Shown here piece by piece: positions 1-64,000 of a DNA stretch of 64,000 nt. Under the pieces are notes generated by a model. That model was not told the origin of the DNA. It did not search any database and saw only the letters and a list, made by a program, of their open reading frames with translations. Within the stretch, counting starts at the first letter, position 1, and every line of letters begins with the position of its first letter. Made by a program: the position numbers and the translations under genes. Source of the DNA: OCS116 cluster bacterium AG-390-A19 (lineage in GTDB: Bacteria; Pseudomonadota; Alphaproteobacteria; MED-G09); NCBI GenBank assembly GCA_003278145.1, contig QCGV01000001.1, positions 323,626 to 387,625 on the forward strand, in the 5' to 3' direction.

Positions 1-2
1 CT

Positions 3-1541
3 GGTGTAGTTCTAGTTACCTCTGGGCCAGGGGCAACAAATGCGGTTACGGGTCTTACTGATGCTTTAATGGACTCTATTCCGTTGGTTTGTATATCTGG
101 TCAGGTTCCAAGTCATTTAATCGGAACAGATGCTTTTCAAGAGTGTGATACAGTAGGAATAACAAGACCATGTACTAAACATAACTGGTTAGTAAAGAGG
201 CCAGAGGATTTAGCAAAAACTATTCACCTTGCTTTTTTAGTAGCTACAACTGGAAGACCTGGACCTGTACTTATTGATATTCCAAAGGATGTTCAATTTG
301 CTGATGCAGAGTATTGTTCAATGTCTGAAGTTGAGCATTCAAGTTATAAACCAAAAATAAAGCCGGAAATTTCAGAAATTGAACAGGCTATAGAATTAAT
401 GTCAAAAGCTAAGAAACCTGTTTTTTATACAGGTGGTGGAGTTATTAATTCTGGGCCTGAGGCTAGTTACCTTTTAAGAGAGTTAGTAGCCTTAACTGGG
501 TTTCCTGTTACATCGACATTAATGGGTTTAGGCGCCTATCCTGCTAATGGTGATCAGTGGCTTGGAATGCTCGGCATGCATGGAACTTATGAAGCAAACA
601 TGACTATGCATGATAGTGATTTAATTATTAATATAGGTGCTAGGTTTGATGATAGGGTTACTGGACGATTAGATGCTTTTTCACCAAATTCAAAAAAAAT
701 TCATGTTGATATTGATCCCTCTTCTATCAATAAGACTATTGAAGTTGATATTTCAGTGATTGGTGATTGTGCTCATGTGATTGAAAATATGCTTATTTTA
801 TGGAGATCAAAGGGTTACAAAACTGATACCTCAAAGTGGTGGGATCAAATTAATAAATGGAGAGATATTAAATCTTTAAATTATGTTAAATCTGAAAAAA
901 CGATTAAACCTCAATATGCTATTGAGAGGTTGTATGAACTAACAAAAGATAAGGACACCTTTATAAGTACAGAAGTGGGTCAACATCAAATGTGGGCTGC
1001 TCAACATTATCATTTTAATGAGCCAAATAGGTGGATGACTTCAGGAGGATTGGGCACAATGGGATATGGACTTCCTGCTGCAATAGGTACTCAAGTTGCT
1101 TTTCCAAAATCAACTGTTATTGATATTGCCGGTGAAGCGTCAATTTTAATGAATATGCAAGAATTATCAACAGCTGTTCAGCACAAATTACCTGTTAAAA
1201 TATTTATTTTGAATAATCAATATATGGGTATGGTTAGGCAATGGCAAGAATTGCTTCATGGCGGCAGATATTCTCACTCTTATACAGACTCTTTACCTGA
1301 TTTTGTAAAATTAGCTGAAGCTTATGGCGCTCATGGTATTCGAGCTCAAAACCCTAAAGAGCTTGATGATAAGATTAAAGAAATGCTTGATACTGATTTA
1401 CCGGTAATTTTTGACTGTGTTGTTGATAAAGATGAAAATTGTTATCCAATGATTCCTTCTGGTGCTGGGCACAATGAGATGCTTTTGAATGATGAGGGCA
1501 TATCAATAGAGGTTGGTGATGAAGGAAAGGTTTTGATATGA
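3..1541 (+). CDS. ilvB: Acetolactate synthase large subunit (5'-truncated by the window edge)
   Basis: Frame is open from nt 3 (GVVLVTSGPGATNAVTGLTDALMDS); GTDAFQE, LGMHG, TSGGLGTMG and GEAS...NN ThDP motifs; followed by ilvN and ilvC. Confidence 0.97.
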   Translation, partial: GVVLVTSGPGATNAVTGLTDALMDSIPLVCISGQVPSHLIGTDAFQECDTVGITRPCTKHNWLVKRPEDLAKTIHLAFLVATTGRPGPVLIDIPKDVQFADAEYCSMSEVEHSSYKPKIKPEISEIEQAIELMSKAKKPVFYTGGGVINSGPEASYLLRELVALTGFPVTSTLMGLGAYPANGDQWLGMLGMHGTYEANMTMHDSDLIINIGARFDDRVTGRLDAFSPNSKKIHVDIDPSSINKTIEVDISVIGDCAHVIENMLILWRSKGYKTDTSKWWDQINKWRDIKSLNYVKSEKTIKPQYAIERLYELTKDKDTFISTEVGQHQMWAAQHYHFNEPNRWMTSGGLGTMGYGLPAAIGTQVAFPKSTVIDIAGEASILMNMQELSTAVQHKLPVKIFILNNQYMGMVRQWQELLHGGRYSHSYTDSLPDFVKLAEAYGAHGIRAQNPKELDDKIKEMLDTDLPVIFDCVVDKDENCYPMIPSGAGHNEMLLNDEGISIEVGDEGKVLI

Positions 1542-2053
1542 TTACAATCAAAGAAGATATTCAAGAAACTCATACTTTTTCCTTGCTTGTGGATAATGAA
1601 GCTGGGGTATTGGCAAGAGTAATAGGCCTTTTTTCTGGAAGGGGATATAACATTGAAAGCCTTACTGTTGCTGAAGTGGATAAAGACTCCCATACTTCTA
1701 GAATTACAATTGTTTCAAAAGGAAGTCCAAAAACAATTGATCAGATAAAACGTCATTTAGAAAGACTTGTTCCAGTTCATAAAGTAACAGATCTTACTGT
1801 TGAAGGACCTTCAGTAGAGAGAGAAATGGCGTTAATAAAAGTATTATACACTAATGAGAATAAAGAAGAAATTCTTAGGTTAGTAGAAATTTACAGAGCA
1901 AAAATTGTTGATACAACTGATAGATCATTTGTTTTTGAATTGACAGGTGCAATGGATAAAATTAATTCATTTATTGACCTTTTGCGTCCTTTAGGGTTGA
2001 ACGATATATCAAGAACTGGTTTAGCCGCAATTGCTCGTGGTTCAAAAAATTAA
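1538..2053 (+). CDS. ilvN: Acetolactate synthase small (regulatory, ACT) subunit
   Basis: LVDNEAGVLARVIGLFSGRGYNIESL motif; ATGA overlap with ilvB. Confidence 0.97.
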   Translation: MITIKEDIQETHTFSLLVDNEAGVLARVIGLFSGRGYNIESLTVAEVDKDSHTSRITIVSKGSPKTIDQIKRHLERLVPVHKVTDLTVEGPSVEREMALIKVLYTNENKEEILRLVEIYRAKIVDTTDRSFVFELTGAMDKINSFIDLLRPLGLNDISRTGLAAIARGSKN

Positions 2054-2076
2054 AATTCATTATACGGAGATTATAA

Positions 2077-3099
<1,023 letters not shown>

Positions 3100-3142
3100 T
3101 TTTTACTTGATCCAATCAAAAATTTAAGGCATTAGCTTATCT

Positions 3143-3250
3143 ATGAATATAGATAGTCAGCATAATTTGTTTTTAAATAGCAACACAAGCTTGCTTGAGA
3201 CTGTCTTATTGTCTTTAGTTCTTTTATCTCTTCTGCTTATTAGCCTCTAG
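3143..3250 (+). CDS. Putative leucine-rich leader peptide (35 aa, 13 Leu) upstream of leuA
   Basis: Hand translation: MNIDSQHNLFLNSNTSLLETVLLSLVLLSLLLISL*; ends 72 nt before the leuA ATG. Confidence 0.7.
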   Translation: MNIDSQHNLFLNSNTSLLETVLLSLVLLSLLLISL

Positions 3251-3280
3251 GACTAATCTTTTGGCGAGATGTCTTAGGGG
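3244..3280 (+). promoter_or_regulatory. RNA hairpin overlapping the leader-peptide stop codon (putative attenuator element)
   Basis: cctctaggac pairs with gtcttagggg (10 bp, 2 G-U); inner atctt/gagat stem. Confidence 0.6.
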
Positions 3281-3322
3281 ATAATTTTAAAAAGCCAAAA
3301 ATAAATTTTTTTGGAGATAAAA

Positions 3323-4858
3323 ATGAACAAAACAAATAATTATATTAAAATTTTTGATACAACCCTTAGGGATGGAGAGCAGTCTCCTGGGGCTTCAATG
3401 TCGTTGAGTGAAAAAATTCAAATAGCCGAAATTTTTGATACAATGGGTATTGATATTATTGAGGCAGGTTTTCCGATTGCTTCTGAGGGTGACTTTGAGT
3501 CTGTATCAGAAGTTTCTAAAGTTGTTAAAAACGTTCAAGTTTGCGGTTTAGCTAGAGCTGGGGATAAAGATGTTGATAGAGCAGGAGCAGCGGTAAAACA
3601 CGCAGTTAACCCTCGTATTCATACATTTATAGCAACAAGTCCAATACATATGAAATATAAATTACAAATGGATGAGGACCAGGTTATTGATGCCATTCAT
3701 CGATCAGTTTCAAGGGCTAGAAATTTAGTTGAGGATGTTCAGTGGTCTGCTGAAGATGCAACTAGAACTGATAGAGGTTTTCTTTATAAATGTGTCGAGA
3801 CCGCTATTTCATCAGGAGCTTCAACTATAAATATTCCCGATACTGTTGGCTACACAACTCCTGAGGAGTATTTTGAAATTATTGACTCATTGATTAACAA
3901 CGTACCCTCAGCTGATAAGGTTACATTTTCAACTCATTGTCATAATGACCTTGGTTTAGCAGTTGCTAATTCTTTATCTGGTGTAAGGGCTGGTGCAAGA
4001 CAAATTGAATGTACTATGAATGGAATTGGAGAACGTGCAGGTAATGCTGCTCTTGAAGAATTGGTTATGTCAATGAAAGTAAGAAAAGACATATTAAATT
4101 ATGAATCTAAAGTAGATACTACTCTTTTTACAAGGGCTTCTAGGTTAGTTTCATCAGTAACGTCATTTCCAGTTCAATATAACAAAGCTATTGTTGGAAA
4201 GAATGCTTTTGCCCATGAATCTGGTATTCATCAGGATGGTATGCTTAAAAATAATGAAACATATGAGATTATGACTCCTGAGAGTATTGGATTAAGTGAA
4301 TCAACTCTTGTTATGGGTAAACATTCTGGTCGCCATGCTTTTAAAGAAAAAGCTTTTGAACTCGGATATGAGCTTGCTGATAATCAATTAAATGATGCAT
4401 TTTATAGATTTAAAGATTTAGCAGATAAAAAGAAGGAAATATTTGATGATGATATCATAGCAATTATTGATGATGAGTTTTCTACGAGTTTAGATCATAT
4501 AAAATTAATTTCACTAAAAATTGAAGCTGGTACCTTTGGACCTCAAATTGCAGATTTATCGCTTGAAATAGATAATAAAGAGATATCAAGCGTATCAGAA
4601 GGGTCTGGTCCAGTTGATGCCATATTTAATGCAATTAAAAATCTTTTTCCTCATAATGCTGACCTTCAGCTATATCAAGTTCATGCAGTAACTCAGGGCA
4701 CTGATGCCCAGGCAGAAGTGAGCGTTCGTTTGCATGAGGATGGTAAAACAGTTGTAGGTAGAGGTGCTGATACAGATACTCTAGTAGCTTCTGCAAGGGC
4801 TTATATTGCTGCTTTAAATAGGTTAATTATAAAGAGAGAAAAAAATAATCCTAATTAA
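3323..4858 (+). CDS. leuA: 2-isopropylmalate synthase
   Basis: IFDTTLRDGEQSPG, HCHNDLG, NGIGERAGN, HESGIHQDG; ATG at 3323 after GGAG preferred over TTG 3311. Confidence 0.98.
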   Translation: MNKTNNYIKIFDTTLRDGEQSPGASMSLSEKIQIAEIFDTMGIDIIEAGFPIASEGDFESVSEVSKVVKNVQVCGLARAGDKDVDRAGAAVKHAVNPRIHTFIATSPIHMKYKLQMDEDQVIDAIHRSVSRARNLVEDVQWSAEDATRTDRGFLYKCVETAISSGASTINIPDTVGYTTPEEYFEIIDSLINNVPSADKVTFSTHCHNDLGLAVANSLSGVRAGARQIECTMNGIGERAGNAALEELVMSMKVRKDILNYESKVDTTLFTRASRLVSSVTSFPVQYNKAIVGKNAFAHESGIHQDGMLKNNETYEIMTPESIGLSESTLVMGKHSGRHAFKEKAFELGYELADNQLNDAFYRFKDLADKKKEIFDDDIIAIIDDEFSTSLDHIKLISLKIEAGTFGPQIADLSLEIDNKEISSVSEGSGPVDAIFNAIKNLFPHNADLQLYQVHAVTQGTDAQAEVSVRLHEDGKTVVGRGADTDTLVASARAYIAALNRLIIKREKNNPN

Positions 4859-4881
4859 ATAAATTATGGATAGACAATTTT

Positions 4882-5700
4882 ATGCATCCTATTGATGAAA
4901 TTATGGAAGAAAGGTGCCCAAATCTTATGAAAAATAAGATTTTGTGGTCATTTATTAAGCCATCTATCTTTAAGGTTTTTAAATATTATGACGCAAAAAG
5001 AATTGTTGATGATATTTCTGAAAAGTCAGGATTTGAGTGTTTTACATACTTAACTAATTTTCTTCAATCAGATCATTTTGTTAAAGACATCAATAATGTT
5101 CCTAAAAGTGGGCCAATAATACTAGCTGGTAATCATCCAACTGGTTTAACTGATGGTATTGTAATGTTTGATGTATTAAAGGATCATAGACCTGACTATA
5201 CTCTTTACGCGAATTCAGATATGATTAAAATTGCCAAAGGGTTTCAGGATATAATTATTCCAGTTGATTGGAATGAAAAGAATAAATCATCTGAAAAAAG
5301 CCGTATGATTTTGAAATCAACAAAGGATGCCCTTCTAGGAAATAAAGCTTTGCTAGTTTTTCCTTCTTCACGTCTCTCTAAAAGAAAAGGTGCATACTTA
5401 TATGAAAGACCTTGGTTAACAACCATAATAAAACTCTCTAAGAAATATAATGCACCAATTGTTCCATTTCACATGACTGGATCAAATTCCCTTTTATTTT
5501 ATTTTTTAGAAATAGTTAATACAGAATTAAAAGATGTAAGCCTATTTAGAGAGCTATTTAATAAAAAAAATTTTAACTATAAAATAAAATTTGGGAAAAA
5601 AATCCATCCATCATCTTTGGCTGATAATGTTGAGAAGGAAATAGCAAATATTCAAAATTATGTAGAGTATTCACTTGGAAAACCGCCATCAATCTTATAA
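4882..5700 (+). CDS. PlsC-family (lyso)phospholipid acyltransferase ('putative hemolysin' type)
   Basis: NHPTGLTD (HX4-5D) and LVFPS acyltransferase blocks. Confidence 0.75.
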   Translation: MHPIDEIMEERCPNLMKNKILWSFIKPSIFKVFKYYDAKRIVDDISEKSGFECFTYLTNFLQSDHFVKDINNVPKSGPIILAGNHPTGLTDGIVMFDVLKDHRPDYTLYANSDMIKIAKGFQDIIIPVDWNEKNKSSEKSRMILKSTKDALLGNKALLVFPSSRLSKRKGAYLYERPWLTTIIKLSKKYNAPIVPFHMTGSNSLLFYFLEIVNTELKDVSLFRELFNKKNFNYKIKFGKKIHPSSLADNVEKEIANIQNYVEYSLGKPPSIL

Positions 5701-5704
5701 AAAA

Positions 5705-6220
5705 TTAAGAATTTTTACTGTAAAGCCTTCGATATAATTTATCTTCGAGATTTAAGCCCACTCCAGATTGTAACTGATCCATAGCATCACCAAGATCACT
5801 TACCTCAGATGTAAAATTATAATCCAAAATATATTCACTTCTAGACATCAACCAATCCTGGTTAGTTTTCTTGAAGCTATTATGATATCTCCCACCAAAG
5901 AAATTTAAATTTTTACCATCATGAGTTGATGTTGCTATTCCATAGCACTCAACCTCAGCATTTTCTCCATCTATTTCAATGGCTACATTTGATAGAAAAT
6001 GATATCTATGCATAGACTGTCTTTCGACTTCCATTACAACAGGATAGAAACCTTGGACATCTCCTTTATAAAATCCATAATCTATGTAAGCATCTTGTGT
6101 ATAACAAGTGCGTAAAAGTTCTTCGTCTAACCAATCTAGAGATCGACAATATCTCGTTATTGTCTGATTAATAGATAAATGAGCTTCTATATTATTTAAC
6201 CTTTTTTCTATGTCTGACAT
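5705..6220 (-). CDS. SnoaL/NTF2-like protein (LinA/BaiE-like)
   Basis: RYCRSLDWLD, H-FLSN and GGRY pattern typical of the SnoaL_4 family. Confidence 0.8.
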   Translation of the reverse strand: MSDIEKRLNNIEAHLSINQTITRYCRSLDWLDEELLRTCYTQDAYIDYGFYKGDVQGFYPVVMEVERQSMHRYHFLSNVAIEIDGENAEVECYGIATSTHDGKNLNFFGGRYHNSFKKTNQDWLMSRSEYILDYNFTSEVSDLGDAMDQLQSGVGLNLEDKLYRRLYSKNS

Positions 6221-6338
6221 TTATTACTCCTATTTCCATAAATATTTATAATTAAATTAGAATAAATATAGTTTATTTCTATTGAAACATATTTCAAAAA
6301 CTACTTATATAATATTTTGATATTTTTAGGATGTATTT

Positions 6339-8300
6339 ATGCGCTTTTTAATCTTTCTTGTTTTTATTTTTTATATTAACCCTTCCTATTCCGCGACTGA
6401 TGATTGGACATCATACGGAAAAGGCTCTGGTGGAGGTCATTTTTCTAAAGCTGATGAAATTACCCCTGAAAATGTTAGAAAACTAGAAAGGGTGTGGGTT
6501 CATAGATCGGGAGATTATAAAGGTGGGGCAAACTCTGCTGGAGTAAAAGGAGGAGAGTATCAGACATCTTTTCAAGCAACACCGTTGCTTGTCGATGACA
6601 CTCTATTTTATTGTACTTCATTTAATAGAGTTTTTGCTCTAGACCCCGAAACTGGAAAAGAAAAGTGGGTATTTGATCCAAAACTTAAAAAAGATGGTAG
6701 AGCGATTTTAGCTTGCAGAGGTCTAAGTAGTTGGAAAGACAAAACAAAATCTTCCTTTGAAAAATGTCATCACAGAATAATGGGTGTTACAATTGATGCG
6801 GAACTCTTTTCTATTGATGGAAAAAGCGGAGAACTTTGTAATGATTTTGGTGATAATGGAAGGGTAAATCTTAGAGAGGGACTTGGAGATCATCCTGCCT
6901 TGTACTACTGGAGTACCTCTCCTCCAGCAATTATAAATGAAAAAATTGTAGTAGGAGGAAGTGTTATTGATAACTTGTCAACAGATATACCAGGAGGAGT
7001 GGTAAGAGCATTTGACATAAGATCAGGGGAACTATCATGGTACTGGGATCCAATTCCTCAAGAAGAAGCAACAATAATGGATGAAAATGGCAATCCTTTG
7101 TACCGAAGAGGTACTGCAAATGTTTGGTCAATCATATCAGCTGACCCTGATTTAAATATGGTTTATCTCCCAACTGGTAATGCTTCTCCAGACTATTATG
7201 GCGGTCATAGAGAAGGTCTTGAGGAGTATTCAAGTTCAATTGTTGCATTAAATGCTGATACTGGAGAATTAATTTGGAGCTTTCAAACAGTTCATCATGA
7301 TATTTGGGATTATGATGTTCCTTCTCAACCAACTTTTTATGAATTTGAAAGAAATGGAAAAGTAATAAAAGCACTTGCTCAAACAACAAAGACTGGTCTT
7401 ACTTTTTTATTAAATAGAGAGACTGGTAAGCCTATATTCCCTATTGAAGAAAAAGAAGTTCCTCAAGGAGCGATCGAAGGAGATTATGTAAGTAAAACTC
7501 AACCTTTTCCTACTAAACCAGCACCTCTAAATCCAATATATTTTGATCCTGAAAAAGCTTTTGGATTTACTTTTTGGGATCGAGGTCATTGCAAGAGAAC
7601 TGCAAAGAAATTAAGGAATGAGGGTTTATTTACGCCCCCCTCTCTTCAAGGAAGCATTCACTATCCCAGCGCTGTTGGTGGAAATAATTGGGGAGGACCT
7701 GCTGTAGATCCGGAAAGAAATATCATGGTTGTTAATACAAACAATATGGCCAGTTTAATAGTTATGATCCCTAGAGAGGATTGTAATAAACCTCTTGAAG
7801 AGCTCTCAGTTAATAAAAACCAAGTTAGATATACTAATATTGAGACAAATGAAGGCGCTCCATATTGTAATCTTCGTTCAATGGGTTTCTTTTCTCCATT
7901 AGGTGTACCATGTACTGAGCCTCCTTGGGGAACATTAACTGCTATTGATCTTAATAATGGTGAACATTTATGGAATGTTCCATTGGGAACTTCTAAGGAT
8001 TTAGCACCTTTTCCTTTTTGGTGGATTAAAGGAGCCCCTAATATAGGCGGTCCAACAGTTACTGCATCTGGTGTAACCTTCATTGGTGCAACAAGTGATC
8101 ATTATTTAAGAGCCTTCAATACTGAAACAGGTGAAGAGATAGCAAAGTTCAGACTTCCTACAGGCGCACATGCAACCCCTATGACTTATACAAATAAAGA
8201 AGGTAAGCAATTTGTTGTAATCGCTGCGGGAGGGCATTGGGCTATTGGAACACCAGCTTCAGATCACTTGATTGCCTTTGCGCTTCCCGAAAATAAATAG
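6339..8300 (+). CDS. PQQ-dependent dehydrogenase, glucose/quinate/shikimate (mGDH-like) family, with signal peptide
   Basis: FQATP, CRG, W-docking repeats, HHDIWDYDVPSQP, GNNWGG, PPWG, HATPMTY, AAGGH. Confidence 0.9.
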   Translation: MRFLIFLVFIFYINPSYSATDDWTSYGKGSGGGHFSKADEITPENVRKLERVWVHRSGDYKGGANSAGVKGGEYQTSFQATPLLVDDTLFYCTSFNRVFALDPETGKEKWVFDPKLKKDGRAILACRGLSSWKDKTKSSFEKCHHRIMGVTIDAELFSIDGKSGELCNDFGDNGRVNLREGLGDHPALYYWSTSPPAIINEKIVVGGSVIDNLSTDIPGGVVRAFDIRSGELSWYWDPIPQEEATIMDENGNPLYRRGTANVWSIISADPDLNMVYLPTGNASPDYYGGHREGLEEYSSSIVALNADTGELIWSFQTVHHDIWDYDVPSQPTFYEFERNGKVIKALAQTTKTGLTFLLNRETGKPIFPIEEKEVPQGAIEGDYVSKTQPFPTKPAPLNPIYFDPEKAFGFTFWDRGHCKRTAKKLRNEGLFTPPSLQGSIHYPSAVGGNNWGGPAVDPERNIMVVNTNNMASLIVMIPREDCNKPLEELSVNKNQVRYTNIETNEGAPYCNLRSMGFFSPLGVPCTEPPWGTLTAIDLNNGEHLWNVPLGTSKDLAPFPFWWIKGAPNIGGPTVTASGVTFIGATSDHYLRAFNTETGEEIAKFRLPTGAHATPMTYTNKEGKQFVVIAAGGHWAIGTPASDHLIAFALPENK

Positions 8301-8308
8301 GATATTTT

Positions 8309-10276
8309 ATGATTAGAGTACTTTTAATATTAATTTTTATTATCTCTTACCAATCACTTAATGCAAAAAACGATGATTGGTCTTCATATGGAAAAGATTC
8401 TGGTGGTGGTCACTATTCTGAAGCAGATGAAATTACACCTGAAAATGTAAAAAATTTAAAAAAGATTTGGGAGCACAGATCCGGTGATTTTCATGCTGGA
8501 TTAAATTGGACTGAGGATGTTACACCAAATAGTAGTCAGCAAACTTCATTTCAAGCAACTCCAATTTTAGTTAATGACACTTTATTTTATTGCACACCTT
8601 ATAATAGAGTTTTTGCTCTAGATCCTGAGACTGGGGAAGAAAAATGGGTATTTGATCCCAAAATTGAAATTGAACAAAAAGCACTTCTTCATTGTAGAGG
8701 GGTTGGTAGTTGGATAGATATAAATAAAACTGAAAATGAAGAGTGTTATCATCGTATTATTACTGGAACGATTGACGCCGAACTTTTTGCTATAGATGGG
8801 AAAACTGGAAAACTTTGTTCTGACTTTGGAGACTATGGAAAGGTAAATTTAAGAGATGGTCTTGGTGAGCATAATCCTGCTTATTATTATAGTGTTTCCC
8901 CTCCAGCAATTATTGGTGATATTATTGTTGTTGGAGGAGGTATTGCTGATAATGTTAGTACATCTGTTCCTGGGGGAGTTGTTCGCGCTTATAACATTAG
9001 AACTGGTGATTTAATATGGTATTGGGATCCTATACCTCCAGGCCAAGAGCCAATAATTGACGAAGAGGGACAACAATTATATCAAAGAGGGACAACAAAT
9101 GTATGGTCGATTATATCGACTGATCCTGAACTAAACTTAATATACCTTCCAACAGGCAATACTGCTGCAGATAATTACGGTGGTCATAGAAATGGTTCAG
9201 ATTATTATTCGAGTTCTGTAGTAGCTTTAGATGCTTCAAGTGGAGAAGTTGTTTGGCATTTCCAAACGGTTTATCATGATATTTGGGATTATGATGTTCC
9301 CTCTCAACCAACTTTTTATGAATTTGAAAGGAATGGAGAAGTTATAAAAGCATTAGCACAGACAACCAAAATGGGTTTTGTTTTCCTATTAAACAGAGAG
9401 ACAGGTGAGCCTATTTTTCCTATAGAAGAGCGAGAGGTTCCACAAGGTGCTGTCGAGGGTGACTATGTTACTAAAACTCAGCCCTTTCCATCAAAACCAG
9501 CTCCTTTGACACCTACTTATTTAGATCCTGAAGAAGTTTTTGGTTTTACTCCTTGGGATAAAGGTTATTGTAAAAAAGCTGCTAAAGATTTGAGAAATGA
9601 GGGTCTTTATACACCTCCATCTTTGGAAGGTAGTGTTCACTATCCGAGTGCAATAGGGGGTGCAAATTGGGGAGGCCCTGCAGTTGATGCTTCCAGGAAT
9701 ATTCTTATTGCCAATACAATGAATTTATCAAGCACAATAGTAATGGTTCCAAGGAAGGACTGTGATAAAGCCCTTAAGGAATTAGCAAGAGATAACGTTC
9801 AATCAAGATTTTCAGCATTACAACAAAATGAGGGAACACCTTATTGCACTATAAGAGCTTATGGATTTATGTCTCCGTTAGGAGTTCCATGTACTAAACC
9901 CCCATGGGGAAATCTTACTGCTATTGACTTAAATACTGGTGATCATTTATGGCAAATTCCATTAGGAACATCCAAAGATTTAGCACCTTTTCCTTTTTGG
10001 TGGATAAAAGGAGCACCAAATATTGGTGGTCCAACAGTAACTACTACAGGTTTAACATTTATAGCTGCAACTAGTGACTATTACTTAAGAGCATTTAAGA
10101 CCGAAACAGGTGAAGAGTTAGCTAAATTTAGATTACCAACAGCTGGTCATGCAACACCAATGACTTATACCAATAAGATTGGTAAACAATTTGTTGTAAT
10201 TGCTGCAGGAGGACACTGGGCAGTTGGTTCCCCAGCCTCAGATCATTTAATTGCATTTGCTTTAGAGGATAAATAA
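8309..10276 (+). CDS. Second PQQ-dependent dehydrogenase (tandem paralog)
   Basis: Same motifs, colinear with 6339..8300; N-terminal signal peptide. Confidence 0.9.
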   Translation: MIRVLLILIFIISYQSLNAKNDDWSSYGKDSGGGHYSEADEITPENVKNLKKIWEHRSGDFHAGLNWTEDVTPNSSQQTSFQATPILVNDTLFYCTPYNRVFALDPETGEEKWVFDPKIEIEQKALLHCRGVGSWIDINKTENEECYHRIITGTIDAELFAIDGKTGKLCSDFGDYGKVNLRDGLGEHNPAYYYSVSPPAIIGDIIVVGGGIADNVSTSVPGGVVRAYNIRTGDLIWYWDPIPPGQEPIIDEEGQQLYQRGTTNVWSIISTDPELNLIYLPTGNTAADNYGGHRNGSDYYSSSVVALDASSGEVVWHFQTVYHDIWDYDVPSQPTFYEFERNGEVIKALAQTTKMGFVFLLNRETGEPIFPIEEREVPQGAVEGDYVTKTQPFPSKPAPLTPTYLDPEEVFGFTPWDKGYCKKAAKDLRNEGLYTPPSLEGSVHYPSAIGGANWGGPAVDASRNILIANTMNLSSTIVMVPRKDCDKALKELARDNVQSRFSALQQNEGTPYCTIRAYGFMSPLGVPCTKPPWGNLTAIDLNTGDHLWQIPLGTSKDLAPFPFWWIKGAPNIGGPTVTTTGLTFIAATSDYYLRAFKTETGEELAKFRLPTAGHATPMTYTNKIGKQFVVIAAGGHWAVGSPASDHLIAFALEDK

Positions 10277-10278
10277 AA

Positions 10279-11556
10279 ATGAAAAAAGGTAGTATTAAAT
10301 TATCTGATATTAATTTTTTAGATCCTGGTTTACAAGAGGATCCTTATGAAGCTTATGAAGTCTTAAGAAGAGAGGCTCCTGTTTATTTAAGCTCTGATAC
10401 TGGTTTTTTCGTTGTCTCTAAATATAATGATTTAAAAAGGGTGTTAACTGACTATGAGTTCTTTTCTAGAGATTTATCAGGGTATTGGGATAAAGAAATT
10501 AAAGAAGAAAATAAAAAAAATGGTTACTGGAAGAATGGAGAAAAAGTTAAAAAAGTTTTTATGGAAAAGGGTTGGAGACAGATAGCAACTTTTGATTCTG
10601 AACCACCAAATCATACAAAATACAGAAAAGCATCAAATCCAAGTTTTACAGCAAGTAAAATAAGAAAAATGGAACCTTACATAGAGATTCTAATTAATGA
10701 ACTAATTGATGAATTTATTAATGATGGTGAGGTCGAATTTATTTCACAATTCTGCATTCCTTTACCCATGAATATTATTCAAGATAGATTAGGTTTTCCA
10801 AAAAAAGATTTATCAAAGTTAAAGGCTTGGTCTTTTGATACATCAGAGGGTTTAAGTCAAAGATTAACTGAAGATGAAGAAATCGCTTGCGCAGAGAGAT
10901 TAGTGAAGTTTCAGCACTATATGAATGACACATTTGAGGAAAAAAGAAAAAACCCACAAGAAGATATTATCTCAGATTTGGTTAATTTTAGATTTGAAGA
11001 TGGAAGTCAATTAATAACTGAAGAGCTTTTATCAATGGTAAGCGCTCTTAATATTGGAGGTAATGAAACTACAACTAATTCAATTGCTGGTGGAATGTTA
11101 ATTCTGATGCAACAAAAAGAAAAACTAAATGATTTAATAACTGGAAAAGCTAAGCTTAAAAATTTTGTAGAGGAAATTATTAGGCTTGAAACGCCAGTTC
11201 AAAGTCTTTTTAGAAGAGTTCGAAAAGATGTAACATTAGGTGATGTAACTATTCCAGAAGGTTCAATAATTGATATGAGGTTTGGTTCTGCAAATCGAGA
11301 TGAGGATATATTCAGTTGTCCTATGCAAATGGACTTAGAAAGAAAAAATCCAGGAAAACACCTTGCTTACGGCATATCCCATCATCATTGTATTGGTGCC
11401 CCGCTAGCTAGACAAGAAATGAGAATGGCCTTCGATATATTGCTTAAACGTCTTAAAAATATAAATCTAGCCGAAAATAAGAATGATTTTCTTCATCACC
11501 CTCACTTTGCTTTGAGAGGTTTAAAAGAGCTTCATTTAACTTTTGAAAAAGGTTAA
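10279..11556 (+). CDS. Cytochrome P450
   Basis: I-helix GGNETT, K-helix EIIR, SANRD, heme loop YGISHHHCIG. Confidence 0.93.
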   Translation: MKKGSIKLSDINFLDPGLQEDPYEAYEVLRREAPVYLSSDTGFFVVSKYNDLKRVLTDYEFFSRDLSGYWDKEIKEENKKNGYWKNGEKVKKVFMEKGWRQIATFDSEPPNHTKYRKASNPSFTASKIRKMEPYIEILINELIDEFINDGEVEFISQFCIPLPMNIIQDRLGFPKKDLSKLKAWSFDTSEGLSQRLTEDEEIACAERLVKFQHYMNDTFEEKRKNPQEDIISDLVNFRFEDGSQLITEELLSMVSALNIGGNETTTNSIAGGMLILMQQKEKLNDLITGKAKLKNFVEEIIRLETPVQSLFRRVRKDVTLGDVTIPEGSIIDMRFGSANRDEDIFSCPMQMDLERKNPGKHLAYGISHHHCIGAPLARQEMRMAFDILLKRLKNINLAENKNDFLHHPHFALRGLKELHLTFEKG

Positions 11557-11568
11557 TATAGGACCTCT

Positions 11569-12333
11569 ATGAATAAAACAGCGCTTATAACAGGAGCCTC
11601 TTCTGGTCTTGGAAAAGATTTTGCAACCTTATTTGCTGAGAAAGGCTATGATTTAGTTCTTACTGCTAGAAGAAAAAAAAATTTAGAAGAAATAAGCAGT
11701 AATCTAACCAATCAATTTGGAGTAAAAGTCTTTTTCATTTCTTACGATCTTAGTGATTTAAAATCGACTGAAGAAATTTATAATTTTTGTGAAGAAAACA
11801 AAATTCAAATTGATCTTTTAGTTAATAATGCCGGTTATGGGTTAACTGATAGTTTTGAAGAGATTTCTCTAAAGGATCATATCGATTTTATAAATGTATT
11901 ATCGACTTCAGCAATTGCATTAACAAGATTATTTTTACCTGGAATGATAAAAAGAAAATTTGGAAGAATAATAAATATTTCTTCTGTTGCTGCCTTCGCT
12001 CCTTATACAAATTCTGGTGGTATGTATATTGCCACAAAATTAATGCTCCTAAAATTTTCAGAAATGATTCATAATGATTATAAGAGTAAGAATATTTTTT
12101 CTTGTTCTGTATGTCCTGGTTTTACCCACACCGAATTTCATAAAGATATGAAAGAGTTTAAAAGTTCTATCCCTTCTTTCATGTGGATGGACTCAAGAAC
12201 TGTAGTTGAACAAGCATACGAAGCCTCAATGTCTGGCAAAGAAATAATTATAAATGGTTGGGGCTATAAAATTTTAGTTTTTTTAATGAAAATAACGCCA
12301 AAATGGCTTATTAAAGCACTTTCAGGTCAATAG
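11569..12333 (+). CDS. Short-chain dehydrogenase/reductase (DltE/KDSR-like)
   Basis: TGASSGLG, NNAG, catalytic YIATK. Confidence 0.9.
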   Translation: MNKTALITGASSGLGKDFATLFAEKGYDLVLTARRKKNLEEISSNLTNQFGVKVFFISYDLSDLKSTEEIYNFCEENKIQIDLLVNNAGYGLTDSFEEISLKDHIDFINVLSTSAIALTRLFLPGMIKRKFGRIINISSVAAFAPYTNSGGMYIATKLMLLKFSEMIHNDYKSKNIFSCSVCPGFTHTEFHKDMKEFKSSIPSFMWMDSRTVVEQAYEASMSGKEIIINGWGYKILVFLMKITPKWLIKALSGQ

Positions 12334-12373
12334 GCGATAATACAAATAAGTTTAATTAAATAAGGGGATTTCT

Positions 12374-13309
12374 ATGACATTAGTAACAGTTTTTGGTGCT
12401 TCAGGGAGAATGGGGCAGGCACAAGTTCGTCAATTATTACTAGCCGGTTATCAAGTAAGAGCTATCACCAGAAAAAAAGGTGTTTTTAAAGATGAAAATG
12501 TTACCGAGGTCTCAGCAGATTATAATGATCCTGAAAGTTTAGATAATGCAATAGAGGGAGCTGATGCTGCCTTTTATAATAAACCTTCCTTTGAACAAGT
12601 TACAAAAATGATTGATTTTTGTGCCGCTGTTGGAGCAGCTGCAGCAAGAGCGGATGTAAGACTGATATATCAAACAGCTGCATACGCACCTGATGACGAG
12701 ATTGGTCAGTATAATTATGATAGAGTTTTAGCTACTGAAAGAGCTCTAAAACAAGGTGGAGCAAGAACAACTATTTTTAGACCAGTATTATTTATGGATA
12801 ATACTTTAACCAAGTGGGCTAGAAACGATATTATTGAAAATGACGAATTTGCTTATCCTCATAAAGAAGGGCTTCAAGCTAATTGGATATGTTTAGATGA
12901 TGTTGCTAAATTTATGATTGCTGCTTTAGAGAGAGATGATCTTATAGGTAGAGCAATGGTAATAGGTGGTCCAGAAGTTTTAACTCCTCAAAGAATTGCT
13001 GATACATTGTCCGGACACCTCGGAAGGTCTATAAAGCCAAAAACTTTAACTCCAAAAGAGTTTGCTATTCGTATGGCAGATATTTTTGAAGGTGTGAGCG
13101 ATATTGGTAGAGAAGATTATATAGCAGCAATGCAGGGTTTTTATGAATATAATAATGAAAATGAAGATAACCTAAATCCTTTTAAGGTTGATATGGAAGA
13201 TGTGTTAGAGGAAATCCCAATAAAATTAACAACTTTTAGTGAATGGGTAAAACAACAAGATTGGGTTCCTATTGATGATGATGATGTAACTACTCCATCA
13301 GGTGGGTAA
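12374..13309 (+). CDS. NmrA-like atypical SDR
   Basis: GASGRMG, RPVLFMDN, DDVAK, GGPE. Confidence 0.8.
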   Translation: MTLVTVFGASGRMGQAQVRQLLLAGYQVRAITRKKGVFKDENVTEVSADYNDPESLDNAIEGADAAFYNKPSFEQVTKMIDFCAAVGAAAARADVRLIYQTAAYAPDDEIGQYNYDRVLATERALKQGGARTTIFRPVLFMDNTLTKWARNDIIENDEFAYPHKEGLQANWICLDDVAKFMIAALERDDLIGRAMVIGGPEVLTPQRIADTLSGHLGRSIKPKTLTPKEFAIRMADIFEGVSDIGREDYIAAMQGFYEYNNENEDNLNPFKVDMEDVLEEIPIKLTTFSEWVKQQDWVPIDDDDVTTPSGG

Positions 13310-14050
13310 TTATAAAATTTTCGGAATTATTGCTTTTCGATCTTTTGGATAATTATCAAATTTATCTTTATACCAAGAGTGATGTTTTAAAGCTCTTGGA
13401 AGAAGATTAAAGATTGTCCAAAGAGCAAAAACAAACCCTGATAAACTCCAGGTCATTATTGCCCAACCTATCCATTCAATAATTTCTCCAAAGTAGTTTG
13501 GGCTTGATACCCATTTATAAAAACCGCCATATGGAATTTGATATCCTTTTTCCTCTTTTGATATATTTAATAATATTCTGTCAGAATGAATATTTATTGC
13601 CATTCCCAAAATAAAGATGCAAAGGCCAATTAAGAAGTTTGAATTTAAAAGCCATGAAATATCATATTGATTATCCATAAAGAAAAACCAAAAACCATGA
13701 AAAGAAGCATTAAAAACATTAAAAATAAAAGCTAGAATAGCCACAACTAAAGGCATAGAACCATTTTTATCAATTAAAAAAGGCCAAATAATACTTCGAT
13801 TAATATAATGAATAGACCAAATAAATAAAAATATTATGAGAACAATATTGGTAAAATCAGCATAAAGAAAATAAAACAACCACATAACATAAAGAGCCGG
13901 TGTTTCCATCAAAATCCACCCAAATCTTTTTTGTAAATTTGGACCCCAGCCCGATCTTATATGACGACCATATGGGGCAGTTATAAAAAGAAGAATAAGA
14001 AATGTTATTATTCCAATACCAATCCAAGAATTTATAAGAATTTGAAACAT
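13310..14050 (-). CDS. 3-oxo-5-alpha-steroid 4-dehydrogenase (steroid 5-alpha-reductase, SRD5A-like)
   Basis: APYGRH, HYINR, NIHSD, YQIPYGG, PNYFGEIIEW, NLLPRALKHHSWY; multi-TM. Confidence 0.88.
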   Translation of the reverse strand: MFQILINSWIGIGIITFLILLFITAPYGRHIRSGWGPNLQKRFGWILMETPALYVMWLFYFLYADFTNIVLIIFLFIWSIHYINRSIIWPFLIDKNGSMPLVVAILAFIFNVFNASFHGFWFFFMDNQYDISWLLNSNFLIGLCIFILGMAINIHSDRILLNISKEEKGYQIPYGGFYKWVSSPNYFGEIIEWIGWAIMTWSLSGFVFALWTIFNLLPRALKHHSWYKDKFDNYPKDRKAIIPKIL

Positions 14051-14100
14051 TATTTTTTTAGGTTAAATTAAAATTTGATTCTTAGCTAAAGGATAATCAT

Positions 14101-15024
14101 TTGCAAAGAAAAATTTGGATAAACGGAGATTATGTTAATTGGGAAGATGCTCAAGTTCATATTTTATCGCATTCACATCAACGTGGTTCGCTAATTTTCG
14201 GATTCATACCTATTTTTGAAAACGATGGAGCTGTCTCTCTATTTAGACTAAATGATCATGTAGACAGGCTTTTTAACTCATGTATTTCAGCTGGGATTCC
14301 TATATCTTATTCACCTATGGATATTAAATTAGCGATTAAAGATACAGTCAGAAAAAATCCGGGGAGTAAATTTGCAAAAATTAGTGTTTATATTTCATCT
14401 GTTGAGGTTGACGTAGTTCCTCAAGACCCCTTTTCTAGTATTGCTATTGCAGCTTATGACCCTGAAGCAGATATAATCTCTAAAAATACTCAACCTTTTC
14501 ACTCATCAAAAGAGCTAAGTGTATGGCTAGAAAAAGAGAAACACCAAAGAAGATCTGATATTATACCTCCCCAAATCAAAATTGCTGGAAATTATACATC
14601 ATCAATGATGGCCAAATGGAAAGCTAGGAAAAATGGATATGATGAAATTATCCTTACTGATCAAGATGGTTTTATAACTGAAGCACCAACATCAAATGTT
14701 TTTTTGATAGACAAATATGATACCTTGTTAACTGCACCTGAAGAAGATGTTCTTTATGGTATAACTAGAAAAAGTATTTTAGAGATTGCTGATGATGAGG
14801 GTATAAAAACTAAAATAGAAAAAATACCCCTCTTAGAATTAGAAAATGCTAAAGAGATTTTTGTAAGCTCCTCCTCTCATTTGTTAACACCTGTAATTAA
14901 AATTGATAATAAAAAAGTTGGTAATGGTAAAATCGGTGATCTTACAAATAAATTAAAGAATAGATTTTCTAAAATTATACAATCTAATGATAAATTTTCC
15001 CAAGATTGGCTAGAAAATATATAA
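14101..15024 (+). CDS. PLP fold-type IV aminotransferase (IlvE-like, divergent)
   Basis: IWINGD..WEDA, KIAGNY (PLP Lys), EAPTSN, LYGITR; TTG start. Confidence 0.85.
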   Translation: MQRKIWINGDYVNWEDAQVHILSHSHQRGSLIFGFIPIFENDGAVSLFRLNDHVDRLFNSCISAGIPISYSPMDIKLAIKDTVRKNPGSKFAKISVYISSVEVDVVPQDPFSSIAIAAYDPEADIISKNTQPFHSSKELSVWLEKEKHQRRSDIIPPQIKIAGNYTSSMMAKWKARKNGYDEIILTDQDGFITEAPTSNVFLIDKYDTLLTAPEEDVLYGITRKSILEIADDEGIKTKIEKIPLLELENAKEIFVSSSSHLLTPVIKIDNKKVGNGKIGDLTNKLKNRFSKIIQSNDKFSQDWLENI

Positions 15025-15039
15025 AATGATGGAGTAAAA

Positions 15040-15132
15040 ATGAAAAAATTTTTATTAGCATTACTAATTTTTATAATTATGGCTGTTTGTTTGTCACCGA
15101 TCTTTTTTTTAGCCCTAAGCTTTTTTCAATAA
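15040..15132 (+). CDS. Small hydrophobic protein (30 aa)
   Basis: GGAG at 15031-15034, then MKKFLLALLIFIIMAVCLSPIFFLALSFFQ*; too short for the ORF track. Confidence 0.55.
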   Translation: MKKFLLALLIFIIMAVCLSPIFFLALSFFQ

Positions 15133-15151
15133 TTGGTTTGATTAAAAATTT

Positions 15152-15172
15152 GCATAATTTGTCAAATTATGC
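15152..15172. promoter_or_regulatory. Perfect 10-1-10 palindrome, probable transcription-factor operator of the TonB-dependent receptor
   Basis: gcataatttg-t-caaattatgc, ending 37 nt upstream of the ATG. Confidence 0.6.
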
Positions 15173-15209
15173 GGTTATGTGACAAATAATAATAATTTGG
15201 GGGAAAATT

Positions 15210-17360
15210 ATGAGGAATAATTTCAAATTTCTTGTTCTGAGCTTATCTTTATTTTCTATCTTATTGTTCAATAATGATAAGATTGCTGTTGCTCAAGAAA
15301 CAAGTTTAGGTCTTGAAGAAATCATTGTTACTGCAAGAAAGAGGGAGGAAAGTCTTTTAGATATCCCTGAGACAGTTGTAGCATTATCTGGAGAGACTAT
15401 TTCAAGGCATAATATTAAAAATTTAGATAAAATTGGAATGTCTGTTCCTAATCTTAACCTAAACACAAGAACTGACGGATGGCCAAATGTTACTATGCGA
15501 GGTATGGGTGCCTTCAGTCTTACACAAGGTGTTGGTTTTTATTTGGATGATGTTCAGCTATTTGGTGATGCCTCCTCTAGATTCGGTGATTTAGATAGAA
15601 TTGAAGTCTTAAAAGGCCCTCAAGGTGTTCTTTATGGTGGAAGTAATATTGGTGGTGCTGTTAAGTTTATTAGCACAAGACCTTCTCCTGATGAAACAAC
15701 TGGCCATATTAAACTTATGGCTGGAGAACAGAGCTCAACTGATGTTGAAGGCTCTATAAATTTACCAATTGGTAATGAATGGGCAGTCCGTCTTTTTGCT
15801 TTTACAAGAGAAGATGATGGTTTTATGTACAATCCAACAACCGATGACGATAGTGTGGCGGGTTACGAGGAAAGTGGTGGCAGAATATCTATCGCCGGAC
15901 CTTTATCAGATAATTTATCTCTTTATGCTTCATTAAGATCTAATCAATATGATGGACCGAATAATAATTGGGCTCTTGAAAGAGGAACTGCACCAAATTT
16001 TGATTATCCATATATTAATGATATTGAAACACCTTCAAATAATGATAAAGAGACTTATGGTGCAAGTGTAGAGCTTGTTTGGGAACTTGATGGCTTTGAT
16101 GTAACAAGCATAACATCTTATACTGATACAGAAGCTAAAAGACTTACTGATGTCGATCTGCAACCTGAATTATGGCTTAATGCTCAACAAAATGAAACTT
16201 TCGAAGCAACTATTCAAGAGATAAGATTTGCGTCTAATACAGGTAATAATCTTCAGTGGCAAGCAGGATTATATTCCTCAAAAATGGAATGGGTTGAAAG
16301 ATCAACCACAAGGTTTGGACCTCAAATTTTTGGAATAGATCTTACTATTCCTGCAAAGCATGATGACACTGAAACTACTCATTTAGCAGCTTTTGGTAAC
16401 CTTACATATACTTCAGGGCCATGGGAAATTGGTTTTGGTTTAAGGGTTGATTCTTGGGAAAGAAAGAAACTTGTACCTGCTGAAGTTACTGAAAGTGGTT
16501 TAGATCATGCAAATTCAATTGATGGAACTGAGGTTCTTCCTAGACTATCTATTTCTAGAGAGATTGATGATGATACTATGTTTTATGTTACTATATCAAA
16601 AGGCTATGAGCCTGGTGGCCTAAGACATGAACCAGTTACTTTTGATTCTCAAGGTAACCCATCCTTATCAACTTATGGTAAAGAAGAAGCCTTGCAAACT
16701 GAAATTGGATTAAAAGGTTCGTTTATGGATGGAAGAGGTAATTTCTCTGCCGCGGCATTTTTGATAGACTATGAGGATAGGTTGTTTACTACTATTGTTC
16801 AGTCAGCAACAGGTCCTTTTGAATCAGTTGGTAATTCAGGAAACTCTGAAAATGTAGGTTTTGAGCTTGAGCTTGCATATCAAGCGACTGAAAACTTATC
16901 TTTGGCTGCAGCTTTTGGTACTTTAAGTGCTGAATGGGATAGAGGAACTATCATTAATGGTGTTGATATGAGTGGTAGAACTCCATCAGGGTCTATAGAT
17001 AATGGTATGGCTTTGGCAGCGAATTATGAAAAACCATTAAATAATGGTATGGAATTCATTGCTGATTTTCAATATAATAGACGTGGTACAAGTGCTAGTA
17101 TGCCAGCTCATAATTCAATAAAAAATCCTAAATATTATACTCTAAACCTTACTACAGGTATTAGATCTGGTAATTGGGAATTTATGATACATGGTGAAAA
17201 TCTAACCGATGAGCAATATTATACCGATCTTGAGAATTGGGTTAATTTAGGAGCAGGTGGTGCTTTAGACCCTGTTAATAATATGACAGACCCTTTCTAT
17301 ATTATTGGTACACACGGACATCCTAGAATGATTTCCGGAAGTATATCTTATAGGTTTTAA
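15210..17360 (+). CDS. TonB-dependent outer-membrane receptor
   Basis: Signal peptide, TonB box LEEIIVTARKREE, RIEVLKGPQG, NLTD, C-terminal Phe. Confidence 0.95.
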   Translation: MRNNFKFLVLSLSLFSILLFNNDKIAVAQETSLGLEEIIVTARKREESLLDIPETVVALSGETISRHNIKNLDKIGMSVPNLNLNTRTDGWPNVTMRGMGAFSLTQGVGFYLDDVQLFGDASSRFGDLDRIEVLKGPQGVLYGGSNIGGAVKFISTRPSPDETTGHIKLMAGEQSSTDVEGSINLPIGNEWAVRLFAFTREDDGFMYNPTTDDDSVAGYEESGGRISIAGPLSDNLSLYASLRSNQYDGPNNNWALERGTAPNFDYPYINDIETPSNNDKETYGASVELVWELDGFDVTSITSYTDTEAKRLTDVDLQPELWLNAQQNETFEATIQEIRFASNTGNNLQWQAGLYSSKMEWVERSTTRFGPQIFGIDLTIPAKHDDTETTHLAAFGNLTYTSGPWEIGFGLRVDSWERKKLVPAEVTESGLDHANSIDGTEVLPRLSISREIDDDTMFYVTISKGYEPGGLRHEPVTFDSQGNPSLSTYGKEEALQTEIGLKGSFMDGRGNFSAAAFLIDYEDRLFTTIVQSATGPFESVGNSGNSENVGFELELAYQATENLSLAAAFGTLSAEWDRGTIINGVDMSGRTPSGSIDNGMALAANYEKPLNNGMEFIADFQYNRRGTSASMPAHNSIKNPKYYTLNLTTGIRSGNWEFMIHGENLTDEQYYTDLENWVNLGAGGALDPVNNMTDPFYIIGTHGHPRMISGSISYRF

Positions 17361-17383
17361 TAGCTTATATTATAAATAAATTT

Positions 17384-17412
17384 AAAGGCCCTTGTTTAAG
17401 GGCCTTTTTTTT
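17384..17412. terminator. Intrinsic terminator, probably bidirectional
   Basis: aaaggccctt-gttt-aagggccttt followed by a T run, between convergent genes. Confidence 0.85.
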
Positions 17413-18310
17413 ATCTAGATCCGAATTCTTTTTTAATATCAGTTGACATTTTTCTAGACCCATCATGACTCCAACCAGGGGGTGCAAATAGATAGAAAAA
17501 TTTTTGTTTTATGGAAATATCTTTCCTTAGCATATCCTTTAAGATATTCCAGTATTCGTGGAAGGCTATTTTAATTGGATTAAAGGTTTCCAAATCTTTT
17601 ACTAGGCCATAATCTGGAAACTTATCTTTATCTTCTTCAGCAAAAGTATTAAATAATTTATCCCATATGATAAGGGTACCTGCGTAATTTTTATCAAGAA
17701 ACTTTGGGTTTTTTCCATGATGAACTCTATGATGTGAAGGAGTATTAAAAATTGCTTCTACCCAATTAGGAAGTTTTCTTATTGTTTCTGTATGAATAAA
17801 AAATTGATATATGGCATTCATTGCCCCACAAAAAATAACTAAAACTGGGTCAAAACCAATTAAAATTAAAGGAATTTTTAAATACATTGTCCCTGTAAAA
17901 TGTTTTGTCCAACCTTGTCGAAGAGCTACCGCTAGGGAAATTCTGTTACTGGAATGATGAGTTACATGCATTGCCCATCCCCACCTACACCTGTGTACTA
18001 TTCTGTGGTGAGTATAGTATCTGAGATCATCAAGAATGAAGCAGATTATAACTGTCCATATTGTAAGGGGGAGTTTAGTTATTTGATATTGTTCAAACCA
18101 AAATAAAACATTCAATGTAATAAAAGCAGATAAACCGTTTGTAACAACGCTTGTTAAACCCATAAATATAGATACTGAATTGTCTTTTGTATCAATAGTC
18201 CCATTAGTTTTTAAGAATTTAATAGCTAAAATCTCTAATAAAATTGCTAAAAAAAAGAAAGGGATAGCTATTAAGGTAACTTCTAGATTTATTATTTTCT
18301 CTAAACTCAC
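17411..18310 (-). CDS. Sterol desaturase / fatty acid hydroxylase family protein (alkylglycerol monooxygenase-like)
   Basis: His boxes HHRIVH, HVTHHSS, FFIHTE, TPSHHRVHHG; ALRQ, DKNYAG, WDKLF. Confidence 0.85.
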   Translation of the reverse strand: MSLEKIINLEVTLIAIPFFFLAILLEILAIKFLKTNGTIDTKDNSVSIFMGLTSVVTNGLSAFITLNVLFWFEQYQITKLPLTIWTVIICFILDDLRYYTHHRIVHRCRWGWAMHVTHHSSNRISLAVALRQGWTKHFTGTMYLKIPLILIGFDPVLVIFCGAMNAIYQFFIHTETIRKLPNWVEAIFNTPSHHRVHHGKNPKFLDKNYAGTLIIWDKLFNTFAEEDKDKFPDYGLVKDLETFNPIKIAFHEYWNILKDMLRKDISIKQKFFYLFAPPGWSHDGSRKMSTDIKKEFGSR

Positions 18311-18332
18311 TTTTATTCTCTTATCTTATTTT

Positions 18333-18408
<76 letters not shown>

Positions 18409-18467
18409 TTAAAATATATGTTGCTAGAATATACGGATATTATTAATACAGTAAATAAACTTTTATA

Positions 18468-18674
18468 ATGAGAGAAAAGAAAATGACTCCTGAGCTTTAC
18501 AAACTTTTTTTACAAATGGCGATTATTGGTGCGATAACAGGTGTTCTGGGATTTTTATCAGAAAAATATCAAGAAACAATATATAGTCGTATTTTAATGT
18601 CTTTAACTATAATGTTTTCATTAATAATGTTTTATAAAGTTTATCAAACTCTTAGGATATGGATCTCTATTTAA
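18468..18674 (+). CDS. Small hypothetical membrane protein (2 TM)
   Basis: 68 aa ORF filling the gap between the tRNA and phnE; two hydrophobic segments. Confidence 0.55.
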   Translation: MREKKMTPELYKLFLQMAIIGAITGVLGFLSEKYQETIYSRILMSLTIMFSLIMFYKVYQTLRIWISI

Positions 18675-18689
18675 ATATTTATCTAATAT

Positions 18690-19520
18690 TTAATCGTTTA
18701 TAAGTTTTTCTCTAAGAAATCTGGATAATTTATCAATTAATGCAACCATGATAAGTATTATTATTATTATGAAAAATGCTTGATCCCAGTATTGCGCCTT
18801 CATTCTCTCTGATAATTGAAGTCCTATACCGCCAGCACCAACTATTCCTAATATAACAGCTGATCGAGAGTTAGATTCAAAGAAATAAAGGCTCTGAGAA
18901 ATAAAAATTGGCACAACTTGCGGCATCAATCCAAATCTAATAGTAGATAATTTTGTTGATCCTGATGAAACTAGCCCTTCAATTTGTTTGTTATCACTAT
19001 TATCTGCAGCTTCTGAATATAGTTTTGATAAAGTTCCTGTATCAGCTACAAAAATTGCTAATACTCCTGAGAGAGGGCCTAAACCAAAAGCTCGAACAAA
19101 AATTAAAGCCCAAATAAGAATATCAACTCCGCGAATAAAATCTAGAATCCTCCTTACAATAAACCTAAATAAGTTTATTTTTGTAACTTGTCTTGATGCA
19201 AGTAACCCTAAAGGAATAGATATTACAGAGGCAGCAAAAGTTCCCAGAAAAGCCATAGCTAAAGTCTGTAAAATACCAACCAAGATTGAATTAAAATTCC
19301 ATGATAGAAAATCATTCCAAGTGACCATTGAAAGTAATATTGGTTTCATTTTGTTCAGACCGTTTAAAAGTTCGGTAACTGAAATATTAAAATATTTTAT
19401 TGAAAAAATTAGGTATGAAAAAATTAGTAAGGAAAAGAAAATTTTTAAAGGTGAACGTTTCCATAATGGAGAAAATATTTTTGGATAAAGCGTCACTATC
19501 TCTTGATTAGTCATTTTCAA
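18690..19520 (-). CDS. phnE: Phosphonate/phosphate ABC transporter permease
   Basis: GLGPLSGVLA, ESNSRSAVILGIVGAGGIG. Confidence 0.9.
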   Translation of the reverse strand: MKMTNQEIVTLYPKIFSPLWKRSPLKIFFSLLIFSYLIFSIKYFNISVTELLNGLNKMKPILLSMVTWNDFLSWNFNSILVGILQTLAMAFLGTFAASVISIPLGLLASRQVTKINLFRFIVRRILDFIRGVDILIWALIFVRAFGLGPLSGVLAIFVADTGTLSKLYSEAADNSDNKQIEGLVSSGSTKLSTIRFGLMPQVVPIFISQSLYFFESNSRSAVILGIVGAGGIGLQLSERMKAQYWDQAFFIIIIILIMVALIDKLSRFLREKLIND

Positions 19521-20376
19521 TCCTGGTAATATTTTTTCTCAGATAGCCTGATAATAAATCAATCGATATGACGGTTAAAATTATCAATAATATAATTGCA
19601 CTAACTTCTTCATAATAATTAAAATTAATTACAAGATATAACTCTTGACCTATTCCGCCTGCGCCAACAAAGCCTAAAATTGTTGAAGCCCTTATATTAA
19701 TCTCAAATCTAAGTAGTGCGTATGAAATTAAATTTGGAAGAACTTGTGGTAATAATCCAAATTTCATTTCTGATAACCAGTTTCCTCCTGATGCCTTAAG
19801 AGCCTCTATTGGTTTATTGTTCGAGTTTTCATGAACTTCAGAAAATAATTTACCCAGGGACCCAGTTGTATGAAGTGTCATTGCTATAATCCCTGCAAGT
19901 GGACCAATTCCCAATACCCAAACAAATAGAATTGCAAAAATTATTTCTGGAACTCCTCTAAAAAATTCAAGTATTCTTCTAATAGAAAAAAAGAGTAGAG
20001 AATTAGGGGAAGTATTTTTTGCTGCTAAAAAACTTAAAAAAAGTGCTAATGTTGAACCTACAATGGTTGCAAGAAGAGCCATGTTAAAAGTTTCAAAAAG
20101 TAATTTTAAGTATTTAGGTAGATTAAAATACCAATAAGCAATAGATCCTTGATCTTTAGAGCCAAGAAATAACTTATTTGATTCTATTGAAGGAAGAATT
20201 TGTGAAACGTAATCACCTAGTCTTGGCATTCCATTTAATAGATTTGAGACATTAATATCTATTATTTTAGAGGAAAGTATTACTCCAATAAATATTAAAA
20301 TAATAAGGGATAAATTCCAAAAACGTTTTTTTCCTATTAAATTTTTATAATGATTATCGGAAGTTATTTTATTCAT
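19507..20376 (-). CDS. phnE: Phosphonate/phosphate ABC transporter permease
   Basis: RGVPE, GIGPLAG, RFEINIRASTILGFVGAGGIG. Confidence 0.92.
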   Translation of the reverse strand: MNKITSDNHYKNLIGKKRFWNLSLIILIFIGVILSSKIIDINVSNLLNGMPRLGDYVSQILPSIESNKLFLGSKDQGSIAYWYFNLPKYLKLLFETFNMALLATIVGSTLALFLSFLAAKNTSPNSLLFFSIRRILEFFRGVPEIIFAILFVWVLGIGPLAGIIAMTLHTTGSLGKLFSEVHENSNNKPIEALKASGGNWLSEMKFGLLPQVLPNLISYALLRFEINIRASTILGFVGAGGIGQELYLVINFNYYEEVSAIILLIILTVISIDLLSGYLRKNITRIEND

Positions 20377-21115
20377 CGTCTAAATCATAGAGCTTCTTTG
20401 CAATATCAGCTGTTAACTGGTTTGGCTTTCCATCAAAAACAACTTCTCCTTCAGATAAACCAATTAAGCGGTCACAATATTTTTTTGCTATCTCTAAAGA
20501 GTGAAGATTACATATAATAGTTATTCCATCTTCTCGATTAATTTTAAGCATATCGTCCATAACTTTTTTTGAATTTTTTGGGTCTAAAGATGAGATTGGT
20601 TCATCAGCTAATAGGATTTTTGGTTTTTGCATTAAAGCTCTTGCAATAGCAACTCTTTGTTGTTGTCCTCCCGATAATGTTCCAGATCTCTGAAGAGATT
20701 TTTCGGCAAGTTCAAACCTGTCTAGATTTTTTAATGCATTAATTTTTTCTTCCTTTGAAAAATATCCAAATAAATTTAAAAAACTATAACTCCTGCCTAA
20801 ACTCCCTATTAAAACATTTGTTAACACATCTAATCGATCAACTAAGTTAAATTGTTGAAAAATCATAGCGCATTCTGAACGCCACCTTCTTAGTGCTTTT
20901 CCTCTGATATCTGTAATAATTATACCATTAAATTCGATTGAGCCTTCAGTTGGTTCAATCAATCTATTTATCATTCTTAGAAGAGTTGATTTACCGGATC
21001 CAGATCGACCAATAATCCCAGTAATTTTACCTTGTTCGACCTCAAGGTTTATATTGTTAATCGCAACTGTATCCTTGAACTTTTTTTTAAGATTTTTTAT
21101 TCTGAGTGGTTTCAT
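20369..21115 (-). CDS. phnC: Phosphonate ABC transporter ATP-binding protein
   Basis: GRSGSGKST, MIFQQFNLV, LSGGQQQRV, ADEPISSLDP, NLH. Confidence 0.93.
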   Translation of the reverse strand: MKPLRIKNLKKKFKDTVAINNINLEVEQGKITGIIGRSGSGKSTLLRMINRLIEPTEGSIEFNGIIITDIRGKALRRWRSECAMIFQQFNLVDRLDVLTNVLIGSLGRSYSFLNLFGYFSKEEKINALKNLDRFELAEKSLQRSGTLSGGQQQRVAIARALMQKPKILLADEPISSLDPKNSKKVMDDMLKINREDGITIICNLHSLEIAKKYCDRLIGLSEGEVVFDGKPNQLTADIAKKLYDLDDE

Positions 21116-21207
21116 AATATCTCATCAATGATTTGTGGATTTACAGACTCATTATAATGATTAAACTAATCTTATATTTGCTATATTCAAGCTTGGATCA
21201 AAAAAAA

Positions 21208-22710
21208 ATGAAACTCTTTTATTTAAAAGCCATAATAATTATATTTCTAGTTTTCTATTCAAGCAACGCTTTTGCAAGTGTTGATCAAAGCATTAACGAT
21301 TTTTTAGAACCTATTGCCTCGCTTATTTCAGGGATTGTTTTTTATTCACTTCCAATTGGAAGTGCTAATGTTGAGTTAATTGTTATTTGGCTTATAGCTG
21401 GAGGCTTATTTTCAACTTTTTATTTTAAATTCATTAATTTTAGAGGTTTTAAACATGCCTTAGAATTAGTTTCTGGAAAATTTTCAAAAAAAGAATCAAA
21501 GGGTGAGGTTTCACACTTTAAAGCTTTAGCAACTGCTTTATCTGGAACCGTTGGTTTAGGAAATATCGGTGGAGTAGCTGTAGCCATTTCTCTTGGGGGT
21601 CCCGGTGCAACTTTTTGGATGATACTATCTGGCTTAATCGGTATGTCTTTGAAATTTTGTGAGTGCACTTTAGGAGTGAAATACAGAAATATTAATCCTG
21701 ACGGAACTGTTTCAGGTGGACCTATGTATTATTTATCGAAAGGTCTTCAAGAGAAGGGTTTTAAGTTTTTAGGTAGTATTCTTGCCTATATGTTTGCAAT
21801 TTTTTGCATTTTTGCATCACTAGGTGGTGGAAATATGTTTCAGGTTAATCAATCTTTAGACCTATTAATTTATGTTACAGGAGGTAGTGGAAGTTTCTTG
21901 GACCTACACTCCTGGGTTTATGGATCTTTTATAGCTATTCTTGTTGGTTTGGTAATTATTGGAGGAATTAAAAGAATTGGTTCAGTTACCTCAAAATTAG
22001 TTCCTTCAATGGCAGTAATTTATTTAGTTTCATCTTTGATTATTATTTTTTCAAATTATGACCAAATACCATCAGCAATTTCATCAATTTTTATAGGCGC
22101 ATTTTCTCCCGAAGGAGTAACAGGTGGTTTCCTTGGTGTATTGATTCTTGGCTTTAGAAGAGCTGTGTTTTCCAATGAGGCAGGAATTGGGTCTGCACCT
22201 ATCGCACATTCCGCAGTAAAAACAGATGATCCCACAACCGAAGGGTTGGTTTCTCTATTGGAACCATTTGTTGATACAGTTATTATTTGTACTTTAACAG
22301 CATTAGTAATTATTACGTCTGGTGTTTATATAACAGGCCAAGAAATTGAAGGTGCAAGAATGACATCCCAGGCATTTGGAACGGTATTACCAACATTTCC
22401 TTATTTACTTGCTCTTGTTGCAACTCTATTTGCCTTTTCCACTATGATTTCTTGGTCATATTACGGTGTAAAGGCTGTTACCTTTATTTTTGGTGAGTCT
22501 AAAAATATTGAAACTCTATATAAAGTTATATTTTGTCTTTTTGCTATTGTTGGATCTTCACTTGATTTGGTTAAAGTAATCGATTTATCTGATGCAGCGT
22601 TATTTCTGATGGCAATTCCAAATTTAATCGGAGTTTATATTTTAGCTGGAATTGTTAAAAAAGAATCTCTTAATTATTTTTCTAAATTGAAGAAAATTGA
22701 AAAAGTTTAG
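21208..22710 (+). CDS. Alanine/glycine:cation symporter (AGCS family)
   Basis: ALSGTVGLGNI, GGPGA, GGPMYY, FSNEAGIGS, EPFVDT; ATG 21208 chosen over TTG 21133. Confidence 0.93.
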   Translation: MKLFYLKAIIIIFLVFYSSNAFASVDQSINDFLEPIASLISGIVFYSLPIGSANVELIVIWLIAGGLFSTFYFKFINFRGFKHALELVSGKFSKKESKGEVSHFKALATALSGTVGLGNIGGVAVAISLGGPGATFWMILSGLIGMSLKFCECTLGVKYRNINPDGTVSGGPMYYLSKGLQEKGFKFLGSILAYMFAIFCIFASLGGGNMFQVNQSLDLLIYVTGGSGSFLDLHSWVYGSFIAILVGLVIIGGIKRIGSVTSKLVPSMAVIYLVSSLIIIFSNYDQIPSAISSIFIGAFSPEGVTGGFLGVLILGFRRAVFSNEAGIGSAPIAHSAVKTDDPTTEGLVSLLEPFVDTVIICTLTALVIITSGVYITGQEIEGARMTSQAFGTVLPTFPYLLALVATLFAFSTMISWSYYGVKAVTFIFGESKNIETLYKVIFCLFAIVGSSLDLVKVIDLSDAALFLMAIPNLIGVYILAGIVKKESLNYFSKLKKIEKV

Positions 22711-23311
22711 TATTTTAAAATCAATTAAAGGCTTTATGGATCCAGATGAGGGAGAGTGTCTTTATAGATATTCCTTAGAAGCATCAAAAAAAGGACCAAT
22801 TTTAGAAATAGGATCATATTGCGGAAAATCAACAATTTATATTGGAACAGCATGTAAAGAAAATAATTCGCTCCTATATGCAATTGATCATCACACTGGA
22901 TCTGAAGAAAATCAAATCGGCTGGGAATACCATGATGAAGAACTATTTGATAGCGAGACTGGAAAAATTAATACTTTTCCGGAATTTAGAAAAAATATAA
23001 GAAGTTTTGATTTAGAAAAATTTGTTATTCCTATTGTTTCTGATTCTGTGTTAGTGGCTAAATACTGGACAATTAATCTATCAATGGTTTTTATAGATGG
23101 CGGGCATAGTGAAGAAGCAGCTTTTAATGATTTTGATAATTGGAATGATAAAATTATAAATGACGGATTTTTAGCCATTCACGATGTTTTTCCGAACCCT
23201 GATGACGGTGGAAGGCCTCCTTATGAAATTTTTCTCAAAGCAATAAATTCTGGAAAATTTAAAGAGTATAAAACTGTTAAGTCTCTAAAAATACTTAAAA
23301 AAGTTTTATAA
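22697..23311 (+). CDS. Class I SAM methyltransferase (Methyltransf_24; MeT1-like sugar 1-O-methyltransferase)
   Basis: GFMDPDEG, EIGSYCGKS, DHHTGSEE, FIDGGH, HDVFPNPDDGGRPP. Confidence 0.8.
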   Translation: MKKFSILKSIKGFMDPDEGECLYRYSLEASKKGPILEIGSYCGKSTIYIGTACKENNSLLYAIDHHTGSEENQIGWEYHDEELFDSETGKINTFPEFRKNIRSFDLEKFVIPIVSDSVLVAKYWTINLSMVFIDGGHSEEAAFNDFDNWNDKIINDGFLAIHDVFPNPDDGGRPPYEIFLKAINSGKFKEYKTVKSLKILKKVL

Positions 23312-24373
23312 AAGATCATCTAAAAATAATGATGACCCATTACTTAATTCATAAATTGCATCATATGCCAAAATTACCGCAGCAGAAGTCCAAGGCGGTC
23401 TCTCTTTTGGCCAAAAAACTTCAAGCTCATACTGTCGTCCCATCCAGTAGGCTCCTTCATCATCCCTCCACTGGTGAGTATATGAAATCATTTCTTTAGC
23501 TAATTTATTTTCACCAATTTTTTTTAGAGCAATTGCTAACTCTGCCGTTTCAGCTATTGTCACCCATGGTTGATCTTCGACACATTTACAACCAACCCCA
23601 TCAACTACAAACGTTTCCCATTTACTGAATAATTTTTCTTTAGCATCTTGTTTTGAAATTAAGCCACATAGAACAGGATAATACCAATCCATTGAAAAAC
23701 GTTGTTTTGAGTCCCAAGTTCTATCAAATAATTCAGGTTTATTTTTAATGGCATAACCTAATTTCTCCAAAGACTGCTTCCATTCATCAACATTTATATC
23801 TAAAATTTTCGCACATTTTATTGCACTTATAAGACTTTTATAAATTGAACAACAGCCTGTAATCAACGCATCATCATTTGGGGCAGACTCATCTTTCGCC
23901 GCCCACCTTATTTCACCTTCTAAAGATTGATTTCCAATAACAAAATTAATTGCGTTAAATATAGTAGGCCATAATTTGATAAGATCTTCTTTTGACTTAT
24001 TTACTAGATAATCGTGCCAAGAGGCGGTAGCAATATATGCTGCAAAGTTTGTATCTCTAATTAAACTTCCTGCATCACTTTCTTCTCCAGTAAAGGCTCC
24101 ACTATCTTCATCAAATTCAACAGTACTTCCCAGTTGTCCATACCATGATCCGTCTTTGAGTTGATAATTTTTTAAATAATCAAATCCTAAATCTTTTTCT
24201 TTTTTATAACCTAGTAAATTTAAAGCCATAACAGACTCAAGATGATTCCATGCATCAAAAACACCTTCTTTAAACCATGTTATTGATCCATTATTTTTTT
24301 GAAGTTCAATTATCCTGTTTGATGAGCCTTTAAAGAATTTAATTTTATCTTTGTTTACTATTTTTTCTGTCAT
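23306..24373 (-). CDS. Alpha/alpha-barrel protein, usually annotated 'prenyltransferase'; MmpH-like glycoside hydrolase candidate
   Basis: GSITW, DAWNHLES, DTNFAAYIA, ALITG, RFSMDWYYPVL, PWVTIAETAE, WTSAAV. Confidence 0.7.
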   Translation of the reverse strand: MTEKIVNKDKIKFFKGSSNRIIELQKNNGSITWFKEGVFDAWNHLESVMALNLLGYKKEKDLGFDYLKNYQLKDGSWYGQLGSTVEFDEDSGAFTGEESDAGSLIRDTNFAAYIATASWHDYLVNKSKEDLIKLWPTIFNAINFVIGNQSLEGEIRWAAKDESAPNDDALITGCCSIYKSLISAIKCAKILDINVDEWKQSLEKLGYAIKNKPELFDRTWDSKQRFSMDWYYPVLCGLISKQDAKEKLFSKWETFVVDGVGCKCVEDQPWVTIAETAELAIALKKIGENKLAKEMISYTHQWRDDEGAYWMGRQYELEVFWPKERPPWTSAAVILAYDAIYELSNGSSLFLDDLL

Positions 24374-24374
24374 T

Positions 24375-25085
24375 TTATTTTTTTTTGAAATATAGGACTA
24401 TTGATTTACCCATTACTGGATCAAAAAATTTTTCTAAAACTCTAGTAAGGATTGGTCTTTTTAAAATATCCCATTCTAGAAACTTTTTATATAAATTTAC
24501 AAAAATATTTTTTTCATTTTTAACACCTACATAACATTTTAACCACCAGTATGGCGAATGAAGACCATGTTTATAGGACTTTGATAAATAAAAAAAATTA
24601 TTACTCCTGAAGCTGTTAATAAGTTGTTTTTTGTTAAAAATATGAATGTGCCCACCTGGTTCATTATGATATTCATCAGATAGGTACCAACATATTTTCT
24701 CAGGAATCTGATTAGGAACTGATATTCCAATATATGAATTCTTTTTTGAAACTCTATGAATTTCATCGATTACTTTTTCATAATTTGGAATGTGCTCAAG
24801 AACTTCAGAGCATATTACTTGATCGAAAGTTTCATCTTTAAAAGGAAGTGAGAGAGCATTTCCGGTCATTAAATTGAAATGTCTGTTTGGATCATTTGTG
24901 ATATCTGGATAGGTTTCAAAACCTTGATAAGTAATTTTTATGTCCTCTAAAGAAAGGTCGAGACCAATTACATGACACTTCTTATAATAATAAAGCTTAT
25001 GGATATGTCTTCCTTTTCCACATCCAAGGTCTAAAATTGTGTCACCATCCTTAATTTTAATTTTATCTAGATCTATTGTCAGCAT
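24375..25085 (-). CDS. Class I SAM methyltransferase (OrfD / putative 3-O-methyltransferase-like)
   Basis: MLTIDL..LDLGCGKGRH, SEVLEHI, PEKICW.LSDEYH.EPGGHI, HGLHSPYWWLKC, GKSIVLY; start at 25085 overlaps the GT4 gene end. Confidence 0.8.
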   Translation of the reverse strand: MLTIDLDKIKIKDGDTILDLGCGKGRHIHKLYYYKKCHVIGLDLSLEDIKITYQGFETYPDITNDPNRHFNLMTGNALSLPFKDETFDQVICSEVLEHIPNYEKVIDEIHRVSKKNSYIGISVPNQIPEKICWYLSDEYHNEPGGHIHIFNKKQLINSFRSNNFFYLSKSYKHGLHSPYWWLKCYVGVKNEKNIFVNLYKKFLEWDILKRPILTRVLEKFFDPVMGKSIVLYFKKK

Positions 25086-26340
25086 TTGAAATTGCCTCTC
25101 TATAAACTTCAACTAATTCTTTAGCAGCTCTTTTCCAGGTAAATTTTTCTAAAACTCTTTTTCTTCCTTTTTCACCAAGCTCTTTTCTTTTTTCAGGCGA
25201 TAATAAGAGTTCTTTTATTGCTTTCCTTAATTCATTTGGGTTTGAATGAGGCACAATTATACCTGAATCACCTACGACTTCTGGGAGAGAACCTCCATTT
25301 GTTGAAATTAATGGAATACCACAAGACATTGCTTCACCTGCTGGAAATCCAAAACCCTCATAAACGGATGGTGAAATAGCAATTGTTGATTCAGCATATA
25401 ATTCTGCAATTTCCCTACTTGTTAAATCGGAGATAAATTTAACTTTATTTTTAATATCTTTTTTATCTAATTCATTACTGGTTGGGCCATCCCTTAACTT
25501 TCCTATAACAACTAAAGATAGGTCAGGAAACTCATCTAGAAGTTCTGAATATGCTCTAATTAGATAAATTAAACCCTTTAGAGGTACATCAGCACTTGCT
25601 GTAGTAATTAATTGATTTTTTTTTCTTTTAATAGATGGAATTGGTTCAAAAGTTTTATGATCAATCCCATGAAGTACTTTTCTTGTTTTTTTTGGATCTA
25701 TTTTAAAATCTTTTACTACATCTTTTCTAGTATTTTCAGACACCACAATTATAGGGTCTAGCTTTCTAGCAACTTTAATCTGCATTTTTAAGAAGCTGTA
25801 CCATCTCCATTTAAGTAATTTAAGTGATAAAGTTTCAGCGTGTTTGATATCTATTCTTTTATCCATAGTAATAGGGTGATGAATTGTTCCTACAACCGGA
25901 ACACCCATATCTCTTAATTTTATTAATCCATAAGCTAAAGTCTGGTTATCATGTACAACATCGAATCTTTCATAATTTTCTTTACCCCAAATTGCCATTC
26001 TTTCGCCAAAAGTATATGGCTCAGAAAAACCACCACTCAAATGACTTAGCCATTCATAAAGGTTAATAGGTTCTTTAAGAAGATTTAATCTAAAAGCTTT
26101 AAGAGGACTATCGAAAGAATAAAGATCAAGTGATGGTAATTTGGTTAATTTAACCCCTTTATCTAGAATTGGGTAAGGTTGTCCCGATACAACTTCAACA
26201 GTATGTCCTAATTCAACCATAGCTTTAGTCACTAAACGCATGTAAATACCCTGACCACCTGTAAAAGGGTGGCTTCTATAGCTAGGCATCAAAATTCTTA
26301 GGGGTTTATCGTTTATTTTACTCATGGAGACTTGTATCAT
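25063..26340 (-). CDS. Glycosyltransferase family 4 (ManT-like alpha-mannosyltransferase candidate)
   Basis: SYRS..GGQG.Y, SGQPYP, PSLDLY, HDNQTL, TIHHPIT, TASADVPLKG, GT4 EX7E motif YEGFGFPAGE; alternative start 26325. Confidence 0.85.
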   Translation of the reverse strand: MIQVSMSKINDKPLRILMPSYRSHPFTGGQGIYMRLVTKAMVELGHTVEVVSGQPYPILDKGVKLTKLPSLDLYSFDSPLKAFRLNLLKEPINLYEWLSHLSGGFSEPYTFGERMAIWGKENYERFDVVHDNQTLAYGLIKLRDMGVPVVGTIHHPITMDKRIDIKHAETLSLKLLKWRWYSFLKMQIKVARKLDPIIVVSENTRKDVVKDFKIDPKKTRKVLHGIDHKTFEPIPSIKRKKNQLITTASADVPLKGLIYLIRAYSELLDEFPDLSLVVIGKLRDGPTSNELDKKDIKNKVKFISDLTSREIAELYAESTIAISPSVYEGFGFPAGEAMSCGIPLISTNGGSLPEVVGDSGIIVPHSNPNELRKAIKELLLSPEKRKELGEKGRKRVLEKFTWKRAAKELVEVYREAISNADNRSR

Positions 26341-26460
26341 AATTTGTTGGTTAGTAATAAATTTTAAATACTCTTTAGTTTTTAAAAATAATGATTTGAA
26401 TAAATTTAAAGAACATTTATAAACGTTTTATCTATTTATCTAAATAAAGGAAGTAATTAA

Positions 26461-27819
<1,359 letters not shown>

Positions 27820-28077
27820 TTACCAGCAATAGTACCTATTACAAAATCTGTTATCTAAACCATTTCTTCTTATTGCATCTGTATTTTTATCCTGAGCTCT
27901 AATTGATTTTAAGGTCAATCTACAGGTACCATAAGCTTCGGTTCCTTCAATAAAAGATAATTTTATACATTCTTCATGATCAATTTTATCTCTTAATGCA
28001 GCTCTTTCCTCAAGTGCTTGTTGAGAAACGCAAGAAGAAAGAAAAATTATTAATGTTAATATTATAGTTTTTTTCAT
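27820..28077 (-). CDS. Small putative lipoprotein
   Basis: MKK, hydrophobic stretch, LSSC lipobox; four further Cys. Confidence 0.65.
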   Translation of the reverse strand: MKKTIILTLIIFLSSCVSQQALEERAALRDKIDHEECIKLSFIEGTEAYGTCRLTLKSIRAQDKNTDAIRRNGLDNRFCNRYYCW

Positions 28078-28084
28078 TTTTTCC

Positions 28085-29266
28085 TCATTTGTTTCGACTT
28101 AACTCTTTCATACCTTTATCCAAACCGTCTAATGTTAATGGATACATTCTGTCAGATATAATCTGACTAATTATTTGAGTGGAAGGTGTGAATTCCCAAT
28201 GTTTTGTTTCAACTGGATTTATCCATATTACATTTTGATAAATATCAGTAATTCTTTGTAACCACTCTGCGCCTGCTTCTTCATTCCAATGTTCAACACT
28301 ACCACCTGGGTAGGTGATTTCATATGGACTCATTGACGCATCTCCTACAAAAATAACTTTATAATCTGATGAATATTTATGTAAGATATCCCAAGTATCA
28401 ATTTTTTCGGTATGCCTTCTTCTATTGTCTTTCCAAACACTTTCATACAAGCAATTGTGAAAATAAAAACTTTCCATATTCTTAAATTCTGTTTTAGCTG
28501 CTGAAAAAAGTTCTTCACATAGCTTAACATGCATATCCATTGAGCCACCAATATCAAAAAATAATAGAACTTTAACTTTATTTCTTCTTTCGGGTACTAA
28601 AGATATATCTAAATAACCTTTATCTGCAGTATTTTTAATAGTTCCGGGTAGATCAAGTGTGTCCGCTGCACCATCTCTCGCAAATTTTCTAAGCCTTCTA
28701 AGTGCAACTTTTATATTTCTAGTACCAATTTCAACATCTTTATCTAAATTTTTGAACTCTCTCTTGTCCCATACCTTAACAGCTTTATAATTTTTATTTT
28801 CTTTTTGTCCTATTCTAATACCCTCTGGATTATAACCATCAGATCCATAAGGAGATGTACCACCAGTCCCAATCCATTTAGAGCCTCCTTCATGCCTTTT
28901 CTCTTGTTCTTCAAGCCGTTTTTTTAATTCTTCCATTAATTTATCCCAGCCACCCATAGACTCAATTTTTTGTTTTTCTTCTTCGGTAAGGAATTTTTCA
29001 TTAAGTGTTTTTAACCACTCTTCAGGGATTTCAGTAATTTCATCTGACTCTAAAGACTCAAGACCTTTAAAGACATGACCAAAAACACGATCAAATTTAT
29101 CGAGATTTTTTTCATCTTTAACAAGAGTTGATCTTGATAAATAATAGAATTCCTCAATCTTTCTATTAGGTATGTCCTTATCCATTGCTTCCAATAGAGT
29201 TAAATACTCCCTCAAAGAAACTGGCAGATTAGCATTTTTTAATTCATGAAAAAAATTAACGAACAT
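28085..29266 (-). CDS. VWA-domain protein (CoxE-like)
   Basis: WIGTGGTSP, DIGGSM MIDAS-like motif, FHNCLYE, GDASMSP. Confidence 0.9.
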   Translation of the reverse strand: MFVNFFHELKNANLPVSLREYLTLLEAMDKDIPNRKIEEFYYLSRSTLVKDEKNLDKFDRVFGHVFKGLESLESDEITEIPEEWLKTLNEKFLTEEEKQKIESMGGWDKLMEELKKRLEEQEKRHEGGSKWIGTGGTSPYGSDGYNPEGIRIGQKENKNYKAVKVWDKREFKNLDKDVEIGTRNIKVALRRLRKFARDGAADTLDLPGTIKNTADKGYLDISLVPERRNKVKVLLFFDIGGSMDMHVKLCEELFSAAKTEFKNMESFYFHNCLYESVWKDNRRRHTEKIDTWDILHKYSSDYKVIFVGDASMSPYEITYPGGSVEHWNEEAGAEWLQRITDIYQNVIWINPVETKHWEFTPSTQIISQIISDRMYPLTLDGLDKGMKELSRNK

Positions 29267-29275
29267 TGAAAATTA

Positions 29276-30121
29276 CTACCCATTCTCTCTTCTAGCTAAG
29301 AAAGCCAATCTTTCAAAAAGATGAACATCCTGTTCATTTTTTAATAAGGCACCATGTAACGGTGGAATTAAGTTATTAGCATTTTTTTCTCTTAACATTT
29401 CTGGTTTAATGTCCTCATTCATAAGTAATTTAAGCCAATCTAAAAGTTCGGAGGTTGAAGGTTTTTTCTTAATTCCTGGAACATCCCGAAGTTCGTAAAA
29501 AACTTTAAGAGACTCAGATACTAATTTTGATTTAATTTTTGGATAATGAACATCTACAATTTTTTCCATTGTATCTGCATCAGGAAAAGAAATATAATGA
29601 AAAAAGCATCTTCTTAAAAATGCATCTGGTAATTCTTTTTCATTATTTGAGGTAATTATAACAACTGGTCTTTTTGCAGCTTTTATTGTTTCGTTAGTTT
29701 CGTAAACAAAAAATTCCATTCTATCTAGTTCTTGAAGTAAATCATTTGGGAATTCAATATCAGCTTTATCAATTTCATCAATTAATAAAATTGGCCTTTC
29801 ATTGGACTCGAATGCCTCCCATAATTTACCTTGTTTGATATAGTTTTTTATATCTTTAACTTTTTCATCGCCTAATTGAGAGTCCCTTAGTCTCGTTATT
29901 GCGTCATATTCATAGAGACCTTGCTGAGCTTTTGTTGTTGATTTTATATGCCATGTTATTAAAGGCATTTTAAGAGCTTTTGAAACTTCTTCCGCCAATA
30001 CGGTTTTACCTGTTCCAGGTTCACCTTTAATGAGCAATGGTCTTTCAAGTGTAACTGCAGCATTTACAGCGATACGAAGATCTTCTGTTGCTATATAATC
30101 TTTTGTTCCTTCGAACTTCAT
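29276..30121 (-). CDS. MoxR-family AAA+ ATPase (CoxD-like)
   Basis: GEPGTGKT, LIDEIDKAD, TSNNEKELPDAFLRRC. Confidence 0.93.
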   Translation of the reverse strand: MKFEGTKDYIATEDLRIAVNAAVTLERPLLIKGEPGTGKTVLAEEVSKALKMPLITWHIKSTTKAQQGLYEYDAITRLRDSQLGDEKVKDIKNYIKQGKLWEAFESNERPILLIDEIDKADIEFPNDLLQELDRMEFFVYETNETIKAAKRPVVIITSNNEKELPDAFLRRCFFHYISFPDADTMEKIVDVHYPKIKSKLVSESLKVFYELRDVPGIKKKPSTSELLDWLKLLMNEDIKPEMLREKNANNLIPPLHGALLKNEQDVHLFERLAFLARRENG

Positions 30122-30266
30122 TTTTCACCTCTAATATATTTTATAATAAATAAAAAAGATAATCTAATGATCAAAATATCTAATATCAACTATCATTATT
30201 ACGAATCTTACTTGAGATTTTAATTTATTTGCTTTAAAAACTTTTTTCTTAGTAAAGAGGATTAAA

Positions 30267-30683
30267 ATGGCTACTCGTTTACCAAAAGGATACACACCTT
30301 CTGAAAAAGAACCTTTTATGAACGCTAAGCAAAAAGAATTTTTTAGACGAAAATTACTTGCTTGGCGAAATGATATTATTCAGGAGACTAAGGAAACATT
30401 AAACAACTTACAAAAAGAAGTCGTTAATTTTTCAGATTTAGCCGATAGGGCCTCTTCTGAAACTGATCGATCTCTTGAACTACGAGCACGAGATCGTCAA
30501 AGAAAGTTAATCTCTAAAATCGATGAAGCTCTCTCTCGTATTGACGATGGCTCTTATGGTTATTGTGAAGAAACAGGGGAAAATATTGGATTAAAACGCT
30601 TGATAGCAAGACCAATTGCAACTTTGTCTATAGATTCGCAAGAAAGACATGAAAGAAAAGAAAAAGTTTACCGAGACGATTAA
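30267..30683 (+). CDS. dksA: RNA polymerase-binding protein DksA
   Basis: DLADRASSE coiled-coil tip, RARDRQRKLI, YGYCEETG. Confidence 0.95.
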   Translation: MATRLPKGYTPSEKEPFMNAKQKEFFRRKLLAWRNDIIQETKETLNNLQKEVVNFSDLADRASSETDRSLELRARDRQRKLISKIDEALSRIDDGSYGYCEETGENIGLKRLIARPIATLSIDSQERHERKEKVYRDD

Positions 30684-30793
30684 TATTTACTCCGAATCGA
30701 TATCTCCTTTTTTTATCTAAAAAATAGATCATAATAAGAACATATTTAATTTTATACAATAAATTCAGTTATTTAATTGTTATTGCAAAAATA

Positions 30794-30808
30794 GAACAAA
30801 AGTAGTAC
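30794..30808 (+). promoter_or_regulatory. Alphaproteobacterial LexA (SOS) box
   Basis: GAAC-aaaagta-GTAC (N7) just downstream of a TTGCAA -35-like hexamer, upstream of recA. Confidence 0.8.
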
Positions 30809-30850
30809 AAACTTAAATATAATTCTTCTTAAAAAATTGGAGTAACAAAA

Positions 30851-31978
30851 ATGAAAGAATCACTTAAAGCTATAGAAACTAAAGGAAATAAAGATATGGA
30901 TAAATCAAAATCGCTAGATGCTGCTCTTGGACAAATAGAAAAGCAGTTTGGAAAAGGCTCCATCATGAAATTGGGTGGTGATAAGGCGATAACTGAAATA
31001 GAGGGGGTTTCATCAGGTTCTCTTGGGCTTGATATTGCTCTTGGAATAGGTGGTTTTCCAAAAGGAAGAGTGATTGAAATTTATGGCCCAGAAAGCTCAG
31101 GTAAAACAACTTTGGCATTACATGCTATAGCCGAGGCTCAAAAAGCTGGAGGTGTTTGTGGTTTCATTGATGCAGAACATGCCCTAGACCCAATCTATGC
31201 TCGAAATCTTGGTGTAGAAATTGAAGATTTATTAATTTCACAACCTGACCATGGTGAACAAGCTCTCGAAATCGCTGATACCTTAATTCGATCTGCTGCA
31301 GTTGACGTTATTGTTATAGACTCTGTCGCAGCCTTAACTCCAAAGGCTGAACTTGACGGTGAAATGGGTGATAGTCTTCCTGGTCTTCAAGCACGTCTAA
31401 TGAGTCAAGCTTTAAGAAAATTAACAGCATCAATCTCTAAAACCAACTGTATGATTATTTTTATTAATCAAATTAGAATGAAGATAGGTGTTATGTTTGG
31501 AAGTCCGGAAACAACAACTGGAGGAAATGCATTAAAGTTCTATTCAACTGTTAGGTTGGATATCCGGCGCATTGGAGCCCTTAAGGACCGTGAAGACATT
31601 GTTGGAAATCAGACTCGGGTAAAGGTTGTAAAAAATAAAGTTGCGCCGCCATTTAAAACAATTGAATTTGATATTCTTTACGGAAAGGGTATCTCAAAAA
31701 AAGGTGAAATAATTGATATTGGTGTTGAAGCAGGAATAATCGAAAAATCTGGAACTTGGTATTCATACGAAGGAGAGCGTATGGGTCAGGGAAGAGAAAA
31801 TGTTAAAACATTTCTTGAAGAAAATCCTGATATTTCAGCGGCAATAGAAATCTCCATACGTGAGAGCGCTGGTTTGAAAATCGATCCTTCATTGATCAAG
31901 GATAAAGCAGCCTCTAAGCCTCAAATTACCGAAGACAGTAAAAGTAATGAAGAGGAGAGTGTTTCGGTCACGAAGTAA
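30851..31978 (+). CDS. recA: Recombinase A
   Basis: [32 protein letters not shown]. Confidence 0.99.
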
Positions 31979-32007
31979 ATTATTGCAAGAAATAACAAAT
32001 AGTCTAA

Positions 32008-32051
32008 ATATTGTGCTAAGCTAGTATTAATCTATTATCTTGGCACAATAT
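32008..32051. promoter_or_regulatory. Long inverted repeat / hairpin overlapping the alaS start codon
   Basis: atattgtgctaag (32008-32020) pairs with cttggcacaatat (32039-32051); inner tagta/tatta stem. Confidence 0.5.
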
Positions 32052-34611
32052 GACAAATTTGAATGAAATAAGGACTGAATTTTTAGATTTTTTTGAAAAA
32101 AATAATCACACCGTTTTACCCTCAAGTCCTGTAATACCTCAAAATGATCCAACCCTGATGTTTGTTAATGCTGGGATGGTTCCCTTTAAAGATTATTTCA
32201 TAGGAAATCAAAAGCCTGAAACTAAAAGAGCTGCTAGCTCTCAGAAATGCGTAAGGGCTGGTGGTAAACATAATGACTTAGATAATGTAGGTCATACAGC
32301 AAGGCATTTAACTTTCTTTGAAATGTTAGGAAATTTCTCTTTTGGAGATTACTTTAAAGAGGAGGCGATAAGCTTAGCATGGCAGCTTTTAACAAATCAG
32401 TTTGATATTCCAAAAGATCGTTTGTTAATTACAGTGTTTCATGAAGATGAAGAGGCTTTGAAAATATGGAAAAAAATATCAGGTTTTTCAGATGAAAAAA
32501 TTATAAGAATCTCAACTAATGATAATTTTTGGTCAATGGGGTCTGAAGGTCCTTGTGGACCTTGCTCGGAAATATTTTATGATCATGGAGATAGTGTCGA
32601 TGGAGGGCCTCCAGGCTCTAAAGACGAAGATGGTGATAGATTTGTAGAAATTTGGAATCTTGTTTTTATGCAATATTTAAAAAAAGAAAACCAAGAGCAA
32701 ACCTTACTTCCAAAACCCTCAATTGACACAGGTATGGGCCTTGAGAGGATTTCTGCTGTACTTCAAGGCAAGACAAGTAGTTTTGAAATAGATATTTTTA
32801 AATCACTAATAGGCAGTATCGAAGAACTAATTAAAGTTAAGTCTAATGATGAAAATATTGCTAGTTTTAGAATAATAGCTGATCACTTAAGATCTATTTC
32901 TTTTCTTATCGCAGATGGAGTCATTCCTTCAAATGAGGGTAGGGGTTATGTATTGAGAAGAATAATGCGAAGGGCAATGCGTCATTCTCATAAGCTAGGC
33001 TTTAATAAGCCAGTATTATTTGATCTATCTAAACTTATTATAAATCTTATGGATAACCCCTATAATGAACTTAAAAGAGCAGAGAAATTAATTAATATAA
33101 CTTTGCATAACGAGGAAGATAAATTTCTATCAACTTTATCTAGAGGTTTAAAAATTCTTGAAGAGGAGTCTAGGTTATTAGGTCCAGGTGATATTTTTGA
33201 CGGTAAAACTGCTTTTAAATTATACGATACTTATGGATTTCCAATTGATTTAACCGAGGATTTATTAAGAGATAAAGAATTATCGCTAAATAAAGACCAA
33301 TTCGACCTTGCAATGGAAAAACAAAAAGAAGATGCAAAGAAATCTTGGCTTGGCTCTGGTGAGAAAAAGACTGAAGAAATATGGTTTAAAGTTTCTGAAA
33401 TCAATAAAGAAACTGAATTCCTTGGTTATGAAAAAAATCAAATATCTGCAGAAGTTGTTTCAATAATTTCAGATAATAAACTCGTTGATAATATTGAAGA
33501 GGGTGATGAAGCAATTTTAATTTTTAACCAAACTCCTTTTTATGCTGAAAGCGGAGGTCAGGTTGGAGATATAGGGTTAATTTCTGGTAAAGAAATTGAA
33601 TTTACAGTTACTGATACTAAGAAAAAAATTAATAATATTCATGCACATATTGGAGTTTTAAAAAGAGGTAAAATTTTTAAAAATGATGTTTTAGACTTAT
33701 CCATTGATGAAACTCATAGAAATGAGATAAAGCTTAATCATTCCTCAACACACCTTCTTCATGAAGCGCTGAGGCAAGTTCTTGGAGAGCATGTAACACA
33801 AAAAGGGTCACAGGTTACCGCAAAAAAATTGCGTTTTGATTTTAGTCACAATAATCCAATTGAATATGATGATTTATTCAAAGTTGAAAAAATTATTAAT
33901 GAGCAAATAAAAAGTAATTCAAAAGTAAAAACGGAAATTTTATCATATGATAAGGCTGTTGAAAAAGGAGCTTTAGCATTATTTGGTGAAAAGTATGATG
34001 AAACAGTAAGAGTTCTATCCATGGGTAAAAATAATTTTTCAACTGAGTTATGTGGTGGTACTCACGTTGATACCCTTGAGGAAATTGGTTCATTTAAGTT
34101 AATAGCCCAAAGCTCTGTTGCATCTGGAGTAAGAAGATTGGAAGCAGTAACAGGTAATATGGTGAATTCAACAGAGACACTTCTTGAAAAAATATTAAAT
34201 CAAAAGAAAATCAAAGAGGATAAAAAATCAAATAAAAAGACAGAAGAAACTATTTCTAAAAAAATCTTAGATGGTGAAATTATAAAATTAGGTGAAGTCA
34301 GTTTATTTTTTGATTCTTTAAAAAATGTTAATGGTAAAAACTTAAGAAGTTTAATTGATGAATGTAAAAAGGATTATGAAAAATCGATTATTTGTCTAAT
34401 TAGCTCTGAAGAAAAAAAAGTAACAATAGCTGTAGGTGTTACTAATGATATTATAAATGAATATGACTCTGTTGAGTTGGTGAATATTGTTTCAGAAATA
34501 ATGAAGGGTAAAGGTGGTGGAGGAAGAAGAGATATGGCTCTTGCAGGGGGAACAGATATAAATAAGATTGATGATGCAAAGAAAATTTTAATTAATAAGA
34601 TAAAAGATTAA
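32050..34611 (+). CDS. alaS: Alanine--tRNA ligase
   Basis: QKCVRAGGKHNDL, EIWNLVFMQ, DTGMGLER, editing HSSTH and ELCGGTH, GGG C-Ala. Confidence 0.99.
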   Translation: MTNLNEIRTEFLDFFEKNNHTVLPSSPVIPQNDPTLMFVNAGMVPFKDYFIGNQKPETKRAASSQKCVRAGGKHNDLDNVGHTARHLTFFEMLGNFSFGDYFKEEAISLAWQLLTNQFDIPKDRLLITVFHEDEEALKIWKKISGFSDEKIIRISTNDNFWSMGSEGPCGPCSEIFYDHGDSVDGGPPGSKDEDGDRFVEIWNLVFMQYLKKENQEQTLLPKPSIDTGMGLERISAVLQGKTSSFEIDIFKSLIGSIEELIKVKSNDENIASFRIIADHLRSISFLIADGVIPSNEGRGYVLRRIMRRAMRHSHKLGFNKPVLFDLSKLIINLMDNPYNELKRAEKLINITLHNEEDKFLSTLSRGLKILEEESRLLGPGDIFDGKTAFKLYDTYGFPIDLTEDLLRDKELSLNKDQFDLAMEKQKEDAKKSWLGSGEKKTEEIWFKVSEINKETEFLGYEKNQISAEVVSIISDNKLVDNIEEGDEAILIFNQTPFYAESGGQVGDIGLISGKEIEFTVTDTKKKINNIHAHIGVLKRGKIFKNDVLDLSIDETHRNEIKLNHSSTHLLHEALRQVLGEHVTQKGSQVTAKKLRFDFSHNNPIEYDDLFKVEKIINEQIKSNSKVKTEILSYDKAVEKGALALFGEKYDETVRVLSMGKNNFSTELCGGTHVDTLEEIGSFKLIAQSSVASGVRRLEAVTGNMVNSTETLLEKILNQKKIKEDKKSNKKTEETISKKILDGEIIKLGEVSLFFDSLKNVNGKNLRSLIDECKKDYEKSIICLISSEEKKVTIAVGVTNDIINEYDSVELVNIVSEIMKGKGGGGRRDMALAGGTDINKIDDAKKILINKIKD

Positions 34612-34613
34612 AA

Positions 34614-35834
34614 TTAATTTTTTTCCATCTCATCTTGTAAGTTGCTATCAACTTTATCTAGAAATTGCTCTGTTGTAAGCCAATCCTGTTGAGGACCAAC
34701 TAACAAAGCAAGATCTTTTGTCATCGATCCTTTTTCAACAGTCTTGATACAAACTTTTTCTAATTTTAATGCAAATTCTTTTAATTTTGCATTGTCATCT
34801 AACTTTGCCCTGTGCTGTAAACCTCGTGTCCATGCAAAAATTGAAGCAATAGAGTTAGTTGAGGTTTCTTTCCCTTCTTGATGTAAGCGATAATGACGTG
34901 TGACCGTTCCATGTGCAGCCTCTGCCTCAACAGTTTTACCATCGGGAGTCATTAATACACTTGTCATTAATCCTAATGAACCAAAACCTTGTGCAACTGT
35001 ATCTGATTGAACATCTCCGTCATAATTTTTTGTAGCCCATACAAATGCACCTGACCATTTTAGAGCACAAGCTACCATGTCATCAATTAATCTATGTTCA
35101 TATATTATATTTTTTTCTTTAAATTGATCTTCATATTCTTCTTCGAAGACTTTTTGAAACAAATCTTTAAAACGTCCATCGTACGCTTTCAAAATTGTAT
35201 TTTTTGTTGATAAATATACAGGCCACTCTCTAATAAGACCATAATTCATACAGGCTCTAGCAAAATTCTTAATAGATTCGTCTGTGTTATACATTCCTAA
35301 AGCAATACCACCACCTGGAAAATTATACACATCCTCTTCAATTAATTGCTTTCCATCTTCAGACTCCCATTTTATAGAAAGTTTTCCTTTAGAAGGAACA
35401 ACAAAATCTGTAGCTCTATACTGATCACCAAATGCATGTCGGCCAACTACAATTGGCTGGGTCCACCCTGGAACTAATCGAGGAATATTTTGACAGAGAA
35501 TTGGCTCTCTAAATACTGTACCATCTAATATATTTCTTATGGTACCATTAGGAGACTTCCACATTTTTTTTAGATTAAATTCTTCAACCCTATCCTCATC
35601 AGGAGTAATTGTTGCACACTTGATTCCAACACCACATTTTTTTATTGCTTCAGCAGAATCTATTGTGATTTGATCATCTGTTTCATCACGACTTTGTATG
35701 CCTAAATCATAATATTGAATATCTATATCTAAATATGGAAGAATTAATTTTTCTTTTATTAGCTTCCATATAATTCTTGTCATTTCATCGCCGTCTAAAT
35801 CAACTACGGGATTTTCTACTTTTATTTTAGACAT
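34614..35834 (-). CDS. icd: NADP-dependent isocitrate dehydrogenase (type II)
   Basis: [35 protein letters not shown]. Confidence 0.98.
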
Positions 35835-35934
35835 TCACATTTCCACTAGATAAATTTTTAAATAATGTTACTCAATAACACATAGATTTGTTATTTCAAC
35901 ATCATTAACAAAATAATAATATAAAAATTAGATA

Positions 35935-36756
35935 ATGGAAAAAAATATTTTAAAAAATAATATAGCAATAATCCTTGTAGAACCGCAACTCGGAGAAAAT
36001 ATTGGTACCACGGCTAGGGCGATGCTCAATTTTGGGTTTGAAAACCTTATTTTAGTTAATCCAAGAGATGATTGGCCAAATGATTATGCTATAAAAGCAG
36101 CTGCTGGGGCAATTAAAGTTATTGATAGGGCAAAGATCTTTAAAAATCTTGAGGAAGCGCTTTCTGATTTTAATTTTGCTTTTTCAACAACCATTCGACC
36201 AAGGGATATGGTTAAGCCAGTGAATGGGTTAGAAAAAATGGCTCAAAAAACCTTTAAAAAACTAGAAATGCATCAAAAAATAGCATTTATTTTTGGTAGA
36301 GAGAAATCAGGTTTAACTAATCATCAAATTTCTTTGACTGACGAAATTATTGAAATTCCTACCAATAAAGATTTTTCCTCCTTGAATCTTGCTCAAGCAG
36401 TTATTTTAATTGTTTCGGAATTAAATCGTATGGAAGTGAGTTATTTTAAAGAGGAAATGGTTATCCCTGATAGCTTTCCAGCTAATAAGAAAGATTTAAT
36501 ATCTTTCTTTAATCATTTGGAGAGAGCATTAGACGAGTCTGGTTTTTTAAAACCTAAAGAAAAAAAACCTACAATGATGATGAATATAAGAAATATCTTT
36601 AATCGTTCAAATCTAACAGACCAAGAGGTAAAAACTTTGAGAGGTATTATTACTGCGTTATTAAGATGGCCAAGTTATGAAAAAGATGAAGAAAAAACCA
36701 AAAAAATTAAAAAAATTGCTGATGGAAGTTTAAATAAACATAATAAAGAACATTGA
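35935..36756 (+). CDS. trmJ: SPOUT tRNA methyltransferase, TrmJ/LasT family
   Basis: ENIGTTARAM, FGREKSGL, SSLNLAQA. Confidence 0.85.
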   Translation: MEKNILKNNIAIILVEPQLGENIGTTARAMLNFGFENLILVNPRDDWPNDYAIKAAAGAIKVIDRAKIFKNLEEALSDFNFAFSTTIRPRDMVKPVNGLEKMAQKTFKKLEMHQKIAFIFGREKSGLTNHQISLTDEIIEIPTNKDFSSLNLAQAVILIVSELNRMEVSYFKEEMVIPDSFPANKKDLISFFNHLERALDESGFLKPKEKKPTMMMNIRNIFNRSNLTDQEVKTLRGIITALLRWPSYEKDEEKTKKIKKIADGSLNKHNKEH

Positions 36757-36830
36757 CTTAATGTTATATTATCTTTACTAAATCCCGTTTAAATAAAGAT
36801 TTAATTTTCTTTTAAAAATTTGAGGTATTA

Positions 36831-37451
36831 ATGACTAAAAGAATACAAGCTAAGTATAAGATCGATAGACGTATGGGGGAGAATATTTGGGGACGTCCAA
36901 AAAGCCCTATAAATTTAAGATCTTATGGACCAGGACAACACGGTCAAGGTAGAAAAGGGAAGCTTTCAGATTTTGGACTTCAAATGAGAGCTAAACAAAA
37001 GCTTAAAGGTTATTATGGTAATATCACTGAAAAACAGTTTAAAAGAATTTTTAAAGAAGCTGAGAGAATTAAAGGTGATACATCTGAAAATTTAATTGGT
37101 CTTCTAGAAAGACGTTTAGATGCAATTGTTTACAGAGCTAAATTTGTTCCAACTGTTTTTTCAGCTAGACAGTTTATTAACCATGGTCATGTAAAAGTAA
37201 ATGGAAGAAGAGTTAATATCCCATCTTATAGAGTTAAGACAACTGACATAATTGAAATCAAAGATAAATCGAAAGGTTTGGAGGTTGTTTTAAGAGGAAC
37301 TGAGAGCTCTGAAAGAGATATACCTGACTATATAGAGGTTGATGGTAAAAAAATGTCAGCAAAGATTACTAGGATACCAAATCTTTCTGAGGTTCCTTAT
37401 CCCGTTCAAATGGAACCAAATCTTGTAGTTGAGTTTTATTCAAGAAACTAA
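36831..37451 (+). CDS. rpsD: 30S ribosomal protein S4
   Basis: [27 protein letters not shown]. Confidence 0.99.
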
Positions 37452-37455
37452 ATTT

Positions 37456-37782
37456 TCAACTTAATAAATTTTCGTTTTCAAAAATCTCTTTAAGTTCACC
37501 ATTCTCAAACATTTCTTTAATAATATCACATCCCCCCATTAATTCGCCTTTAACATAAAGTTGAGGGATTGTTGGCCAATTAGAAAATTCTTTTATTCCT
37601 TCTCTTATACCTTCATTATCAAGAACATTTGTAGTAGTAAAAGGTACTTCTAAATAAGTTAAAATCTGAACAACTGTACTTGAGAAACCACATTGTGGAA
37701 ATAAAGGCGTCCCCTTCATAAATAAATGAACATCATTTGAGTTAATTTCTTGCTCAATTGATTCTTTGATTTTTTTATCCAT
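37456..37782 (-). CDS. grxD: Monothiol glutaredoxin
   Basis: [18 protein letters not shown]. Confidence 0.97.
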
Positions 37783-37785
37783 TAA

Positions 37786-38022
37786 TTATTCCTTTGGTAC
37801 CTCTGTTTTTATTGATAGAGCATGAAGGGTATAGCCCATCTTTTTTCCTAATACATCATATACTAGCTTATGCTGATTAATTTTACTTAATCCTCTAAAT
37901 TTATTTGATATAATTTTTACTGCATAATGATCATTATCTCCAGCTAAATCTTGAATTTCAATTACTGATTCAGATAGCCCATTATTTAAAACCTCAAATA
38001 ATTCATCTTTTGTCATGCCCAT
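37786..38022 (-). CDS. BolA family protein
   Basis: DLAGDNDHY, F.GLS...QHK.VY, LHAL; next to grxD. Confidence 0.93.
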   Translation of the reverse strand: MGMTKDELFEVLNNGLSESVIEIQDLAGDNDHYAVKIISNKFRGLSKINQHKLVYDVLGKKMGYTLHALSIKTEVPKE

Positions 38023-38023
38023 T

Positions 38024-40216
38024 TTAATTACTCTTTAGGTAGCTTTTAAACCAATTCTCATAGAGATCTCTTAGTTCCTCAATATCTATTTCATTATCTC
38101 TATCGATTTTAATTTTTTTTCCGTTTGTTTTTCCAATATTTAAATAAGATATGTTACTTTTTTTAATATATTCAATAGCATCATTTAAATTTTTATCTTC
38201 AACTGAAATAATATATCTCCCCTGATCTTCTCCAAAAAGAAAGCTGTAATTAAGATTACTTTTGTCTATGTTTAATTGAAAACCAATTTCCCCTGATATT
38301 GACATTTCTGTCAGCGCAATAAGAAGCCCTCCATCAGAAATATCATGGACAGTATCAATTTTAAGTTTTGTAACTAAATTTCTTACCAGGTCTCCAGTTT
38401 TTTTCTCCAAAATAAGGTCTACTTTTGGCGGTAAACCCTGACTATCTCCAAAAATTTCATAGGCAAAAACTGATTGACATAAATGCCCTTTTGTATCCCC
38501 TAATATAATAATATTTTCATTTGTTCTTTTAAAATTTGGTGTAGAAAAATGATCAAGACTTTCTAATAATCCAACACCTCCAATCGCTGGAGTGGGATTA
38601 ATTCCTTTTCCATTTGTTTCATTATATAAAGATACATTTCCTGAAACGACAGGATAGTCGAGTATCTCACAAGCCTCAACCATTCCATTAATTACACCAG
38701 CAAATTGACCCATTATTTCCTCTTTTTCAGGGTTACCAAAATTCATACAGTCAGTAATTGCAATTGGTTTTGCTCCTACGGATGTTATATTTCTCCACGA
38801 TTCAGCAACTGCTTGTTTTCCACCCTCTGTTGGATCTGCCGCACAATACCTCGGGGTAGAGTCAGAGCAAACAGCAAGTGCTTTATTTGTTCCGTGAACT
38901 CTTATAATTGCCGAATCACCCCCTGGCCTTAAAATAGTATCATTCATAACCATGTGATCATATTGCTCCCAAACCCATCTTCTACTACATAGATTTGGCG
39001 AGGATATTAATTTCTTTAGTATATCAATTATTTTTTTATCTGATTTTAGCAGGTAAGATTGATCTACTTCAGGATTAGTAACAATTTTATAAGGTCTATT
39101 GTAAGAAGGAGCTCCACTTTCTAAAATATTAAGAGGTATATCAGCTTTTTTTTCACTTTCATGTTTTATTACAATGTGATTAGTATCCGTTAATACCCCT
39201 ATAGTTGCAAAGTCTAAGCCCCATTTATCAAAAACAGATTTTGCTTCCTTCTCTTTTTCTGGTTCGATAATCATGAGCATTCTTTCCTGACTTTCTGAAA
39301 GCATCATTTCATACGCAGTCATTAAAGCCTCTCTACAAGGAAGTTTATCTAGATTTAAATCAATGCCAACATTTCCCTTGCTAGCCATTTCTACTGCAGA
39401 TGATGTTAATCCTGCAGCACCCATATCTTGGATTGCAATTATAATATCTTCTTTCATTAACTCTAGGCATGCCTCAAGGAGAAGTTTTTCAGCAAAAGGA
39501 TCACCAACTTGAACTGTTGGTCTTTTTTCGTCAGAAGAGTCATCGAATTCAGCAGATGCCATTGTTGCACCGTGAATTCCATCTCTTCCAGTTTTAGACC
39601 CTACATAAACAACAGAATTTCCAATTCCAGATGCTTTAGAATAAAAAATCTTGTTAATTTTAGCAATTCCAACACACATGGCGTTGACTAGGATATTATC
39701 ATTATAACAAGCATTAAACTCAACTTCTCCTCCTACAGTTGGGACACCCATGCAATTACCATAACCACCAATACCTGAAACAACCCCAGTAAGTAGATGT
39801 TTTGTTTTAGAATGATTTATATCACCAAACCTTAGTGAATTAAGAAGAGCAACTGGTCTTGCACCCATTGTAAAGACGTCGCGCATAATTCCACCAACTC
39901 CAGTTGCAGCCCCCTGATAGGGTTCTATATAAGATGGATGATTATGACTTTCCATTTTAAAAACAGCTGCATCACCATCACCTAAATCTATGACACCTGC
40001 ATTTTCACCTGGTCCTTGAATAACCTTATCGTTACTAGTAGGTAATTTTTTTAACCATGTTTTTGAAGATTTATATGAACAGTGTTCCGACCACATCGCA
40101 GAGAAAATTCCTAGTTCTGTTATAGTTGGCTCTCTACCAAGAGACTCAAGAATGAAACTATACTCTTTATCATTTATGCCGTGTTCATCTATAAGCTCTT
40201 TGGTTATTTTGATCAT
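38024..40216 (-). CDS. purL: Phosphoribosylformylglycinamidine synthase subunit PurL
   Basis: [30 protein letters not shown]. Confidence 0.98.
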
Positions 40217-40902
40217 TGAATTGACTCTAAGACTGAAATGAAGAATTTTTCTCCATCAATTAAACCAGCTACTTTATCTGTAGCTCTCTCAGGATGAGGC
40301 ATCATTCCAAGAATATTCCCTTGTTCATTTATTATTCCTGCAATGTTATTTTTTGAACCATTAGGATTTGTTTCATCATTTACAATTCCATCTTTGTTGC
40401 AATATCTAAAGGCAACAAGATCTTTATCTTCAATATTATTAATAGTCTTTTGATCTGCGAAATAATTACCTTCATTATGTGCAACTGGGATCTCAATTAT
40501 TTCATTAGCTGAGTATTTATGAGTAAATCTTGATTTAGAGTTTTCTACCTTTAATGGTAAATTCTTACAAATAAATGATAAGTCTCTATTCCTGATTAGA
40601 GTGCCAGGTAATAAATTTGTTTCTGTCAAAATTTGGAAACCATTACATATACCAATTATAAATGTTCCGTTTTCACCACATTTAATTATTTCAGACATTA
40701 TTGGGCTATTAGCAGCCATTGACCCACATCTCAAATAGTCACCATATGAGAAACCTCCTGGCAAAACAATCAAATCGCTTTTTGGTAAAGTTTGTTCCTT
40801 ATGCCATACCATTTTAGGGTTACTTTTGAAGACTTTTTTTAGAGAAACAGCAATATCTCTATCGCAATTAGAGCCAGGAAAAACAATTACTGATATTTCC
40901 AT
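40213..40902 (-). CDS. purQ: Phosphoribosylformylglycinamidine synthase subunit PurQ
   Basis: [29 protein letters not shown]. Confidence 0.98.
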
Positions 40903-41150
40903 TATTCTTCCTTTGTGATAGTAATTTCATAATCTTCAATTACTAAGTTAGCCAGTAGTTGTTTGCTTGCATCCTCCACAATTTTTTGCGCATCATTCTC
41001 ATTAATGGAATCTATTTCAATTTCAATTAGTTTTCCTTGAATAACACTATTTATTTGAGAAAATCCTAGTTGGTTTAATGATTTTTCTATTGCCTTTCCT
41101 TGGGGATCTAGGACACCTTTTTTTGGCATTATTTTTACAAGTGCTTTCAT
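40902..41150 (-). CDS. purS: Phosphoribosylformylglycinamidine synthase subunit PurS
   Basis: VLDPQG, LLAN.VIEDY. Confidence 0.97.
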   Translation of the reverse strand: MKALVKIMPKKGVLDPQGKAIEKSLNQLGFSQINSVIQGKLIEIEIDSINENDAQKIVEDASKQLLANLVIEDYEITITKEE

Positions 41151-41169
41151 AAAGTCTCTTAATAATTAT

Positions 41170-41898
41170 TTATATATTTGAGAGATCTATTTCTAAACGA
41201 GTCGCTACTTCTTTGTAAGCCTCAATTAATCCACCAATATTTCTTCTAAATCTATCTTTGTCTAATTTTTCATTTGAACTCATATCCCAAAGACGACAAG
41301 AATCCGGACTAATTTCATCAGCAAGTATAATTTCAGAAACATTCTTAGAGTGAAATCTTCCAAATTCAATTTTAAAATCAACAAGAGTAATATTTATTTT
41401 TTTAAAAAGATCAGAGAGGAGCATGTTTATTTGAAGTGCATTTTTTTTCATTATTTCGATCTCATCTGACTTAGCCCATCCAAAAACTTTCATATGTTCT
41501 TCGGAAACAAGAGGATCATCATTCTCATCATCCTTCAAATTAAACTCTATTAAAGTCTTTGGGAGGTGTTTTCCTTCATCAATTCCAAATCTTTGTGAAA
41601 AAGTACCTGCAGCAATATTTCTTACAACTACTTCAATTGGAATTATTTCTACTCGTTTAATTAGTTGCTCTCGTGGACTTAGTCTTTTTATGAAATGATT
41701 AGAAATATTATTCTTATCAAGATAAATAAAAATATATTCGCTAATGAGATTATTTAAGACACCTTTGCTATCGATTATCTCGTGTTTCTTTTTATTAAAG
41801 GCTGTTGCATCATCTTTAAAGAATTGAATCAATTCAGAAGGCTTCTCTGTTTCATACAGTTGCTTTGCCTTGCCTTCATATAAAATTTTTTTTGACAT
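41170..41898 (-). CDS. purC: SAICAR synthase
   Basis: YEGKAK, FKDDATA, DFKIEFG, ADEISPD, DKDRFR. Confidence 0.98.
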   Translation of the reverse strand: MSKKILYEGKAKQLYETEKPSELIQFFKDDATAFNKKKHEIIDSKGVLNNLISEYIFIYLDKNNISNHFIKRLSPREQLIKRVEIIPIEVVVRNIAAGTFSQRFGIDEGKHLPKTLIEFNLKDDENDDPLVSEEHMKVFGWAKSDEIEIMKKNALQINMLLSDLFKKINITLVDFKIEFGRFHSKNVSEIILADEISPDSCRLWDMSSNEKLDKDRFRRNIGGLIEAYKEVATRLEIDLSNI

Positions 41899-41911
41899 TA
41901 TTACCTTCTAA

Positions 41912-42664
41912 CTAATTGTAATTAAATGAATTTTTTGATAAATAAATTTTGAATTTCTCTTCGGTAAGAGTTAAAAACTCTTTATCAAGTGACTTTATAA
42001 CTACGTTTACACCAAAATCCTTTTCTGAGTTAAAAAAAGGATAGCTTCCAATTTTGATATTTTCGTTTTCATCATTTAGAGATTTTAATACAGGAGCAAT
42101 ATCGCCTTCAACAGCATCAACTTTTACTGTTATAGTATGAATTAGATTACCTTTATTCAAAAAACCTAAAGAATTATCCAGCATAGATTTCATAATTTTT
42201 GGAATACCTGCAAACACAAAAACATTATTTATTTTAAAGCCTGGCGCTGCAGAAATAGGGTTTTCTATTAATGTTGCACCTTTAGGTATTCTTGCCATTC
42301 TTTGACGTACTTCATTAAATTCTGATCCAATTGATTTATAATATTTTTTTAAAATATCATAAGCTTCTGAATTTACTTCTAAATCAACTCCAAAAGCTTC
42401 AGCAACACTATCTGCGGTAATATCGTCATGCGTTGGGCCTATTCCGCCAGTTGTAAACAAATAATTATTTTTATTTCTCAATTCATTTACACTGTTAATA
42501 ATTATATTTTTTTTATCTGGGATTACTCTTATTTCACTGGTGGTTATTCCCATCATTTCTAACTCTTTGGCTATATAATTAGAGTTTGTATCTTGGGTTC
42601 TTCCAGATAAAATTTCATCTCCAATAACAAGAATAGCAGCAGAATATTTTTCTTTTTTAATCAT
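41912..42664 (-). CDS. CinA-like molybdopterin-binding-domain protein
   Basis: IGDEILSG...DTN, TGGIGPTHDDIT. Confidence 0.9.
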   Translation of the reverse strand: MIKKEKYSAAILVIGDEILSGRTQDTNSNYIAKELEMMGITTSEIRVIPDKKNIIINSVNELRNKNNYLFTTGGIGPTHDDITADSVAEAFGVDLEVNSEAYDILKKYYKSIGSEFNEVRQRMARIPKGATLIENPISAAPGFKINNVFVFAGIPKIMKSMLDNSLGFLNKGNLIHTITVKVDAVEGDIAPVLKSLNDENENIKIGSYPFFNSEKDFGVNVVIKSLDKEFLTLTEEKFKIYLSKNSFNYN

Positions 42665-42768
42665 ATAATTTTATATCAGGATAGGTTAATTACAACAATA
42701 GCTTCATAGACTAGCTGTATAAAATTTTATAATATATAAATACAATATGAAACGATGGGGAAATTAAA

Positions 42769-43557
42769 ATTAACACAAATTCTATAAAAATTCATAATGA
42801 AGAGGCATTCTGTGGAATGAGAAAAGTTGGAAAGCTTGCTGCAGAATTATTGGATTTATTTGTTGATAAGGTAAAGCCTGGAGTAACAACAGAATCTTTA
42901 GATTGCTTTGCGTATGAATTTATAAAAGATAATGGAGCAATTCCAGCGCCATTGAATTATAGGGGTTTTAAGAAATCAATATGTACATCTATAAACCACG
43001 TTATATGTCACGGTATACCAAGTGAAAGAGTTTTAGATGAAGGTGATATAGTTAATATTGATGTAACGCTTATACTTGATGGATGGCATGGTGATACATC
43101 AAGAATGTATTCTGCAGGGAATCCTTCTGTTAAAGCTCGAAATTTAATAAATAATACCTATGAAGCTATGATGAAGGGAATTAATCTTATCAAGCCAGGG
43201 GTAAAATTAGGTGACTTAGGTTTTGTCATTCAGAATCATGCTGAAACTAATAATTATTCTGTTGTTAGAGAGTTTTGTGGACATGGCTTAGGTGAAGTTT
43301 TTCATGATGAACCAAATATTTTGCATTATGGAGTTGAGGATACTGGACTGTCTCTTCAGGAGGGTATGTTTTTTACAGTAGAGCCAATGGTTAATATTGG
43401 AAAACCTGAAAGTAAAATTTTGTCTGATGGTTGGACTGCTGTTACAAGAGATAGAAGTTTATCTGCACAATTTGAGCATTCTGTAGGTGTAACATCTGAT
43501 GGAGTTGAAATTTTCACGAGATCCCTAAATAAAAGGGCTAATCCAATAGAAAATTAA
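42769..43557 (+). CDS. map: Methionine aminopeptidase type I (start uncertain: ATT 42769 or ATG 42817)
   Basis: CHGIP, IDVT, HGDTS, GHGLG, VEPM, AQFEH; conserved IKIH..E.F..MR N-terminus lies upstream of the first ATG. Confidence 0.95.
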   Translation: MNTNSIKIHNEEAFCGMRKVGKLAAELLDLFVDKVKPGVTTESLDCFAYEFIKDNGAIPAPLNYRGFKKSICTSINHVICHGIPSERVLDEGDIVNIDVTLILDGWHGDTSRMYSAGNPSVKARNLINNTYEAMMKGINLIKPGVKLGDLGFVIQNHAETNNYSVVREFCGHGLGEVFHDEPNILHYGVEDTGLSLQEGMFFTVEPMVNIGKPESKILSDGWTAVTRDRSLSAQFEHSVGVTSDGVEIFTRSLNKRANPIEN

Positions 43558-43600
43558 TTCCATAATTGATTATTTGGTTAAAATAGTTAAAAGGTTAGAA

Positions 43601-44893
43601 ATGGTTCCAAGATATTCAAGAAAAGAAATGGTTGAAATATGGAGTGATATTTCGAAATACTCAATTTGGTTAGATATTGAAATTCATGCTCTTGAGGGTA
43701 TGGAAAAAGTTGGCATTGTTCCGGCTGGTACTGCTGAAACAGTTAGAAGAAAAGCAAAGTTTGACTCTAAAAGAATTGATGAAATTGAAGCCGAGATTAA
43801 ACATGATGTTTTAGCATTTTTAACAAATATATCAGAAACTGTTGGACCTGAGGCAAGGTTTATTCACCAAGGAATGACATCTTCAGATGTTTTAGACACT
43901 TGCCTTAACATTCAATTAAAGAGAGCTGGAGAGCTTCTTTTAAAAGATATGGATTTATTATTATCTTCTATAAAATCTCAAGCTTTAAAACATAAGAAAA
44001 CAATTTGCGTAGGAAGAAGTCATGGAATTCATGCAGAGCCAACAACATTTGGATTAAAAATGTTACAAGCTTATGCTGAATTTTCCAGAAACAGAAAAAG
44101 ACTTGAGTTGTCCGTTGAGGAAATAAGCTCTTGTGCTATTTCAGGATCTGTAGGTACATTTGCAAATATTGATCCAAGTGTTGAGGAACATGTAGCAAAA
44201 GCCCTAGGATTAAATGTTGAGCCTGTATCGACTCAAATAATTCCTAGAGATAGACATGCAGCTTTCTTCTCAACTATGGGAATTATTGCTAGTTCAATTG
44301 AGAGGCTTGCTACCGAAATTAGACACCTTCAGCGTTCAGAAGTCTTGGAAGTAGAAGAATATTTTTCTTCAAAACAAAAGGGATCTTCATCAATGCCGCA
44401 TAAACGCAATCCTGTTTTAACAGAAAATTTAACAGGTCTTGCAAGGGTTGTAAGAAGTTCAGTTATGCCAGCGCTCGAGAATATTTCTTTGTGGCATGAA
44501 AGAGATATTTCACATTCTAGCGTTGAAAGATTTATTGGTCCAGACACCACTATTACACTTGATTTTGCATTAAACCGTTTAAATAATGTTGTAGAAAATA
44601 TGGTTGTATACCCAGATAATATGATGAGGAATCTTGAAAAATTTAATGGTCTTGTTTTTTCTCAAAGAGTTTTACTCTCTCTTACTCAAAAAAATATAAG
44701 TAGGGAGGATTCTTATTTAATGGTTCAAAGAAATTCCATGAAAGTTTGGAATGATGAAGGATCGTTTTATGAATTAATAAAAAAAGATAAAGAAATTTGT
44801 TCGATTTTATCTAATGATGAAATTGACGATATCTTTGATTTGAATTATCACTTGAAACACATTGAAGAAATTTTTCAGAGAGTCTTGGAGTAA
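43601..44893 (+). CDS. purB: Adenylosuccinate lyase
   Basis: MVPRYSR, KHDV, GRSHGIHAEP, GSSSMPHKRNP. Confidence 0.98.
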   Translation: MVPRYSRKEMVEIWSDISKYSIWLDIEIHALEGMEKVGIVPAGTAETVRRKAKFDSKRIDEIEAEIKHDVLAFLTNISETVGPEARFIHQGMTSSDVLDTCLNIQLKRAGELLLKDMDLLLSSIKSQALKHKKTICVGRSHGIHAEPTTFGLKMLQAYAEFSRNRKRLELSVEEISSCAISGSVGTFANIDPSVEEHVAKALGLNVEPVSTQIIPRDRHAAFFSTMGIIASSIERLATEIRHLQRSEVLEVEEYFSSKQKGSSSMPHKRNPVLTENLTGLARVVRSSVMPALENISLWHERDISHSSVERFIGPDTTITLDFALNRLNNVVENMVVYPDNMMRNLEKFNGLVFSQRVLLSLTQKNISREDSYLMVQRNSMKVWNDEGSFYELIKKDKEICSILSNDEIDDIFDLNYHLKHIEEIFQRVLE

Positions 44894-44900
44894 TATTTAT

Positions 44901-44988
44901 GCGGCCATGGTGGAACAGGTAGACACAAGGGACTTAAAATCCCTCGGCAGATAATGCCGTCCCGGTTCGACTCCGGGTGGCCGCACCA
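44901..44988 (+). tRNA. tRNA-Leu (anticodon UAA)
   Basis: GCGGCCA acceptor, AGGGA-CTTAAAA-TCCCT anticodon arm, long variable arm, GGTTCGACTCC, CCA end. Confidence 0.97.
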
Positions 44989-44990
44989 TC

Positions 44991-45179
44991 TTAACCAGAG
45001 TATTTGTATAAAGTTCCGCAGTAGGGGCATACAATTTCTTTTTTTCTTCCAAAGTTAAGAAAAATATGAGGATGATCATGCGGTGGCTTTGCTCCCAAAC
45101 AATTAAATTCTTTAAACTTAATTTTAATTGATTTCTGGCCTTTATCATTTGTTACTTTTGGTATCTCAGTACTTATCAT
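44991..45179 (-). CDS. Zinc-finger (zf-CHCC) domain protein
   Basis: C.GA.PP.DHPHIFL...CPYCG. Confidence 0.85.
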   Translation of the reverse strand: MISTEIPKVTNDKGQKSIKIKFKEFNCLGAKPPHDHPHIFLNFGRKKEIVCPYCGTLYKYSG

Positions 45180-45190
45180 AATTGGATTCC

Positions 45191-45976
45191 TTATTGTTTA
45201 GGTAAAGACAAATGCATACCAGCATCAGAAATTAATGTCTCACCAGTTATATGCTCTCCACCCTCTAAACAAAAGAAGATAACTGACTTTGCAATATCGT
45301 CAGGTGTTCCAGCTCTTTTTAAAGGAGTTATATCCTCTTGATCTTTAACAATTCTGTTAAATGTTTCTTCTCCAAATCTATCTAAAAACCAACCAGTACC
45401 AATAAAACCAGGACATACAGTATTTACTCTAATTTCTGGTCCCAAGGCTTTAGCTAAAGAGAGTGTCATTGTATTTAATGCACCTTTAGACGCTGCATAG
45501 GCAATTGATGATCCAATACCAGTTTTACCTGCTATTGAAGATACATTAACGACGCTTCCAAATTTTTGCTTTTTCATATGAGGCTCAACAGCTCTTATCA
45601 TTTGGTATGGACCAACAACATTTACTTTGTAAATATTTATAAAATCTTGATCAGTTAATGCATCAAGTTTTTGATGATTGGCAAATTTAGTAGTTCCAGC
45701 ATTATTTACTAATATATCAACTTTTTTAAATTTTTTTATTGTTTCATTAACAAGATTTACACAATTATCATCTGCAGCAACATCACCTTTAACACATAAG
45801 GTTTCGACTTGATATTCTTTACAAATTTTTTCTATTTCTTCAGCTTTTTCCTTATTTTTAGAATAATTTATAACAACATTAACTCCTTTCTGAGCAAGCC
45901 CTATTGCTACTGAAGCTCCTAGACCAGCTGATGATCCAGTAATTATTGCCACTTTATCTTTATTTTCCATGTGCAT
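45191..45976 (-). CDS. Short-chain dehydrogenase/reductase (FabG-like)
   Basis: TGSSAGLG, NNAG, YAASK, ITG. Confidence 0.9.
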   Translation of the reverse strand: MHMENKDKVAIITGSSAGLGASVAIGLAQKGVNVVINYSKNKEKAEEIEKICKEYQVETLCVKGDVAADDNCVNLVNETIKKFKKVDILVNNAGTTKFANHQKLDALTDQDFINIYKVNVVGPYQMIRAVEPHMKKQKFGSVVNVSSIAGKTGIGSSIAYAASKGALNTMTLSLAKALGPEIRVNTVCPGFIGTGWFLDRFGEETFNRIVKDQEDITPLKRAGTPDDIAKSVIFFCLEGGEHITGETLISDAGMHLSLPKQ

Positions 45977-46091
45977 CCTTTAAATTTTTGTTATATACGA
46001 AATTATATTATTTAATTTAAACTATTTATAAAAAACTAAAAAATAATAACAAATCATTTTTTATTTTTTTAAAATAATTATGTGGGGTCAA

Positions 46092-46841
46092 ATGTCTTCG
46101 ATAGAAAAAATTAACAGAGATTGCCCTGTTTGGGAAAAGCTTTTAGCTGAGGTTAATGATACTGTTAAACATGAACCAGATCTTGAAGAGTTTTTTGCAA
46201 AATCGATTTTAAACTTTTCTGATATTGAATCTTCAATTTCATATGTTTTAGCTAATCAACTTCAGCAAAATGGCTTTGATTTAGAAAAAACACAATCAAT
46301 AATTTATAATGCATTTATTTCGGAAGAAAATGCTTATGAAAAAATTATAACAGATATCAATACTGTATTCGATAGAGATCCAGCATGTATTACTTATTAT
46401 CAACCAATATTGTTCTTCAAAGGTTTTCAATCCCTTCAAGTCTACAGAGCAGCAAATCATTATTGGAAAAAGGGTAATAAAGCTACTGCTTTTTATCTTC
46501 AATCAAGAGCTTCTCAAATATTTGATATAGATATTCATCCTGCTGCTGTTATTGGAAAAGGTGTTTTAATGGATCATGCGACTGGCTTGGTAATTGGCGA
46601 AACAGCAACTGTTGGTGATGGCTGTTCAATTTTTCATGATGTAACATTGGGTGCAACAGGTAGCCAAACTGGAGACAGACATCCAAAAGTAGGAAAAAAT
46701 GTAACTATATCTGCTAATGTTTCAATTTTAGGAAATATTAAGATTGGGGATAATGTAAAAATTGGGGCTAGTTCACTTGTTCTTGAAGATTTACCTGCAA
46801 ATTGTACAGCTGTGGGTGTTCCAGCAAAAATTAAGAAATAA
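46092..46841 (+). CDS. cysE: Serine O-acetyltransferase
   Basis: RDPAC, DIHPAA, DHATG, DRHPK; ATG 46092 preferred over 46080. Confidence 0.95.
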   Translation: MSSIEKINRDCPVWEKLLAEVNDTVKHEPDLEEFFAKSILNFSDIESSISYVLANQLQQNGFDLEKTQSIIYNAFISEENAYEKIITDINTVFDRDPACITYYQPILFFKGFQSLQVYRAANHYWKKGNKATAFYLQSRASQIFDIDIHPAAVIGKGVLMDHATGLVIGETATVGDGCSIFHDVTLGATGSQTGDRHPKVGKNVTISANVSILGNIKIGDNVKIGASSLVLEDLPANCTAVGVPAKIKK

Positions 46842-46855
46842 TAAAGCGAGTTTAA

Positions 46856-47263
46856 ATGAAAAATGATGAAATTTTAATTGTTCAGGATTATTTAAGAATA
46901 ACTTTTGGCAATGAAGAAATTCAAATTAGAAAGTCCGAAAATGATGATAACTTAAACAGTATTTTCATTAATAACTCCCGTATTGGTAACATTTTTAGAG
47001 ATATTGATCCAGATGATAAGGAAGTAACTTATACAGTTAGCATCCCTATATCTTTATCAGGAGAAAATAATATATCTCATCAACAATATTTGATAGATCT
47101 TTTAGGTACGGATAAAATTTTTCTAACAGGCAGGGGGTCTATTGATGATTCTCAAGAGGTTTATTTAAAAAGAGCCGAGGATGATGAATATATTGGTATT
47201 ATTTATAAAAATGATGACGCATCATACACCTTTACAATGTCTATCTTAGATTTTGATTTATAA
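46856..47263 (+). CDS. DUF3126-like protein with two tandem copies of the domain
   Basis: Repeated QxYL...(F/L)G...I....D...(I/V)....IG.I..(D/N)....Y pattern; C-terminal MSILDFDL; follows cysE as usual in alphaproteobacteria. Confidence 0.7.
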   Translation: MKNDEILIVQDYLRITFGNEEIQIRKSENDDNLNSIFINNSRIGNIFRDIDPDDKEVTYTVSIPISLSGENNISHQQYLIDLLGTDKIFLTGRGSIDDSQEVYLKRAEDDEYIGIIYKNDDASYTFTMSILDFDL

Positions 47264-47273
47264 TATAGAAAAA

Positions 47274-47810
47274 ATGGCAATATACGAATTAGATAATAAA
47301 AAACCAAAATTACCGAAGAAAGGATCTTATTGGGTCGCTTCAAATGCTTCTGTTATTGGAGATGTTGAGGTTCATGAGGGTGCAAGTATATGGTTTAATA
47401 CTGTTGTGAGAGGTGATTGTGAAAAAATAATAATCGGTAAAAATTCTAATATTCAAGATAGTAGTGTTCTTCATAATGATTATGGATATCCTTTAATTAT
47501 TGGAAAAGATGTAACTGTAGGTCATCAAGTAATGCTTCATGGTTGTGATATTGGTGATAATTCACTGATTGGAATTGGAGCGGTGATTCTAAATGGTGCA
47601 AAAATTGGTAAAAACTGTTTAATAGGATCAAAAGCTCTTATTCCTGAAGGTAAGATTATTCCAGATAATTCTATGGTTGTGGGAATTCCAGGAAGAGTGA
47701 TTAAATCAATTGATAAAGATATGGAGCTTTTTTTGAAAGCATCAGCTGATCATTATAACGAAAATTGGAATCGTTTTTCAAAAACACTAAAATTAATAGA
47801 TGAGGATTAA
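47274..47810 (+). CDS. Gamma carbonic anhydrase family protein
   Basis: RGD, NIQD, H..., GHQVMLHGC hexapeptide repeats. Confidence 0.92.
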   Translation: MAIYELDNKKPKLPKKGSYWVASNASVIGDVEVHEGASIWFNTVVRGDCEKIIIGKNSNIQDSSVLHNDYGYPLIIGKDVTVGHQVMLHGCDIGDNSLIGIGAVILNGAKIGKNCLIGSKALIPEGKIIPDNSMVVGIPGRVIKSIDKDMELFLKASADHYNENWNRFSKTLKLIDED

Positions 47811-47811
47811 A

Positions 47812-48588
47812 ATGGATTATGAATTTTCAAAATTAGAGAAAAAAGAAAAATTATGGATTATTACTTTAAATAGGCCTGAGAGAATGAACGCTCTTCATTC
47901 ACCTGCTCATTTTGAGTTAGAAAATATTTTCAATGATTTTTCAAATGACGAAAATGCATGGGTAGCAATAATTACTGGAGAAGGTGAAAGAGCTTTTTGT
48001 GCAGGTAATGATCTTAGGTATCAGGCAGAAGGCGGAAAAATGGAAAGAAACGACACTGGTTTTGCAGGCTTAACATCACGATTTAACTTAAATAAACCAC
48101 TTATTGCTGCAGTTAATGGGGTTGCAATGGGAGGAGGATTTGAAATTGCTTTGGCTTGTGATTTAATAATAGCCTCCGAAAATGCTACATTTGCATTACC
48201 CGAACCAAAAGTAGGTCTTGCTGCTTTAGCCGGTGGAATGCACCGATTACCCAGACAAATTGGAATGAAAAGAGCAATGAGTATGATGCTTACTGGAAGA
48301 ACTGTAGGTGCTGAAGAAGGCTTAAATTTAGGTTTTGTTAATGAGGTTACAAAAATCGAAGAATTAATGAAAACTGCTGAAAATTGGGCACAATTAATTT
48401 TAGATTGTTCCCCAACATCAATTAGGACAACTAAAGATGTAGCAATGTCAGGTTTATCACATGCCAATATAGAAGATGCTATGTCTGCAAAATATGAGTC
48501 AGTTATAAATTTATTTAAAAGTGAGGATTTTATTGAAGGACCTTTGGCTTTTTCTGAAAAAAGGAAACCAAATTGGACTGGCAAGTAA
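47812..48588 (+). CDS. Enoyl-CoA hydratase / crotonase family protein
   Basis: NRPERMNAL, AFCAGNDL, GGGFE, LPEPKVGL. Confidence 0.93.
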   Translation: MDYEFSKLEKKEKLWIITLNRPERMNALHSPAHFELENIFNDFSNDENAWVAIITGEGERAFCAGNDLRYQAEGGKMERNDTGFAGLTSRFNLNKPLIAAVNGVAMGGGFEIALACDLIIASENATFALPEPKVGLAALAGGMHRLPRQIGMKRAMSMMLTGRTVGAEEGLNLGFVNEVTKIEELMKTAENWAQLILDCSPTSIRTTKDVAMSGLSHANIEDAMSAKYESVINLFKSEDFIEGPLAFSEKRKPNWTGK

Positions 48589-48594
48589 CCACTT

Positions 48595-49200
48595 ATGAGT
48601 AAAATAGAATTCTTTTTTGATTGTTCCTCTCCATGGACTTATTTAGCTTTTCATGGTTTTCAAGAAATTATTAAAAATAATAAAATTCAAGTAGAGTGGA
48701 AACCTATTCTTGTTGGTGGTGTTTTTAATTCCGTAAATCAAGATATATACGAAACAAGAAAAAACCCCAATCCTTTAAAATTTAAATATTCCAGAAAAGA
48801 CTTAAAAGATTGGTCGGCTCTTTACAATATTACAATTAATTGGCCAGATTTATTTCCTTTGAACGCAGTGAATGTAATGCGAGGCGTAATAGTAGCTGAT
48901 AAGTATAATAAACTTGTTCCTTTTAGTTATTCCTGTTTTGAATTGTATTGGTCAAAAGGAAAGGATATTTCTGATTTAGATATTTTATCTGAAATAGCCG
49001 TTGCTAATGGTATTGAAAAAGATATTTTTATTAATGAAATTAAAACTCAAGCTATTAAGGACCAGTTAAGAAAAAATACAGATAATTTAATGGAAAGAGG
49101 AGGGTTTGGCTCTCCTACAATTTTTATTAATGAAAATGACATGTATTTTGGTAATGACCGTTTACAATTAGTAAAAGAAAAAATTTTGGGGAATTTTTGA
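48595..49200 (+). CDS. 2-hydroxychromene-2-carboxylate isomerase (DsbA/GST-kappa family)
   Basis: FDCSSPWTY, GFGSPT, FGNDRL. Confidence 0.9.
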   Translation: MSKIEFFFDCSSPWTYLAFHGFQEIIKNNKIQVEWKPILVGGVFNSVNQDIYETRKNPNPLKFKYSRKDLKDWSALYNITINWPDLFPLNAVNVMRGVIVADKYNKLVPFSYSCFELYWSKGKDISDLDILSEIAVANGIEKDIFINEIKTQAIKDQLRKNTDNLMERGGFGSPTIFINENDMYFGNDRLQLVKEKILGNF

Positions 49201-49201
49201 T

Positions 49202-49453
49202 ATGAAAATTAAGCTAAGTTATTGGAGTGCAAATATACTGATAGTTATTTTTCTTCTTTCTATTTGGTTTCTTTCTTCTTTCGGTGCAGGGATATTATTT
49301 ACGGAATATCTTGATAAATTTCAAATTGGTGGTTTTAAGGTTGGATTTTGGTTTTCTCAACAAGGCTCTATCATAACTTTTGTTTTAATAATTGTTCTTT
49401 ATTGCTTTCTTATGAATAGATTAGATAAAATATATAATTCTGAGGGGGAATAA
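49202..49453 (+). CDS. DUF4212 small membrane partner of a sodium:solute symporter
   Basis: GFKVGFWFSQQGS; directly precedes the SSS gene. Confidence 0.88.
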   Translation: MKIKLSYWSANILIVIFLLSIWFLSSFGAGILFTEYLDKFQIGGFKVGFWFSQQGSIITFVLIIVLYCFLMNRLDKIYNSEGE

Positions 49454-51202
49454 TTGGATCTTCAGTTTCTTACATATTTGATAGCAGGTGCATCTTTTGC
49501 TTTGTATATTGGTATTGCCTTATGGTCTAAAGCATCTTCTACAAATGAATTTTATATAGCTGGGGGAGGAGTACATCCTGTAGCAAATGGTATGGCTACT
49601 GCAGCCGACTGGATGTCAGCAGCATCATTTATTTCTATGGCAGGGATTATATCTTTTATGGGAAGGGATGGAGCTGTTTATCTTATGGGTTGGACTGGTG
49701 GCTATGTTTTACTCGCTCTTTTATTGGCTCCATATTTAAGAAAGTTTGGCAAATATACAGTACCTGATTTTATTGGCGAGAGGTATTATTCAAAGATTGC
49801 TAGGTTTGTCGCAGTCCTTTGCCTAATATTTGTTTCATTTACCTATATAGCTGGTCAAATGAGAGGGGTAGGAATTGTTTTTTCTAGATTCTTAGAGGTT
49901 GATATAAATACCGGTGTGATAGTTGGAATGGTGATTGTTTTTATTTATGCTGTTTTAGGAGGTATGAAAGGAATCACCTATACCCAGGTTGCACAATATT
50001 GTGTTTTAATTTTTGCATATATGGTTCCAGCAATTTTTATTTCTATTTTAATTACTGGAAATCCAGTTCCTCAATTGGGTTTTGGTTCAAAAATTTTAAA
50101 TGAAGATATATATCTACTTGATAAGTTAAACCTCGTTTTAAATGATTTAGGCTTTAATGATTACACTGAGTCAATTAGATCAAAAATAGATGTTTTTTGC
50201 ATTACAGCAGCCCTTATGGCAGGCACTGCAGGATTGCCTCATGTAATAGTTAGATTTTTTACTGTACCAAGGGTAAGAGATGCAAGAACATCTGCTGGTT
50301 GGGCTTTAATGTTTATTGCAATTTTGTATACGACTGCTCCAGCAGTTTCTTCTTTTTCAAGGTTAAATTTTATTGATACTATTCATAATTCTGAATATCA
50401 AACAACCCCACAATGGTTCAAAAATTGGGAAAATATTGGATTAATTTCATGGTCAGATAAAAATAATGATGGAATTATTCAATATGGGCCTGGAAAAGCT
50501 CTAGAAAATACTAAACCAATTTTTTCTAATCAAAGGGGAGAGAGTGGCGAGAGAGTTGTTTTGAATAAACCCTCAGATAATAATAATGAAATTTATATTG
50601 ATAGAGATATTATGGTTCTTGCTAATCCAGAAATCGCAGCTTTACCTAATTGGGTCATTGCTCTTGTAGCTGCTGGAGCATTGGCAGCAGCTTTGTCAAC
50701 TGCAGCTGGTTTATTATTAGTAATTTCTTCTGCGATAAGTCATGATTTGATGAAAAAAATATTTCGTCCGTCAATTAATGATAAGCAGGAATTATTCTAT
50801 GCAAGACTGTCTGCCGCTATTGCTATAGCTATCGCTGGTATTTTTGGAATTTATCCACCAGCATTTGTTGCTCAGGTTGTAGCCTTTGCATTTGGTCTAG
50901 CCGCTTCATCAATTTTTCCAGTTTTAATAATGGGAATTTTCTCAAAAAGAATTAATTCAGTTGGTGCAATATCTGGGATGGTTTCAGGATTAATCTTTAC
51001 TTTGAGTTATATTGTATTTTTTAAATTTATTTCCCCAGAACTTAATTCCCCAGATCATTGGATTTTAGGTATTTCGCCAGAGGGTATTGGTGTAGTGGGG
51101 ATGCTAATTAATTTTTTCTTTGCGATTATAATATCCTCTATAACTAAACCACCTCCAGAAGAAATAAGAACTTTAGTTAATAAAATTAGACAACCTAGTT
51201 AA
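49454..51202 (+). CDS. Sodium:solute symporter (ActP-like cation/acetate symporter)
   Basis: NGMATAADWMSAASF, GTAGLPH, AALST. Confidence 0.92.
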   Translation: MDLQFLTYLIAGASFALYIGIALWSKASSTNEFYIAGGGVHPVANGMATAADWMSAASFISMAGIISFMGRDGAVYLMGWTGGYVLLALLLAPYLRKFGKYTVPDFIGERYYSKIARFVAVLCLIFVSFTYIAGQMRGVGIVFSRFLEVDINTGVIVGMVIVFIYAVLGGMKGITYTQVAQYCVLIFAYMVPAIFISILITGNPVPQLGFGSKILNEDIYLLDKLNLVLNDLGFNDYTESIRSKIDVFCITAALMAGTAGLPHVIVRFFTVPRVRDARTSAGWALMFIAILYTTAPAVSSFSRLNFIDTIHNSEYQTTPQWFKNWENIGLISWSDKNNDGIIQYGPGKALENTKPIFSNQRGESGERVVLNKPSDNNNEIYIDRDIMVLANPEIAALPNWVIALVAAGALAAALSTAAGLLLVISSAISHDLMKKIFRPSINDKQELFYARLSAAIAIAIAGIFGIYPPAFVAQVVAFAFGLAASSIFPVLIMGIFSKRINSVGAISGMVSGLIFTLSYIVFFKFISPELNSPDHWILGISPEGIGVVGMLINFFFAIIISSITKPPPEEIRTLVNKIRQPS

Positions 51203-51237
51203 TTTTATTGCTAAATAAAGTTATTTCATTTATCTAA

Positions 51238-51570
51238 GTGATTGTTATGGTAGAAAAAAATACTACAAGAAAAAATAAAGTTTCTAAAGTTAATATAGAG
51301 TCTTCTGATGATAAGATTGCTTTAATTATTATGAGTTTCATAGTTGATATTCTCTACAGTATTTTCTTTATTGTCTTGGCTTATTTAGCTTTTTGGATAA
51401 TTGTAGTTCTTGCTATACTAGGTTTTATTGTAAGGGCGGTCGGATCAGATCATCCTGATGACCTCAAGAACTTTACTAAAAGATTATCAGTTTATATGTC
51501 AGAGTGCTTAGATTTTTCCTCTCAGGTGGATAAAGAAAAACCATTTCCTTTTGGAAAGTTTCCTAATTAA
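51238..51570 (+). CDS. DUF4389-like membrane protein
   Basis: Hydrophobic hairpin and C-terminal EKPFPF. Confidence 0.7.
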   Translation: MIVMVEKNTTRKNKVSKVNIESSDDKIALIIMSFIVDILYSIFFIVLAYLAFWIIVVLAILGFIVRAVGSDHPDDLKNFTKRLSVYMSECLDFSSQVDKEKPFPFGKFPN

Positions 51571-52059
51571 TTATAATTTTGTAGGGTTTGGTGTATCGCC
51601 ATAAATCTCAACAGGGTCAAAAACTTTTTCTTTTTCTTCCCACTTTAATTCTAAATCTAAATTTATTTGATTTTCTGATGGAATAGACCTGTAAAAGCAT
51701 GATTTATAACCTACATGACAACTTGCACCTGAACCACCTACATCTACTATAAGCCAAATTGAGTCTTGGTCATCGTCAATTCTTATTTCTTTAACTTTTT
51801 GAGTAAGGCCAGAGGTTTGCCCCTTGTGCCACACAGTCTGCCTACTTCTGCTAAAATAAAATGCTTCTCCAGACTCAATTGTTTTAACCAATGCTTCCGC
51901 ATTCATATATCCAACCATAAGTACTTCATTTGTTTTACTGTCAGTAGTTACACATGGAATAAGACCGTTTTCATCGAATTTTGGAGAAAGTGTATTTCCT
52001 TCTTCAACTTCTTCAACCGATAATCTTTTATGAAATTTTTTTTGATAATCTTCTGACAA
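51571..52059 (-). CDS. hisI: Phosphoribosyl-AMP cyclohydrolase
   Basis: SRSRQ..WHKG.TSG, DDDQD, CHVGYKSCF. Confidence 0.95.
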   Translation of the reverse strand: MSEDYQKKFHKRLSVEEVEEGNTLSPKFDENGLIPCVTTDSKTNEVLMVGYMNAEALVKTIESGEAFYFSRSRQTVWHKGQTSGLTQKVKEIRIDDDQDSIWLIVDVGGSGASCHVGYKSCFYRSIPSENQINLDLELKWEEKEKVFDPVEIYGDTPNPTKL

Positions 52060-52061
52060 AT

Positions 52062-52685
52062 TTATTCCTTGATTAACTGCATAAATCTATTTCTTAGCTC
52101 AGGATCCTCAGAAAATAAGCCTGAAAATTTAGTAGTAACGGTTGAAACATTTGGTTTGTTAATACCTCTTGTTGTCATGCATTGATGTTTTGCATCAATC
52201 ATTACTGCTGTACCATATGGTTCAAGAACATTATCAATAGTATTGATAACTTGCATTGTCATTGTTTCTTGGGTTTGAAGACGTTTAGCAAAAATTTCTA
52301 CAACTCTTGCTAGTTTTGAAATACCCACAACTTTCTTATTTGGAAGATATGCTACGTGGGCCTTTCCTAAAATTGGAACCATGTGATGTTCGCAATGAGT
52401 TTCAATATTTATATCTCTAAGGAAAACTATATCATCATATCCATTAACATCTTCAAATGTTTTACCTAAAACTTTTGATGCATCTAGTTCATACCCTGCA
52501 AAAAACTCTTCATAGGCGTTAACAACTCTTTTGGGTGTCTCAATTAAACCCTCTCTCGAAGGATCATCTCCAGCCCATGATATTAAGGTTTTAACCGCTT
52601 CCATTGCTTCTTCTCTGGAGGGTTTATTTTCATTTAGTTTTGTTGATTCAGTATGAATAATTTCATCAGAAACTTTTTTATCCAT
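52062..52685 (-). CDS. folE: GTP cyclohydrolase I
   Basis: CEHHM, GISKLAR, RLQTQE, HQCMTTRG. Confidence 0.97.
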   Translation of the reverse strand: MDKKVSDEIIHTESTKLNENKPSREEAMEAVKTLISWAGDDPSREGLIETPKRVVNAYEEFFAGYELDASKVLGKTFEDVNGYDDIVFLRDINIETHCEHHMVPILGKAHVAYLPNKKVVGISKLARVVEIFAKRLQTQETMTMQVINTIDNVLEPYGTAVMIDAKHQCMTTRGINKPNVSTVTTKFSGLFSEDPELRNRFMQLIKE

Positions 52686-52816
52686 CAGTAATCTCCTTTC
52701 TAAGTAATATACATGTACAATTCTAGCGGCATTAGAGCAATATTTTTTTGTTTTTATTTAATTATTTAGTTTTTTCAATATATAAACTATCAATTAATTA
52801 ATAGAATTAATTAGAA

Positions 52817-54142
52817 ATGGAATTAACTTTATATAACTCTTACACTCGTAAAAAAGAACTCTTTACTCCTATAAATGATAAAAGAGTTACGATTTATGCT
52901 TGTGGACCAACTGTTTATGGTCCAGGCCATATCGGCAATGGAAGGTCTGCAATTGTTTTTGATACATTAACAAGATTACTTAGGTATAAATATGAAAAAG
53001 TTATTTATGCAAGAAATATTACAGATGTTGACGATAAAATAATAAAATCATCAAAGGATGAGGGTATCTCTGTATCAGAGATTACAGATAAATATACAAA
53101 ACAATATCATAAAGATTTTGAACAATTAAATGTTCTTCCTCCTGATATTGAACCATTTGCAACTGACCATATTAATGAAATGATAAGCTTTATTAATGAG
53201 CTTATTTCAAATAAAAATGCATACATTTCTGATTCTAATGTTCTTTTTGATGTTTCTACTTTTTCTGAATATGGGTCCTTATCTGGAAGAAAGGTTGAGG
53301 ATATGATACCTGGGTCAAGAATACAGGTAGCAAGCTATAAAAAAGGATCATCAGATTTTATTTTATGGAAGCCATCTAAAGAGAATGAAATAGGTTGGGA
53401 AAGTCCTTGGGGTAGAGGAAGACCAGGTTGGCATTTAGAGTGCTCAACTATGATAAAAAAACACTTAGGAGAAACAATTGATATTCATGGAGGGGGAGAA
53501 GATTTAACATTCCCTCATCACGAAAATGAATTGGCTCAGTCAAAATGCTGTAATAAAAAGAATCTCTCTAACTTTTGGGTTCATAATGGTCTTTTAAGGA
53601 TTGATAATAATAAAATGTCTAAATCTTTGAAAAACTTTGTTCTTATGAAGGATCTTTTGAAAGATTATGATGGAGAGATTATACGCCTTGCAATGTTGGG
53701 CTCTCATTATAGACAGCCCTTAATATGGAGTGATGATTTAATTTCTCAATCAAAAAAAACGATTAATAATTTATATAATTCTATTAAAGATTTAGACAGC
53801 AATATAGATGTAAATAATTGTAAACCTGACGATAAAGTTTTAGAGGCGCTTCATGATGATTTAAATACTCCAAAAGCCCTTGCTGAAATTTTTTCGATTT
53901 CAAAAAATATTTCAAAATCAAAAAATAAAGATGATTTAGTTAAGTCTTTAATCGGATCTGCAAATTTAATAGGATTATTAAAACACAAATCAACAGATAA
54001 AATGCCCAAACAAAAATTAACAAAAGAAATTAAAAGTCTTATTAAACAAAGAGAAATTGCGCGTCAAAACAAAGACTATAAAGAGTCAGATAAGCTCAGA
54101 GAGATTCTTTTGGGTTTAGGTGTAGAAATAAATGATACTTAA
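52817..54142 (+). CDS. cysS: Cysteine--tRNA ligase
   Basis: CGPTVY, HIGN, GRPGWHLEC, KMSKS. Confidence 0.98.
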   Translation: MELTLYNSYTRKKELFTPINDKRVTIYACGPTVYGPGHIGNGRSAIVFDTLTRLLRYKYEKVIYARNITDVDDKIIKSSKDEGISVSEITDKYTKQYHKDFEQLNVLPPDIEPFATDHINEMISFINELISNKNAYISDSNVLFDVSTFSEYGSLSGRKVEDMIPGSRIQVASYKKGSSDFILWKPSKENEIGWESPWGRGRPGWHLECSTMIKKHLGETIDIHGGGEDLTFPHHENELAQSKCCNKKNLSNFWVHNGLLRIDNNKMSKSLKNFVLMKDLLKDYDGEIIRLAMLGSHYRQPLIWSDDLISQSKKTINNLYNSIKDLDSNIDVNNCKPDDKVLEALHDDLNTPKALAEIFSISKNISKSKNKDDLVKSLIGSANLIGLLKHKSTDKMPKQKLTKEIKSLIKQREIARQNKDYKESDKLREILLGLGVEINDT

Positions 54143-54159
54143 GTGATAATAATATAATT

Positions 54160-54615
54160 ATGGTTGAAAACTTATATAATGAAAGAATTTTAGAATTGGC
54201 TGCTACTTTATCAAAAGTAGGAAGATTGGAGAATGCTGAATTTTCCTCTGAGGCTGTAAGTAGATTATGTGGTTCAAAGGTTACAGTAGATATTGGAATT
54301 TCTGGAAATAAAATTAATGACTTTTCGCATGTTGTAAAAGCATGTGCCCTAGGTCAGGCATCTTCATCAGTAATGGCAAAAAAAATAATAGGCACTGATA
54401 TAAATGAGTTATTAGACCTTAAAATTAGAATGAAAGAAATGCTAAAAGATGATGGTCCACCACCATCAGGTAAGTGGTCTGATTTAGAGGTTTTACAACC
54501 AGTTAAAGATTACAAAGGGAGACACTCATCAGTTTTATTAACTTTTGATGCTGTAGAGGATTGTATAAATCAATATTTATCGAAATCCCAAAAACCAAGT
54601 GGTGAATTAATTTGA
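54160..54615 (+). CDS. IscU/NifU-N-like Fe-S scaffold family protein
   Basis: SRLCGS, ACALGQAS, RHSSVLL. Confidence 0.85.
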   Translation: MVENLYNERILELAATLSKVGRLENAEFSSEAVSRLCGSKVTVDIGISGNKINDFSHVVKACALGQASSSVMAKKIIGTDINELLDLKIRMKEMLKDDGPPPSGKWSDLEVLQPVKDYKGRHSSVLLTFDAVEDCINQYLSKSQKPSGELI

Positions 54616-54851
54616 ATCCTCTTGTAAAATTTTCTATATTTTTGATAAATTTATATAAAAAATTAATTTCTCCATTTTTGATGAAATCTTGTCGATTTGA
54701 ACCCACTTGCTCGTCATACTCATTAGAGGCTTTTAAGAGATTTGGATTTATGATTGGTTTGAAATTAACCGTGAAAAGGATTATACGTTGTCATCCATGG
54801 GGTGGTCATGGTTATGATCCAGTGCCAAATTTTGAAGAGATAAAAAAATAA
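54612..54851 (+). CDS. yidD: Membrane protein insertion efficiency factor
   Basis: CRFEPTCS.Y, RCHPWGGHGYDPVP. Confidence 0.95.
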   Translation: MNPLVKFSIFLINLYKKLISPFLMKSCRFEPTCSSYSLEAFKRFGFMIGLKLTVKRIIRCHPWGGHGYDPVPNFEEIKK

Positions 54852-54869
54852 AAAAGGATTATTAAGGTT

Positions 54870-56783
54870 ATGCCAATAGTTACACTACCAGATGGGTCAA
54901 AAAAAGAATTTGAAAAATCTATAACTATTGATGAACTATCTAACTCAATAGGTGCAGGTCTTGCAAAAGCAACAGTTGCTGGAAAAATAAATGGAATTCT
55001 TGTTGATGCATCAGAAAAGATTACTGAGGATTCAGATGTAATTATTGTAACAAATTCTGATCCTGAGGGTTTAGAAATAATTAGACACTCATGCGCTCAT
55101 TTATTTGGTCATGCTATAAAGCAAATGTATCCTGAAGCAAAAATGGCTATAGGTCCTACTATTGATAATGGATTTTACTATGATATTGATTTGGATGTTT
55201 CTCTTAACGATAAGGATCTTGAGTTAATAGAAGCCAGAATGAAAGAATTAGCAAATACTGATTATGATGTTGTCAGGAACGTGGTTGATAGAGAGCAAGC
55301 TTTAAAGGCATTTAAAGATAGAAGTGAAGATTATAAAATTGAGATTATTAATGAAATTCCGGATAATGAAATAATTGCTTTGTATCATCACAATGAATAC
55401 ACGGACATGTGTCGCGGACCTCATGTAACATCAACAAGACATCTTCGTTCATTTAAATTAATGAAAATAGCTGGGGCTTATTGGAGAGGTAATTCTGAAA
55501 ATAAAATGCTTCAAAGAATTTATGGTACAGCTTGGTCTAATGATAAAGATTTAAAAAAACATCTTATTTTATTAGAAGAGGCTGAAAAGAGAGACCATAG
55601 GAAGCTTGGGAGAGAATTAGATTTATTTCATTTTCAAGATGAGGCTGTAGGTATGGTGTTTTGGCACCCAAAAGGCTGGAGTATATATAGAGAGTTAGAG
55701 GAATATATAAGAAGAAAAATTACGAAAGGTGGTTATCAGGAAATTAAAACACCTCAGTTAATTGATAAAAAGCTTTGGGAGCAGTCTGGTCATTGGGATA
55801 AATACTCGGAGCATATGTATACCTCTGAAGCTGACGAAAGAGAACTGGCGTTGAAACCTATGAATTGCCCGGGTCATATTCAAGTTTTTAATCAAGGAAT
55901 AAAAAGCTATAGAGACCTTCCTTTAAGAATGTCTGAATTTGGTTCGTGTCATAGATATGAACCATCAGGTGCTCTTCATGGTTTAATGAGGGTGCGAAAT
56001 TTTGTACAAGATGATGCTCATATTTTTTGTACTGAAGATCAAATTGAATCTGAAACAATTTTATTTTGTAACCTTTTAAAGGAAGTTTATGAAGAACTGG
56101 GTTTTGATAAGGTTTCTATTATGTTTGCTGATAGACCTGAGAAAAGAGTTGGCGATGATTCTATTTGGGACAAAGCTGAAGGCGCTCTATTAAAGGCTAC
56201 TAAAGCAACTGGCCTACCTTTTGAAGAGAATAAAGGTGATGGAGCATTTTATGGTCCAAAACTAGATTTTTACCTTCATGATGCAATTGGTAGGGTTTGG
56301 CAGTGTGGAACTCTGCAAGTTGATTTTAATTTACCCAATCGTTTAGGAGCATCTTATATTGGAGAGGATAATAATAAACATATCCCAATTATGCTTCATA
56401 GGGCAATACTTGGAAGCTTGGAAAGGTTTTTAGGTATTTTAATTGAAAATTATGAAGGAAAATTTCCTCTTTGGCTTTCGCCTATTCAAGCTGCAATAAC
56501 AACAATAACATCTGGATCAAATCAAGCAGCAGAGAGAATCATAGAAAAGCTTCGTGATAATGGTATTAGGTCTGTAATTGATTTAAGAAATGAAAAAATT
56601 AATTATAAAGTCAGAGAACATTCAGTTAATAAAGTACCCTTCATTCTTGTTTTAGGTGATAGAGAAGTTGAAGAAAATACAATTACTATTCGTCGCCTAG
56701 GCTCCAAAGAGCAAAAAACTATGAATGTTGACGAATGTATTGAGCAAATAAGATTAGAGTCTCTTCCGCCCGATATTAAATAA
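54870..56783 (+). CDS. thrS: Threonine--tRNA ligase
   Basis: RHSCAH, DMCRGPH, KPMNCP, QDDAH, GAFYGPK, HRAILGS. Confidence 0.99.
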
Positions 56784-56784
56784 T

Positions 56785-58002
56785 TTATTTTTGAGAGTTT
56801 CCAATAATCCCTCTATCAATCAGCTCATTTATTTGATCTTCGTTAATTCCAATACTCTTAAGAACTTCAAAATTATCTTGCCCAAGTTTTGGAGCTGGTC
56901 CTTTTGGACCATCATCTGAATTATGAAACCTAACAGGAGAAGAAACTGTGGTATAATTTTCTTCACAGTCTTGGTCCTCAACCTTTGAAAAGGCACCGCT
57001 ATCAATAGCTTGCTTATCTTTTGACACCTCTTTAAGGTTTTGAACAGGGGACCAAATTAAATCCTGCTCATCAAGTTTTTCACCCCACTCAGACATTGTA
57101 TATTGGCTAAATGCTTTATCCATTTCGTCGATAAACTCTTTTGCATTTTCTCTTCTTGCTTGATTTGTATTGAATTTTTCGTTTTCTAGCCACTCCTCTT
57201 TTCCAAGAGCTCTTACAACTTTAGGTAAATCATAATCTCCACCGGCTCTTGGACTAAGACAAATCCATCTATCATCTTTAGTTTTGAAAAAATTAAATAT
57301 AGGATTAATTTGTTCATCTCTCTTTTTAGTAGAGGGTACTCTTCCAAATTTTAATTGCAAAGCCATATCCGAGCTGAGAGAGTATATGCCTGTTCTCAAA
57401 AGAGATGTCTCAACAACTTTTCCTTTTCCTGTTTTTGTTCTTTCATAAACTGCAGCTAAAATTCCGCTAACAGTAGAAATTGCTGTTATATGATCACCAG
57501 AAGCTGTTCTTATAGGAAGAGGTTCTTCTCCTTTTCTTTGAGTTAAATGTGCCATCCCTGATCTCGACCAATAAGCTGCGACATCAAAGCCAGGTCTATT
57601 TTTCTCTTCACCATCAAGACCATAACCAGTTAATGAGCAATATATTAATTTAGGGTTTACTTTAAGTAGGGATTCATGATCAAGTTTTGCACTTTCAAGA
57701 GATTGCGGTCTTACATTTGTTAAGAAAATATCTGCATCTTTTATTAATTCTCTTACAATATCAGCACCCTTTTCATCGCTAGTATTTATTGAGATACCTT
57801 TTTTTCCTCTATTATCTAATGTGAATATAGGGTTACCCTCAATAGGAACATTTGACTTCATTCCTTCAAAGAATCTTCTCATTGGACAACCATTCAAAGG
57901 TTCTACTTTTATAACTTCAGCACCCCAATCCCTTAACATAGCCCCAGCTGCCGGTGCTGCAACATAAGTAGCCATTTCAATAACTTTTAGTCCTTCAAGC
58001 AT
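56785..58002 (-). CDS. CaiB/BaiF (family III) CoA transferase
   Basis: MLEGLKVIE, GAEVIKVEP, NRGKK, GYG..G, PGFD, APKLGQ; start at 58002. Confidence 0.93.
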   Translation of the reverse strand: MLEGLKVIEMATYVAAPAAGAMLRDWGAEVIKVEPLNGCPMRRFFEGMKSNVPIEGNPIFTLDNRGKKGISINTSDEKGADIVRELIKDADIFLTNVRPQSLESAKLDHESLLKVNPKLIYCSLTGYGLDGEEKNRPGFDVAAYWSRSGMAHLTQRKGEEPLPIRTASGDHITAISTVSGILAAVYERTKTGKGKVVETSLLRTGIYSLSSDMALQLKFGRVPSTKKRDEQINPIFNFFKTKDDRWICLSPRAGGDYDLPKVVRALGKEEWLENEKFNTNQARRENAKEFIDEMDKAFSQYTMSEWGEKLDEQDLIWSPVQNLKEVSKDKQAIDSGAFSKVEDQDCEENYTTVSSPVRFHNSDDGPKGPAPKLGQDNFEVLKSIGINEDQINELIDRGIIGNSQK

Positions 58003-58071
58003 TTCAACCCCATTGAAAATTATTTTAGATAATAAACTGTGATTATTATTATTATGATATATCATTATTAC

Positions 58072-58860
58072 ATGAACGATAGTGAAAATAAATTAATTCC
58101 TGCATCAACTGTTTTAATAATTCGAGATGGTAAAATAGGCTTAGAAGTTTTCATGGTAGTAAGACATCATGAAATTGATTTTGCCTCAGGGGCTCTTGTA
58201 TTCCCTGGAGGCAAGCTAGATAAAAATGATTATGATAAGAAATTAAAAAATTTATCTTATGTTGATGAAATTGATAACTCTGAAACCCTTCCATTTAAAA
58301 TTGCTGCAATTAGAGAAAGTTTTGAAGAAGCAAATGTTTTGTTTGCTAATGATAAGAGTAGTAAATCTCATATAAGCATAAAAAGACTTAAAAGTTTATC
58401 CAATTGGAGAGAAAAATTTAATAACAACCATGCATCAATGATAGATTTTGCTTCAAATGAAGATTTAATTTTTTCTACAAAAAATCTTATACCATTTGCT
58501 CATTGGATTACCCCTGAAAAAATGCCAAAAAGATTTGATACTAGATTCTATATTGCAGAAGCCCCCAAAGATCATGAAGGTAAGCATGATGGAACTGAAT
58601 CCGTTGATTCTATATGGATAAGTCCTCAACAAGCTTTAGATGATTGCTATTCAAAAAAAAGAACAATTATTTTTCCAACAAGACTAAATCTAGAAAAGCT
58701 TAGTAAATCAAATACAGTTGAAGAAGCCCTAGAAAATGCAAGAAATTCAAAAATAGTTACAGTTATCCCATCAATAAGTAAGATTGAAGGAGAGGCTTTT
58801 TTAACAATTCCAGAAAAAGCTGGATATGGCTTAATAAAAGAACCTCTAAAAAATCTATAA
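58072..58860 (+). CDS. NUDIX hydrolase (NUDT19-like acyl-CoA diphosphatase type)
   Basis: VFPGG, AAIRESFEEA, HWITP...RFDTRF, IFPT. Confidence 0.85.
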   Translation: MNDSENKLIPASTVLIIRDGKIGLEVFMVVRHHEIDFASGALVFPGGKLDKNDYDKKLKNLSYVDEIDNSETLPFKIAAIRESFEEANVLFANDKSSKSHISIKRLKSLSNWREKFNNNHASMIDFASNEDLIFSTKNLIPFAHWITPEKMPKRFDTRFYIAEAPKDHEGKHDGTESVDSIWISPQQALDDCYSKKRTIIFPTRLNLEKLSKSNTVEEALENARNSKIVTVIPSISKIEGEAFLTIPEKAGYGLIKEPLKNL

Positions 58861-58862
58861 AA

Positions 58863-59627
58863 TTAATAAATAAATTGTTCGTTAATTATTCTTTCTTCAA
58901 GATTTGTTTTAGGATCAAATAACATTTTTAATTGAATATCTTTATCTTCTGAAATTTCTACATATTCAATATCTCTAAATTCTGAGTTATCAGCAACAAC
59001 ACTAACTGGTCTTTTCTTTTTCTCTAAAATATTAATTCTTACTTTTACGTTTCTCGGCAAAAGAGCTCCTTTCCACCTTCTTGGTCTAAATGCAGAGATA
59101 GGTGTTAAGGCCAATAAGTTAGAAGTTAATGGAAGAATGGGACCATGGGCTGATAGGTTATAAGCAGTACTACCTGCAGGTGTACATAAAAGTAAACCAT
59201 CACATATTAACTCTTTAAGTCTCTCTTTTCCATCAACATAAATTTTAACTTTCGCAGCTTGATATGTTTCTCGAAGAAGAGAAACTTCGTTAATAGCCTT
59301 TGCTGTAAAAATTTTATTCTTACTTTTAGTCTTCATTTTAAGAGGATGAAGTTCAGCCGATATAGATTTCTCAATTCTCTTTAAAAGGTTTTTTTCATTA
59401 TATTTATTCATTAAGAAACCAATAGATCCTTTATTCATTCCGTAAATTGGTAAATCCCTATTTATATTATCATGAAGAGTTTGGAGCATTAGTCCGTCAC
59501 CACCTAATGCAACAATAGTGTTAGCTTTATTTATTGGATAATTCTTATATAATTTAGCTAAATCTCTTTTTGCTTTTTTTGCTTCAGCATTGTTACTTGA
59601 TACTAAATGTATTTTTATTTCACTCAT
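58863..59627 (-). CDS. nadK: NAD kinase
   Basis: [23 protein letters not shown]. Confidence 0.95.
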
Positions 59628-59692
59628 AAAAAAATTCTTCCATAATAATTGTTATTTGTCATTTGTTTTACTATGAATAGTTATATTTATCT

Positions 59693-61186
59693 ATGGGGGT
59701 TTTTTTGTTTCTTTCAATTGATCAGGGCACTTCATCAAGTAGAGCATTATTATTTGATGAAAAATTTAATGTTATTGATGTTTTTCAAAAAAAATTTAAA
59801 CAAATTTATTTAAATGAATCATGGGTAGAACATAATCCAAATGAAATTTTTGAGAGCGTAGTTTCATGCTGTGAAAAAATTTTAAAAGGCAAAAACTCTA
59901 AAAAAATACTGTCAGTTGGCATAACCAATCAAAGAGAAACAATTTTAGTTTGGGATAATAAAACAGGAAAACCTCTTTATAACGCAATAGTTTGGCAAGA
60001 TAAAAGAACATCAGAATTATGTAATAATTTAAAAAATGATGGGCTTGAAGATATTATAAATAAAAAAACAGGGCTGCTTCTTGATCCATATTTCTCGGCT
60101 ACAAAAATTGCTTGGATTTTGGATAATGTCGATGGTGTTAGAGAAAAAGCTAAAAACGGACAGGTTTGCTTTGGAACAATAGATACTTGGTTAATCTGGA
60201 AGTTAACAAATGGTAAAACTTTTGCAACAGATGTAACAAATGCTTCGAGAACAAGTTTATTTAATATTAAGGAAATGCAATGGGATAACGAACTTTTAGA
60301 CATATTTAAAATTCCATTTCATTGTTTACCAGAGGTAAAAGCTTGTGATGATTATTATGGTGATACAGAAATTTTAAGTAGATCTATAAAAATTACGGGT
60401 GTAATTGGTGATCAGCAGTCCTCAGCTATAGGACAATTTTGTTTTGAAGAGGGTGACTTGAAGTCAACATATGGAACTGGCTGCTTTGTTTTAGCAAATA
60501 CTGGGGATAAAATAATTTATTCAAATAAAAAATTACTAACAACTATTTCCTGCAAAATTAATAATGATGTAAGTTATGCTCTAGAAGGTTCAATTTTTAT
60601 GGCTGGAGGATTAATGAATTGGATGCAGTCCAATTTAAAGTTATTTAAAAATATTTCAGAAACATCAAAGTTAGCCTCATCTGTAAACCCGTCATCAAAT
60701 GTAATAATAGTACCAGCATTTTCTGGATTAGGAGCACCTCATTGGTCCCCTAATTCAAGGGGGGCAATTTATGGACTTACTCAAGATACAGGTAGAAGTG
60801 AATTAATACATTCTTCTTTGCAAGCAATTTCCCTTCAAACATATGATTTATTAGAAGCTTTTAGAGAAGATTTTGAAAGCAATAGTATCTCTTTATCTAA
60901 TTTTCTAAGCATTGATGGTGGAATGATAGAGAACGATTGGTTTGTAAAAAATTTAGCAGATATTACAAACTTTAATATCCTTAAAGCTTACACAAAAGAA
61001 TCTACAGCATTAGGCGCCTCATTGGTTTCAGGTATAGGTATTGGGTATTATAAAGGGTTTGATAATATAAAGTCTTTAACTAATATGGGTAATAAATTGC
61101 AATCAACCATTGATAAAAATTTAAGAAAAAAAATTATTGAAAATTGGCATAATGCAGTTCAAAAGACTATAGAAATAGCTGATTAA
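59693..61186 (+). CDS. glpK: Glycerol kinase
   Basis: IDQGTSSSR, ITNQRET, WQD.RT, TDVTNASRT, GDQQ, TYGTGCF. Confidence 0.95.
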   Translation: MGVFLFLSIDQGTSSSRALLFDEKFNVIDVFQKKFKQIYLNESWVEHNPNEIFESVVSCCEKILKGKNSKKILSVGITNQRETILVWDNKTGKPLYNAIVWQDKRTSELCNNLKNDGLEDIINKKTGLLLDPYFSATKIAWILDNVDGVREKAKNGQVCFGTIDTWLIWKLTNGKTFATDVTNASRTSLFNIKEMQWDNELLDIFKIPFHCLPEVKACDDYYGDTEILSRSIKITGVIGDQQSSAIGQFCFEEGDLKSTYGTGCFVLANTGDKIIYSNKKLLTTISCKINNDVSYALEGSIFMAGGLMNWMQSNLKLFKNISETSKLASSVNPSSNVIIVPAFSGLGAPHWSPNSRGAIYGLTQDTGRSELIHSSLQAISLQTYDLLEAFREDFESNSISLSNFLSIDGGMIENDWFVKNLADITNFNILKAYTKESTALGASLVSGIGIGYYKGFDNIKSLTNMGNKLQSTIDKNLRKKIIENWHNAVQKTIEIAD

Positions 61187-61257
61187 ATTTATTAATAAAG
61201 ACAATATTTGATTATTTGATATATTAATATTAAATAATTCTAGAAAGGTTATTAAGC

Positions 61258-62013
61258 ATGGGTAATGCAGTTAAGGATTCAGTCTCTACTGAAGAGTGGC
61301 AAACAAGAGTTGATCTAGCTGCTTTATATCGACTTGTTGCACTCTATGGTTGGGATGATTTAGTTTTTACTCATATTTCTGCAAGGGTTCCTGGCGAGGA
61401 TAATCATTTTTTGCTAAATCCTTATGGCCTTCTCTTTGAGGAAATAAAAGCTTCTGATTTGGTAAAAATAGATCTTGATGGAAACATAGTTTCTGAAACA
61501 GAACATTTTGTTAATGCTGCAGGATTTACTATACACTCAGCTGTTCATGGAAATGGGCAACATAACCATGCGGTAATTCATACTCATTCAAATGACGGAG
61601 TTGCCGTTTCTGCTCAGGAACATGGGCTTTTACCAATTTCACAAACCGCAATGGTTATTAGAAATGAATGTGCCTATCATGATTACGAGGGAATAGCTCT
61701 TAATCATGATGAAAGAGATAGATTACTCAATGATTTGGGTGATAAACATTGTATGATTTTAAGGAATCATGGATTACTAGCCACAGGCGCAACCTGTGCC
61801 GATGCATGGTTGAGGTTATTTTTTCTTGAGAGAGCATGCACAATGCAAATAAAAGCTCTATCCGGTGGTTCAAAATTAAATATGGTCCCTGATGATGTTA
61901 TTGAGCTTGTTACAGATCAAGGACAAATGGCCTCTGAACAAGGAATAGGTAACTTGGCATGGCCAGCACTTATAAGAAAACTTGATAAGATTGATATTAG
62001 TTATAAAGAATAA
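61258..62013 (+). CDS. Class II aldolase/adducin family protein
   Basis: THISAR, GFTIHS, HTH, LRNHG. Confidence 0.9.
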   Translation: MGNAVKDSVSTEEWQTRVDLAALYRLVALYGWDDLVFTHISARVPGEDNHFLLNPYGLLFEEIKASDLVKIDLDGNIVSETEHFVNAAGFTIHSAVHGNGQHNHAVIHTHSNDGVAVSAQEHGLLPISQTAMVIRNECAYHDYEGIALNHDERDRLLNDLGDKHCMILRNHGLLATGATCADAWLRLFFLERACTMQIKALSGGSKLNMVPDDVIELVTDQGQMASEQGIGNLAWPALIRKLDKIDISYKE

Positions 62014-62027
62014 AAAAGGAGATTTTT

Positions 62028-64000
62028 ATGAAATTTGCGGTTGGACAGCCAGTAACTAGAATTGAAGATACGAGACTTATTACGGGTCAGGGTAAGTTTA
62101 CTGATGATCAAAAGTTACCAGGAATGGTACATGGTGTTTTTGCAAGATCTCCTTATGCTCATGCAAAAATTATTTCAATTAATATTGATGAAGCAAAAAA
62201 AATGCCTGGTGTTATAGATATTTTTACTGGAGAAAGATTGCAAGAAGAAGGCTTATCTCATATGTCTGTAATAGATTTTTTACAAAATAAAGACGGATCA
62301 CCTATGAATGCAAGCAAAAGACCTATTCTTGCTGTAGGCAAAGTTAGACATGTTGGTGACCCGGTTGCCTTTATTGTTGCTGAAACTACAAATCAGGCAC
62401 TTGATGCTTCTGAATTTATTGAGGTTGATTATGAGGAGCTTCCTTGCGTAACAGATACTGCAAAAGCATTGGATCCACAATCACCATTACTTTTTGATGA
62501 ATTTGGTTCAAATTCTGCTGTGGATTGGGAGCTTGGTTCTGAGCAAGAGTGGAATGGTGTAAAAGATAAAGCTGAGCACGTCTCAGAAGTAACTCTGGTT
62601 AATAATAGAATTGTTGTAAATCCAATTGAACCAAGGTCTGCTACATCAGATTTTAATAAAGATGATGATCACTTTACTGTTTATGTTGAAAGCCAAGGAC
62701 CTCATGCTATGAGAGAGAGGCTCGCTGCCTCTCTTGGAGTAGAGGAAAAGCAGGTTAAGGTTGTAACTAATGATGTTGGCGGAGGGTTTGGATTAAAAAT
62801 GATGTGTTTTCCTGAATACATCGCCACCATGTTTGCTAGCAGATCTTTGAATAGACCTGTGAAGTGGACCTCTACAAGATCTGAGGCTTTTTTGAGTGAC
62901 TCTCACGGAAGAGACCATGTAACGAAAGCTTCTATAGCTATGGATAAAGATGGTCATTTTTTGGGAGTAAAAGTTGATACAGTTGCAGCTGTAGGGGCTT
63001 ATTTATCTCAGTATGGGATTTTTATACCTACACTTGCTGGCGCTGGAATGCATGTTGGCGTTTATAAAATACCCACCTTATATAATAAAGTTAATGTTGT
63101 TTATACAAATACTGTTCCAGTGGATGCCTACAGAGGAGCTGGACGGCCTGAGGCAAGTTATGTTATTGAGCGATTAGTTGATAAAGCTGCAGATGACTTA
63201 GGAATTGATCCTTTGGAGTTGCGAATGAAAAATTTTGTTCAACCAGATGAAATTGGTAAAAATGAAGGATCCATTCTTCCATTTGATAGCTGTGATTTCC
63301 AAAAAACTACAGAAATGTCGATCGTAAATTCATCATATAGTGATTTTATTAATAGAAAAAAATCTTCTGATAAGAATAAATATTTGAAGGGTATTGGTGT
63401 TTCTTATTATGTTGAAAGGACTCAAGGAGAAGGTTCTGAAAATTCTAGAGTAGTGGTTTCTAGTGATGGATCTGTAAAGGTTTATGCCGGTACTATGGCC
63501 ACTGGACAAGGACATGAAACAGCATGGACGCAAATTTTGGTCGAAAAATTAGGTGTAAATCCTGAAGATGTTTCCGTTCATTTTGGTGACAGTGATGACT
63601 TACCTGGAGGAGGTGGTACAGGTGGATCAAAGTCATTGTATATGGCTGCAGGAGCCATCAATGATGCTTCTGAGGTTATGTTAAAAAAAGGTATTGAGAT
63701 AGCTGCCAATGAGCTTGAGGCATCTGTTGACGATATAGAATATACTACAAATGCTGGTCCTTTATTTGAGGTAAAAGGAACAAATAGAAATATTGATTTA
63801 TTCTCAGTTGCTAGATTGGCAGAAGGTCAATCTAATACTCAGATTCTTGATGGTGAGAGTGCTTATGAACATAAAGATCCTACCTTTCCAAATGGCTGTC
63901 ATGTTTGCGAGGTATCTATTGATAAAGAAACTGGAAGAATAGAGATTGATAATTATTCTGCAACTGATGACTTTGGAAAAATAATTAATCCTCTTCTTGT
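62028..64000 (+). CDS. Xanthine dehydrogenase family molybdopterin-binding subunit (form II CoxL-like), 3'-truncated by the window edge
   Basis: AGGAG, then ATG 62028 (MKFAVGQPVTRIED..LITGQG.FTDD); VGGGFG, AYRGAGRPE (63126-63152), GQGHET; missing from the ORF track because it has no stop in the window. Confidence 0.9.
   Translation, partial: MKFAVGQPVTRIEDTRLITGQGKFTDDQKLPGMVHGVFARSPYAHAKIISINIDEAKKMPGVIDIFTGERLQEEGLSHMSVIDFLQNKDGSPMNASKRPILAVGKVRHVGDPVAFIVAETTNQALDASEFIEVDYEELPCVTDTAKALDPQSPLLFDEFGSNSAVDWELGSEQEWNGVKDKAEHVSEVTLVNNRIVVNPIEPRSATSDFNKDDDHFTVYVESQGPHAMRERLAASLGVEEKQVKVVTNDVGGGFGLKMMCFPEYIATMFASRSLNRPVKWTSTRSEAFLSDSHGRDHVTKASIAMDKDGHFLGVKVDTVAAVGAYLSQYGIFIPTLAGAGMHVGVYKIPTLYNKVNVVYTNTVPVDAYRGAGRPEASYVIERLVDKAADDLGIDPLELRMKNFVQPDEIGKNEGSILPFDSCDFQKTTEMSIVNSSYSDFINRKKSSDKNKYLKGIGVSYYVERTQGEGSENSRVVVSSDGSVKVYAGTMATGQGHETAWTQILVEKLGVNPEDVSVHFGDSDDLPGGGGTGGSKSLYMAAGAINDASEVMLKKGIEIAANELEASVDDIEYTTNAGPLFEVKGTNRNIDLFSVARLAEGQSNTQILDGESAYEHKDPTFPNGCHVCEVSIDKETGRIEIDNYSATDDFGKIINPLL

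Follow-up and report, generated by a model that had tools for sequence, protein, structure and literature searches.

A four-gene block in a streamlined marine alphaproteobacterium as a predicted counterpart of the mycobacterial methylmannose polysaccharide cluster

Could the genes for a methylmannose polysaccharide (MMP) exist, as an intact set, in an alphaproteobacterium? This question is raised by four genes at positions 22697-26340 of the DNA analyzed here, a window of 64,000 nucleotides from OCS116 cluster bacterium AG-390-A19. An original prediction, made from the sequence alone, had read them as an MMP-like cluster. The mycobacterial gene cluster, for which Ripoll-Rozada et al. (2019) is reportedly also a source, is manT-pmeT3-mmpH-meT1. 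It corresponds to MHAS_04402-04405 in M. hassiacum and to MSMEG_6481-6484 in M. smegmatis, and it has so far been described in Actinobacteria only (Maranha et al. 2023, PMC9883506).

All four open reading frames are present with the spacing first described, and every motif quoted in the original prediction is found in their translations. Three genes lie on the minus strand: the manT homologue, encoding a GT4 glycosyltransferase of 425 aa (25063..26340; PF00534, 114 bits; PF13439, 68 bits), the pmeT3 homologue, encoding a class I SAM methyltransferase of 245 aa (24375..25112; PF13489, 75.5 bits; Methyltransf_23/31/11), and the mmpH homologue, encoding an (alpha/alpha)6-barrel protein of 355 aa (23306..24373). 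The meT1 homologue is on the plus strand (22697..23311, TTG start) and encodes a Methyltransf_24 protein of 204 aa (PF13578, 73 bits). Given a TTG start at 25112, the first two genes overlap by 50 nt; a gap of 1 bp separates the second from the third, whose 3' end shares 6 bp (23306-23311) with that of the convergent fourth gene. Translation of pMeT3 may actually begin at the ATG of residue 10, since its homologues align from residues 6-9. Compared with two congeners, dN/dS amounts to 0.04-0.12 across the cluster genes (0.04 for manT, about 0.10 for mmpH), which indicates that they are under purifying selection. RNA-library contigs from two studies span parts of manT, pmeT3 and mmpH and barely cover meT1, one joining mmpH to pmeT3 and another pmeT3 to manT; they hint weakly at transcription of the cluster, as they give no strand and could derive from carried-over DNA.

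In agreement with the original prediction, reciprocal searches with named Mycobacterium genomes pair the four proteins with ManT, pMeT3, MmpH and MeT1 as mutual best hits. In three of these genomes, the best matches of the window GT4 (308-319 bits against at most 98 for the runner-up) and of the window class I methyltransferase (194-197 bits against at most 28) are two adjoining genes. In the reverse direction, with the clusters of M. scrofulaceum and M. ahvazicum as the source of queries, all four proteins find the window genes as their best matches in the window's genome, and for pMeT3 both directions together give 194-204 bits against at most 41 for the runner-up. Identity to the actinobacterial copies is 35-48% for the four proteins (40-44% to 26 copies for the GT4, 36-41% to the same-position gene of 27 clusters for pMeT3, 42-48% to 24 copies for MeT1), and the order manT, pmeT3, mmpH, then convergent meT1, is the mycobacterial one. 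Judged by sequence comparison, the reading of the block as an MMP cluster holds at the gene level. We consider it likely that the four genes are an orthologous, vertically inherited counterpart of the mycobacterial cluster, and that their product would be made as MMP is.

The comparison with solved structures, which had also been suggested, gave full-length matches to MeT1, MmpH and putative ManT entries. The GT4 matches PDB 7qsg over residues 14-419 (E 2e-92), the next PDB match being at 4.7e-19. We infer that this entry, deposited under a generic name, is ManT, because its residue numbering fits exactly the ManT residues of PMC9883506, from which the catalytic residue lists of both ManT and MmpH were taken. 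The published catalytic residues of both enzymes are all retained. Across the 89 copies of ManT, no variation occurs at the equivalents of G15, H142, K240, E313, G314, F315 and E321. For the 355-aa protein, PDB 7qsj (MmpH) is the sole PDB match (E 3.5e-70); a Pfam scan yielded no family at E<=0.01, and a match to the TIGR01577 oligosaccharide amylase model is weak (18.9 bits for a cut-off of 820.7). Annotation names agree with the remark that MmpH is often called a prenyltransferase. All 98 copies of MmpH agree at the equivalents of D47, W49, M215, Y219, E262 and E265, and also at N101 save for one X, and the sugar-subsite residues N101, T163, M215, Y219, E265 and W315 are conserved. On the other hand, the window differs from the mycobacterial cluster at MmpH Asp50, replaced by Asn in all 42 alphaproteobacterial copies including its own; Asp47 never varies. 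An Asp50 to Ala variant of M. hassiacum MmpH is nearly inactive (PMC9883506). Fold and general catalytic machinery are shared by ManT with PimA and MshA, and by MmpH with GH15 glucodextranase and GH125 exo-alpha-1,6-mannosidases (PMC9883506). However, PimA and MshA match the window GT4 at E 1e-8 to 1e-15, and these matches, like that to the amylase model, are far weaker than those to ManT and MmpH themselves, which places the window proteins in the MMP-specific subfamilies.

As for the two methyltransferases, the 204-aa protein aligns over residues 4-202 with MeT1 (PDB 6g7d/6g80/6h40, E 6.8e-56), and its gene is the only match of a mycobacterial MeT1 query in the window's genome (G000). At least 81 of 82 copies agree in 36 of its columns, among them D64-H65-H66, G68-S69-E70-E71, D134-G135-H137 and H162-D163. 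The PDB matches of the pMeT3 homologue include no specific solved structure, the best being MitM (5e-9), and its C-terminal H182/H185/W189/W190/C193 block is kept in at least 91 of 92 copies. We know of no organism in which a 3-O-methyltransferase activity of the pMeT3 type has been demonstrated.

From these data, the GT4 is predicted to be an alpha-(1->4)-mannosyltransferase elongating (methyl)mannooligosaccharide primers, the 245-aa protein a 3-O-methyltransferase of the mannan, the 204-aa protein a 1-O-methyltransferase capping the reducing end, and the 355-aa protein an endo-alpha-(1->4)-mannosidase cutting the polymer into primers. By homology to the M. hassiacum enzymes, the most likely mechanism would have four steps. 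ManT would add alpha-(1->4)-mannose from a nucleotide-mannose onto tri- or tetramannoside primers, pMeT3 would methylate O-3 of the mannoses, MeT1 would methylate O-1 at the reducing end, and MmpH would cut finished chains internally and thus release primers for daughter chains, a recycling scheme termed 'partially conservative replication' for MMP (PMC9883506).

One would then wonder what benefit such a polymer brings to the cell. We propose that it could coil into a helix lined with methyl groups and so host long acyl chains, in a cell living largely on acyl-CoA oxidation, and this is the least secure step of our proposal. The qualification of the organism as lipid-oxidising is plausible, since its 1.37-Mb genome gives 13 matches to acyl-CoA dehydrogenase. 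In an evenly drawn sample of the class, counted by hand and including two unpublished genomes that lack the cluster (G240 and G067), all 34 genomes carrying the MmpH gene have at least nine such matches, compared with 145 of the 367 lacking it; this is a correlation only, with genome size and kinship as confounders, and the positives belong to just 12 families. Among other hosts, Parvibaculum, Syntrophus/Smithella and SAR86 are known as users of fatty acids, alkanes or lipids. To our knowledge, Proteobacteria have no FAS-I, the classical proposed target of regulation by MMP, so the role assigned to MMP cannot simply be transferred to them. Another hypothesis, possible but the less probable one, is that MMP, or a short methylated mannooligosaccharide, protects the cell here against cold or osmotic stress, or stores carbon. 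Supporting this idea, the hosts here are ocean bacteria, their nearest protein clusters coming from Tara and other marine metagenomes and the RNA contigs from marine metatranscriptomes, and disruption of MMP biogenesis slowed growth at low temperature, with a suspected growth-rate role removed (PMC9883506). However, the richness of all cluster-positive genomes in acyl-CoA dehydrogenase matches and the lifestyles of the other hosts argue against it, and a polymer with mostly methylated hydroxyls would make a poor compatible solute.

A further point concerns the product itself, for which we infer MMP. Since intact counterparts of all four genes are present in this alphaproteobacterium, the MMP-type polymer is probably not confined to actinobacteria; in the literature, we found no chemical detection of 3-O-methylmannose or MMP in this organism or any proteobacterium. 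The same families could instead make a different methylated alpha-glycan, with another donor nucleotide, hexose, length, methylation or acylation, which we regard as rather unlikely. A precedent is Streptomyces griseus, where a cluster of this type outside Mycobacterium leads to acetylated MMP (AMMP) (PMC9883506). A Streptomyces locus (L091) has ManT, pMeT3 and MmpH homologues with no MeT1 within its 6-kb flanks, but the window has no acyltransferase gene within its block or next to it. The cytoplasmic 6-O-methylglucose lipopolysaccharide (MGLP) of mycobacteria, the other polymethylated polysaccharide proposed to bind acyl chains (PMC9883506; PMC2674218), involves other enzymes and another sugar, and none of the four proteins exceeds the cut-off of MGLP-related NCBIfam models.

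The search for GDP-mannose genes elsewhere, advised in the original prediction, gave a divided answer. In the 25 genomes of the order, GMP_PMI was never found above its curated cut-off, and the NTP_transferase matches are RmlA-like or GlmU-like, the exceptions being a fragment truncated by the end of its contig and two weakly matching ORFs of 193 aa; control genomes gave the targets in both searches. A GDP-mannose pyrophosphorylase is thus not recognised in the order, and the window's genome, unlike mycobacteria, has no recognisable ManC. By contrast, GDP-mannose 4,6-dehydratase passes its curated cut-off in 19 of the 25 genomes, among them all 8 of high quality, from which we take it that these cells handle GDP-mannose despite the unrecognised synthase. 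Within ManT, Asp293, proposed to contact guanine N2 (PMC9883506), is retained by 25 of 26 actinobacterial copies, but all 18 copies of the order have Ser or Gly at the equivalent position (Ser in the window), which varies in other non-actinobacterial clades. Leu317 is replaced by Phe in 45 of the 46 copies from alpha- and gammaproteobacteria, the window's among them. Moreover, it is mostly main-chain atoms of ManT that recognise the mannosyl group (PMC9883506), so the sequence leaves the sugar unfixed. Together with the unrecognised pyrophosphorylase, these features of ManT speak for a different product. Against a different product, the sugar subsites of MmpH and the core of MeT1 are kept, favouring the same methylmannoside substrates, and the variation at Asp293, without any single replacement, suggests that constraint was relaxed rather than that specificity changed.

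The MMP-type polymer would stay cytoplasmic, as the four proteins have no membrane segments (maximal 19-residue hydropathy of at most 1.27 in each) and the block has no exporter. That it would rather be an exported envelope or LPS-linked methylated mannan seems to us very improbable: O-antigen loci commonly hold GT4 enzymes and methyltransferases, and mycobacterial ManT activity was first detected in membrane fractions (PMC9883506), but neither the block nor its conserved flanks contain a flippase, ABC exporter, polymerase, ligase or lipid-carrier glycosyltransferase, the site belongs to the conserved core, unlike a variable polysaccharide island, and a dedicated endo-hydrolase without signal peptide fits internal recycling.

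Finally, we considered the descent of the block. Names and kinship uphold the assignment of the organism to the alphaproteobacteria, and a genome of 1.37 Mb at 83% completeness its description as streamlined; compared with mycobacteria, the host is Gram-negative. Co-occurrence of the four genes in related genomes is borne out, both in the order and in loci of other species. Of the 99 sources compared, made up of the window, 18 loci from its own order and 80 loci from other species, 77 encode all four proteins at a coverage of at least 85%, and many of the misses are at contig ends. The hosts are Parvibaculales-like Alphaproteobacteria, SAR86, Syntrophales and Actinomycetota, with an identical gene order across these loci; the four-gene arrangement is more than chance. 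Within the order, the MmpH gene occurs in 22 of 25 genomes and 8 of 8 of high quality, the three genomes without it being 55-76% complete. The flanking genes are kept in 12-17 of 17 loci, and the outermost, MoxR-like gene in 9 of these 17, which extend only about 5 kb beyond mmpH; the cluster is thus at a fixed chromosomal site in the order. A recent acquisition from Actinobacteria or a binning contaminant, which the earlier descriptions limited to that group might suggest, is contradicted by the four-protein tree, the low actinobacterial identity and the conserved flanks, and is extremely improbable, the block lying inside a 402-kb contig with the GC content of the window (0.30-0.33). Indeed, the tree (77 rows) follows taxonomy, which indicates old descent: each taxon group corresponds to one change, 'alpha' to two as the order nests inside it (SH-aLRT 100), and the actinobacterial copies form a separate clade with a support of 100. 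The order is nested in the Alphaproteobacteria, where its sister group (SH-aLRT 98), a marine clade of Rhodobiaceae/Parvibaculales, has the flank with ferredoxin and reductase in common with it.

The four genes of the predicted methylmannose polysaccharide (MMP) cluster form a compact block. The gene of a GT4 glycosyltransferase of 425 aa, the ManT homologue (25063-26340, minus strand), is overlapped by that of a class I SAM methyltransferase of 245 aa, the pMeT3 homologue (24375-25112, minus strand), and 1 bp downstream of the latter lies the gene of a 355-aa protein, the MmpH homologue (23306-24373, minus strand). A 204-aa Methyltransf_24 protein, the MeT1 homologue, is encoded convergently (22697-23311, plus strand), and its gene and that of the 355-aa protein overlap at their ends by 6 bp. 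The GC content of the window is about 0.30-0.37. The motifs quoted in the original prediction were all found in the translations of the four ORFs. MMP itself is made of 10-13 alpha-1,4-linked 3-O-methylmannoses with a 1-O-methyl cap. None of the four proteins received a family-specific name from NCBIfam, and no Pfam family was found for the 355-aa protein.

The proteins were also compared with the sequences of solved structures. The 204-aa protein matched M. hassiacum MeT1 over its full length (PDB ID 6g7d/6g80/6h40, E 6.8e-56), and the sole match of the 355-aa protein among all PDB sequences was MmpH (PDB ID 7qsj, E 3.5e-70). The GT4 protein matched PDB ID 7qsg with an E-value of 2e-92, the next GT4 being at 4.7e-19. 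The depositor name of this entry is generic, and we infer that it is ManT because an offset of 26 places the ManT residues described by Maranha et al. 2023 exactly on its sequence. Identity to these solved structures is 40-50%. No specific solved relative was found among PDB sequences for the 245-aa methyltransferase. In the genomes of M. scrofulaceum, M. parascrofulaceum and M. ahvazicum, its best match scored 194-197 bits and the runner-up at most 28, and adjoined the best match of the GT4 protein (308-319 bits versus at most 98). For the reverse search, the M. scrofulaceum and M. ahvazicum counterparts of the four proteins (loci L069 and L079) were queried against the whole genome of the window organism. 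The best matches were the window genes, with 201-316 bits, while second-best matches stayed at or below 41 bits or were absent. Since forward and reverse searches agree, all four genes are reciprocal best hits of the MMP enzymes and their order is identical. Indeed, the arrangement manT, pmeT3, mmpH with an adjacent meT1 is common to the window and the compared loci, and all four proteins were recovered at a coverage of at least 85% in 77 of the 99 sources. In the Syntrophales loci (L044-L064 and L086), meT1 does not abut mmpH but lies about 3 kb past it, and extra genes are found within the cluster. Altogether, reciprocal best hits and gene order bear out, at the gene level, the proposal of an MMP cluster. 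It is an MMP-type gene system in a lineage and a physiology for which, as far as the literature can be searched, there is no printed description. For pMeT3, orthology and position would make it a putative 3-O-methyltransferase; in PMC9883506, 3-O-methylation of mannosides by this enzyme is likewise still termed "putative".

The residues given for the M. hassiacum enzymes in PMC9883506 were then mapped onto alignments of 89 ManT and 98 MmpH copies, drawn from the window, 18 loci of the window organism's order and 80 from other species. The same paper reports that the ManT mutants K240A and E321A are inactive and that E313A is impaired. The catalytic and donor-binding residues G15, H142, K240, E313 and E321, which correspond to G28, H154, K255, E328 and E336 in the window, are each invariant (89/89), and so are the equivalents of G314 and F315 in these 89 copies. 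Guanine contacts proposed in PMC9883506, through the main chain of Leu291 and the side chain of Asp293 (to guanine N2), would designate GDP-mannose as the donor; the contact is described there as modelled from PimA, not observed. The equivalent of Leu291 is kept in the window (L306), and that of Asp293 is S308. This position is occupied by Ser in 11 and by Gly in 7 of the 18 order copies, by Asp in 25 of the 26 from actinobacteria, and is variable in SAR86 and Syntrophales. From this variation, Asp293 appears dispensable outside actinobacteria.

For MmpH, PMC9883506 designates Glu262 as the catalytic base and either Asp47 or Asp50 as the acid, together with the subsite residues W49, N101, F102, T163, M215, Y219, E265 and W315. 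The window protein possesses E262, D47, W49, N101 and F102 (as E275, D40, W42, N109 and F110) as well as T163, M215, Y219, E265 and W315 (as T172, M228, Y232, E278 and W328). Among the 98 copies, the equivalents of D47, W49, M215, Y219, E262 and E265 are invariant, Asp47 thus being retained in 98/98. The Asp50 position is N43 in the window; Asn is found there in 42/42 alphaproteobacterial and 5/28 actinobacterial copies, and Asp in 7/7 gammaproteobacterial, 21/21 Syntrophales and 23/28 actinobacterial copies. Since Asn is tolerated at position 50 and Asp47 never changes, natural variation points to Asp47, and not Asp50, as the probable indispensable catalytic acid. Finally, the MeT1 alignment, which spans five taxon groups, contains 36 columns that are kept in at least 81 of its 82 copies, including the DHH.GSEE, DGGH and HD blocks.

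MMP synthesis needs GDP-mannose, and hence phosphomannose isomerase (PMI), PMM and mannose-1-phosphate guanylyltransferase. The original prediction had suggested looking for GDP-mannose genes elsewhere in the genome. The genome was found to encode a PGM/PMM-family protein of 494 aa as PMM/PGM candidate, a PMI cupin within a fusion protein, and a GDP-mannose 4,6-dehydratase; the guanylyltransferase was not recognised. The dehydratase (G000:C8:13978-15012 in the window genome) stands alone between ORFs that look by eye photolyase-like and nitronate-monooxygenase-like. It passes the curated cut-off in 19 of the 25 genomes of the order, the window genome and all eight high-quality ones (8/8) included, and GDP-mannose is therefore probably available. 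On the other hand, the bifunctional GMP_PMI model stayed below its cut-off in all order genomes (0/25) in a search of 61 genomes in which 17 others passed, and neither this model nor NTP_transferase led us to recognise a mannose-1-phosphate guanylyltransferase in any of the 25. The NTP_transferase matches in the order consisted of an RmlA-like protein (8 genomes), a protein of about 450 aa that is GlmU in the two genomes where it was scanned (G003 and G004), a truncated fragment where a contig ends (G021) and two weak 193-aa ORFs (G011 and G015). The genomes of this order would thus make GDP-mannose with no recognisable enzyme for this step.

A candidate for this missing step is a non-canonical NDP-mannose synthase, which could be the fusion protein. 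Encoded outside the window on the plus strand (G000:C4:68600-69376, the same gene as L011:1051-1830), this protein of 259 aa joins a cytidylyltransferase-like domain with a HIGH motif (PF01467, residues 10-82), for which rfaE domain II and TagD are the nearest models, to a PMI cupin (PF01050, residues 152-254). Its domain logic is like that of ManC, but its transferase domain is unrelated. It is present at full length in the window genome and in 11 of 24 order relatives. That the fusion would be the order's only GDP-mannose source is ruled out by four genomes in which PF01050 has no match (G004, 96% complete; G011, 90%; G016, 96%; G019, 87%), unless it resides there in a poorly binned island.

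The cluster is under constraint: comparison with two congeners gave a dN/dS of 0.04 for manT and of 0.10-0.12 for pmeT3, mmpH and meT1. The window genome amounts to 1.37 Mb in 29 contigs and is 83% complete, and our sample of the order is made of 25 species genomes of a single family, 0.9-1.6 Mb in size. Co-occurrence in related genomes was observed, the cluster order being common to the compared loci and the MmpH gene being present in 22/25 genomes of this sample, including 8/8 of high quality; the three genomes devoid of it are 55-76% complete.

The cluster position is a fixed core site and not an island. Its flanks, in order loci reaching just about 5 kb past mmpH, are kept in 12-17 of 17 loci, with the exception of the outermost MoxR-like gene (9/17). 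Besides the genes of a phosphonate ABC transporter and an amino-acid carrier, they comprise those of a 2Fe-2S ferredoxin, a flavoprotein resembling thioredoxin reductase and a VWA protein, and a small lipoprotein-like ORF. The transporter genes, PhnC and two PhnE permeases (18690-21115, minus strand), all score above curated cut-offs and are conserved next to the cluster in 12-15 of the 17 order loci. The ferredoxin (26464-26784, plus strand) and the flavoprotein, probably a ferredoxin-NADP reductase (26785-27813, minus strand), are found directly beside manT. Both were observed there in 17/17 order loci and in the sister marine alphaproteobacterial clade, and in no other clade; this adjacency may be plain inherited synteny. 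Further on come the lipoprotein-like ORF of 85 aa (27820-28077), present in 17/17 order loci and absent from all other loci compared, and the genes of a VWA-like protein of 393 aa with no NCBIfam match and of a MoxR/MadB-like AAA ATPase scoring 111 bits, under the cut-off (28085-30121, minus strand). Two tRNA genes, at 18336-18408 (minus strand) and 44901-44985 (plus strand), are the sole Rfam matches of the window at gathering score.

With the four proteins concatenated, a maximum-likelihood tree (quick search, LG+G4, 77 rows) recovered the order, SAR86, Syntrophales and Actinomycetota as one group each, with an SH-aLRT of 100. The order is nested among other Alphaproteobacteria, its sister group (98) being a marine Rhodobiaceae/Parvibaculales clade in which the ferredoxin flanks the cluster in 7/8 loci and the flavoprotein in 5/8. 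Flags for compositional bias and for some long branches were raised on this tree, and the deep relations between phyla therefore cannot be read from it. Despite these flags, the separate actinobacterial group and the nesting of the order within Alphaproteobacteria exclude a recent acquisition from actinobacteria. The complete MMP enzyme set is a core, selected trait of a type of Alphaproteobacteria abundant in the ocean, and likewise of SAR86, Parvibaculales and Syntrophales.

Where would the polymer reside? The 19-residue hydropathy maximum does not exceed 1.27 in any of the four proteins, which display no membrane-like segment, and no export gene was found near the cluster among the flank genes scanned. 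The simplest reading is that the polymer would be cytoplasmic. For about fifty years, MMP has been investigated as a peculiarity of mycobacteria, and its role is still debated between regulation of FAS-I, buffering of acyl-CoAs and adaptation to cold. To our knowledge, the order of the window organism, SAR86, Parvibaculales and Syntrophales have no FAS-I. Carriers devoid of FAS-I allow the FAS-I explanation to be tested apart from the other roles, and some carrier groups have cultured members, such as Parvibaculum and Syntrophus.

As for the binding of long acyl chains, which PMC9883506 reports for mycobacterial MMP, the window genome displays 13 acyl-CoA dehydrogenase matches in its 1.37 Mb. 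In a sample of the class, which includes the unpublished and cluster-negative genomes G240 and G067, at least nine such matches were counted by hand in 34/34 cluster-positive genomes versus 145/367 negatives, a comparison that separates only nine or more from fewer than nine and is confounded by kinship and genome size. As kin are not independent, the correlation is only suggestive of a link between the cluster and an acyl-chain role. We propose, as a tentative view that we hold to be possible rather than probable, that MMP would not be a speciality of actinobacteria and could be an old, vertically kept, FAS-I-independent cytoplasmic carrier of acyl chains in bacteria living on fatty acids, alkanes or lipids (this order, Parvibaculales, SAR86 and Syntrophales), the mannosyl donor of the order being provided by a non-canonical enzyme, for which the 259-aa fusion is a possibility.

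Contigs from marine metatranscriptomes of two studies matched the cluster at 95-100% identity and covered parts of mmpH, pmeT3 and manT, with one piece spanning mmpH/pmeT3 (24259-24565) and another pmeT3/manT (24627-25968). In all four runs, the stretch 23574-23807 had no cover, and meT1 was barely covered. These RNA-library contigs, which do not indicate the strand and could include carried-over DNA, lend weak support to transcription of the cluster.

With respect to distribution, cluster loci were found in SAR86, other Alphaproteobacteria and Syntrophales. In the searchable literature, the MMP cluster is described for Actinobacteria only, and papers that mention both methylmannose and proteobacteria do not deal with it, judged by titles and the beginnings of abstracts. 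The word "Proteobacteria" is likewise absent from PMC9883506, whose supplement (Table S1, Figs S7 and S10), with some 150 aligned homologues, may include non-actinobacterial sequences. From 5367 candidates, a protein search with a threshold of E<=1e-10 retrieved 2804 relatives, and when one genome per species was scanned, at least 598 stretches matched. The relatives, where named, are called "prenyltransferase" or "hypothetical", labels that for MmpH relatives represent a common misannotation, corrected here. An even sample of the class contained 34 positive genomes out of 401 (33/396 for those of high quality), belonging to 12 families. Among named records, the closest copies (67% identity for MeT1, 59% for MmpH) come from L027, a public MAG contig of 4535 bases labelled only "Pseudomonadota bacterium", which probably belongs to the order of the window organism. 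This contig also carries flank genes typical of the order.
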